DNA from: Eledone cirrhosa
Taxonomy: Eukaryota
DNA: 64,000 nt
Assembly (NCBI GenBank): GCA_964016885.1
Contig: OZ024749.1
Span: forward strand, 44,950,001-45,014,000
Direction: 5' to 3'
The position numbers were made by a program, and so were the translations under genes. This document shows, in pieces, positions 1-64,000 of the stretch. The notes beneath the pieces are model-generated. The model saw only the letters and a program-made list of their open reading frames with translations. It had not been told where the DNA came from and ran no database searches. How positions within the stretch are numbered: position 1 is the stretch's first letter; each line of letters starts with the position of its first letter.

Positions 1-45
1 ATATCGTATATATATATAATTATATTTACTAAAATAACAGATTAA

Positions 46-96
46 AGTTTAAGCAAAGAATCGCTGCTTTCACCCTCAACGGGATCTTCTGAAACT
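46..96 (-). ncRNA. Type I hammerhead ribozyme motif with one core substitution
   Basis: Minus strand reads AGUUU-CAGAAGA-UCCC GUUGA GGGU-GAA-AGCA..UGCU-U|AAACU. Stem I AGUUU/AAACU is perfect and stem III is AGCA/UGCU. The sister copy at 42.3 kb has UGAAGA, so the family core is probably CUGAAGA. Confidence 0.65.
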
Positions 97-149
97 AACA
101 AAGTCAATCTGTGAACGCAGAAGTGAATATTTAAAAAAAAACGTTGCTT

Positions 150-199
150 ATATATATATATATGTGTGTGTGTGTGTATGTGTGTGTGCGTGCGTGTGT

Positions 200-278
<79 letters not shown>

Positions 279-302
279 CGTGTGTGTGTGTGTGTTTGTG
301 TG
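150..302. repeat. (TA)n/(TG)n compound microsatellite, representative of dozens in the window
   Basis: Directly visible dinucleotide runs. Confidence 0.99.
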
Positions 303-698
303 TTTATATATTCTTAGGAGATATTTAGTTGATAGAGCGACCATTTAGTTTTTGGACACATTCCCGTGCTGCCGGCATAGATATAGGATTCTTCCACGTG
401 TGGTTTGTTAATAAAATGACTAGAAATCTTAAAGGCAGCGAATCCAGCGCGATTAAATGCAACCGAAAAATCTTTAGTTGTCGAGCAATTAAAACAATTC
501 TCTAGCGTGCTCTACCAGGAAATATTTTACTTTAGAAAATAACAATAATAATATGTGTATATATAACTATAGATTAGGGAATTGTCAAATGACAACCGTT
601 TGATCGACCCACCAAAATAAACATCTTGTTGAGTCAGCCACCACTGGACGTTATAAGCTACTCTTACCTAGAACTTGGGAAACTCAATACGATATCTC

Positions 699-771
<73 letters not shown>

Positions 772-1186
772 AGTATATATATATGTATGCATGTATGTAT
801 GTAAATATGTATGTATATCTTTTTCGGGTAGTGTTTTCGATGCTCAGAAAGTGGGATAGGTCGAGTACAAGGCCTTTCTCCCCTTAAAAAACCTTCAAAG
901 CACAGGATATGTTATAGGTATTCGTGCCTGGCCGTAGCCTAAAAGTGTACCATTTTCTGTAATCTGACAAGCGATTGCAATATTCTTAGCAGAGTGTGCA
1001 TCCATCCAATATGGATCTACCCGTCATTAACTTTGTAAAAGTTATATATTGTCAGAATTTGTATTTAATACAGATTGTTTATTCCTATATTCCTATATGA
1101 ATGCAAGAGTAAATAACCCCATGTAGTTGTAAGACCTTCAGATCTATGTGTTCATTCCGTTACCTTTAGAATTAGGTAATACTTAC

Positions 1187-1447
1187 ATGGTGGCTGCCAA
1201 CTCGTTTTCGAGTATGGCCTCAACTTTATATCCATGTAGGAGAACCCCTACCGATGCACTCTGGTACAAACACTACACTTGTGACAATTATTGACACAGT
1301 GCTGGGCCCATAGTACCATGTGACAACAAGTACAGAGAGATCTCCAGATATAAAGCAATGCCTGTGCCGTGAAGCTTTTATAGTGAGCAAAGGCACTGCA
1401 CAAAGCCAGTCCCACTCTCTTAACCAAGATGATATTTACCAAAAAGA
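1187..1447 (+). mobile_element. Dispersed repeat (second copy 41616-41918), possible decayed Penelope GIY-YIG endonuclease fragment
   Basis: Closely matches 41616-41918 apart from a ~45 bp deletion. Translation includes CREAFIVSKGTAQSQSHSLNQDD, resembling the R..E..I....LN.D C-terminus of PLE GIY-YIG domains. The repeat is certain but the GIY-YIG call is tentative. Confidence 0.45.
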
Positions 1448-1475
1448 AGAACAAGTCAACATCATTGGATACCAT

Positions 1476-1542
1476 CAGGGTTGCAGGTGTTATATCAGAG
1501 TTTTCCTTCTCCTAGAATTCTGCCCTGACAAAGGCTAAGGGG
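1476..1542 (-). mobile_element. Probable RTE-clade LINE 5' UTR fragment
   Basis: Reverse complement contains tctaggagaaggaaaactctga, a motif recalled from RTE 5' regions. Confidence 0.4.
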
Positions 1543-1668
1543 TCATCTCTCATACATATATACATACATACAAACATATGTACACACACACACACACATA
1601 TATATAATTATATATTTATATATACATGCATATATATGTGTATATATATATATATGTGTGTGTGTGTA

Positions 1669-1705
<37 letters not shown>

Positions 1706-2049
1706 TGTGAGGTGTGTGTGTCTGTGTGTCTGCGTGTGTGTATGTACTTGCATAAGTGAATGCATGTTCATTGTTAAACACAGAAACCTCTTGTTAAAAA
1801 TCTCAGCTTGATTATATATAACTAGCTAGATTGAAGGTTTACGTAATGACATGATATTTCAGTTAGACTGTAGATAAATAGTGGGCATTATTGTATAAGG
1901 TAACAAGGATGAAAAATAATAGTAAGTTACATATTTTAATTAGTAACTGTATAGTGGTTGTCGAATACTTTTCAAATATTCGAAAAAACAGTAAAAATGA
2001 GTTGATCATATGCAACGTCAGAAATTCTGTTGCTTCGAAATATAGTACA

Positions 2050-2393
2050 GAAAAGGTGCTGGTACCATAGGCTGCTTGTAATATAAAGGCATACAAATTA
2101 GATGATGTTTCCTTAGCGGAATTAGAATTAGACCTGGATGGTTGGATATATTTACTCCAAGCCAATCTGGATCTGACCTTCATGCTTATTAATGTCCTGG
2201 GATACATGAGCACGAGGAAAAGTATGGGGCAGAGAGCTAACTTGGTATTAGCCGAATCAGGACAATGAAACGATACACCACCTGCTGCAATCTACAGCAA
2301 TACCATCACAATGGTGAGTGCATGTCTAAGAAATCACCACTGGTCTAAGGTAGACTTGTTGTCGCTGCTAACAGAAGAGACTTATATAAATTG
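2050..2393 (+). mobile_element. Highly decayed Tc1/mariner-like transposase C-terminal remnant
   Basis: LQANLDLTFMLINVLGYM resembles the WPPxSPDLNPxDYxVWGY motif, and downstream SACL...LVVAAN resembles the mariner C-terminus. Many stops and frameshifts. Confidence 0.3.
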
Positions 2394-2533
2394 AGGTAGA
2401 TGATAACAGATAAAGGCAATAGTCTGGTAGTATATCAGATAGTTGACTAAGTTTTGAAAAAATTACATTAATTAACTAAACATGCCCAAGTAACAACAAT
2501 AACAGAAACAAGCATTTTAAGAATATTTTCCTT

Positions 2534-2973
2534 GTTAACCAATTAGCATTTAAACCGGCCATATCCGGCCAAATGTCTCTCACCTCTCTCTGTTGAAACC
2601 AGCCCTTGCTGGCCACTCATACCAGCGATAATATATTGTCCACAAAATAAATAATATCAAAATCTTGAAGCTTCAATATTACGTGAGATAATTATGTGAG
2701 ATAAAGCCTTTACCACAAAAATGCAATAGTAAATATAGAATAATTGTTTCTACTTTTGGCACAAGGCCAGCAATTATCCCAGTGAATTAATGGTACTTTA
2801 TTTTATCAAGCCCGTAAGAATGCAAGGCAAAGTTAACGTCGGCGGGATTTGAACTCAGACCGTAAAGGTTCATAACTCTATGCTGCAAAGCATGGCGTCC
2901 GACCCTCTATCGATTGCCAATCTACAGCCATTCTATAGTAAATATAGGATAATGTAAATGTTAAAGTTTCAAT
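2534..2973. mobile_element. Decayed TTAA-type MITE-like repeat interrupted by a SINE at 2741-2929
   Basis: Left end ttaaccaattagcattta and right end taaatgttaaagtttcaa form degenerate inverted termini. Confidence 0.4.
2741..2929 (-). mobile_element. tRNA-headed SINE family 1, full length
   Basis: Matches the other copies. Flanked by atagtaaatatagRataat duplication at ~2726 and ~2935. Confidence 0.9.
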
Positions 2974-3416
2974 GCAGTTGTTAACTATGCAGGTCCTCTG
3001 ATATGGTACATACACATCCCGTGGCGCTTTTAAGGCAACGTTTCATAAACTGATGCCCTTCCTAGAATCAAATTTATTTGATATATACAGTATGGAAGGG
3101 TACAACATAACCATTCTAAAATACAGAGACAGACAGATTAGAAATAAATTATAAATAATATCAAACAACGATTGGGTAGCGAGAAAAGGCGTCAAGACGT
3201 CCTAAAATGTGCGAATGAAAATATGGATTTATTTCTTCGTGTTAAAAATATTGATTACCTCTCTATTGATTTCCTTTATTTTAGATATCGATACCTTGTT
3301 AGATTTCCAGATATTTCACTATTCAAATACCCCAAGGGGATCATCAATGTCACCGAGATTTTCAATAACACAAAATATATGCTTCACCTCGTATGACATC
3401 CATATACACGCTCAAA

Positions 3417-3536
<120 letters not shown>

Positions 3537-3587
3537 CAAACATATATATATATACAAATACACACACACATATATATAGATATATGC

Positions 3588-3770
3588 ATTTAATATAGAA
3601 TGGCTTCTACATGATTAGAACGGTTTCATCCGGGAGAAATCTCTTGATGATTTCTCCCGAATGAAACAGTTTTAGTCCTGTAGAAGCCATTTCTATATTA
3701 AATATTTATACCCTCTATGTATTGAGTAACTTAATTATTGTGGTTACCCCCGATTGAACCCGGGATAAAC
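3588..3770 (+). mobile_element. TA-embedded fold-back element with decayed HHR core (family shared with 21187-21370)
   Basis: Inverted arms 3588-3651 and 3649-3703 pivot at ttgatga-tttc..gaat-gaaac. Unique tail to 3770 matches the reverse complement of 21187-21260. Confidence 0.75.
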
Positions 3771-3790
3771 ATATATATATATAGAGATAG

Positions 3791-3882
<92 letters not shown>

Positions 3883-4351
3883 GGATATTGCAAGTTTTAA
3901 ACTAGTAAGACAAATTATGCAGCAGAGTACACGATACTTGAGAGAGTAGAGTGTAAATGTATTAGACAGTTGGTGCCCGACGGCTGAGCTTTTTCCCTTT
4001 CGGCTCAGTCTGGAATTTTGCTGCCGAAACTGCAAGAGCTCAACCGTTGCGCTGCGACTCGCTAACATATATTTCACCCAGCTGAAATTGAGTACCACCT
4101 GTAGCTGTGACTAATGCAGCAACCAACTGAGGCTCTCTACAGTTGGAGACTTGAACTCTCAGTCACTTAACGCCACGGAAACGAGGATAAGTTCCGTGTT
4201 TTGTACAGATATTTCTTTCTTATATTTTCATAAATATTGGGCTAAGGCGTCTCCGAATATATTGTTTAAAAATTGGATAAAATTATTATTGTTTTTCTTC
4301 CCCAGCTTAGCTCTATTTAGTCTAGCCTATGAGCTATATATATTCCAGCAA

Positions 4352-4432
4352 AGACATTACCTAGTCTCACATAGGCATTATGTAGGCTCACATAGACATT
4401 ACATAGGCTCAGATAGACATTTACTAGGCTCA
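4352..4432. repeat. 21-bp minisatellite, about 4 copies
   Basis: Unit approximately agacattacataggctcacat. Confidence 0.85.
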
Positions 4433-4467
4433 CGTAATTGAATGCGTTTTTTTTATTAATACGGTAG

Positions 4468-4545
4468 ATTGTGGTTTGAAGGAGATTCAGCTGCTATTTC
4501 TAGCAGATTGGTGTGATCATGTACAGGCTTTCTTTGTGACTCCAT
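4468..4545 (+). repeat. Old dispersed repeat with a gctatttctagc core
   Basis: Related motifs at ~11370, ~11590, ~24410, ~43795, ~44195 and ~59110, in both orientations. Confidence 0.55.
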
Positions 4546-5233
4546 TGACAAGATATTAAATTTTGGTGGGAATTTTCTATGTAGCTTGTGTTATAAATTT
4601 TAGTGACATATATATAGACATTTATAACTCACCCCCGCTCACTCTCTCTCTCTGTCTCTCACAAACACATACACACACAGACAGACAGACACACATTCTG
4701 GTAAACAGTTGTCCACAAAGATAGGTTACGGGACAACCAGTTGAGTGGCCGGGACTCCCTGTTCTGTTTCAGATTACCCTGCTTCACGTTTGTCATTTAA
4801 ACCTAACTAATATACAAACTCATCTATCTCCTACGATAGGTGACGTTTTTATTTTGTTGTTCTTGGTTGTGATGATGGCGGCTGAGGTGGTAGTGGTGGT
4901 GGAGGTGATGGTGTGTAGCTTCAAGGCTGTCTTGATTGAGTAAATTTATGACGAAAGTTATACCCCTGTAACTTTCCCAACTTTTTTTTTTATAAATTTG
5001 GGAGTGCATTGTCTCACGAGCCCAACCTGTTTCAAAGCGGATAAGGTGTGCTCTGAAATTTAGTTCCTATTACTATCCACCCTAACGCCTTCACAAAGGG
5101 TTCCACGCAGAAATTACAACGAGCAGGTATACTTTCAGCAAAGCATATCCAAAAGAGAAGCCTTTTTCAAATGAAAAATATAAATAATATGAAAAGATTT
5201 CGCTCCTTCTGCCCTATTTGCTGTTATTCTGGC

Positions 5234-5367
<134 letters not shown>

Positions 5368-5907
5368 TAACCGGATCTCTTTTAATATTGGTTTTAGTGG
5401 TTGCAAATATACTATGGCTGATTAAAATAAGTGAATTTCATGATTCCTATTTGATTAAAGGTCTTGTAAATCAAGGAAAGCCTGTGGCGAAAGAAATAAA
5501 GGACAGCTCCAATTTAACTCTGAACATCTACAACTACATAGATGTTAATATATATGAGAAGGTAATTTTCAGCATTAAGCAGGCGTCACAGAAATATTGG
5601 CGAAAAAATTTCATTAGCTAGTACTACTGAATTTAACCCCTCCTACGTGGAAGTCAGAATTTTCGTGTAAATTGTTGCTTTGGAAGGGGAATGGTTTGTC
5701 ATTGGACACGTATCCAATCTTAGTAAAGCTCACAACGACGAGTATCTGGCTCTACAGAAGCAAATAAAGGAGAAGGAATCAGGCCATGTGTGCCTCAAGA
5801 TGTTTGATGAAACCCGATGTGAAATCTGCTTACTTTTCCTCCCTGAAACTAATAGAATATTAAGAATAACTATATCCTCGGGAGTTCTAAGCTATGTTCA
5901 TCATATA

Positions 5908-6389
5908 TGGCAGTATCGGTAGAGAGTCGGACACCATGCTTTCCAGTATAGTTACGTCCCTTTACGGTCTGAGTTCAAATCCCGTGGGGGTTAACTTTGC
6001 CTTTCATCCTTACGGGGTCGATAAAATAAAGTACCAGTAATATACTGGTATAATTGCTGGCCTTGTGCCAAAAGTAGAAACAATTATATAAGGGTGGTGA
6101 ATTGGCAGTATCGGTAGAGGGTCGGACATGCTTTCCAGCGTAGTTACGTCCCTTTACGATCTGAGTTCAAATCCCGCCGAGGTTATATATTTTTTTTTAG
6201 GCGGTGGATTGGCAGTATCGGTAGAGGGTCGGACGCCATGCTTTGACGCATAGATTTACGGCCCTTGCCATTCTGAGTTCAAATCCCGCCGAGGCTAAAA
6301 TTGCCTTTTATCCTTACGGGGTCGATAAAATAAAGTACGAGTAACACACGGAAATTTGCTGGCCTTGTGCCAAAAGTAGATACAATTAT
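5908..6389 (+). mobile_element. Cluster of three SINE family 1 copies (5908-6087, head only 6092-6185, 6200-6389)
   Basis: A-box-like tggcagtatcgg, B-box gagttcaaatcc, body gcctttcatccttacggggtcgataaaataaagtaccag, tail ...aaagtagaaacaattat. Confidence 0.92.
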
Positions 6390-7058
6390 ATATATATCAC
6401 TTTTAGGCGGTGGATTATTTTGATGCGGGCTTGCAGCACTATTTAATACATATCTACCTATATAATCTACATTATTTTAACACCCCTGCGTTAAAATAAT
6501 GTATATATATATATATATATTGTACCACACAGAGAAAACAATATATATATATATATATATATAAAAAAAAATATATATATATACATATATGTGTATATGT
6601 ATAAGTGTGTGTGTACGTATGTTTATGTGTATGTATATATATATATATATATATATGGAAAGATGGAAATACAGATAGATAGATGTCTAATAGAAAGGGT
6701 GTTTAGGCGGGTATGTTGTTTGGTAGGACTAATAGTATGTTGGTTGTTAAATACCATGTAGTATGACAGGTAATTACACGTGGTCAGGTAAATAATCAGG
6801 TACTTTAGTATAAACATAGATAGGTGTTTATCATAACGGTTACATAACATGTAATATTAGATTGGAAATGTATGCTAAGGCTACTTGATATTTTGCTTGA
6901 TAGCTAGCTCGCCAGTACCTTGGCACACTCTAGGAAAATATGTAATGTTCTAGTCAGATAAATTGCCAGATCTCAGCTTCAAGAATAATACAGCTAGTAT
7001 ATATATATATATATATATATGTATATACACACACACATATAAATATATACATACTTGT

Positions 7059-7131
<73 letters not shown>

Positions 7132-7182
7132 TGTATTTAATAAAAAGGTTGTTAGATCTTCATTCCATTTATAGATACATAC

Positions 7183-7282
<100 letters not shown>

Positions 7283-7574
7283 CGATAGAGAGAGATAGAG
7301 AAAGTGAGAGGGTGTGTGTGTGTGTGTGGCAAGGAAATATTTATTTATATGGCAGTATATGGTTGGATTAGTGTGAAATGACTTTCCTAGTTGACTGAGC
7401 CTGAAGTAGTTATAATTTTACGTGTTGCATAAGAATCTGCTATAATAATATATGAATCAGTAAAGCCATATGTGAGGACATCTTTGTGAATTGAGTGTCA
7501 GTGAAGTTATCGTCTTTACATACGGCGTCGTATTGCAGATATGTAGAGAGAGACAAACAAGCGAGAGACAAAAA

Positions 7575-7735
7575 TGAATCGACCCTATTATTGATACTTC
7601 ATGTATCAACTTCTCAGGGACGAAATGAAAACTTGGTCGTCCTTAAAGGTACTTGAATTCAGAGCGAAGAGAATCGGAATAAAAACTGCATGCATTTTGT
7701 ATAACGTACTAATATCTCTGCCAGTGCGTCCCTTT
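7575..7735 (-). mobile_element. Degenerate SINE family 1-related copy
   Basis: Weak match across body and head (tgatacttc..tatcaac..cttgaattcagagcg..ctctgcca). Confidence 0.5.
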
Positions 7736-8899
7736 AAATTCGACATGAGGTTCATTAATTCGTATACTTGTGTTCGGTGTTATCATTGTCAACTCTTTAG
7801 TTATATATTCTAATATATCAGCACCATCTAGCAAAACACTTTCAGATGAACTCGAATATTACTTTGTAAATTAAAGGTTAGATTACTGAGAAAGCTCTTG
7901 AATAATGTAGGAGTTAACTCGTAAGTTGTGATATATTGTTGCGGGTTCGATTCCAAATTGAGATATTACACACAGGAAATATTTAATCTCCGGTATTTTC
8001 TATTCTTGGACGATCACTGCAAAAATCGTCAAATATATTTCGGCCATGACACATTATCATCATTTTTTCTGTTTTATTCTTTATTTAACTTTATTGATCT
8101 GGTTGTGAATTGTTATTCTCAGCGTTATGGGTCATCATCTACGTTGCTTCAGCGAATTCTAATGGTTATCTTTATTTTTTATCAGCTATTTTAATTTATT
8201 ATGTTTCCATAACTGTAATCGTTTACTGTTAGCACTACCATAGAACCAAAATAATATCTACCTGGTCTATACTTCCTTGCCAACCGTCACAAAAACGAAA
8301 AGATCAGTAAGGATCCACAAATTACTAATTCTCTTGATGTATTTTTGTTTCACTTAGATGAATATTTCAGATTACTGAGTTTCTGCTTTTGTTGATATTA
8401 TTCCTGCCGGAATTGCTGCTAATGATGATGATGGTGATGATACACTGTAGGTCAGCATAGATATAGTAAATACACATACGCTCAAATAATCCGAACCTTT
8501 CTATTTTCCATTGCACAGTGTTTACAGGACCTCATTATGGGTTAAATAATTACCTTATTCGAGTGGCGCCGGTAAGGTATTATCAGCCATTGAAAAGAAC
8601 CATGGAGAGTGTATTTAACAGTACTAGGGCTAGAGCCCCTAACTACATTGTCAAGGAGCAGTGAAGTCGTTATGACTCTGCTAGTTTAAGGCCACAGACA
8701 GGGCCAGTGGATGATGGATCAGCTGTCTCTGAGACAAATATTAGAGATTAAGCTAACGTCTTCATTTACTGAATCTTCAATTGAGTTCTACAGTTTTAGG
8801 CTGTTTAACTCGTAACGCTTTCATGAGGATAAAGACATCGATGGTTTCTTCAATTTCGACCCACAGTAATATTCGAACGTGTCTCATAATCTTCTTTTT

Positions 8900-9225
8900 C
8901 CTCCTCAAGCACACTCTCCAGTGGGTCCTGTCTGAAGTGGGGTCTACAATTGGTTCAACAGCCTGTTGATTTTGTCCGTAAAATCTGTCCAGCGGTTCTT
9001 TTCTTAGACATTCTAACCACCTGTTTGTAGCATCAGAGCAATGATCTCTCAATTCGGGGAAATATCGACTCTACCTGGAGTGATTCCCTGGTCTCAGAGC
9101 TACGCACTCTATTGAGTAACGTTACTTCTGAGAAAACCCCATTTTCTCCGCTCGTCTGATTGCCTTGATGATTTTAAGTATGACTTCGCATATGATGTGA
9201 GAGCGTTGTGGATAATATTTCTAAC
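8900..9225 (-). mobile_element. RTE-clade LINE ORF C-terminal fragment, decayed
   Basis: Minus translation VTLLNRVRSSETRESLQVESIFPRIERSLL*CYKQVVRM...TSDRTHWR matches the RTE C-terminal pattern (DRVRSSEIRE..IERSQLRWFGHVxRM). Confidence 0.8.
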
Positions 9226-10139
9226 AGGTAAAGAGACCACGTTGACGGAACTTCTTAGTGTGGGTGATGTAAATGTGTAGCTAGACTTTGTTTCGCAAAA
9301 GGTCAGACCCGATCAAGCAGCTATATATTATTGAACATAGTCGTTCCAGTTACGACTATCCCGTGACCAAGTTAGTGTGGCTAATTAGTCTCATAAGTAG
9401 AAACATGAGTAAGAAGCTAGGATGCTAGATAATTAAATAGGAGCGTAATCTCAGATGCAGATGGAACTATAGGTAATTGACTAGTTGATAAGTCGATATG
9501 TGCGTGTCTGAATACAATTTAATATTAATGTTTTCACGGATCTAGGTGCTTCATTTTGATGCCGCTTGATTCCAGATTCTGTAACGTTAAGCGGATGAGA
9601 GACAACTCTATTCACCTCCCATGGATAAGAAACCATGGATAAGATACCAATCGGAAGTAAGTAACTTTCCGAGTCTTAAGGTAGTTATCTTCATTGTTCG
9701 TATTTAGTGCAGAAAATGAATATGTTAGCCCGGTGTATTTTGATAGATATTTAATACATGTCGTTCTTTCACCAAAAGTCAGGTTCCATTCAACAGGTTT
9801 ATGGTCAAAACGCATTCCAGTCGGTAGCAATGTTTCTGCTTTTTAGAACTCATGATAGGTACTTTCATTTTAAAAAATCAAGTTAGCATATATTTAATTC
9901 ACTATCTTTTTTATATGTATATTATTATACACGCACAAATATCATCATCATCATCATCATATATATATATAGAGAGAGAGAGAAGTTGTTCCACAACAGC
10001 TATTACACTATTTCTGAGAATTATTTGTTTCACCTCAAAAGTACTTCTACCAAACTCGTCCCATGGACTGAGTGCTCTACTTCTGCAGATATAACCCATC
10101 AGTGTTCTACCAGTATATATATATCGACAGTCGATTGAC

Positions 10140-10585
<446 letters not shown>

Positions 10586-11109
10586 ATGTGCTTGTGTATG
10601 TATGTATGTATAGTTAGGAAAACGGAAAATATAAAGGAAAGGTGTTTAAGTCTGTGGTGAGGTGAAATAGTGTTGAAATATGTTAAACTCACTTTAAGGA
10701 GAAATTGATTGATAATTTATAAAACATAATCACTAGAATAGAGTTAGGGTATTTGTTGTAATGAGACTGTTGTTGGTAAGGAAGATTTGGTTGTGGTGAC
10801 GGTAGTTTGCAGTGGTGCTGTTGCTGGTGCTGTTACGGTAGTTGTGGCAATGGTGGTGGTAATGGTGCTGGTAGCGTTGGAAGTATGGTGTTTGTGGTAG
10901 TATTGGTTTTAATGGTGTTCGAAATTTCTTGTATTTAGAACATTTTTTTTTTGCTATATGTATCCACATTATTTTCATCATATAAGATTTTTTGTACGTT
11001 ATTGAATTCCATCTTCATTTTTATCGATTATTAAATATGTATATATATATATATATACACACACACATATATATATATATATAAGTAATTGTGTGTGTAC
11101 ATATGTACT

Positions 11110-11158
<49 letters not shown>

Positions 11159-12219
11159 GTAAGCATATGTATACGTCTATGAACGCACGCTTGTTTTTAT
11201 AGACGAGGAGGTGACTTATTTATTTTGAATTCCAATAAATAGCGAATCTCTTGGTTACAATAAACAAGAAATTTCTATGAAAAATGCTGCTCTGTGGAAA
11301 TACAATATCATTGACAACGACCAACATAACTAGAAGAACAATAATAGCAATACTACCGAGTATCCCTCTTTGCTAGAAATAACTGCTATGTCTCATTCAT
11401 ATTATATCCGATACTACTGAAATAGGATCGAAGTATTAGATAATGTCGTTTTAGTTATGTCATGCCCAAGAAAGCGAATTAATGGTCATAGAGGTTTGAA
11501 TCAGTGTGAATTCGAAATTAAATAAGAAAAATACTACGACATTAGTAATATTATCGAGCCAAAGAAGTCTCCATTCAATTACAATATTTACTAGAAATAG
11601 TAGTCAATACACCCTAGAGCTCACCATAGTGATATAAATCTGAAAGGAGATATGTATGCAACCAACATAGCCTGTATATTAACATAAGATGAGATTATCT
11701 CATTTCTAATCGCTGTGGAATAAGGCCTTACCTGATAAGAAACAATACCAACACTGTTAACAACAATAGCAATAATTTTAAGGATTCCTAACATAAACAC
11801 AAGATTACACGAAAAGATAAAATGCAAAGTCAATCACGAGGAGATTTGTACTTAGTACATTACAGTTTCAATCCTCTCGTGTCTACCATTTTTCTCAGAA
11901 ATTCGTTTGGTTGGTTTCTCAGCAGCTGATCGTCATAATGTATATATATATTTTTTTTTTTTAACTGGGGGTATTTTATTAGAATTTTAAATAGATCTTA
12001 GGCAGAAGATTTGTGTACAAATTGCATGGATAATCACAGTTAGTCAGATATTATCTACACCCTATATGCGAGTCACAATGATATATATAATTAATTAGCT
12101 GAATTCTAAACGTAGGTCTTTATGCTCGGGTATATTGAAAGCATCTTTGTATTAGTATTGGGTTTAGTCTGTCATTTTACCATTCTTCAATAATGGTTTC
12201 TAATTCAAGCAGGAATACA

Positions 12220-12500
12220 TCAATTAAATCGACCTCAGTATATAACTGGTACTTTATTTTGTCCACCTATGAATGACGAAAGGCTATGTTATGTGCGACA
12301 GGATTTGAACTCACCGACAATAACTTTATCAAATAATTATTTTGAGAGAGAAAATATTATAGTGAGATCTAATTGAGGCACAAGGAAAGTATTTATGTGG
12401 TGGGACATTTAATAAAATAAACCTGGTACTCGGAACTATCGAATCCGAAAGGATGAAAGTAAAGCCTGATTTAGGTAGGGTTTGATTTGTGAACGTAGAG
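12220..12500 (-). mobile_element. Two degenerate SINE family 1-related bodies, the second running into the satellite
   Basis: ctggtactttattttgtc..gaaaggc..ggatttgaactc at ~12246-12312 and ctggtact..tatcgaatccgaaaggatgaaagtaaag..tttga at ~12423-12490. Confidence 0.7.
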
Positions 12501-13800
12501 AGGAGAGGCAATAGTGCACGACATTGTATGGTACGGTGCTAAGAATCTGACGTAGAGGCAATAGTGCAAGACATTGTATGGTACGGTGCTAAGAATCTGA
12601 CGTAGAGGCAATAGTGCAAGACATTGTATGGTACGGTGCTAAGAATCTGACGTAGAGGCAATAGTGCAAGACATTGTATGGTACGGTGCTAAGAATCTGA
12701 CGTAGAGGCAATAGTGCAAGACATTGTATGGTACGGTGCTAATAATCTGACGTAGAGGCAATAGTGCAAGACATTGTATGGTACGGTGCTAAGAATCTGA
12801 CGTAGAGGCAATAGTGCAAGACATTGTATGGTACGGTGCTAAGAATCTGACGTAGAGGCAATAGTGCAAGACATTGTATGGTACGGTGCTAATAATCTGA
12901 CGTAGAGGCAATAGTGCAAGACATTGTATGGTACGGTGCTAATAATCTGACGTAGAGGCAATAGTGCAAGACATTGTATGGTACGGTGCTAAGAATCTGA
13001 CGTAGAGGCAATAGTGCAAGACATTGTATGGTACGGTGCTAAGAATCTGACGTAGAGGCAATAGTGCAAGACATTGTATGGTACGGTGCTAATAATCTGA
13101 CGTAGAGGCAATAGTGCAAGACATTGTATGGTACGGTGCTAAGAATCTGACGTAGAGGCAATAGTGCAAGACATTGTATGGTACGGTGCTAAGAATCTGA
13201 CGTAGAGGCAATAGTGCAAGACATTGTATGGTACGGTGCTAAGAATCTGACGTAGAGGCAATAGTGCAAGACATTGTATGGTACGGTGCTAAGAATCTGA
13301 CGTAGAGGCAATAGTGCAAGACATTGTATGGTACGGTGCTAAGAATCTGACGTAGAGGCAATAGTGCAAGACATTGTATGGTACGGTGCTAAGAATCTGA
13401 CGTAGAGGCAATAGTGCAAGACATTGTATGGTACGGTGCTAATAATCTGACGTAGAGGCAATAGTGCAAGACATTGTATGGTACGGTGCTAAGAATCTGA
13501 CGTAGAGGCAATAGTGCAAGACATTGTATGGTACGGTGCTAAGAATCTGACGTAGAGGCAATAGTGCAAGACATTGTATGGTACGGTGCTAAGAATCTGA
13601 CGTAGAGGCAATAGTGCAAGACATTGTATGGTACGGTGCTAATAATCTGACGTAGAGGCAATAGTGCAAGACATTGTATGGTACGGTGCTAAGAATCTGA
13701 CGTAGAGGCAATAGTGCAAGACATTGTATGGTACGGTGCTAAGAATCTGACGTAGAGGCAATAGTGCAAGACATTGTATGGTACGGTGCTAAGAATCTGA
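12494..13800. repeat. 50-bp tandem satellite, about 26 copies
   Basis: Unit cgtagaggcaatagtgcaagacattgtatggtacggtgctaaKaatctga. 25 exact-length units at 12551-13800 plus a variant first unit. One G/T polymorphism (T in 6 units). Confidence 0.99.
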
Positions 13801-13828
13801 AAGCACCCACCATGAAACCACCTCTATC

Positions 13829-13965
13829 ATAATTGTTTCTACCTTTGGCACAATACCAGCAATTATCTAGTTCATTACTGGTACTTTATTTTATCGACCC
13901 CGTAAGGATGAAAGGCAAAGTTAACCTCTGCGGGATTTGAACTCAGAATGGCAGAGGCCGTAACA
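13829..13965 (-). mobile_element. SINE family 1, 5'-truncated
   Basis: Tail, body and B-box present, A-box absent. Confidence 0.88.
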
Positions 13966-14498
13966 ACTATCATAATGTCAGGAAGAACTACTCGATAAAA
14001 CCGAGCTCAATTGTTGATTGATGTTAATTTCATCGAATCAAAGGTGAGCTCGTGGAGATTTGAGCTTAGAATATAAATGTCCATTACTCATGGCGCTAAC
14101 TTATAAACGGCGAATCCTAAATCTTACAGGTAATGCAGCCATATTTGAGCTTAATTCTGTTTATATTCTTGTTTGAGCGTGTCACTCTCTGAACCGACAT
14201 GTTAAGACGATGGACCACTATCTACCTGTCAAAGCGTCTGTTTATCTCTCAACGTCTCTCTCACGTCTCTCTCTCTCTCTCTCTCCCTCTCTCTCACACT
14301 CTCACTCTATCACTCTCACTCTCAATCTCTCTCTCCTACCCCCTCTCTTAATATATCTATCTTCCTTTTTGTATACATATAGAATTATAATTACATGGGT
14401 ATACTTACACACGGACAACTACACATTAATGTATATGTAGATATATATATATACATATAAATTTAAAGCCCCCCCCCCATATAAACTAAACTATAGAT

Positions 14499-14546
<48 letters not shown>

Positions 14547-14551
14547 GTGTG

Positions 14552-14584
<33 letters not shown>

Positions 14585-14639
14585 GTGTATATATATATTT
14601 AAAGGTTAAACAAGGTTCAATGAATTTCTATTTTATCTG

Positions 14640-14704
14640 ATTTTATCTGATGAGGACGTTTTGTTGAAGATAGCACAGTACCTCTGAAATATGTATAATA
14701 AAAT
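14640..14704 (+). ncRNA. Type I hammerhead ribozyme motif
   Basis: AUUUUAU-CUGAUGA-imperfect stem II-GAA-AUAUGUAU-A|AUAAAAU. 7-bp stem I. Lies in a ~150 bp island between TA tracts. Confidence 0.7.
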
Positions 14705-14749
14705 ATACTTGATCACACGAATGTCTATTTTTGTTAACATTTTGAATTA

Positions 14750-14804
<55 letters not shown>

Positions 14805-14807
14805 TAT

Positions 14808-14958
14808 ATGAGAATAAACGTGCTGCGTGGTTGCAAATGGGTTACATATGAATAAAGTGGTCCTTCATCAGTGATATTCCAACCATCATCGGTCTTTAAA
14901 GCGAAGAAATATCGATGATGGTTGGAAGATCACTGATGACGGACCACTTTATTCATAT
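14808..14958 (-). mobile_element. TA-embedded fold-back element (family also at 24597-24695 and ~42490-42597)
   Basis: Inverted arms 14846-14891 and 14913-14958. Shared tail gttgcacatgggttacat. Confidence 0.8.
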
Positions 14959-15391
14959 ATATATATATATATATATATATACAGGGTGGGGGATATATAT
15001 CTTCCACATTCTTTTTTTATATCTGCTCAAAATGTGGGGGATTTTTCTGCACGAACTTGTATAAAGAAAGACACAAGTATTCTTATACATATACATTATG
15101 AATTTGATGTATACATACATAATCAAATAAACAGATTCAGACAATCATACACACAGACATACATATACACACACGCTCCTACCATCATAAACAAACAAAC
15201 AGGCAAATGCCTGTATATTTACAGAGATGGGAGTGTATATTTACACACACATGCACATATATATGTGTGCGTATCTCGCTCTCTTTCTCTTTCTCTTTCT
15301 CTCTCTCTCTCTCCATTCATATGTATATATATCTATATACCTATCGATTTATATATGTATATATATATATACATATATATATATATGTGTG

Positions 15392-15510
<119 letters not shown>

Positions 15511-15739
15511 GTATATATATGTATATATATATGTATATATACGTATATATATGTATATATGTATATATATATATATATATTTATGTATGTATGTATAACT
15601 ATATATGTATATATATATATACACATATATTTATGTATGTATATATACATATATTCATATATTCACACACACACACATATATATATTTATATACATATAT
15701 ATAAATATATATATATATGAATCATATATATATATATAC

Positions 15740-15822
<83 letters not shown>

Positions 15823-16258
15823 ATTCACGTATGTGAGCGAATGTGTGATTGTTATGTCCAGGAGAGTATTATATGGTGTACGTGTGTGCGACTGTTTGAA
15901 TGTCAATTCAACACACACAAACACACCACTCTTCCCTCTCCTCACCCCTTTACTGTTCTAGATATCTCATATTTCAATCGATGCTGCTAATCTTGTATTG
16001 AATGCGTTAACAGATTTAAGGCAAAAACCTCTAGTAAATTAGAAGCGGGTTACATCTAAGAATCAGTAAATTATTGTCTCGATAATAGTGGTGAAAGATG
16101 ATGATGATGATGATGATGCTGATAGTGTTGATGATGATGATGATGATGATGATGAGGAGGAGGAGGGGGATAATAATAATGATAATAATAGATAATAATT
16201 ATAACATTGAGAGTATTACAACCCCATATATATATATATGTGTGTGTGCATGTGTGTA

Positions 16259-16308
<50 letters not shown>

Positions 16309-16311
<3 letters not shown>

Positions 16312-16432
16312 CAAAGGAAATGTGGTAAGGAACCAGATGGTGGATCATAACGCACCAAAGTACTCAATACTTTAGTCCAGAATTAGCCGTTCGAAACGGC
16401 TTGAGCTCAGCCGTCGGGGTCCTACTCGTTCC

Positions 16433-16434
<2 letters not shown>
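16309..16434. mobile_element. TA-embedded hairpin element, internally deleted copy
   Basis: Same ends (taacRaaggaaatgtggtaagg ... gttcctata) as copies at 20815, 33183 and 57253. Confidence 0.88.
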
Positions 16435-16463
<29 letters not shown>

Positions 16464-17599
16464 ATGTATATATATATATGTGTGTGTGTGTATATACAAA
16501 CGTATATATATATATATATATTGAGGAAAACCACATTATGCCAAACCTTGTTTGCTTAACAGACTAACGATTCTAATGGCAAACATAAGCATGTACACAT
16601 TTATAAACACAAACAAAACGGTCATGCACACAGAGAAAAATATTGAATCATATATAAACAGACAGACAGGCAGAAAATAGTCAGACAGAGACACTATCTA
16701 CTTGTTATAAAGATGTAGAGATAAACTCATAAATAAATATTATATTTGTTTAATGTAAAAACGGAATAGTTAATAATCAATATTACAGTTTCTGAAGCTT
16801 GTCTTTTCTCGGAAATTAGAGAAAAAGAGATGATCGGATAGTTAGGTGAGAGTCAAAAACGTAGGCCAGATGATATTAAACTAGAAAATTATCAAAATGG
16901 TAGACCGGAAAGAAGCACATGTTGATATTAGTCAGCCATCTTGAAAATGAAATCAGAACCAGGCTGAAGTTTTGAGTAGTTATACATGGTGGAACAAGTA
17001 TAAATATTTGTGGAAAAGAAAATATGTTTGCGTCTGTGACAATTTCTCTATAGTGGTCAGTGTAAAGAAATAGTTAACGTAATTTAAATCGAGAAACTAT
17101 TTGGAAAGATATTGTGTGCGTGTGTGCAAGCGCTTGTGTGTCCATATGTATGGGTATATTTGTTTATAGTTGCTTATGTGCTCTGTCGGGTGGTCAGTAC
17201 GTGAAGGTGATATCTACACAATGAGGGGTGACAAATACACTCACAGACAAACACACAGACACACATGAACACACACATACACACACAAACGGAGACACAT
17301 TTGTAAGCGACTTCAACGCTACAGACTTACGTACACTGAGACACATACGGTACATATACGTATGTAGTGAAACTCATTATTATTTAAAGAGACAAGTGAA
17401 AGTGGCACATGCATGCACGTCGCCACTTCTCATTTCACGTCCATTGCTCACGTGTCTCCGTAGGAAGAAGTTCAATACAGACGTCATATGTAGATGATAT
17501 AATTCGCTTCAAGTATGAAATTCTATGGTTTGACCACATGAAATTTGTATCGATTTGAGGTTTATATTGAAACTTACAAACTTTTTTTTTATCGACCCC

Positions 17600-17634
<35 letters not shown>

Positions 17635-17639
17635 ACTCA

Positions 17640-17733
<94 letters not shown>

Positions 17734-18309
17734 GGATTGAAGATCTATTACCTCGTCGGTTTTGTTTTATATATATATATATATATATATACATGTGTTT
17801 ATGATTTTTACTGCATATAATATATACCGATTTTCAGACATTTTATGTTAACTGATATATTCGACAATCTATTTCTGTTCAACGTAATTTCTCATACGTT
17901 TCATGATGGTTATCGTTCCCAGTCAGTACTATTGGTATAGCAACTCCTATTGGTTACAATATGATCCATATAATGTTCCTCAACCGCTTATGCACAGTAT
18001 ACGTTTTGCGGCATTCGTTTCGAGTATCTGCTCTCTGAGATTAAATAATGCTGAGCTCAACTTTGCATTTCATATATTCAAGTTTTGGCATCTATCCTTC
18101 TTCTACGTCTCTTCCCCACTTTCATTCTTTTACTTTCTATTCTACTCTGCAAGAAATCTGCTATATTCAGACATAGAAAGAAGAGATTTCAATAAAGAGC
18201 TAGAAACACCATATGCCAATACGGCGCACCTACATCTCTCCTAAGATTTACGTGTCCATAGGTAGATACGTATATAAATAATATATGTGTGCAGATCATT
18301 ATGTAGTTG

Positions 18310-18465
18310 ACCATGCTTTGAAGCATAGAGTTACGTCCCTTTATGATCTGAGTTCAAATCCCGCCGAGGTTAACTTTGCCTTTCATCCTTACGGGGTCGA
18401 TAAAATAAAGTACCAGTAATGTACTGGATAATTGCTGGCCTTGTGCCTAAAATAGAAACAATTAT
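18310..18465 (+). mobile_element. SINE family 1, 5'-truncated, with TSD
   Basis: 12-bp TSD attatgtagttg at 18298-18309 and 18461-18472. Confidence 0.93.
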
Positions 18466-18771
18466 GTAGTTGGTGCTGATTGTTATTATAAAGTAACTAT
18501 GTAATATGGTGGCTGATGCCTGATGATGTCCATCATCATCCTACCATAAATTGACGTAGATCGGAGACTGTTTAGTTGGGATTTGAATCTTGCATGATGT
18601 TTAACGCTTCCTTGAGGGGTCAGGGTCTGGTGAATAAGGAAGAATTTAGGGATAACACGTTTACGTGGTTTTGATCTTGACTTGTTCTTGGATTAAGTTG
18701 GATGTATTTATGCTCATTTTAAGACAATTGTCGATCATATTTGGACACACACACACACACACACACACACA

Positions 18772-18829
<58 letters not shown>

Positions 18830-18991
18830 GACATTGTTTTTGAAATTCTGTTTTTTTATATATTTCTTTTAATTCTGTTTCTATATATTTTGATTTTCAT
18901 GTTTATTTTTATTTCTCTTTTTTCCAGTCCTTTCATGTTTTTCCTGCTAACCTCCCCTTCCTCACTCCGTCTCGGAGTTCCCCCTACTTTC

Positions 18992-19018
18992 CTGTGAAGG
19001 ACTTATGTCCGAAACGTC
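18992..19018 (+). ncRNA. Minimal hammerhead motif, decayed by a 1-nt core deletion
   Basis: CUG-UGA-AGGAC UUAU GUCC-GAAACGUC, downstream of a pyrimidine-rich stretch in an island (18828-19110) between (CA)n tracts. No convincing stem I. Confidence 0.6.
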
Positions 19019-19147
19019 CTTACCTACCCTCTTCTAACTAACCGAGAAGCTAATAACACAATGTACAATTGACTCCTGCGTTTGTTTGTTTGTTTGTTTG
19101 TTGGTATTTTTGAACTATACACACACACACACACACCCACACACACG

Positions 19148-19255
<108 letters not shown>

Positions 19256-19470
19256 TATACATATATATATATATGTGTGTGTGTAGACATGCATACTAAT
19301 ATACATTAATACATACATACGTACATATAAGTGACAAATATTTCCACCATCATTAATTGACAAATGAGCAGCCAAATCAAGGCTATATCTAAAGATATTT
19401 GCCCCGATAATTGGGCAAAAGGTTTAAAACCCAAACTCTAGCTATGACTATCGAATTATTTCTTAGTATC

Positions 19471-19547
<77 letters not shown>

Positions 19548-19766
19548 TTCAACCTATACATGAATACTCTTATTCAATGCGATTTAAAGTTATAGTACCA
19601 ACTACTTTATGTAGTAGTATATTCTCATTAAAAGCAAATGTCTTAAATCAATATATAGGAGTCTATACACACACACAGGCACACACATATATATGCATAT
19701 ATATATATATATATACATATGTATATATATATATACTTAATAATTTGCATATATATATGTATATAT

Positions 19767-19810
<44 letters not shown>

Positions 19811-19980
19811 ATTCAATTTATATAGATTTTTTTTATTTATTAGAGTATATCGACCAATATATAATATTTATATCTATACTCTTTTTCCGTTAGTCCATTT
19901 TTTAACTTCATAATAAAATTTACTTTAATTTAAACCACTTCTAACATCCATCTGATCTACTCTGAATACACACACAAACA

Positions 19981-20136
<156 letters not shown>

Positions 20137-20148
20137 GACACACACACA

Positions 20149-20231
<83 letters not shown>

Positions 20232-20233
20232 AT

Positions 20234-20316
<83 letters not shown>

Positions 20317-20814
20317 CATAAATATATACATATATAAATATGTGTGCGTGTGTGTGTGTGTGTGTGTGCATTGGTGCATGAGTGTGTATGTGTACGTAAG
20401 TATGTGTATTTGGGCACGTATAAACATCTTATCTACCAATATTACACCAACATGAAATATCTCACTTCCAATAAATGTAGATTGTATACAGAATCGTCTA
20501 CAGTATAAGTCCTATAGAGGATTATGATATATCCAGCAACACTCCTGTGGAGTCTGTACAGCAATTATATAATCAGTGTTGCATTAAAGAAAAAACTACA
20601 CATAATGAAGCAATTCATCAGTATACATAGACATATATGTATGTGTATATATATAAATATAAATATATATATAAATATATATACATTTATATGTGTATGT
20701 GTCAATTAGATATAGATATATGTGTGTGGATATATATATTTATAAGCATTTATAAATATATAAATATATATGAAAATATATTTATAATTATATATATGTA
20801 TATATATATATATA

Positions 20815-21160
<346 letters not shown>

Positions 21161-21186
21161 GGTGTGTGTGTTTGTGTAAATATATA

Positions 21187-21370
21187 TGTATCCCGGGTTC
21201 AATTGGGGGTGCCCATAGTAAGTAAGGTAGTCAAATCATAGCAGAGTATAAATATCTAATATAGAAATGGCTTCTACAGGATTAGAGCTGTTTTATTCGA
21301 AAGAAATTATCAAGAAAGCTGATGATTTCCTTCGAATGAAACAATTCTTGAAGCCATTTCTCTATTTAAT
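21187..21370 (-). mobile_element. TA-embedded fold-back element with HHR-like core
   Basis: Homologous to 3588-3770. Short arm begins ctgatgatttccttcgaatgaaac (21319-21342). Confidence 0.75.
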
Positions 21371-21562
21371 ATATATAAATATATACATTTACGTTTATAC
21401 ATTTATGTAAATATATATACATATACATTTATAAATTTATATATATAGGTATATATATTACACCTACACACATATACGCACAAACATATATATATATATA
21501 TACATGTTGATTTAAAACTGCACTATCCACAAGTGTTTTTTAACCTTCACATCATGTCTTCC

Positions 21563-21633
21563 TATTTTATCTGATGAAAACACAAATGTTATTGCATGAT
21601 GATATTTGTTTTTGAAATGCGCATAATAAAATA
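21563..21633 (+). ncRNA. Type I hammerhead ribozyme, best-formed in the window
   Basis: UAUUUUAU-CUGAUGA-AAACACAAAUGUUAUU GCAU GAUGAUAUUUGUUUUU-GAA-AUGCGCAU-A|AUAAAAUA. 8-bp stem I, ~15-bp stem II, palindromic stem III, predicted cleavage after 21625. Confidence 0.85.
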
Positions 21634-21822
21634 CATGGAACTCTTTTAACCATCTTTTGATCTTATATATATATATATATATATAAAATATTAAACAAAT
21701 AATGAATAAACAATTCCTTATATTAAACAAATAAGTTCTTCATACGGATTGGACACTACCGTAAACTCTTGGTAGATTTATCTACATATATATATATATA
21801 TTAATTTTTCTTAATATTAATC

Positions 21823-21870
21823 AACATTTGAAAAGATGGCTTTTGCAGACCCATCGAAACCGGTCATTTT
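21823..21870 (+). ncRNA. Hammerhead motif with U3-A8 core variant
   Basis: AACAU-UUGAAAA-GAUGG..CCAUC-GAA-ACCGGU-C|AUUUU. Palindromic stem III and GUC triplet. Confidence 0.65.
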
Positions 21871-22012
21871 TTATACCCTTTATTATTTCCTTACCTTATA
21901 AAATTATATGTTTTTTCACAAAAAAGTATTCTGTCTCTTATATATTCCATGTGCCATTACCAACCTCAATTTTCCCTATAACCTTCGTTTTGTGTAGTAA
22001 ATTACACTTTTC

Positions 22013-22050
<38 letters not shown>

Positions 22051-22318
22051 CCGTGTGTATATGTTTTTGTATATGATTAACCATTCAAACTTATGTATAT
22101 CTACTATAGTATATTTGTAATCCCCTTATACATATATATGATTGTGCGGATATTCTCCGAAATTTATTAACTTCTTACATGTAAGCTCGAAATTATGTCT
22201 GCCTTAAATGTGAAACTATCTTAAGTAAACGCTTCTAAGTCAATGACTCTATATGTATTCCATACTATTTTTTCCATACTAATTGTGGAGGTGATTCCAA
22301 CGAAAGCATATTACGCAG

Positions 22319-22510
22319 GGAGGTGGATTGGCAGTATCGGTAGAGGGTCGGACACCATGCTTTGACGCATAGAGTTACGGCCCTTTATGGTATGAGTTCA
22401 AATCCCGCCGAGGTTAACTTTGACGTTCATTCTTATGGGGTCGATAAACTAAATTACCAGTAATACACTGGAATAATTGCTGATCTTGTGCCAAAAATAG
22501 AAGCAATTAT
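22319..22510 (+). mobile_element. SINE family 1, full length
   Basis: A and B boxes, body, tail. Flanks tattacRcag. Confidence 0.92.
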
Positions 22511-22586
22511 TACACAGTTATATATATATGCATATATATATATATATATATATGCATATATTTATATATATATATATATATGCATA

Positions 22587-22642
<56 letters not shown>

Positions 22643-22680
22643 TATATTTATATATATATATATATGCATATATATATATA

Positions 22681-22714
<34 letters not shown>

Positions 22715-22840
22715 TATATATATATGCGTCCACACACATGCACAGTCAGACAAACATACATGCACACACACACACGCATAAATATATAAATATATAAATA
22801 TAATAATAGTAATAATTATAACATTTAGAATATTACAACC

Positions 22841-22905
<65 letters not shown>

Positions 22906-22943
22906 ATATTAATAAATGGAAACTATATTTATAAAACCATATT

Positions 22944-23009
22944 TATTTTATTATATATATTTCAAGGACAACCAAGGCAAATTATGGAGGGTTTTCATCA
23001 GATAAAATA
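22944..23009 (-). ncRNA. Type I hammerhead motif with decayed stem II, in element 22900-23062
   Basis: UAUUUUAU-CUGAUGA-..-GAA-AUAUAUAU-A|AUAAAAUA. Same 3' tail as the 28.1 kb and 57.5 kb elements. Confidence 0.65.
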
Positions 23010-23058
23010 CAGATTTGTTTTATAAATAAATATTGACATACCCGGAAAAAAGACAACC

Positions 23059-23110
<52 letters not shown>

Positions 23111-23133
23111 AATATATGTATATATATATATAA

Positions 23134-23178
<45 letters not shown>

Positions 23179-23240
23179 CATATATATATATATTTATATA
23201 TATATATATATATTGGGAGAAGACTATACACCGCGTCTGC

Positions 23241-23368
<128 letters not shown>

Positions 23369-23379
23369 ATATTTATGTA

Positions 23380-23432
<53 letters not shown>

Positions 23433-23457
23433 GAATGTGTGCGTGTGTGTAAATTGT

Positions 23458-23489
<32 letters not shown>

Positions 23490-23909
23490 TATGCATACGC
23501 ATTAATTTATACATGCATACGTGCAAGCATACATACACACACACATACATACACACACACATACATACAACCATACATACATACATACATACAACCATAC
23601 ATACATATACATACATACATACACACACCCATACATACATACAACCATACATACATACATACATACATACATACATAGAAGACTACAGATTGAAGAAACG
23701 CTATACGGCGAGGAATATAGAGCGGCGGTATAGACTCCTCCCAAAGCTGCCGAAAGTGAAAGTTGTTGCAAAACATGTATTGACACACACACACATACAC
23801 AAACATACATGCTTATAGCCGATCTAGCGTGTATGTATGTATATATATATATATATATGAGTGTGTATACATACATATATATATATATGTGTGTGTGTGT
23901 GCCGTACAC

Positions 23910-24033
<124 letters not shown>

Positions 24034-24146
24034 AGATATAATTGTAATTGTGTTCTTGTTTTGTTAACACGGGGTTAACAAACGGTACAGCATACTTAAG
24101 ATCACAGACAGCCCATATGTGACCATTTCATTTACTCAGGGCTAAT

Positions 24147-24338
24147 TAATTGTTTCTACTTTTGGCACAAGGTCAGCAATTATCCCAGTGCATTACAGGT
24201 ACTTTATTTTATCGACCCCGTAAGGATGAAAGGAAAAGTTAACCTCGGCGGGATTTGAACTCAGAATGGCAAGGGCCGTAACTCTATGCGTGAAAGCATG
24301 GCATCCGACCCTCTACCGATATTGCCAACCCTCCGCCC
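24147..24338 (-). mobile_element. SINE family 1, full length, with TSD
   Basis: Flanks tactcagg(g)ctaattaat on both sides. Confidence 0.93.
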
Positions 24339-24596
24339 TACTCAGGCTAATTAATATTAGTTTTTCTCATCTACCCCTGTCCTTATATATGTCGTAGATG
24401 GTAATTATAGGAAGATTTTGCAGCTGATTTTATTACCTCGCGTGTCCTTGTAGAAACATTCATTGGTGGATCATGCAAAAATGGTTATAATTATGCTCGT
24501 GTGTTGTATAATATAGTATTTATCATTAATGTTGACACATTCCTATGTTTACACATACACACAAATATATATATATATATAAATATATATATAACA

Positions 24597-24695
24597 TGAG
24601 AAGAAAGAGGAATACTGCGTGGTTGCACATGGGTTACATATAAAATTAGTCCCTCGTCAGTGATTTGCCAACCATCATTGGTATTTCATCGCATT
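24597..24695 (-). mobile_element. Copy of the 14.8 kb family island
   Basis: Aligns with 14808-14891. Confidence 0.8.
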
Positions 24696-24763
24696 ATATA
24701 TATATATATGTGAGTGTGTGTGTGTGTGTGTATGTGTGTGCAAATATATATACATTTTCTATC

Positions 24764-24858
24764 TTCGGAAATATATAGTTTCTGTTTGTCAGATACCCTT
24801 AGACGGTATACTTTACCATGTATGCCGACTGACTCCAAAAGTTCTTCAGTGTTCCGAA
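24764..24858 (-). ncRNA. Decayed hammerhead motif with long stem II
   Basis: UUCGGAACA-CUGAAGA-..GUCAG..CUGAC..-GAAACUAUA-UAUUUCCGAA. Distal stem I UUCGGAA/UUCCGAA. Confidence 0.45.
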
Positions 24859-24933
24859 AAAGTCAAAATAACTAGTACATTTTACACACACACATGTATA
24901 TATTATATAAGCATGTATATAAAGATATATATA

Positions 24934-24984
24934 TAGTAATAATAAAAACAAAGACCAACATCCGAAAAGGACTCGATAAGGATT

Positions 24985-25015
<31 letters not shown>

Positions 25016-25085
25016 AGTATATATAAACCCGTAGAACAAATACTTATAGTACTAATTAAAAGCAGGATTTTCTGAAACATCATAG
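24934..25085 (-). mobile_element. Diverged 3' tail of the family at 21-150, 42162 and 58160
   Basis: tagtaataataaa..aagac..aaca tcc..ggactcgataaggat..ccgtagaacaaata matches 42162-42255. Confidence 0.65.
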
Positions 25086-25091
25086 AATATA

Positions 25092-25145
<54 letters not shown>

Positions 25146-25929
25146 TATGTAGTAGTTCAAGCAAGTATACATACTTAGGAAGAAGCCTTTGCTAAATAAA
25201 ATGAAGCACAACATCACACACAGACACACACACACACACACAATCACACGCACTCAATCACACACTCTCTCCCCCTCTCTGCCCCTCTCTCTCTGTATCT
25301 CTCTCAGATCAACACAATTAGTGTTATAATAAATAATATTGAACTAAACGTAATACTATAGATACTGTAATCTATAAATAATAAATAATACTCAATAAAT
25401 AATACTCAAAATAATTTCTTTTCAATTAAATTGTGCACACTTTTATGACTTTACACAGAATATTTCTTTGGTTATCTTACGCAATATGATTCTATATATG
25501 CATATTTATTACCACGTATATAATTTTGTATATATATATATATATATGATATTCAGAGATATATATTGTTTATATATTCCATTTCCTTGATAACACATGC
25601 GTATTATTTTTAATCTAAACATGGGGCCTAATCAGAGATTCACAAATATTTGTCATATACCCGAATTGTGAGCTTAATGGTAGCATGTCATCACCATATT
25701 CGTTATTATTATTATTATTATTAGTAGTAGTAGTAGTAATAATAATACTATTATTATTGCTCTTGTTGTTGTTGCTGTTCTGATGGTCATTTTAATAATA
25801 TCGCTATTCACACACTATCTAATATTACTAGCGTACGTGTGTGTGCATGCATATCATTTTTTCTGTGTATACGCATATATATAGAGAGAGTTATAGATAG
25901 TTATATATATATATATATATATATATTTA

Positions 25930-26111
25930 AGGATCAAATCGGACAGAGGAAACAGTTGCTAGTACTATCTATCGGTTGCCACTCCGGGTAGAAGGAGCAA
26001 CGTGAAATAAAATGTCTTGCTCAAGGACATAAGGTATCGCTCGACCAAGGAATCGAACTCAGAATTTCAAGATTGTGAATTCAATTCTCTAACCACTCAG
26101 CCACACGCCTT
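25930..26111 (-). mobile_element. CORE-type SINE (family 2)
   Basis: tgtcttgctcaaggacat, B-box ggaatcgaactc and A-box taaccactcagcca, all in reverse. Confidence 0.8.
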
Positions 26112-26173
26112 AACTATATATGTGTGTATATATACATATACATATGTAATGTGTGTCGGATCCTAATCCTCCC

Positions 26174-26291
<118 letters not shown>

Positions 26292-26300
26292 CATACACAC

Positions 26301-26331
<31 letters not shown>

Positions 26332-26350
26332 CATATATATACAAATATAT

Positions 26351-26423
<73 letters not shown>

Positions 26424-26488
26424 GATACATATATATATATATACATATACACACACACACACACATATATATATATAAATATTATATG

Positions 26489-26605
<117 letters not shown>

Positions 26606-27005
26606 TTGTGTATTGACACATGCGGCGCATTCTAATAATATATATTGTAATAAATATTAGGATAATCCTTTGTCTACTATATTTTTTATTTCTCCAACAT
26701 TATGTGCTTTAGAATCGTTGCAAAATTCTTACTAGAATGAATATGTAAAACATTCCCACACACACATGCACATACACATACAAACACACGAACACTCAGA
26801 AAGAGAGAGAGATTTGGCTTAAGTTTAATACATATAAATATAAATATATATATATGTTGCTAAGTTATCGAAATAGTTTTTTGCTGAAACATTTCCCGTT
26901 ACTGTATACATAATATTCTTGGCCCTTTAGCGAGGATAATTTAAGTAATACTTCATAATATGCCGTGTAAGCTAATTTGTTTGAACGGAAATTTCATGCA
27001 TACTT

Positions 27006-27085
<80 letters not shown>

Positions 27086-27086
27086 T

Positions 27087-27177
<91 letters not shown>

Positions 27178-27490
27178 GTATATATATATATATGTATATT
27201 TTCACCCACACTCACAAACCAATGCATGTTTGTCTCTATTAGCATGCACGTGTTTCTATGATTCCATTGGCTACATTTTAAGCCTATGATATTTTGAAGA
27301 AGCAATGTAAGGCTATGTGCTTATCTACATAATCTTCAGAGTAATTGGGAGACATATGATAAAAAAAAAACACACCATCCTGTAGATGACCTTACTTATA
27401 TACTGACTTTCATGTACTGGCTATTTTCTAAGCGTAAATATTTCGAATTATTGTTTGGTATATGAAACAATTAATCATCTACGAAATAAA

Positions 27491-27620
27491 TGTGCGGTTA
27501 AGCAGTTTGTTTCCAGTCTACCCCATTACGGTTTCAGTTAGGCTACTCTAGAGTTTGAGCAAGTTTTTCTGGTACAGCCTTAGGTCGATGAATGTCATTT
27601 TTTTATGGATTATTTGGTAG
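27491..27620 (+). mobile_element. Degenerate tRNA/CORE-like SINE
   Basis: gtgcggttaag...ggtttcagt...ttgagcaagtttttct..acagcctt. Confidence 0.45.
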
Positions 27621-27683
27621 GACAATATCGATTACCGCCATATGTCTATCATCTCTCTCTCATTCTTCTTAACCTCTCCCCCC

Positions 27684-27713
<30 letters not shown>

Positions 27714-27714
<1 letters not shown>

Positions 27715-27792
27715 GTGTTAAACTGATATATTCCTTCCATATACTGTACAATTGTGTTGTTATTTCTGTTTAACTTTTAAATACGTAAAATC

Positions 27793-27793
<1 letters not shown>
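27714..27793 (+). mobile_element. 3' tail of the 28.4 kb HHR family (inverted copy of 28323-28402)
   Basis: About 80 bp near-identical reverse complement. Confidence 0.9.
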
Positions 27794-27828
<35 letters not shown>

Positions 27829-27834
27829 GTGTGT

Positions 27835-28101
27835 GAATGAAGTAATTCCGTCGGAAAAGTCCAGGAAAAAAGAGTTCTCTATGTAAGCAACAAAGCTTAA
27901 TTATTATTATGTAATAAACAACATAAGGCAATTATTCCATTTACCAGTGGTTTCTTAAAAGCAAAAGGTTTTGCTTTCAATCCTCAGAATGAACAAACCA
28001 GGATTTTTTCATTCTGAGGATTGAAAGCAAAACCTTTTGCTTTTAAGAAGCCACTGGTAAATGGAATAATTGCCTTATGTTGTTTATTACATAATAATAA
28101 T
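27835..28101 (-). mobile_element. Fold-back element with an HHR in each arm
   Basis: 94-bp arms 27900-27993 and 28008-28101, one mismatch seen, 14-bp spacer. Confidence 0.92.
27936..27993 (-). ncRNA. Type I hammerhead ribozyme
   Basis: UUCAUU-CUGAGGA-UUGAAAGCAAAA CC UUUUGCUUUUAA-GAA-ACC ACU GGU-A|AAUGGA. The mirror copy on + (28008-28065) has GAAGC. Confidence 0.82.
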
Positions 28102-28164
28102 AATATATATATATATATATATACAATATTAAATAAATGGAAACTATATTTATAAAACCATATT

Positions 28165-28230
28165 TATTTCATTATATATATTTCGGGGATATCATATTAA
28201 CAATATGCTATGCCTTCCTCAGACAAAATA
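28165..28230 (-). ncRNA. Type I hammerhead ribozyme in element 28122-28290
   Basis: UAUUUUGU-CUGAGGA-AGGCAUAGCAUAUU GUU AAUAUGAUAUCCCC-GAA-AUAUAUAU-A|AUGAAAUA. Confidence 0.75.
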
Positions 28231-28422
28231 CAATATAAACAGTTTTATAGATAAATAGATTCGACATACCGTAATAACACCGACTTGCATTTGAAGAGGT
28301 TAAAATCATATATATATATATATGATTTTACGTATGTAAAAGTTAAACAGAAATAACAACACAATTGTGCAGTATATGGAAGGAATATATCAGTTTAACA
28401 CTTGAGATAGTAGGAAGAGGGT

Positions 28423-28456
28423 CTTAACGTTTCGGACGCTAGTCCTTCATCAGAAG
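28423..28456 (-). ncRNA. Minimal type I hammerhead ribozyme of classic PLE form, in element 28323-28510
   Basis: CUU-CUGAUGA-AGGAC UAGC GUCC-GAA-ACGU-U|AAG. Loopless palindromic stem III. Confidence 0.85.
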
Positions 28457-28506
28457 CAAGAATGAGAAATTAGAAAGATTGAACGGACGGGTACGGTAGA
28501 CTCGGA

Positions 28507-28564
<58 letters not shown>

Positions 28565-28609
28565 CCGTGTGATGTTATCGGGCGCATTTAATGTTAGTCT
28601 TTATTAAGG

Positions 28610-28655
28610 ATAAGTGATAAGTTTCACCTGTCTACACAGACGATCATCAGCTGAT
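28610..28655 (-). ncRNA. Hammerhead motif with decayed stems I and III
   Basis: CUGAUGA-UCGUCU GUGU AGACAGGU-GAAACUUAUC, with AATAAA about 10 nt downstream. Confidence 0.55.
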
Positions 28656-28812
28656 ACATGGATGTGAGCTTCTATATGGTCAGGCAATGACGCTTGGACA
28701 TAATAAAGAATATATATATATATAGCTTAGGGAGTACGGGGAAGTACTGGTGTTGGTACCAAATCAGACACTCTGTGCACAGGCAGCAGATCGATACTGG
28801 AGTCGGGTCCAT

Positions 28813-28864
28813 AACTCCTATGAGTCAACTTGAGCCAATCCTCAGCGAAACGCGCGTAGTAGTT
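28813..28864 (+). ncRNA. Hammerhead motif with core deletion
   Basis: AACUC-CU[G missing]AUGA-G..UGAG CCAAUC CUCAGC-GAA-ACGCGCGU-A|GUAGUU. Palindromic stem III. Confidence 0.6.
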
Positions 28865-29222
28865 CGATAGGCAATATTTATTTCTCATATGTAAACGAAA
28901 CTTCCTCGTTTTTTCTATGTGTGAGTATATATGCATATATATATGTGTATATATGTGTATATGCGTCCATGTATATACATATATGATAGGTTCTGTTAAA
29001 ATGTAATGTTATGTAGTTATTTTGTTAATGAATGTTTGATTGAAAGATGCCTATATACTAATTTGGCTATAAACACGACATGCTCAACTAAAATATTCAA
29101 TACACATATTTAGTATATGTCGCTTAGATATGATGATTTTGAATATATACTCTCTGCTTTATAATGCTCTATATTAGAAATTTCTGTTTTAATAAAATAT
29201 GTATGTATGTTGATAAGAGTTT

Positions 29223-29289
<67 letters not shown>

Positions 29290-29341
29290 CATACATATTC
29301 TAATCAAAGCAACGCTGTAGCCATTGGGATTTTGATATAAT

Positions 29342-29382
<41 letters not shown>

Positions 29383-29461
29383 GGGGGGGGGATACGTATA
29401 TATATATATATGGAGAGTGGGAGATAGAGAAATATAAATTCACACACACACACACACACAT

Positions 29462-29553
<92 letters not shown>

Positions 29554-29770
29554 TTAACTACATATATACATGCATACATGTGTGTGTGAGAGATTGTGTG
29601 TGTGCGTTTGTGCATTTACGTACACATGCACTGGAAAAGCATACATACACTCGCTCAAAACGCATGCATATATATATAGAGAGAGAGGGGAATATCACCA
29701 ACACAATAAAAGGAAACATGCACAGTTACACACTCTGTCACTGTCTCATACACACACATAAGAGGTAAAC

Positions 29771-29814
<44 letters not shown>

Positions 29815-29827
29815 AGACACACACACA

Positions 29828-29889
<62 letters not shown>

Positions 29890-30345
29890 GACACACACAC
29901 ACACTCACAAATGCAATCAGACGCACATAAACATACATACAATAAAACTTTCCTAAATAAACACTGTTCACTCTATACATTCATTAAATGCAATCTATTT
30001 TATTTTACACACTGTAGTATATATCTATATAATAACTACTAGGCTTCAACACACATCAATCTATATTTTGCATATACAAATGCAGACACACGAACGATCA
30101 TGCGAATATATAGATTTCTACATACAGTACGGGGAAATATATTCATTGGATGGTAAATGTATATGCGTTTGCATTTCTAGGTGTGATGGGTGCAATTAAT
30201 ATCAAAGCCATAGATAAAATAAGTGTTTGTTTTCTTGACGATCTGATGTGTATATAATCTATGTATCTATGCATATACATATGTATGTGTGTATAATGTA
30301 TGCATATATGTAAGTAAGTCTGTATAATGTTTGCATATGTATATA

Positions 30346-30401
<56 letters not shown>

Positions 30402-30481
30402 ATATTATATGTATGTATGTATCTATGCTTGTATGCCCTTATTATGCTTATATATACATATACATACATACATATATATAC

Positions 30482-30553
<72 letters not shown>

Positions 30554-30601
30554 GTGCATACAAATATGCACTTAACTGAAAAGAACCTCATAAGTATATA
30601 T

Positions 30602-30675
<74 letters not shown>

Positions 30676-31486
30676 GTGTGTGGGTATATGAGTTTGAATG
30701 TATGAATGTAAGTGTCTTTGCTATTAGCACCTTATCTGTCCATATATTAATATAATACATAATACTACTGCGTTTGGCTGCATGCTTTTGTATCTCTGTA
30801 TGCATACATATATATGATTAGTGTATATGTAAATACGCATGTAGGTGAATGGATTTTAAAGTACATATACATGTGTATATGTGTACGTTTCTTTGAAATA
30901 GACTATGTTGGTGTTTGCGTGTTTATATCTAGGGGATGTATGCGTGTGTGAGATAGTGTCCTAATGATGATAGATATAGCAAGCATTCAGGGGAAGATGA
31001 AAAAAAAAAAAAAATGTGGGAATGATGGAACATTTTCAAGTAAATTGTGACAGCACGCGTGAGATTTTTTAACGACCATATACTTAGGTATTGAGAACTG
31101 TAACTGTGAGTATATATATATATGTGTGTATATTTATGTCTGTATACTTATAGATAGATAGATAAATACATAGACAGGTAGGGACAGGGATATATATATA
31201 AAGAGGAAAAAAGACAGAGAGAGAGGTGGATATATATATATATATATAAAGAGAGAAAGAAAGAGATAGATAGATAGATAGATAGAGAGAGAGAGGGAGA
31301 GGGAGATAGATAGATAGAGAGAGGGAGTGAGAGAGAGAGGGAGAGAGATAGAGATAGATAGAGAGAGAGATAGGTTGATTGATTAATAGATAGAAAGATA
31401 GATGATCAGATATGTGAAAGATATGTAGTTAGAAATATATGCATTAATATTATAATACAGAAACATATATCTTACCAATAGATATA

Positions 31487-31528
<42 letters not shown>

Positions 31529-31555
31529 TACATATGTATATATGTATATGTATAC

Positions 31556-31634
<79 letters not shown>

Positions 31635-31671
31635 TATACATACATATACATACATGTATCCATATATAAAA

Positions 31672-31787
<116 letters not shown>

Positions 31788-31801
31788 CATACATATATAT
31801 A

Positions 31802-31914
<113 letters not shown>

Positions 31915-31984
31915 ATGTCTGCATGTGTAGGTATATATATTTATATATGAGTGTGTACATGTGTATGTGTGTGTCTGCCTGTGT

Positions 31985-32019
<35 letters not shown>

Positions 32020-32328
32020 TGTGTATGTATATTGGATGATACCAGCAGTTAATGAGCTTTGATTGAAGAAAATGGAGGTGAGAATAGAAGAACCCATGAA
32101 AGAATGAGAGATAGCATGATTGTTAGATTTCCAATTATACACACTCCTGTCTTACTCTCCATTACTGTATGTAGTGTATACATACATAAATATATATATA
32201 TACATATATACATATATACACCCCACACGCCCATATATATATATATATATATATGCATATATATGTATATAAGTATGTGCATATATGCATATTTATGCAT
32301 ACATGTATATATGTATATATATAAATAA

Positions 32329-32359
<31 letters not shown>

Positions 32360-32380
32360 TATATATATATATATAAATAA

Positions 32381-32411
<31 letters not shown>

Positions 32412-32463
32412 TAAATATATATATATATATTTATTTATTTATTTATTTATATATATTTTTCAT

Positions 32464-32572
<109 letters not shown>

Positions 32573-32602
32573 TGCATAAATATGCATATATGCATATATG
32601 CA

Positions 32603-32664
<62 letters not shown>

Positions 32665-32714
32665 CTTATTTATTTATATATATTTTTTATATACATATAT
32701 GCATATATATATAT

Positions 32715-32843
<129 letters not shown>

Positions 32844-33182
32844 TATATGTATATATACGTATAATACATGATATGGTATGTATGAGAAATCTTGTAAGAA
32901 ATCTTGTAACTTCCCATATGATTCAGGGTGAATGCTATATAACATTTGTGGTGTAATCTACCCTCGTAGTTTTAGACACGGGTTTACTGTGTTTACTTCT
33001 ACACATATTACTATTATAATGCTCAGTATTTATACTTTGAGCTTATTAATTGCAGGGTATCTATATGAGTTAATAACTCTATATTTTATTTGTATATTTA
33101 TATATATGCATAAATATGTGCATACATGCATATACATGCATATATGTAAATATATATATATATACATACATATATATATATA

Positions 33183-33377
33183 TAACGAAGGAAATGTGGT
33201 AAGGTACCAGATGGACCATAACGCACCAAAGTACTCAATACTTAGGTTAGTAGAGTGGGTAATAGGAACAAGTATGACCCCGACGGCAGAGCTGACGGCT
33301 AATTCTGGACTAAATTAGTTCAGAATTAGCCGTCGAAACGAAACGGCTTGGGCTCTGCCGTCGGGGTCATACTTGCT

Positions 33378-33381
<4 letters not shown>
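33183..33381. mobile_element. TA-embedded hairpin element
   Basis: Third copy. Central stem gacggctaattctggacta/tagttcagaattagccgtc. Confidence 0.9.
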
Positions 33382-33435
<54 letters not shown>

Positions 33436-33466
33436 TATATATATATGCATATATATATACACTCAT

Positions 33467-33536
<70 letters not shown>

Positions 33537-34769
33537 GATATTGTGTGCGTGTGTTTTAATTTTTCTTTGTCTCTATCGTCTATCTTCTTCACGACTCTAT
33601 CTCATTAACTCTATCACTCACGCCTTCTTTCGTTCTCTCAATTCTTCACTCGTTCACTTTCTTCCACTCTCTTCCAAATGGTTATTTCACAAAGACTCTA
33701 CTATAGTGGATGTACATTCACTCACGTTGTGACTTACATCGACACTCACAAGACCCACACAAGGGCACACACACACACAAACACACACGTACGCATCTAT
33801 CTCTCTCTCTCTCTATATATATACATATATATATATATATATGTGTGTGTATATATATATATGTGTGTGTATATATATATATGTGTGCGTGTGTGTGTGT
33901 GTGTGTGTATCACCCTATCTCACTCTCTTTCTCTCACACACTTCATCCCTTACCCTATTTCTCCATCACCCGGTTTTCCTTTCCAAATTTTTATTTCGCA
34001 ATACCTCTGCTATCCTCTCGTTCTCTCTCTCGTTCACACGCGAAAATATAAATCAGGCATATATATTATATTCTAGCATATATATATATATACATACGCC
34101 GCATACACACAAATACATAGACACATACTTCAGCACCCTCAACAACAATATCTACACCACTACACACGTACACTACATATATCATAGCTGCATCCCATAC
34201 ACATACGTAACCAATCCTGTACACATTCGCGCGCATTTACAACCACTCATAGACATATACACACCACATATACAGCACGCTGACGCACACACAGACATAA
34301 AATTCATACTTAACATACTTATCTAACACACATCCACTCACGCAATAACAAATACTATACACTTTCATAGATGCTTACGCCAACACACACACCACTCCTG
34401 TACAGATTCACACACATTTACAACTTCTGCAGATATACGTACACTACATACATATAACTGCACTACATATATTTCACACACACACATATGTGGACACATA
34501 ATCAGCGTACTTAAGCACCACATCCACGCCACCACACATACACTTCACGCATTCCCAGATACACACCATACCACACCACACCACACCACACCACACCACG
34601 CATAACACACCACTTACAACACACACCACACTTCACACATACACACACACACACACAGAGGCAAGCACACCACTCACATACATATTCACGTACGTTTACA
34701 AGCACACAGAGACATAAACACGCACAGAAGCAGAATCAGCACAGAGGGAATTACAAAACAAGACACGAG

Positions 34770-34950
34770 GCCGAGTGACTGGCCTGAGCGGAACTACATG
34801 AGTCGGTTAGCTACTTCGCTGCTCGCTAGATGGCGCGTGCAGCATACAGACGACCGCTAATTAGCGTTCTCAGAAATATCCTGCGGTTCCTTTTCGAATC
34901 GCCTCACTTTTGGAACAGTATCGTGTTAGCAGGCTGTTGATTATGCGCAT
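34770..34950. promoter_or_regulatory. Unique, relatively CpG-rich segment with a CTCF-like motif
   Basis: tcgctagatggcgc (34823-34836) resembles the CTCF core. ggaactaca at ~34791. Non-repetitive within the window. Confidence 0.4.
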
Positions 34951-35102
34951 TAAGCCTGCATACATGTCTGACTGACTGGATGCCTAGCGAATTGGCTGTT
35001 TGGTTGTTTGCTGTTTAACTATTTCGTTGTTTCGCTGTTTGGTTCCTTGTATGTCGTCTTATACTTACTCAGTAGTTCTGCCAATATATGAACTTACATC
35101 CC

Positions 35103-35131
35103 TATCTATCTATCGATCGATCTATCCGTCG

Positions 35132-35217
<86 letters not shown>

Positions 35218-35262
35218 TTATCTATCTATATATCTATCTACCTATCTATATATCTATCTATC
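35103..35262. repeat. (TATC)n tetranucleotide microsatellite
   Basis: Directly visible. Confidence 0.97.
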
Positions 35263-35264
35263 TT

Positions 35265-35719
35265 TGCCTCTTCTACTCTATCTATTAGCTCCTTTTCCTT
35301 CCTATTCCTATCCGCAGCTAGAACCTTACTAAATTCTATCGAGACTACTCTAATCTCTCTCTTTAGAGATACCCACCACCTGCTGTTGACGATCGCTCCA
35401 GTCAACCGTTCCTTAACTAACGTACTAATCCGATTCCTGTAGGCTCTACTTGCCGGCAAGGACAAGTTGAGCTTTCAGTAACCGGGGCCCTGTCTATGAG
35501 TTCTGTCAAGGTTGACCATGCAGGTCACTAAACGGGTCCGAAGCCTGCCGCCGCTAGCACCGCATCCAGGTAACCATGGTCGACCCTATCGAACGCCTTA
35601 GATTGATCCAAGTTGATCAGAGCCCCACCAAAGCCGGATTCGTTCCCAACCCTCTCTATGATGTATCGCATGAGGTGGAGGTTGTCATGGATGGACCTGG
35701 ACGGGATAGCGCATGTCTG
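35265..35719 (-). mobile_element. Tx1/L1-clade LINE ORF2 fragments (RT segment and post-endonuclease linker)
   Basis: 35719-35531 encodes QTCAIPSRSIHDNLHLMRYII..ALINLDQSKAFDRVDHGYL..AGFGP. 35528-35265 encodes RQGPGY*KLNLSL..RWWVSLKREIR. Confidence 0.9.
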
Positions 35720-35745
35720 CCTATCTGATTATTATTATATATACA

Positions 35746-35930
35746 TGGATTGGCAGTATCGGTGGAGGGTCGGATGCCATGCTTTCCAGCATAGTTACGT
35801 CCCTTAACGATCTGAGTTCAAATCCCGCCGAGGTTAACTTTGCCTTTCATCCTTACGGGGTCGATAAAATAAAGTACCAGTAATGCACTGGGTAATTGCT
35901 GGCCCTGTGCCAAAAAGTAGAAACAATTAT
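35746..35930 (+). mobile_element. SINE family 1 with TSD
   Basis: Flanks attatatatacat. Confidence 0.93.
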
Positions 35931-36124
35931 ATATACATACATACATATGTGTGAGTGTCTGTGTGTGTGCTTGTTTGTGTATACTTACATACATTCATAT
36001 ATATATATATACTCATCTTTTTCAATTTCTCTGAGGGTTCTAAACCCCACTATCAGGGTAAAATTACATTAGTCAAGAAAATACGGCGAAAGCCTCTATT
36101 TCTAATTGTATATATATACATATA

Positions 36125-36205
36125 TAATAAGGTAAAAGAACAGGTATCATAGCATCAATATGTTTATTCACGTATGACGCGCGTTTCGCAATCGATCAGT
36201 TCAAG
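36125..36205 (-). mobile_element. Truncated island retaining the 3' half of an HHR
   Basis: Minus strand ..gattgc-GAAACGCGCGUC-atacgtg-AATAAA..., ending in a TA tract. Confidence 0.55.
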
Positions 36206-36238
36206 GTACTATTGGTATGGATCTCTCTCGACTCTAGA

Positions 36239-36432
36239 GTGGATTAGAAGTATCGGTAGGCTGCCAGTCAACACACTGTGTAGCATAAAGTTACGGCCCT
36301 TTGAGTTCTAAGTTTAAATCACACCGAGGTTAGCTTTGCCTTTCATCCTTACGAGGTCGATAAAATAAAGCACCAGTAATGCACTGGGGACGATTTAAAC
36401 GACTTTCTGCTCCCCCTAAATTTAAACAATTA
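36239..36432 (+). mobile_element. SINE family 1 variant with longer tail (gcactggggacgatttaaacgac)
   Basis: Same head and body. Tail type shared with 53639-53860. Confidence 0.85.
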
Positions 36433-36442
36433 TTATTATAAT

Positions 36443-36507
<65 letters not shown>

Positions 36508-37476
36508 CATGGTATATGAGTATATGATTGTCCTTCGTAAAAGGACGTATGCCGTTACATTCCAATCTGTTGTGTACAATATAAAGTATCAAAAGGTTTT
36601 GCCGAATACCTAAGACCTGGATAGTGATACGATTGCATTGCATTTTAAGTAACTTGCATATCCACTACAACTTCAAAACTATTATTGTTGTGTTTCAATA
36701 TTTGTATTTATATGATGTGCTTTCACTGTGCAACAGAGCGCATTTCTGTACAAGTTAGTTATGTGAAATATTTCGTTTTAGTTTTGTGATTTCTGTCGCA
36801 TTAAACTTTATGTAGCGTAATATATATGCCGTGTTATTAGGGCTATTTAGTGTACATAAAGAACATTTGTAATCCCTTCGATTTCGGTTATATCTATATC
36901 TTTTGTGATCGTTTCAAAGGCGCCAATTTCTATAAAGCCTGTTTCTGTTTCACTAGCTACACATTCTGGTGTATCTATCTACATAGTTTTATATACAGAA
37001 AATGTTACCATATTTTGTTAGTTTTTTTCATTTGATTTTAGAAATACAAGACAACTACATTCACGTGCTTATATTTGGATCCCTTGTCATTGTAGATTGA
37101 CATATCTCAAACTAAGGTGCATTCCTCATCAGCTGAAACTTTTCTGGTGTTTTCTAAATTCCTGAAATAATTTGCTGTTTATGAACACCCTGATTCTGTC
37201 TTGCTTGTAGATGCATTCTTCCTTGGCTAAATCAGGAAAAGTCAGAAACAATGGGAATATATTATCGGAAACTTCCTTTGAATCTGCTTCTTTCCCAAAC
37301 CATACAGAGTGTCAACCTGACCCCTGGGGCAAAATTTGATAATACACACAATTTACAATCAATTTTCATACAAATGATGCCACAAAGTGGATTGATACAT
37401 CTATGTGTGGATTGATACATCTATAAGAAGGCACTTTTTTTTTCTCTTTGAAAGACATAATAATCAACATTATCGC

Positions 37477-37512
<36 letters not shown>

Positions 37513-37886
37513 TATCCTCTTCATTATGATGATCATTATCATCGTCATGTGTTGTCTTTGCTTTTGTTGCTAGAGATTAAGTTCAGATGACACATTGATT
37601 ATGATTCTACAAGTATTATTTGAGTAACATCGTAAGGTACGATTTATATTCGTCTTGATATAGCTAATGTATGCTCTTTCGTCCAATGGGTATTGATATT
37701 GGCTGAAATTACGTAGGAGAAGAATTATTTCTTAAATAATGTATTCGGGTATAATTATATTTACAATACGTGCAAGGATGCAATCATTTTAATTTTTATT
37801 ACACACAGGTACACACACAGATGAGTGTGTATGTAGAGGTGTAATATATAATTATGTATATATATATGAATATATATATACATGTG

Positions 37887-37970
<84 letters not shown>

Positions 37971-37971
37971 G

Positions 37972-38037
<66 letters not shown>

Positions 38038-38160
38038 TACATACATATTCATATATAAATATATTTATATGTACATACATATATATATATAAATATGTAA
38101 AATATGAATATGTATATCTATTTATATATATTCATACACACACACTCACACACACACACA

Positions 38161-38243
<83 letters not shown>

Positions 38244-38542
38244 GTGTGTGTGTGTACATAGTTATAAGTGATAGACGACAAAACATGGAAAATATATTCA
38301 ACATGGCATGCAACAACACACGTGAACTATATTTAAAACTAACATAATTTTAAACGAAACTTTGAAAACTTAATCATAGCGAAACCGGACTCTACAAACT
38401 ATACCAAATTTGAATGCTCAGGTTAATTTCTGTTCTAATTTTAGCATCACTCTCCATGACACAACATTATCCATGACGAAATTACATTTTGAAGACCCAC
38501 CCATTACAATAGACACACCTAGACACACCGATAAATATACAT

Positions 38543-38619
<77 letters not shown>

Positions 38620-39057
38620 AAGGTGAGGTAATACTCGTGTGACCAATTCGTATCATAGAAAAAAAAAAACATGGTAATAGAAGTGTCTAAACCAAACCCA
38701 CCACGGAGCAAACAGAACGAAACTGGGACACAAGACTTTGGTCATCAAACCTCATTTCTAAAAAGATACATTCTAAGCCACGTTCAAACCTGCTTTCTAT
38801 AATTCAAAACGTATATTAATGATAGACTAAGAGTGTTAGATTAATTATTCTAATCCTCCAGAAATAAAATATTATTTAAAAAAAAAAATTATATATATAT
38901 TTTTACTAACCAAAAACTAACCCAACGATATATTAGAAAATAAAAGTAATTTCATCATTTGAATGTCTTATCTTTCGTTATTCCACCGTCATTTTCATAA
39001 TATTTACATTTCATTATGATATTTTTGTTTTGCCTCTACATATATACATACATAGAT

Positions 39058-39213
<156 letters not shown>

Positions 39214-39557
39214 TTTTTAATTCAAGATACTTTTATATTTATTTTCACTGCCTTGCATTTACATATATTAATTAATATTTTATAATAATATTTGAATAGA
39301 TCGCCAGTTTATAAGCAAAAGAGTTAATAAATCGATCTCCACGCCACCCACGCCCTGCATCCATCATTCTTTCTTTCTTTTTTTTTAACAAGTTGGCCCA
39401 TAAATGGGTTACTATTTACAAATAAAATAACTTTATTTATACTCATATTATTTTTAATTTCTAATCAAAATTTTGAAAATGAATTATTGATATATAAAAA
39501 AGGAATTAATAATGAAATGATAAAGCGATTTACTTTCCATGGTGTACACATAAATGG

Positions 39558-39696
<139 letters not shown>

Positions 39697-40784
39697 CATG
39701 TGTGTGTACTCTTTAGTGTGTATGGATGCGAACCAATTTGCATCCATATATACATACGTACATATACATATACATATATATATATTGTGTGTGTATTTAT
39801 GAATATATATATATGTATGTATATATCTATGTATGTGTGTGTATGTATATATATATATGTATATTTATATACATAGATGTGTGTGTGGATATGTATATGG
39901 GTCCCTGTTTGTGAACAACGTGCACGTTACAGTTGATAGATAGTATTTCACAGATTCATATATGGATGTTGATTTTTAGTCCACAACCCCCGGTCAACCA
40001 TGATCGAGAAGATATTTGATCATAATTGATCTATCAGTAACTATGCGATCTATTTTTGACAAGTGGTGTGACCCATTTTTTTTAATGAAGAGAGACCTCG
40101 ATCTAATCGAATTATGGCAGCTGTTTTAATTAAGGTCAACCGACAACAATGAAAATCTATAGATTATTAGAGCTTATATTTATTTGAATTTATGAAAATA
40201 TATATATCAGTCATTCATTCAATAAATGACTGATTTAATGTTTATTTTCGTGCCATTGCTATTTTCGATTTCATTTAATATAGAAGATAATAAAGCATTT
40301 TTTTCACATACGTATTATACTGATTAAAAATATTTACAATGTTCGCTTACTGTCAGGTAATAGTAAATTTTATAAAAATGATTTAAAAAACTTATTTCAA
40401 CGTTTGTTTATGTTAATTATATGCATAGGCCGCGAATTTGGAGAGTGGGTGGACTGTGTGATCAAATATATGTTATTTATTCCGGCATATTTTGATCTGA
40501 GTTTAAATCCCGCCTATACTATCCTTGACAGAACATCCTATGGAAATCGATAAATAAACTCCCAGTCGACCTGGGATGTTAGAACTATTAAAGAACATGA
40601 CAGGAGTGTCTGTGCTGTCTGGTCTTGGTTGTGAACATACTCTGAATTTAAACTCAGTATATTTCTACCAGAAAATGCGTGAGATAATCCACACATAGAA
40701 GATTTTATTGTTGATAATTTGTATAGATGAATGTGTGTTTACTATAGAACACATTCAAAAATATTTAGAAGTGCTCCTCATCCC

Positions 40785-40864
<80 letters not shown>

Positions 40865-41282
40865 TTTGCTATTTGTTTGTGTTTACATATGTGACACTTT
40901 TCCCATTCTATTAAAATATGTTTGCTGTATATATATATTGGAGGGATTTTTCATGAACATTAAGAGCTTTTTTGAAATTTAATTATATAATGTGACATTG
41001 ATTAATTAGATAAAAGTTTATTATATAGTCACAACTTACTATATACAACTACACAATCCATTGAATAGTAAACAGAACGAAAACTAGAAATATTGAATAT
41101 ATTTCTAGATTGTAAAGTCTCTAGTGGTATGTATCTCTTATTCTCTCGCCTAGTCTTGCTGGGTTGTCTTCTCTTGCAGCCCTCCATCTGATCGATACCA
41201 TGTATCACACTTACATTTAATTGAATTAGGTACATGTATATACATATATAAACATACATATATAAACATACATACACACACA

Positions 41283-41409
<127 letters not shown>

Positions 41410-41431
41410 ACATATATATATATATATATAT

Positions 41432-41519
41432 AAAAAGTCACACATGTTCAGCGCATCGGTAGGGGTTATCCTACATGGATATAAAGTAGTGGCCGTACTC
41501 GAAAACGAGTTTGCAGCCA

Positions 41520-41553
<34 letters not shown>

Positions 41554-41918
41554 TGGCTGCCAATTCGTTTTCGAGTACGGCCACTACTTTATATCCATGT
41601 ATATATATATATATATGGTGGCTGCCAACTCGTTTTCGAGTACGGCCACTACTTTACATCCATGTAGGAGAACCCCTACCGATGCGCTGAACATGTGTGA
41701 CTTTTTAGTCCAGCCAGCGACTTGAAAACTCTGGTACAAACACTACACTTGTGACAATTATTGACATATAGTGCTGGGCCCACGGTTCCATGTGATGACA
41801 GGTGCAGAGAGATCTCCAAATATAAAGCAATGCCGGTGCCGTGAAGCTTTTATAGTGAGCAAAGGCACTGCACAAAGCCAGTCCCACTCTCTTAACCAAG
41901 ATGATATTTACCAAAAAG
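41432..41918 (+). mobile_element. Repeat of the 1187 family with inverted (41432-41523) and direct (41550-41600) partial duplications of one end
   Basis: All three pieces start at atggtggctgc and are separated by TA tracts. Confidence 0.85.
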
Positions 41919-41945
41919 ATATATATATATATGTATATATATATT

Positions 41946-41988
<43 letters not shown>

Positions 41989-42011
41989 GTGTGTGTGTGT
42001 GTATGCAAATG

Positions 42012-42113
42012 GTAAACAGAAATAACAATACAATCGGTACAGTATATGGAAGGGATATATTGGGTTAATACTTGATATAGCAGGAAGAGGGTCTCAACGT
42101 TTCGGACACTAGT

Positions 42114-42116
<3 letters not shown>
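42012..42116 (-). mobile_element. Copy of the 28.4 kb HHR family truncated at stem II
   Basis: Minus strand aggactagtgtccgaaacgttgagaccctcttcc.... CUGAUGA is replaced by a TA tract. Confidence 0.85.
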
Positions 42117-42161
<45 letters not shown>

Positions 42162-42166
<5 letters not shown>

Positions 42167-42377
42167 ATAATAATAAATTTGAAGACTAAAATCCAAAGAG
42201 GGCTCGGTAAGGATAAATATATATCAAATATATAAGAACCGTAGAGCAAATATTTATTAAAATAACAGATTAAAGTTTAAGCAAAGAATCGCTGCTTTCA
42301 CCCTCAACGGGATCTTCACCTAAGGGTGAAAGCAGCGATTCTTTGCTTAAACTTTAATCTGTTATTTTAATAAATAT
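42162..42377 (-). mobile_element. Fold-back element pivoting in the HHR core
   Basis: 55-bp arms 42250-42304 and 42323-42377. The long arm stops at (C)UGAAGA. Same family as 21-150 and 58160-58266. Confidence 0.9.
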
Positions 42378-43055
42378 ATATATTAGCTTTCCCCTGTGTT
42401 GTTTACTTGTTTCACTCGCTTTACGCGTTTCAATTGTCCTAATAACTTATTTTAGTTATTATTGCACCAACGTGAGGTATATGATTTTTAATGCAATGAA
42501 ATACCAATAATCGTTGGAAAATCACTGATGAGGGACTCAATTATAACATGTTATCCATGTGCAACCATGCAGCATTCTTCTCCCCATATTTTTCATACAT
42601 ATATATATATATATATATATTACGGTGCATGTTGAGCTATACTTTGTTGATATATAACGATAGTGCTCAAAATGTAGCATATAGTGTAAACAAAGACATG
42701 CTAAAACCTACATAATATATATTTACAGATTTTAAAACAAGTAGGTAACTGCATGGTATTTAAAAGTTTATATATACGTGCATGATTGCGTGCACACACA
42801 TACACACATACAGAAAGAGAACTCACTGTTTCATACACATTCTTATTTGTTGTATGCATATTTCGTACAAAATATTCATTGCATAATCATACATACGCAT
42901 ACATGTATTCATCTATACACTTATCTACCTGTATTATATGCAGCTATACACACATTTACTTACAAATTCATGCAAAATACATGTATGTATTTCTAAGATA
43001 ACTTCGTATGTTTCATATATGGTTATATATATATATAAGGTTATATATATATATA

Positions 43056-43207
<152 letters not shown>

Positions 43208-44711
43208 TGATGCATTTGCAAGCAAATATGAATACACATTTATCTTTTCACAATCACATACTCTTCACGCACAAATTCTTAGACATGTTCATATCACCGG
43301 GAAACCATATACGTATATACATAATGCACGATTTCACATGGTAATAATATCTTAAGCTACATTGATTGGTGTTTACAAATCTATAGAAATCCAAGTTTGG
43401 CCCTATGTGATAATGGATTGCATAATGGGGAAACCTGTAGTCACGTACTGTTAGAAAAAAATGCTATTTGGGTATTGTAACTATCACGATTATATGTCTG
43501 CTGACTTCTAGAATATGGACAGAGATAAACAGAACGCCTTTCTATTACATTCTCAAATCAGGCGGCTATTTTTGTTATATTTTATTATTATTCATATTAT
43601 GTCGATAGATTCGTCCCCTAACTTCTCTATAGTTTACAACTTACTAATAAACAAACAACATATTTCCTTCTGAAACGGGAGAGAAACCCAGAGGATGATA
43701 TAAAGATTGATAAATTACACAGCATCTCTAATATCTAAGATGCCCACATAAACAAATAGAAGAGACAATGGTATCTTTGTATTCACTGAAATTTCTAGAA
43801 GTAATAACCAAATCTCCTTCAAATCCCAGTCCCTCGACTTAAATATTTGTTGAACACATTAGATATTGCATTGTTAAAACAGCAATAATAGAGACATAAT
43901 ATGATATATGTCGACCAAACGGAAGCGGAATCTCGCTAAAATGATACCTTGAAGAGGCACTTTCGATAATTTAATTCAAGATACGCAATGTCAGACAGAA
44001 ATCCGCGATGGTCATTGCTGGAATGATTTTACTCATATGGAAAATTAATCTTGTTTGATCAAGGTTTCAACAAAAACAGCATCAACAATATATCCAACAC
44101 AATCCCATCAGAACAAACCAACAATAGCATTAACATCACAAGAAAAAACAAATCAGCACCTCATTCAATACAATGCGCTTAAAAAAAGAACTTGATCTGC
44201 AAGAAATAGCAGTCAAATTTTGTTTATTTATCAAGCAGTCTTCAAAAGAAAAATGCTTTGGAAAATGTTTTTTGTTGGCGTACAAAAGATAGAATTGACA
44301 TGATGGCAACACTTTTAATATTACGTTTAGATTATTAGCAAAGAACTGCAAATAAACAACAAAAAATGGAACCAATAGGTCAGATTACACGTGGTTATTC
44401 ACACCTGTTGCAAATATCAGTTAATTCCCTGTATGTTAACTTATCATTAAACAAGAACTACATCATCAACAAGTGCTACAATAATGACAACAATAAATAT
44501 ATTAGCTGTAATGAAGCTAGTTACATTCGTTATTGGTAATATATTTTTGGACAGTAGATTTGTCGAAATATATCCTCGCCAGTTTTTTCTTCTTATAATG
44601 AATTGTCAATTAAAATATCAGATACGTTTTGTCATGACATGCCTTACCATAAGGTCATGGTGTACGCGCGTCATTGCAATAAGTTTTAAAGCAATAACAC
44701 CTCCTTCAATT

Positions 44712-44773
<62 letters not shown>

Positions 44774-45277
44774 ACCTTGTCACCCACTGTCACTCCTTGC
44801 ATTGGTCAGCTCATTCGTGCACTCACACACATCTCCACACTCATAACAACTATGCCAGCTTTGTCACGGTTTGACACACATTCCCTCGCAGATCTACACA
44901 CGCATACGCACATGCCCACACCAGGATTATCTCCCGTTCAAACTACATAAATGGTGAAATAAATACAAAAGTGGGTAATCTTTTTCTCAAATATTCGGTG
45001 ATTACACCGGATGAGATTTATATTTGTAGCCCAATTAGTTAAAATCAGTCTAAAAAATTCAACTTTGTTTCTACCTCTTCGTGTTGCAGTGACGCCTCGT
45101 TTGATTCATTAATTTCAATGATCCGAAAATTCAAAAAATGGCAATTAATATTTAAAATACTTCATAGAAGGAAAGAGCATAAAATATCCTTAAAATTTCT
45201 ACGCACTAGCATGAATTTTTATTCTTATATAAATAATGAAATAAATAGAAACGTATAACCTTCATTATTTACTGAAC

Positions 45278-45463
45278 TGGATTGGCAGTATCGGTAGAGG
45301 GTCTGACACCATACTTTTCAGCAAAGAGTTACGGCCCTTTATGATCTGAGTTCAAATCCCGCCGAGGTCAACTTTGCCTTTCATCCTTACGGGGTCGATA
45401 ATATAAGGCACCAGTAATACACTGGGGTAAATGTTGGCTTGGTGCCAAAAGTAGAAACAATTA
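45278..45463 (+). mobile_element. SINE family 1 with 14-bp TSD
   Basis: attatttactgaac at 45264-45277 and 45460-45473. Confidence 0.94.
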
Positions 45464-46285
45464 TTTACTGAACACCCTTATAAAGTGTTATGGTTGGTTT
45501 CTTTGTTATACCTAAGGATATGTGATATACGGTCGACATTTTTCTTTAGTTGGGCCATTAGATCGTCGTTAGCGTCGTCTATCGAAATAAAATGTAATAT
45601 TTTAGTTACGTTTGTCTGGCCTCTGGATAGAGGAAGACACTGGGACGTCGATGTCATTTCGAGTTTCAAGTTCAGTGATTTCCTTTCGCACAGATTCTTA
45701 ATACATGCTATACATCCATCTCGTTTTTCATCTCGATAGTTTAGTATAAATATATACCGCATGGAACATAGAGGGAATGATTTGGATATATATATTCATT
45801 GTAGCTGTTTCGTAGATGATCACCATATCAGACCTCACCACACAGATATATAATGAAAGACATTCCCTATGTAATCATCACATTTTTATGTTCATATAGG
45901 ATTGTCTTGAATTTATACTCTGCGATGCCTCCTAAATTTAAGTTTAAGATCCAAGGGTGTTTTTTAGGGAGATATGTGACTACAATCTCTACGAGATCGA
46001 TCGAGTCACACAGATTCACCCTCCTTCTCCTCCCCCCTCTCCTCCGGCTCTTTAATGTAATAGGATTCTTACTAAGTAATAGTAATGGTTGCTTTTTAAA
46101 ATAATTTTCAAGAAGAAACACTGCTACATCAACTTACGTAAGAACACACATACAAATATGCAAACGTAAACACTTATCGTTTAGTTATAGACCCAGTAAA
46201 TCATTAATGAGTAGATGAGAATATCACGTACATCGTCTATTCTATATATTTATAAATTACAAATAAATATAGAATGGGTATTTAG

Positions 46286-46347
46286 GAAAAATTCATGAGT
46301 GAAAAAGTCATGAGTGAAAAAGTCATGAGTGAAAAAGTCATGAGTGA
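46286..46347. repeat. 15-bp tandem repeat, about 4 copies
   Basis: Unit gtcatgagtgaaaaa. Confidence 0.93.
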
Positions 46348-47564
46348 CATTTCTCTAATGGATAATCACATTATAAAATTCACCCAATGAAACGCATAAA
46401 TGTGTAAAAGGACACAGAATATACCTCTAGAGAGCCACTAGGGTGAAGCACTATTGATTTCATTGTCCTGCATGAATCTAGTTGTTTTCTAATATCTTGA
46501 CAAGGATTTCAACCGCCCGCAGTTGTAAATTCGGAAAAAGAAAACATCCACTGCTGCTTGGCAAAAGACATTTGCCTATGAAGCTGATGTCTTGTAACAG
46601 GGCATGCCTAAATGTCAGCCGTCTCAGAGAAATGAAGACGCCTCTAAGCGGTCAAAAATAGCCGACAAATTCCCTCACATTTACGATATATTGTATCAAA
46701 ACCGGAAGATTGCATTGAAAATCGTATCCCTAGATGTAGAAAAATCCAGAATAGACACGATTGGAATGTTATTGTTCATAAGTCGGCCTAATCGTAGCTG
46801 ACTTGGGGGGAACATCAACAATAACGCTTGCCTCCTAGGCGTACCACTCTGTAATTGATTTATTTGACAAAGAGTTCTATTGTTTTCAGTAAATTATTCA
46901 AGTTAACCCATTCATTAAGTGCTGCCTTGAGAAAATGATTTCTTTCTAGTATGAAACTTTTTAGGTACAAAGCCAGCAGTTTGGTGTGTGAGTGACTGTC
47001 GATTAAATCGACTCCAATATTTGAGGGGTTCTTTAAGTTATTGTTTTATAAAAGCTAAATTTCAAATTTTAACTCAGCATGTGTGTTTGTCTCTATATTC
47101 ATTAGGACAAAACCATTTCAGATTAAATTATATAATATTTCCAAAATAGATATATTTTACACGGTGACTGTATTACAGAAATATTTCTGTTTTTGGTACC
47201 ATTTCTACTTTTTTACCTGCTTTGCTTTCGCAAAATCTCTCTTGTAGAAATACAGTCGACGTAGAAATAGATGTGGAACTGCAAGTGGACCACTTAGAAA
47301 CCGATAGTGACAGAATGGTAGAGAAACATAGGAAGGGACAGGGGGAGATATAGGTTCAGAGAGAGGGAGAGAGAGAGAGGGAGAGAGAGGGGGGGGGAGA
47401 GGGAATAAGAATAAAGGTGAAAGTGTTTTGTGACTTGAGGACTCATGAGTAGCAAGAGAATGGAGGAAGGCATAATTAAGACCAACAAGTATCATGAACC
47501 ATTTATGCTAATTCGCCCTCTCCACCATTTCTCACATATAACTGTGCGTATTTACACACAGACA

Positions 47565-47684
47565 CACACACACACACATATATATAAAGAGAGAGAGAGA
47601 GAGAGAGAGAGAAGTACATATGTGTACATACATATATATATATGTAATATATATATATATACACACATACTTACGCACACAGAC

Positions 47685-47738
<54 letters not shown>

Positions 47739-47804
47739 ATGTATGTATATATATATATATGTGTATATATATATATATACACACACACACATATATATAT
47801 ATAA

Positions 47805-47839
<35 letters not shown>

Positions 47840-47917
47840 AGTACATATGTGTACATACATACATATATATATATATGTAATGTATATATATATACACACA
47901 TACTTACGCACACAGAC

Positions 47918-47981
<64 letters not shown>

Positions 47982-48029
47982 ATGTATGTATATATATATA
48001 TGTGTATATATATATATACACACACACAC

Positions 48030-48040
<11 letters not shown>
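47565..48040. repeat. Tandem duplication (~230 bp) of a compound microsatellite block
   Basis: Anchors gaagtacatatgtgtacatac and catacttacgcacacagacacaaat occur twice in the same order. Confidence 0.88.
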
Positions 48041-48096
<56 letters not shown>

Positions 48097-48652
48097 CATA
48101 CATGTATTTTTATTTTTAAGTCTCATGTGTTTGTTTACTTTTCTTTTATCCGTTTTTCTCTCATGTCTGCCATTAAATCACTCCCATGGCTTAAATGACA
48201 TGAAAAATGAGTATGTCCATGGTTCTGTGATGCATGGTCATTCATCGCATCGGCTTGCTCTACGTAAGTTTGTATTAATCCACCTCTTTGATCTACGAAC
48301 GAAGCTGTTTAAACTCATTCGACTTAACTATATCAAGTTTTTCTCCGTGAAGATTACTAGAAATTAAATCTGTTCTTTTTTTTTATTACTTATTATTATT
48401 TTGCTTTTATTTTTATCTATATTTTTATCTTTGTTTTTATATCACTCTTTTTATATTCATTTCTCTTCTCTGGGCTGCCACAAATTTCCGCTCAAATGTG
48501 TCTTCACATCTTAACTACCTGTAAAATTGTTAAACTAATTTAATTAAAACTTATCATCTCGCCAAACATCAAATATTACTTCCAAATATTACTTTACTTT
48601 TGGCAAATTTCATATGCCTATTTATGCATACATGTATACATATATAGGTATA

Positions 48653-48834
<182 letters not shown>

Positions 48835-48983
48835 TTTATATATGTATATATATGTATTTGTGTGTGTGAGAGTATATGTGTGTATGTTTTTTTGTATGTG
48901 TACGTATGTGTTTGAGTGGTTTGCGCATGTGAATCTGTATGTCTGTGTCATGGGAAGAAAGTATGTTTATGTGTGGCTGTATC

Positions 48984-49071
<88 letters not shown>

Positions 49072-50504
49072 TGTGTGTATAATTTGGTGCAGTACAGGAA
49101 AGAATTGCCGTTAAACCTTCAACAACACTAATATATATTTTCTGAATATTTCGTTAACCTAGTGTGCGATTTCACAGGAGAAGCTTCGGCAATTTCATTT
49201 CCTTTAGTGAAAGTATCAGTCCTTAGTGCATTCTTTAATACACAATGGATAACCTATCCACCAGGCTTCTAGGCGGCTTTACATAGTGATTAGAGGAGTT
49301 GTTGTTCTTGTTTTTTTTTTATTATATTATGTAGAAGAGAGAAGATTCGTAAGATTGATGCCCAGCCGGAAAACTTTAAAAATACTGTCTGCAGTAACAT
49401 TGCTTTGGATTGCACCATTTGTCTGGTATGAATTATAAAGAAATCGAAGTGCTAATTTTTGCTGTGAATTCAGGCTCCAACTTCAGCCTGTACCCCAAGA
49501 ACCGACTAGGGGTATGTTATGGTATATTAGAATTAGTACCACATTCTGAAGGGTACACCTGTACTTATATATGTCATTACTTGTAATAAAATGTTAGTGA
49601 AGAAGGAACGTGATGACTGGGTCAAACGCTAGAGACAGTCTGAAGTCTGGTAAATAAATCAATCTAATGTTGATCACATTTACTCTAGTGCTGTAAATGC
49701 TAGCACGACGTGTGAACAGCTATCATTAAATTTATGTTCGCTGAGAAAACATTTTGCGACAACCTGTTGCACGCTAACATCGGAAACATATATTCATTTT
49801 CACCTTTATCTTTGTAAGAAAATACTATCTTGAAATGACTGTCAGTCATATAAACTCGTGTAACGCTGTCATAATATTTGTAGATATCATTCAAAATCTG
49901 AAGATTATCAAACGAAATCCTAGTATATGAGAACAATCTTGAAAAGTGAAATTCACGTTTGGGAGTTATTATGTAACTTTGAAACATTAAAATTCTCTAC
50001 ATTTCGTGGCATGGATTTTTATATAGAAATGAATACAAATTATAATGGCTTATAATGATATACATAAATGCATTATAAATCTTTCTATACAAATTTATAA
50101 TCAATCTCCTCGTGCAAATCTAATCGATGAAGTCTATCACAGGAATTCCAACATCTTAGAATGTGGAATATACTAACTCGTTTCGTCTTTCTTAAGACTC
50201 ATCATAGTCGTTTACCATACTTATCAACTGCTGAAATATTTGTGATTTATTCATAAGATATGTATTCACAGTGGTTCGCTTATTAAACATTTTATATTTT
50301 TACATTTATTCAAAACAACGCTATGTAGGACATAGTTATAAAACACGCCCACACATAGAGACAGACAAGCACGTACACACAATCATATGTATAAATATAC
50401 ACATATATATATATATACACAAGCACTCACACATATATTCGTACATTTGTGAGCGTAGCTGCGTGGGCTTCCATACATGTGTGTCCGCAACAATATAATT
50501 GCGT

Positions 50505-52089
<1,585 letters not shown>

Positions 52090-52090
<1 letters not shown>

Positions 52091-52986
52091 CTTGCTCTCT
52101 TTCTCCTGTTCTCTCCCATTCTTTTCCACATTTTTCTCTCTCCCTCTCTTTTCCATGTTACTCCATCATCTCTTCCTCTCCATTAATAACTACTTCACAT
52201 AATCCCACTCTCTCTATATTCCTCTTCTCTTTCCCTCATCTCTATATCTTTCTCTTTATATATCACGTTGTTTCTATTTCTCTCACCTCCAATCGACTCT
52301 CTTTTAATATATTTATCTCTCTCCCTCTCTCTCGCGTCCTCACTACACTTGCTCCCTATCTTTCCTACCTTCATGTTTCTATTTGTCTCCCTTTGTAAGC
52401 TCTCCTCTCCCCCTCTCTCTCCCTCATCCTCTCTTTACTTACTCCCTATTTGTCATCTATCTTAACTTCATTTTCCTATTTCTCTCACTCTCTCTCACTC
52501 TCTCCCTCCCTCTCTCCTCCTCTCTTTTCCGACTCCCTATTTTTCTTATATTCATATTTCTATTGCTCTCTCTCGTTCTATGCTCTTCTCAGTCTGCCTC
52601 CTCTCTCTCGTCTCTCTCTCAGTTCTCTCTCTCTCCCTCTCCCTCTCTCTCTCTCTCCTCCTTTCTCACTCTCTTCTTCCTCACCCCTCACTTATTCTAC
52701 ACCTCTTTCTAGCACTACTTCTCATTATTTAACCTCATTTTACCATGTCTCCTGTAACATAACAACTCCAAGGTGTCCCGGATTTACATACAACCTAAAT
52801 ATCCCAATGATCCGCACGCATGCTCACAAACACATACACATTCATAGATAAACACACGCTCTCATTCACACAGACCTACACGTACACACAGAGAAACAAC
52901 ACGCGAATTTAAACATGCATATCCCTCCCTCTCTCACAATCCTTTTCTCTCTCACTCTCCCTCTTTCTCTTTTTACCGTCCATTTC

Positions 52987-53061
<75 letters not shown>

Positions 53062-53187
53062 CTCTCACAATCTCCCTCTATTTCACGTTCTGTCAGCCTG
53101 TCTCACTGTTTGTCTCTCTCTGTCCCCCCTCTCTATCTCTCTCTCCCTATTATGTTTATCTCTCTCTCCCCTTCTCTCCTACTCTCT

Positions 53188-53224
<37 letters not shown>

Positions 53225-53236
53225 CTCTCTCTCTCT
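52090..53236. repeat. Polypyrimidine / decayed (CT)n region
   Basis: Strong C+T strand bias. Confidence 0.9.
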
Positions 53237-53638
53237 GAGAATCACACAAATTCCTTATTTATCTTTTTCACCCACGCGCACAACTAACAGAAAAAATGCA
53301 CGCCTACGAACTCACATAGCTAAGCGCAGACATCTAAAAATTTAAATGCACAATTCACACACACATACATATACGTACTTACATTTACTCTCTCCTTCTT
53401 TCCTCTCCTAACACTCGTATTTAATGTAGTATATTACATATTCAGTATTAAGTAATTAGTCTATAGCCAAGAACTTTTGAGGAGGGGTAGGCATCAAAAT
53501 ATAAACCAAGGGAAAACAAAAATATCCCAAATAGGAGGTCAGAAGAAAGTACAATGTTTCCGAGCAGTGTCTATCATAGCAGTAACAGCCCTAGATAACC
53601 TGGGCGGAATTTCTATGATACTATTAGTTTATTGGATA

Positions 53639-53860
53639 GGTGGTGGATTGGCAGAATTGGTAGTGTGCCGGACACTATACTTCGTGACACAGAGTTACGG
53701 ACATTTAACCTTCTGGGTTCAATTCCCACCGGGGTTAGCTTTGTTTTCCAACCTTACGTGGTCGATAAAATATAGTAACAGTAACGCACTGGGGTCGATG
53801 TAATCGACTTTTCCCTCTCCAAAAATTGTTGGCATCGTGCCTAAACAAGAAACTATTATT
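53639..53860 (+). mobile_element. SINE family 1 variant with long tail
   Basis: tggcagaattgg A-box, gggttcaattcc B-box, body and tail. Confidence 0.85.
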
Positions 53861-54817
53861 AGTCGGCTGTATTTCATTATCTGTTTATTTCTATAGTAAT
53901 TTAAGTAATCTTTTATTCCTTTTCTTCACCACTGTCCTCAGTACATTTCTTAAGGTCTCAGATCCGATCCTCCTGCTTGGCCCATTTAGCAAAAGTCTAC
54001 TGTTATAGCATCGGATCGATGCCCGTTAAGCACTTGAAACAAACAAGTCGTAATGAATGAATTGTATGTCTGATTTGAACAACACAGTGTCATCTTGGTT
54101 CAAATATAATGTTTACATAACATGTGCAACTTTCACAGAAATAATCAGCTTCGTAAATGAATAAATTATGTAATTTTGTTTATCAATCAACTGGAATATC
54201 TATCAACAAAAACTGATGATTGATTCATTTACTGTTCCTAATATACGATATATTTTCTGTAGTATTGGCATTACAACCGTCATTGATCTATTTTCAAAGT
54301 TGCTATATATGGTATTCCTCGTAATATTTCATGGACGCTCATTGTATCCTCACACAATAAGAAATGTCACAATTTCTGTCAGACATCTACAAATCTTCAG
54401 TGTGACCTACATAAGTATAATATATAATTTCCCAGAAATATGTTGTTGTCTTTATATTCATATAATCCAACGCCATGTCTTCATTCAACATATCATATAT
54501 AGCAACACAATCTACATCAATTCACTGGCTATTGTCTTGACACGGAAGATTACCCTACATAATATGGCCCGACATACACCTAAAAATAACGGTATGTGGA
54601 TCTTATTAACAGATGACCGCTCTTCTAAGCTTTCGGGGGTTTTAGGGCCGATCTGACATTTCAGCTTTTTATTCAACTACAATAAAAAGATAGACTCGTC
54701 CCTAGATTCTGTGGAGGACCTAGGATTTAGACTAGTATATATATAGTACCAAAAAGTTATATGAAGGATGTCATGTCTAAGAATATCAGAATCATGCACC
54801 ATACCATCCTACATTTG

Positions 54818-54868
<51 letters not shown>

Positions 54869-54874
54869 GTATAC

Positions 54875-54920
<46 letters not shown>

Positions 54921-54975
54921 GTATATATATGTATATGTATATATATATATGTATATATATATATACATATACATA

Positions 54976-55015
<40 letters not shown>

Positions 55016-55084
55016 TATGTATATGTATATATACATATACATATATATGTATATATACATATATATGTATATGTATATATACAT

Positions 55085-55122
<38 letters not shown>

Positions 55123-55131
55123 GTATATATA

Positions 55132-55230
<99 letters not shown>

Positions 55231-55510
55231 CATATAAGAAGTGTCTTCGATGCGACACCCAGGAATATTAAGCTTGTACTCGTAGCATAATGAGATGCAG
55301 AGTTTCCACAATATCATTTTCTGTAGGCGTTGAAATTTAAAATGAATTGCCCCGATTTCGATAGTATGGGAATATTTTACAAAGGACAAGGACATGGTTG
55401 CTATAAGTACTCTTGCAAATATTTGAAGAAAAAAACAAACAAATTATGTCTATCAACAACTTAACCTTGTGTGTGAGTGTGTCAGTTTCTATGAATGTAA
55501 GTGGTTGTAT

Positions 55511-56051
55511 AATAATTGTTTCTATTTTTGGCACAAGGCCAGCAATTACACAGTATATTACTGGCACTTTATTTTATCGACCCCGTAAGGATGAAAGGCA
55601 AAGTTAACCACGGCGGCATTTTAACCCAGGCTGTAAAGGGCCGTAACTCTATGCTGCAAAGAATGGGGTACGACACTCTACCGATAATTGTTTCTACTTT
55701 TGGCTCAAGGCCAGCAATTATTCCAGTGTATTACTGGTTCTTTATTTTATCGACCCCGTAAGGATGAAAGGCAAACTTAACCACGGCGGGGATTTGAACC
55801 CAGCCTGTAAAGGGCCGTAACTCAATGCTGCAAAGCATGGGGTACGACACTCTACCGGTAATTGTTTCTACTTTTGGCATAAGGCCAGCAATTATCCCAG
55901 TGTATTGCTGGTACTTTATTTTGTCGACCCCGTAAGGATGAAAGGCAAACTTAACCACGGCGGGAGTTGAACCCAGGCCGTAAAGAGCCGCAACTCTATG
56001 CTGCAAGCCATGGTGTCCGACCCTCTACTGATACTGCCAATCCAATCCACC
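55511..56051 (-). mobile_element. Head-to-tail SINE family 1 trimer
   Basis: Units of about 173 bp starting near 55511, 55684 and 55858. Only the rightmost unit has the full head. Confidence 0.93.
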
Positions 56052-56319
56052 GTGTCTGTGTAATAATGGCTATGCAATGTTTCAAACACTTATATGTGAG
56101 ATATATGTGACTATGTTTAGTAATAAATATGTATGTATTAATATCAATAGGTAATCCTGAGCATATGTTTGTGTGTGTTTATATGTTCCTAGGTGTGTAT
56201 GACAATGTGTTACTCTCTATTTGTTTGTGTGTGGTTTATTTACGTGCGTATGTATATATTCTATGTTGTTTGTGGTATTAGGAAAGAGTTATTTGCTCTT
56301 GACGACAGCGTTTGTGAGA

Positions 56320-56750
56320 ATGTTGTTGTTAATGATGCTGTTGTCTTTGTCGATGTCGATGGTAATGCTGTTGTCCTTGGTGGTGGTGGTGGTGGTGGTG
56401 GTGGTGGTGGTGCAGTAGATGTTTCTGATATTGATATTAGCGTTGATGCTGCTGTTGTTGATAATGTTGATGATACTGGTGTTGACGGTGTTTATTTATG
56501 AAGATGACGTTATTCTCTGTTGTTGTTGTTGTTGTTGATGATGTTGTTGTTGTCTACATTGATGTTGATGATGCTGTTGTTGTCTACATTGATGTTGATG
56601 ATGTTGTTGGGCTGACAGTGGTGGTGGCGTGGTGCTGTTGTCAATGCGCTTAGGGGTGATGGTCTTGGTGGTGGTGGTGGTGGTGGTGGTATAGTTGTTG
56701 ATAACGATGTTGTTGATAACGATGTTGTTGATGATATTGATATTGTTGTT
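56320..56750. repeat. Compound (GTT)/(GGT)/(GAT) trinucleotide low-complexity region
   Basis: Directly visible. Confidence 0.9.
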
Positions 56751-57163
56751 TGCGTTATAGGAAGTATGCGTCTAGGCATGTAAAATTGAATTCCTTGAAT
56801 GGAAATAAGGTTTTTGAAGCTGTAGACACGTCTATGATTTAAATGTATCCTTTGTACAAGGATGGTCTAATGGATTTCATAAATAAGAGAGAGAGAGAAA
56901 ATAGAAAAAAATAAACGGATAAGAAGATAGACAAAATAAACGAAAAAAATATATAATTGAATGCGTTTTAAATCCAGGATATTACACACTATTACATAGA
57001 CACACACACACACAAACACAGCAACACACGCACAAACAGTCAGATGTATACATATAGACAAATATACACGGACACGCTCAGACACACGCTTACACACACT
57101 CACAGACATACACGCACACACATACACACACATACAACATACACACACGCATATATACATATG

Positions 57164-57243
<80 letters not shown>

Positions 57244-57252
57244 CAGTATATA

Positions 57253-57454
57253 TAACAAAGGAAATATGGTAAGGAACGAGATGGACCATAACGCACCAGA
57301 GAACTCAATTCTTATGGTAGTAGAGTGGGAAATAGGAAAAAGTATGACCCCGACGGCAGAGATCAAGCCGTTTCGATGGCTATTTCTGGAATAAATTCTG
57401 TCCATAACTAGCCGTCGAGACAGCTTGAGCTCTGCCGTCGTGGTCATACTTTTT

Positions 57455-57458
<4 letters not shown>
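57253..57458. mobile_element. TA-embedded hairpin element
   Basis: Fourth, more diverged copy. Confidence 0.88.
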
Positions 57459-57497
<39 letters not shown>

Positions 57498-57500
57498 ACG

Positions 57501-57684
57501 TACGATATTAAACAAATGGAAACTATATTTATAAAACCATATTTATTTCATTATACATATTTCGGGGATACCATATTAAAAATATGGCATGCCTTCTTCA
57601 GATAAAATACATGGCATCCCCGAAATATGTATAATGAAATAAATATGGTTTTATAAATATAGTTTCCATTTGTTTAATATCGTA
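57501..57684 (-). mobile_element. Fold-back element with 74-bp arms 57501-57574 and 57611-57684
   Basis: Near-perfect inverted duplication of the 22.9/28.1 kb family 3' end. Confidence 0.92.
57544..57609 (-). ncRNA. Type I hammerhead ribozyme
   Basis: UAUUUUAU-CUGAAGA-AGGCAUGCCAUAUU UUU AAUAUGGUAUCCCC-GAA-AUAUGUAU-A|AUGAAAUA. Confidence 0.8.
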
Positions 57685-58159
57685 TATCTACTCCAAAACT
57701 TGTCGAGTGCTTTATATCAGTTATAAAATATTTACTTGTTGTAACCCAACAATTTTAAATAAAACTTTTGCATATATGTATATATATATATTTTTTCCAT
57801 TTATTAATATTATTGATATTAATAATATTGCCGATAATAACTGTTGAGTGCTTCTAATCTTTTGTGAAATTAACTCTGTTGACTAATAGGAAAGCCATGG
57901 ACGACACCAGGTCTTTTTAGCTATGATTTTGAAAGTAGGTTTATAATTATCAATTTTAATTTTAATTTTGTAGCTGTCTCGGTGGCCTAGTAGGATGAAT
58001 CATACATGAATAAAAAAACAACTAATAACTTATTGTTTATGTATATATATATATACAAATAAAGATTCAGCGAGAAATGCATTTCGGCGGGCAGGAAAAG
58101 CGAAGCGAAACGCAAAATATATATATATATATATTATCGTCTTCCTGTCTTCCTTCGGT

Positions 58160-58266
58160 TGCAACGTTTTTTGAAATATTTGCTCTACGGTTCTTATATA
58201 TTTGATATATATTTATCCCTATCGAGCCCTCTTTGGATTTTAGTCTTCAAATTTATTATTATTACT
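58160..58266 (+). mobile_element. Copy of the 42.2 kb family lacking the HHR segment
   Basis: gcaacgttttttgaaatatt is joined directly to tgctctacggttc...attattacta. Confidence 0.8.
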
Positions 58267-58305
58267 ATATATATATATATATATATATACACCACATCTT
58301 AGTTT

Positions 58306-58383
58306 TGCCCGATGATAACTAAACTGGCAGACATAATAATATATCTGTCCTATGTTGGTTAAAGTTTGAAACCAAAAGTAGCG
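58306..58383 (+). ncRNA. Decayed hammerhead motif with long stem II
   Basis: UGC-CCGAUGA-UAACU..GCAGA..UCUGU..AGUUU-GAA-AC CAAAA GU-A|GCG. Confidence 0.45.
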
Positions 58384-58432
58384 TGCATTTGAATTTAGAT
58401 CTTATTCATATAATTCAGATCTTATTCATATA

Positions 58433-58464
<32 letters not shown>

Positions 58465-58706
58465 GGTGTGTGTGTGTGTGTGTAATTGCAGGTGTTTTTG
58501 TATTTGTTACAGCCTAATGTACCTCTTTAGTATCAGGTTAATTGATACATTTTCTGTGTTCATATCTCTAACAATAATATACTGTCTTTGTATTTCAATT
58601 ATGAAATTAACCGAGAAATATTAAACATTAAGTGTAATAACTAACTTTCAACTTGATAATAAAGGCAAATATTTCTCTATTTAAATTTAATTTTATCTGT
58701 GATATA

Positions 58707-58892
58707 ATAATTGTTTCTACTTTAGGCACAAGGCTAGCAAATACCCAGTGCATTACTGGTACTTTATTTTATCGACCCCGTAAGGATGAAAGGCAAAGTC
58801 AACCTCGGCGGGATTTGAACTCAGATCGTAAAGGGACGTAACTATGCTGGAAAGCATGGCGTCCGACCCTCTACCGATACTGCCAATTCACC
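58707..58892 (-). mobile_element. SINE family 1 with 14-bp TSD
   Basis: gtgatataataatt at 58699-58712 and 58893-58906. Confidence 0.94.
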
Positions 58893-59045
58893 GTGATATA
58901 ATAATTAATGTTTATTCATTTGAAGGTCTGAGATATAATTCAAACACAGTTATAGAACTCGTTTCGTTTTTCTTAATATGTAACGGGTGAATGTTCAGAA
59001 ATATGATGTAAATGATTTTCTCTCTTACATATGTTGACATTTTCT

Positions 59046-59429
59046 CTATTACTAATAACATTATATAGTACCGATGATTTATTTTCTTAAAATCGTATTT
59101 TGACTGAGGTTCGGCAACTATTTCTAGCATTTTGAGTAACTATATAGGCTTGTCTCTAGATGCTTCATTGTAATCAAGTTTTTTTTTATGTGTTTGTAGA
59201 CGTCTTTTGTGCTGTGGTTATCCTGTCTCCATTAGAGCTATTACTAATAACATTATATAGTACCGATGATTTATTTTCTTAAAATGGTATTTTGACTGAG
59301 GTTCGGCAACTATTTCTAGCATTTTGAGTAACTATATAGGCTTGTCTCTAGATGCTTCATTGTAATCAAGTTTTTTTTATGTGTTTGTAGATGTCTTTTG
59401 TGCTGTGGTTATCCTGTCTCCATTAGAGC
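59046..59429. repeat. 192-bp tandem duplication
   Basis: 59046-59237 and 59238-59429 are near-identical. Confidence 0.95.
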
Positions 59430-59431
59430 AC

Positions 59432-59643
59432 TATGTTAAGGTCTTTGTTCACAAATGCTGTGCATGTCTGCGAAATGATGTCTAGCTTGGGTGTAGATGA
59501 CGCCTGCGTGAGAAATTTTTATAGTCTTGTGAAAGACGGTATCGTCTGCATACGAATGTGTTCGGGTGGAAGTAACAGCGTGTAAGTTGAATTAATAGAA
59601 TGAAGGAAGAATGTGGGAGACATGAACATGCTCTGGGGCGTAC
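59432..59643 (-). mobile_element. CR1/L2/Jockey-like LINE RT fragment
   Basis: Minus translation TPQSMFMSPTFFL (GVPQGSVLSPTLFL-like), then after a frameshift VTSTRTHSYADDTVFH. Confidence 0.75.
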
Positions 59644-60315
59644 TAGATTAATTTGTGTGCATATATGTGTGTGTATTTGTGTGAGTATGTGCGAATGGCT
59701 GTATATCTGTGTATGACTGCATGCTTTTGTTTGTACTTGTGTGTGGCTGTGCTTGTTGGTATATGTGTGTATGAGTGTGAAAAATAGTTGGAATCAATGG
59801 GAGCAACAAATGTAGATTTATCATCAAAGAGACCGATAAAGGAATCGTTAAGAAGTAAAGTACGCGAGGATTCTGCTATTAGAAATGTTTTTACGCCTAG
59901 GGACATTAAAACTCAATTGCATCACAAAAAGCAAAATAACTCGCCCACCTGACTATGATAAAAACACCATCTGTTTTTTCTTTTCTTTTTTTCTTATTTG
60001 TTTGTCTATACTGATTGTCTGTTTTGTATTCTTTACACGGCAGGATTCAAAATAAACTACAGTTGTCATACACAATAGATTATGACTTATTAATATGTAC
60101 TAGGGTATGGGTTTCAATTGCCATTGCAGCAGCAAGAAGATACAGTCAACGTCTTAAACGACCCTCTATTGAGCCAATGAAACAAGCAGAATATAATACT
60201 GGAAAACATTGGGAATGCACCTTATAGCATCTCAAAATGACGTGCAGAAATGTGGACCTTGAAAGGATTTGAAATTCAAAGAGAAGAAACGCATTTCATA
60301 TTGCACAAAAATGTA

Positions 60316-60481
60316 CCGTATTTCTCGGCGTCGAAAACACGACTTTTTCCCTAAAATAAGTCTAAAAAATCACCATGGGTCCTGGAGGCCGAAGGTTATT
60401 TTTTATTTTTTTTCAAATTTTTGGCTGTCAAAATTAGGGTGTGTCCTCGAGAACGAAACCTCTTCGGCGCCGGAAATACGG
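60316..60481. mobile_element. Tc2/pogo-like MITE, 166 bp
   Basis: TA|CCGTATTTCTCGGCGTCGAA ... TTCGGCGCCGGAAATACGG|TA, i.e. TIRs with a TA duplication. Confidence 0.88.
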
Positions 60482-60989
60482 TAAACGTTTTCCCCACTCA
60501 TCTAGTTAGACTAATGCTAATAGGTGAATCACAGTGTGGATGAGATATTTTATCGGAATTTTCCTGGATATTATTACGGTTCCAGATACATTTATTTCAA
60601 ATGTTATTGTCATAGATATTTATATAATTATATATTTTTAACATTTCATTCATGTTGAGCATTTGTCTCTACTCAGATGTGTAAATGTTCGCTTATCATA
60701 ACTCAAGATAGTGTTTGATATGCTCTTATTTCACACATTGTGTACTACTACTACTAATACTACTACTACAACTACTACTACTACTACCACAAACTAGATT
60801 ATAAAGAGTCAGAACAAATACCGCAAGTCATTGTTTTCCGACATTCTAACGGATCTGCTCAATCAATCGCCCCTCTTTTTTTGTTGTTGTTACACCTCAC
60901 ACCTATGTAGGTTTAGATGGCCCCCTCCAAGGTTATATCTCATTGGAGATTTCTTGGTTATCTAATGAGAGGGACCCCAGTCCTATCAT

Positions 60990-61133
60990 CTCATTTCTAC
61001 AGCTGAGTAAACTGGAGTAACGTGAAATAAAGTGTCTTGCTCAAGGAAACAACACATTACCCGGTCCGAGAATTGAACTCACAACTTTCGATTGCAAGCC
61101 GAATGCTCTAACCACTAAACCATGCGCCTTCAC
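60990..61133 (-). mobile_element. CORE-type SINE (family 2)
   Basis: gtgaaataaagtgtcttgctcaaggaaacaac plus A and B boxes in reverse. Confidence 0.82.
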
Positions 61134-61149
61134 TTTCCCTACTTAGTAA

Positions 61150-61760
61150 ATAAGTATTTCTAATTTAGGTACAATGCTAGCAATTTCGAAGAATTTATAC
61201 GTTGATTAAATCAACTCCAGTACTTGGTACTTCATTTTACCAAGCCCAGATGGATAGTGCAATTTTCGACCTTGGTGGAATTTGGTCTCAGAAAGTAAAG
61301 ACCCATAAGAAATAATTCAATCATTTCGTCCGTCTCTATGAATTCTGACAAACCGTCACATTATGAATGATAAGGATACTGGCTTCTAACTTAGACATGA
61401 AGCCGGCTATTGTTTATTATGGAGGGGAATTAGTACGTTATTTTATAGATTCAGAAATGCTGGAACATAAAGCTAAACTCCATGTGTTTAGAACTTCGTT
61501 TGTAGCGAGCCGAAACAAATGCTAACCGAGATTGCGAATTCATCAATAAGGATTACTTTACCAATGATTGCATTCATTTAGAAATTATGAATTAATTCAA
61601 CATAAAAATAACTACAGCATTAAATCGAATGAAGTGCATAACTATTACATATTTTAATGAGCCCAAAACGATGGAAGTTGAAGAGAGCCACGGTGGAATT
61701 TGAACAAGATACCGCAGGCAATTTCTCCGACTCTCATACGTCTATGTCTAACCTTACCAC
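61150..61760 (-). mobile_element. Several old degenerate SINE family 1-related copies
   Basis: Recurrent tttctaa..aggtacaa, tggtacttcatttt and ggtggaatttgaac remnants. Confidence 0.55.
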
Positions 61761-61982
61761 GAATCATGCTACTGGTATAAGAGACAGGTGTCATTGCTCT
61801 CATTGATAATCTGTTGGGTATTAGTCGTTTGATATGACGAATTTCGTTTATTCAATTATCAGGATTATATTTGTAATCTATTTGTATCGTGAAAGCTATT
61901 TACTTCTAAAGAAACATCAGCACTTTGCGTGATAAACTATATGACGAATATTAAAATGACTGATCTATCCACATTTATATGC

Positions 61983-62031
<49 letters not shown>

Positions 62032-62333
62032 TATATAGATATATGTAATTTCCTATTAAGCAAGAAAGTGCCTAGTTATGTAAATATAGACGTAGAGTTT
62101 TGATACACAGATTTATATTGATTCTATGTTATAGGAGCTTCCTCGTTGGTGATTGAACAAATCGCTATGATGAGCTCCGATGCAAATTATCCGCTCAGGT
62201 TTCATCACCTCAGTTGAGCAGTTATATAGGAAGCAAGATCAGAAAATTACGCTGGCATCTATTCCTCTGGCTTTGAACTGATCTAAGTTTTCAACTACCC
62301 ACACATGCACACACACACCCGTATATCCCAATA

Positions 62334-62367
<34 letters not shown>

Positions 62368-62424
62368 AGGAGGTTATAGTTCACTTGAAGCATTGTGTAA
62401 TGAGGTATAAACGTTTGTATATGT

Positions 62425-62674
62425 ATAATAAAGCCAAACAATGCAGGTATGGACATAGAATAAAGAATGCAAATGCAAAAGTTATTGTTGACAATTAGTC
62501 TTTTACCTTAGATTTATTTAAATGTCCTTAATTTTCGAGATAATATCTCGAAGAAGAGATATTATCTCGAAAATTAAGGACATTTTAATAAATCTAAGGT
62601 AAAAGACTAATTGTCAACAATATCTTTTGCATTTGCCTTCTATGTCCATACCTGCATTGTTTTGACTTTATTAT
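62425..62674. mobile_element. ~250 bp fold-back palindrome pivoting on an HHR core remnant
   Basis: Arms of about 120 bp with a 6-bp spacer (62550-62555). The right arm reads GAAGA-A-GAGAUA U UAUCUC-GAA-AAUU-A|AGG. Confidence 0.88.
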
Positions 62675-62761
62675 TACTATTATTAATTTTAATAATAGTA
62701 ACAATGGTGATCTTGATGATGACGCTATTAATAATAGTAATAATAATTATTAATAATAGTA

Positions 62762-62951
62762 ATAATTGTTTCTACTTTAGGCACAAGGCCAGCAATTACC
62801 CAGTTCATTACTGGTACTTTATTTTATCGACCCCTTAAGGATGAAAGGCAAAGTCAACCTCGGCGGGATTTGAACTCAGATCGTAAAGGGACGTAACTAT
62901 GCTGGAAAGCATGACGTCCGACCCTCTACCGATACTGCCAATCCACCGCCC
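62762..62951 (-). mobile_element. SINE family 1, full length, with TSD
   Basis: Flanks attaataatagtaataat. Confidence 0.93.
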
Positions 62952-62972
62952 TCAATTAATAATAGTAATAAT

Positions 62973-63525
62973 GATTTCATTTATTGGCCACAAGGACCGA
63001 CATATAGAGGACAATACAAAAGACTGGGACAGTGGGGTTTTTCAGAAAAATCGAGTACACAATATGAATAACAATAACAAAGTAACAATAACAAAGTAAC
63101 AATAACGTAACAATAAAATTACAACAAGAAAGAATTTCCCACCTAGGGATCGCTCAGGTACCCCACCAGTCCTAAACGACCCGACGCTTCGAGAGCACCC
63201 TGGAAGGGCACCCCTCTCCTCTTCAAATTTACCTACCTACAGCCGCATGACCAGAGTAGGCCCACTCACACGGGCCATTCTCGCCACATTCACCCACCTT
63301 TCAGCAAATGTACGGGGGGGGGGGCAGCACTTCTCTCTCCACCCTCACCTTCCTTACCAAGTGAAACTTGAAAAAGTTGATGAGGGATTGGCCGAAGAGA
63401 AAAGAGTCTGTCTTCAGTCCTTTCAACCTCGTCCACCATACAATCTCTTTCGCTACTGCCACCAGACAGAGGACAATTGCCTGCCCTTCCTGGCCAGAAG
63501 AACCGGCGGCGGGTCGATCTTCACT
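62973..63525 (-). mobile_element. 5'-truncated Tx1/L1-clade LINE 3' end
   Basis: Minus translation IVLCLVAVAKEIVWWTRLKGL..FAERWVNVARMARV..RL*. 3' UTR has AATAAA (62980-62985). Flanked by ataatagtaataat at 62959-62972 and 63526-63539. Confidence 0.85.
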
Positions 63526-63609
63526 ATAATAGTAATAATATTTAAAATTTTGTTATATCATTATTATATATTTTGACATAAGTGATGGTAACTATTTCAA
63601 TGTACATTA

Positions 63610-63875
63610 AAATGATAATAGTAATGATGATGATGATGATGATAGTGGTTTTGTTGGTGGTGGTGGTAATGGTGGTGGTGGAGGTGGTGGTGGTGGTGGT
63701 GATGATGATGATGATGATGATGATTGATTGAAATCAGAAAGAGGAGGATTGATTTGAAAACGAAGATGGTGATGTGATAATATTGACATGATGATGATGA
63801 TGATGATGATGATGTTGATAATGATGAAGCTGGTGGTGGTGCTGGTTATGGCGGCGGTGGTGTTTATGATGATGA
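63610..63875. repeat. (GAT)n/(GGT)n low-complexity region
   Basis: Directly visible. Confidence 0.9.
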
Positions 63876-64000
63876 CGTCAGTGTTTTCCTTAATTTGCCT
63901 CAAGTAAAATAAAATTGTTATCAAACAAGAGAAAACAGCCAAATATTATGATGGATTAAATTAGAATTATCTGCGATAAAATATAATTTTATAGGATCTA

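Follow-up and report, generated by a model that had tools for sequence, protein, structure and literature searches.

The minimal hammerheads of Penelope-like elements (PLEs) sit in pLTRs, and a genome can hold many families of them, mostly as single truncated copies, with some motifs lying 100-700 bp apart on opposite strands (Cervera & de la Pena 2014, PMC4209133; here and below, published work is cited from the parts of the texts that were available). PLE insertions show 5′ truncation, an inverted 5′-truncated copy, a one-sided tail, (TA)n targets and target-site duplications of variable length (Craig et al. 2021, PMC8557442). In vitro, the PLE endonuclease cleaved ATT motifs and both strands were extended, and two start sites of reverse transcription account for the tail (Frangieh et al. 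2024, PMC11167929). PLEs have been reported in Octopus vulgaris (PMC13282606), which is relevant to the present DNA only if its host is octopus-like, as its appearance suggests.

We analyzed a stack of hammerhead-bearing islands in a 64-kb stretch of DNA (the window, meaning the whole stretch analyzed), which is AT-rich, animal-like, dense in (TA)n and (CA)n tracts, and contains a high-copy SINE-like repeat. The stack resembles the published PLE minimal hammerheads in its core boxes, in palindromic stem III, in the presence of several unrelated families in one genome, in the bulged base before stem II with G-C closing (islands B and C), and in the mostly isolated truncated copies, some of them close together on opposite strands. 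It differs in that five families occur in 1.2 kb with no coding frame attached, and in that island A is without the G10.1-C11.1 pair (compared with the available text of PMC4209133). For insertion structure, the comparison is with the endonuclease-bearing (EN+) PLEs Penelope/Poseidon, Neptune, Nematis and Hydra (PMC8557442, PMC11167929). Shared features are 5′ truncation, a head-to-head inverted copy (A, and the B copy at 57501-57690), a putative one-sided extension, (TA)n or ATT targets and a variable target-site duplication. The tail-to-tail geometry of a0 and C around a TA tract is atypical of the PLE arrangement described in the available text of PMC8557442, and extension x, at ~65 nt, is longer than the published PLE tail of 30-40 bp.

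Two further systems are similar in outline. SaTar arrays of plant non-autonomous Mu-like elements (Valdes Franco et al. 2018, PMC5907723) are linear arrays of unrelated, uninterrupted elements with microsatellite joints that are targeted and regenerated, but these are plant DNA transposons, whereas the present locus consists of retroelement-like ends with hammerheads and variable 5′ ends. Animal non-LTR retrozymes (Cervera & de la Pena 2020, PMC7229834; Li et al. 2026, preprint 10.64898/2026.07.22.740005) have type I hammerheads 150-450 nt apart in AT-rich DNA and a proposed PLE origin. In them a single sequence is repeated head to tail, every unit having its own hammerhead, whereas the units found here are unrelated, partly decayed and in mixed orientation. 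A non-LTR retrozyme is ruled out for this locus, as 27714-28920 contains only microsatellite repeats and no tandem unit, and the islands show no alignment to one another.

Published work already covers hammerheads in PLEs, the targeting of TA and stacks of mixed families in TA repeats, and the present stack follows from these known parts. A search of titles and the first lines of abstracts, in a collection with few subscription papers, returned no stack of PLE hammerhead remnants from several families within a single TA tract. These families may already be present in repeat libraries supplied with PMC13282606 or PMC8557442. We consider it very likely that the locus is a stack of pLTR remnants, the 5′-truncated 3′ ends of several endonuclease-bearing PLEs that are unrelated to one another. 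It is most likely debris of mobile elements, in which the hammerheads are passengers rather than an RNA-cutting device.

Layout of the locus and state of its hammerheads

The features of the locus are collected in Table 1. The initial annotation had described five different hammerhead families separated by short TA tracts, the first four motifs being on the minus strand. The five islands indeed show no mutual alignment (blastn, E<0.05). TA tracts are present between A and B, B and C (28308-28323), C and D, and D and E, but the left end of A adjoins a 65-nt non-TA segment, with no TA tract there. Each of a0, A-right, B, C and D has its 3′ end directly against a TA tract, and E ends in a degenerate TA/TG tract. 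The motifs of A, B, C and D are on the minus strand as described, which hides a mixed orientation of the arms, four being minus (A-left, B, C, D) and three plus (a0, A-right, E). Overlooked in that description were a0 and the 23-bp direct repeat around the B+A block.

Table 1. Features of the hammerhead stack, in window coordinates.
Feature	Position	Strand	Description
a0	27714..27792	+	inverted copy of the C 3′ end, 79 nt, without hammerhead; TA tracts flank both sides
23-bp exact direct repeat, left copy	27786..27808	+	final 7 nt of a0 followed by (AT)8; taken as target-site duplication of B
Interrupted (AT)n/(GT)n tract, a0 to x	27793..27836		
x	27837..27899	-	~65 nt, non-repeat, continuous with the 3′ end of A left; putative one-sided PLE "tail" of A
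A left arm	27900..27997	-	5′-truncated element end, intact minimal hammerhead
A right arm	28004..28101	+	inverted copy; hammerhead at 28014 with GAAG in place of GAAA
TA tract A/B	28102..28123		
B	28124..28300	-	5′-truncated element end, intact hammerhead core
23-bp direct repeat, right copy	28301..28323	+	its (AT)8 is read as the original spacer of the a0/C palindrome
C	28324..28509	-	5′-truncated element end, intact minimal hammerhead
(TA)27 tract C/D	28510..28563		
D	28564..28709	-	island, decayed hammerhead-like motif
TA tract D/E	28710..28724		
E	28725..28925	+	island, decayed hammerhead-like motif

Neither at the locus nor elsewhere in the window did the screened frames include an RT or endonuclease frame that could be tied to one of the five families; at the locus itself truncated ends would be expected to have none. 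Comparison of the 94 complexity-filtered window frames of at least 60 aa with Pfam identified no host gene and gave a single match at E≤0.01, an RT fragment at 35531-35728(-) (RVT_1, E 0.0013, below the cut-off). This fragment, which we take to be L1/Tx1-like, lies 6.6 kb from the hammerhead locus and is unrelated to it. A sigma-70 promoter scan (4 found, 4.7 expected) has no relevance to an animal genome. Other repeats in the window include a highly homogeneous 50-bp tandem array (12504-13800, 25.9 copies, 99% matches), a recent 193-bp tandem duplication (59046-59429, 98% identical), and the dispersed SINE-like repeat of ~190 bp, found among the matches listed at 2727, 5908, 6200, 18311, 22317, 24147, 35731, 36240, 45278, 53639, 55512-56050, 58705 and 62760.

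Hammerheads were searched with a strict descriptor, set after the motifs had been seen, that asks for both core boxes, three or more base pairs in stem I, and a stem III that is palindromic. It found seven motifs in 64 kb, at +14647, +21571, -23001, -27987 (A), -28222 (B), -28453 (C) and -57601. When the window was shuffled with the microsatellites fixed in place (n=200), 183 shuffles contained no motif and 17 contained one. A cruder first scan was non-discriminating (2 observed; shuffle mean 0.29, maximum 3, n=100).

The initial annotation had placed hammerhead motifs in all five islands and in a mirror copy in A. Its minus-strand positions 27936, 28165 and 28423 correspond to the stem I 3′ ends of A, B and C, the D motif ends at ~28610 as given, and 28813 is just 5′ of the E core. 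The motifs of A, B and C are intact and pass the strict descriptor (three of the six copies at the locus), whereas the other three are damaged: the mirror copy A′ (+28014) has a changed core and passes a lenient scan only, and D and E are decayed and fail both scans. The core boxes CUGANGA and GAAA are intact in A (-27987), B, C and D, but not in A′ (GAAG) or E (without G5), so that both plus-strand motifs are core-damaged. G5 and A15.1 (hammerhead numbering) are essential.

In A, the first core box (27987-27981) is followed by a long stem II and GAAA at 27954-27951, with a predicted cut after 27942. B has its core at 28222-28216, an eroded stem II, GAAA at 28184-28181, a palindromic stem III and a predicted cut after 28173. 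C (core 28453-28447) has a 4-bp stem II, GAAA, a 4-nt palindrome and a predicted cut after 28426. Stems I and II are in register in all three, with a stem I of 6, 8 and 3 bp and a stem II of -8.9, -4.9 and -3.9 kcal/mol in A, B and C, respectively. They are not in register in D or E. Self-pairing of stem III is complete in B (8/8), C (4/4) and E (8/8), near-palindromic in A (0.89) and 2/6 in D. The bulged base after A9 and the G10.1-C11.1 pair are present in B and C, and absent from A and D.

The core boxes of D, at 28650 and 28625, are accompanied by broken stems I-III: stem II is out of register, stem I is unformed, and the cleavage site carries a 7-nt tandem duplication. E has its first box at 28818, GAAA at 28847 and an 8-nt palindrome. 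No other copy of D or E was found in the window, and the putative family status and hammerhead ancestry of both rest on resemblance.

At the gathering score, no Rfam hammerhead was found in the whole window. The sole match was tRNA-like (61066-61122(-), 29.8 bits), in a repeat common to 25994-26115 and 10214-10280, and is probably a SINE head. Among the 59 Rfam matches to E=10 around the locus there was likewise no hammerhead, and the matches were miRNA-hairpin and TA-repeat noise. Covariance models of the C and B types, run over the window with filters off, gave no match at A, D or E to E=5, which says only that these three are other families, since the models are family-biased. The C model gave two partial matches, at 18995-19018(+) and 42096-42116(-).

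The C-type core and stem II pattern is present in 20 metagenome loci, and was not found in viral contigs. An alignment was made of C with 19 of the 20 loci, omitting L006 (a near duplicate of L005) and using one of two L014 matches. Stem I, which was not included in the search pattern, pairs in 75.4% of the cells, compared with 48.0 ± 5.5% when shuffled and 28-44% when slid. None of 500 shuffles reached the observed pairing, and 19 two-sided changes were present, both figures being inflated by kinship among the loci. Judged by this sequence comparison, the C-type motif appears to be a real hammerhead. At L014, two C-type hammerheads overlap on opposite strands (4501-4563).

At one of these 20 loci outside the window (L019), the C-type motif is preceded on its own strand, at a distance of 92 nt, by the end of a 154-aa RT remnant (Pfam RVT_1 at E 5.9e-5, which is below the curated cut-off), and an inverted piece of the motif is found upstream. 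In the thumb region this remnant presumably has PLE-like motifs. The frames of L002 and L014 matched no endonuclease family in Pfam; the L002 frame at 125-538(-) presumably resembles a PLE endonuclease. The apparent direct link to PLEs is limited to the C-type motif, in another organism, at 1 of the 20 loci. For A, B, D and E, PLE membership is proposed from the anatomy of their insertions and not from a linked protein.

Copies, palindromes and probable order of insertion

The three copies of the C family in the window (186, 116 and 79 nt) have a common 3′ end and variable 5′ ends, the PLE trait of a shared 3′ end with variable 5′ truncation. The dispersed copy lies at 42001-42116 (86%), and in it a TA tract interrupts just before the first core box. 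The shortest copy, a0, has 2 mismatches in 79 nt to 28402-28324 of C, compared with 83% identity to 42072-42001 of the dispersed copy. The B family shows the same trait with three copies that have a common 3′ end: B itself, for which homology is shown over 28122-28250 and the remainder is assigned by continuity, 57501-57611 (92% identical) and 22894-23013. The PLE trait of an inverted 5′-truncated copy is seen in A and in the B copy at 57501-57690, which forms a head-to-head palindrome as A does; truncation and inversion of this copy fall at 57612.

Four further B-type minimal hammerheads occur in the window, at 14647(+), 21571(+), 23001(-) and 57601(-). Across the five B-type motifs the core and stems I and III are kept, and N7 and stem II vary. 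Covariation was not above that of shuffles, 115 of 500 of which reached the observed value, and the B-type pattern was absent from prokaryote genome contigs.

The arms of A, 98 bp long with a 6-nt spacer, differ by 2 mismatches in 98, one of which falls on a core base. Neither a second independent copy of A nor a second copy of x was found in the window. One-sided extensions are found on other palindromic inserts in the window, and one family shares its extension between copies; we infer that x is the one-sided PLE tail of A. An assembly fold-back artefact as the source of the A and a0/C palindromes is judged unlikely, because the arms differ (2/98 and 2/79) and palindromes of this kind are found in other families throughout the window.

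These other palindromes are varied. TA-flanked palindromic inserts at 16311-16432, 20817-21011, 33185-33382 and 57244-57459 form a family with a shared one-sided extension of ~75 nt, in which no hammerhead was found; they are possibly a PLE family without a hammerhead. A palindrome at 41431-41707 (related copy at 1184-1447) is centered on a TA tract, with the geometry of a0/C and an extra partial arm. The repeat family at 14774-14961, 24594-24696 and 42499-42620, with one palindromic copy, has a hammerhead-like first box, and no second box was found nearby. Further palindromic inserts are at 62425-62674, which has a decayed hammerhead-like center and a perfect stem II-like hairpin, and at 42250-42377, 21247-21377 and 3572-3722.

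The initial annotation had proposed serial insertion into TA tracts, and had offered the recurrence of the whole 1.2 kb elsewhere as one fixed unit as the result that would speak against it. Within the window no such unit recurs. Two separate copies of B and one of C lie against their own TA/CA tracts without neighboring islands, which suggests that the islands were inserted independently. The dispersed copies and the 23-bp direct repeat both bear out the proposal, and serial, independent insertion of the islands into TA tracts is supported at the level of sequence.

The direct repeat is exact and flanks the whole B+A block. Its 7-nt part adjoins a TA tract at 3 of the 560 tract flanks in the window, all three at this locus. 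The repeat appears target-site-like, as if B had been inserted into an existing a0-(AT)8-C palindrome. Together with the inverted copy a0, it suggests the order C, then B, then A. The a0 copy may derive either from a second priming event or from fold-back repair. D and E are perhaps older, as their decay suggests, and their order relative to the other islands is not readable.

We propose that a GIY-YIG endonuclease of the element would nick an AT-rich (TA)n target, and that the free 3′-OH would prime reverse transcription close to the RNA end. Copying would halt after 80-200 nt, such that only the end with the minimal hammerhead is inserted. Every insertion would leave TA on both sides, so that local targets multiply and later, unrelated families can land adjacent to earlier ones. 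At this locus, a0-(AT)8-C would have been present as a single tail-to-tail palindrome, which B would have entered with a 23-bp duplication. A, as a head-to-head pair with one-sided x, would then have entered the tract on the 3′ side of B. The hammerheads would once have served their parent elements and would now be in neutral decay.

The direct repeat surrounds the entire B-A-x block and not B alone, and to the left of x there is a long, interrupted tract, which might be expected of an older source locus. These two observations would also suit a move of B-A-x as one unit, in which a B transcript extended through a neighboring A and its flank and was inserted with the 23-bp duplication (3′ transduction). 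We regard this as improbable, because the other two B copies are without an adjacent A, and x-like one-sided extensions occur on other palindromic inserts of the window, shared between copies in one family.

The islands could alternatively be SINE- or MITE-like non-autonomous elements, fixed short units with PLE-derived hammerheads, their palindromes arising by fold-back repair at TA tracts and not in the course of insertion. The window contains several TA-flanked palindromic inserts, the one at 41431-41707 being centered on a TA tract like a0/C, and plant Mu-like elements offer a precedent for arrays of mixed families with microsatellite joints (PMC5907723). Fixed units do not fit the copies of the C and B families, which have common 3′ ends and differing 5′ ends, as aborted reverse transcription predicts, and we give this explanation little chance.

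Clustering and a proposed read-through RNA

The locus had been called a ribozyme hotspot. Clustering of three of six strict matches within 470 bp gives p=0.003 under uniform placement, and p=0.020-0.024 under TA-tract nulls; with a fuller census (3/7, 3/9), the TA-tract nulls give p=0.02-0.08. Including D and E (5/11 in 850 bp) lowers p to 0.001-0.002, which is generous, as equally decayed remnants elsewhere are uncounted. All of these p values are post hoc, the spot having been chosen by eye. A modest enrichment at the locus is plausible; the term hotspot has to be set against the four of seven descriptor matches that lie elsewhere in the window. A further reading is cross-family homing, in which the PLE machinery would be drawn to TA tracts near earlier PLE ends more than TA density explains. 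The B duplication, reaching 7 nt into the end of a0, fits such homing, which we nevertheless consider doubtful.

It had further been suggested that a minus-strand read-through transcript could be cut into pieces of about 200-250 nt. The spacings from D to C to B to A (190, 253 and 231 nt) agree with this, whereas cutting itself is unsupported, with A predicted to be paired, D decayed and no partner present. As a rival explanation, successive hammerheads would cut a transcript of the stack into pieces of ~190-250 nt. In its favor, the minus strand has three intact cores, the spacings between their predicted sites being 253 and 231 nt, and the hammerhead fold of the A arm alone is predicted to lie within 1.9 kcal/mol of the minimum-energy fold. 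Within the palindrome, the active fold of A is predicted to be 78.8 kcal/mol above the minimum, and the blocking arm is transcribed first. In the read-through RNA all seven bases of the first core box of A are predicted to be paired (unpaired probability 0.00), and the active folds of B and C are predicted at 8.7 and 7.7 kcal/mol above their minimum-energy folds; all folds are equilibrium predictions.

D is decayed, the arms are in mixed orientation, and no intact same-family dimer partner exists at the locus. Such a partner is needed for C, whose stem III is only 1 bp, and a0 carries no hammerhead. In published work, as far as the available texts go, a single Schistosoma minimal hammerhead did not cleave and its multimers cleaved weakly (PMC4209133). 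For an Anolis PLE hammerhead, no RNA-seq read ended at its site, and cleavage needed the element protein, which also makes trans helpers conceivable (PMC11167929). Read-through cutting is unlikely: the 98-bp hairpin is predicted to keep A locked, and the minimal hammerheads described for PLEs cleave weakly and depend on a dimer partner or a protein. As an account of the locus, we give such cutting hardly any credence.

Significance of a probable stack of PLE ends

The reading of the locus as stacked PLE ends makes it a teaching example of how such ends pile up in TA microsatellites, with an order that is partly readable from the 23-bp duplication. Hammerhead "hotspots" in TA-rich animal genomes can stem from targeting, not from selection on RNA processing. 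Cross-family homing, if shown genome-wide, would matter more, as it would bear on the targeting rule of PLE endonucleases.

If the locus were transcribed, and parent RNAs or proteins completed C and B in trans, a 253-nt C-to-B piece with 5′-OH and cyclic-phosphate ends would be expected. Such a piece could circularize, and its mismatched stem I halves would prevent re-cutting. That stacks of PLE ends are a cradle for retrozyme-like RNAs seems very improbable to us; if stacked unrelated hammerheads did release or circularize RNA, they would provide a route from PLE debris to retrozymes.
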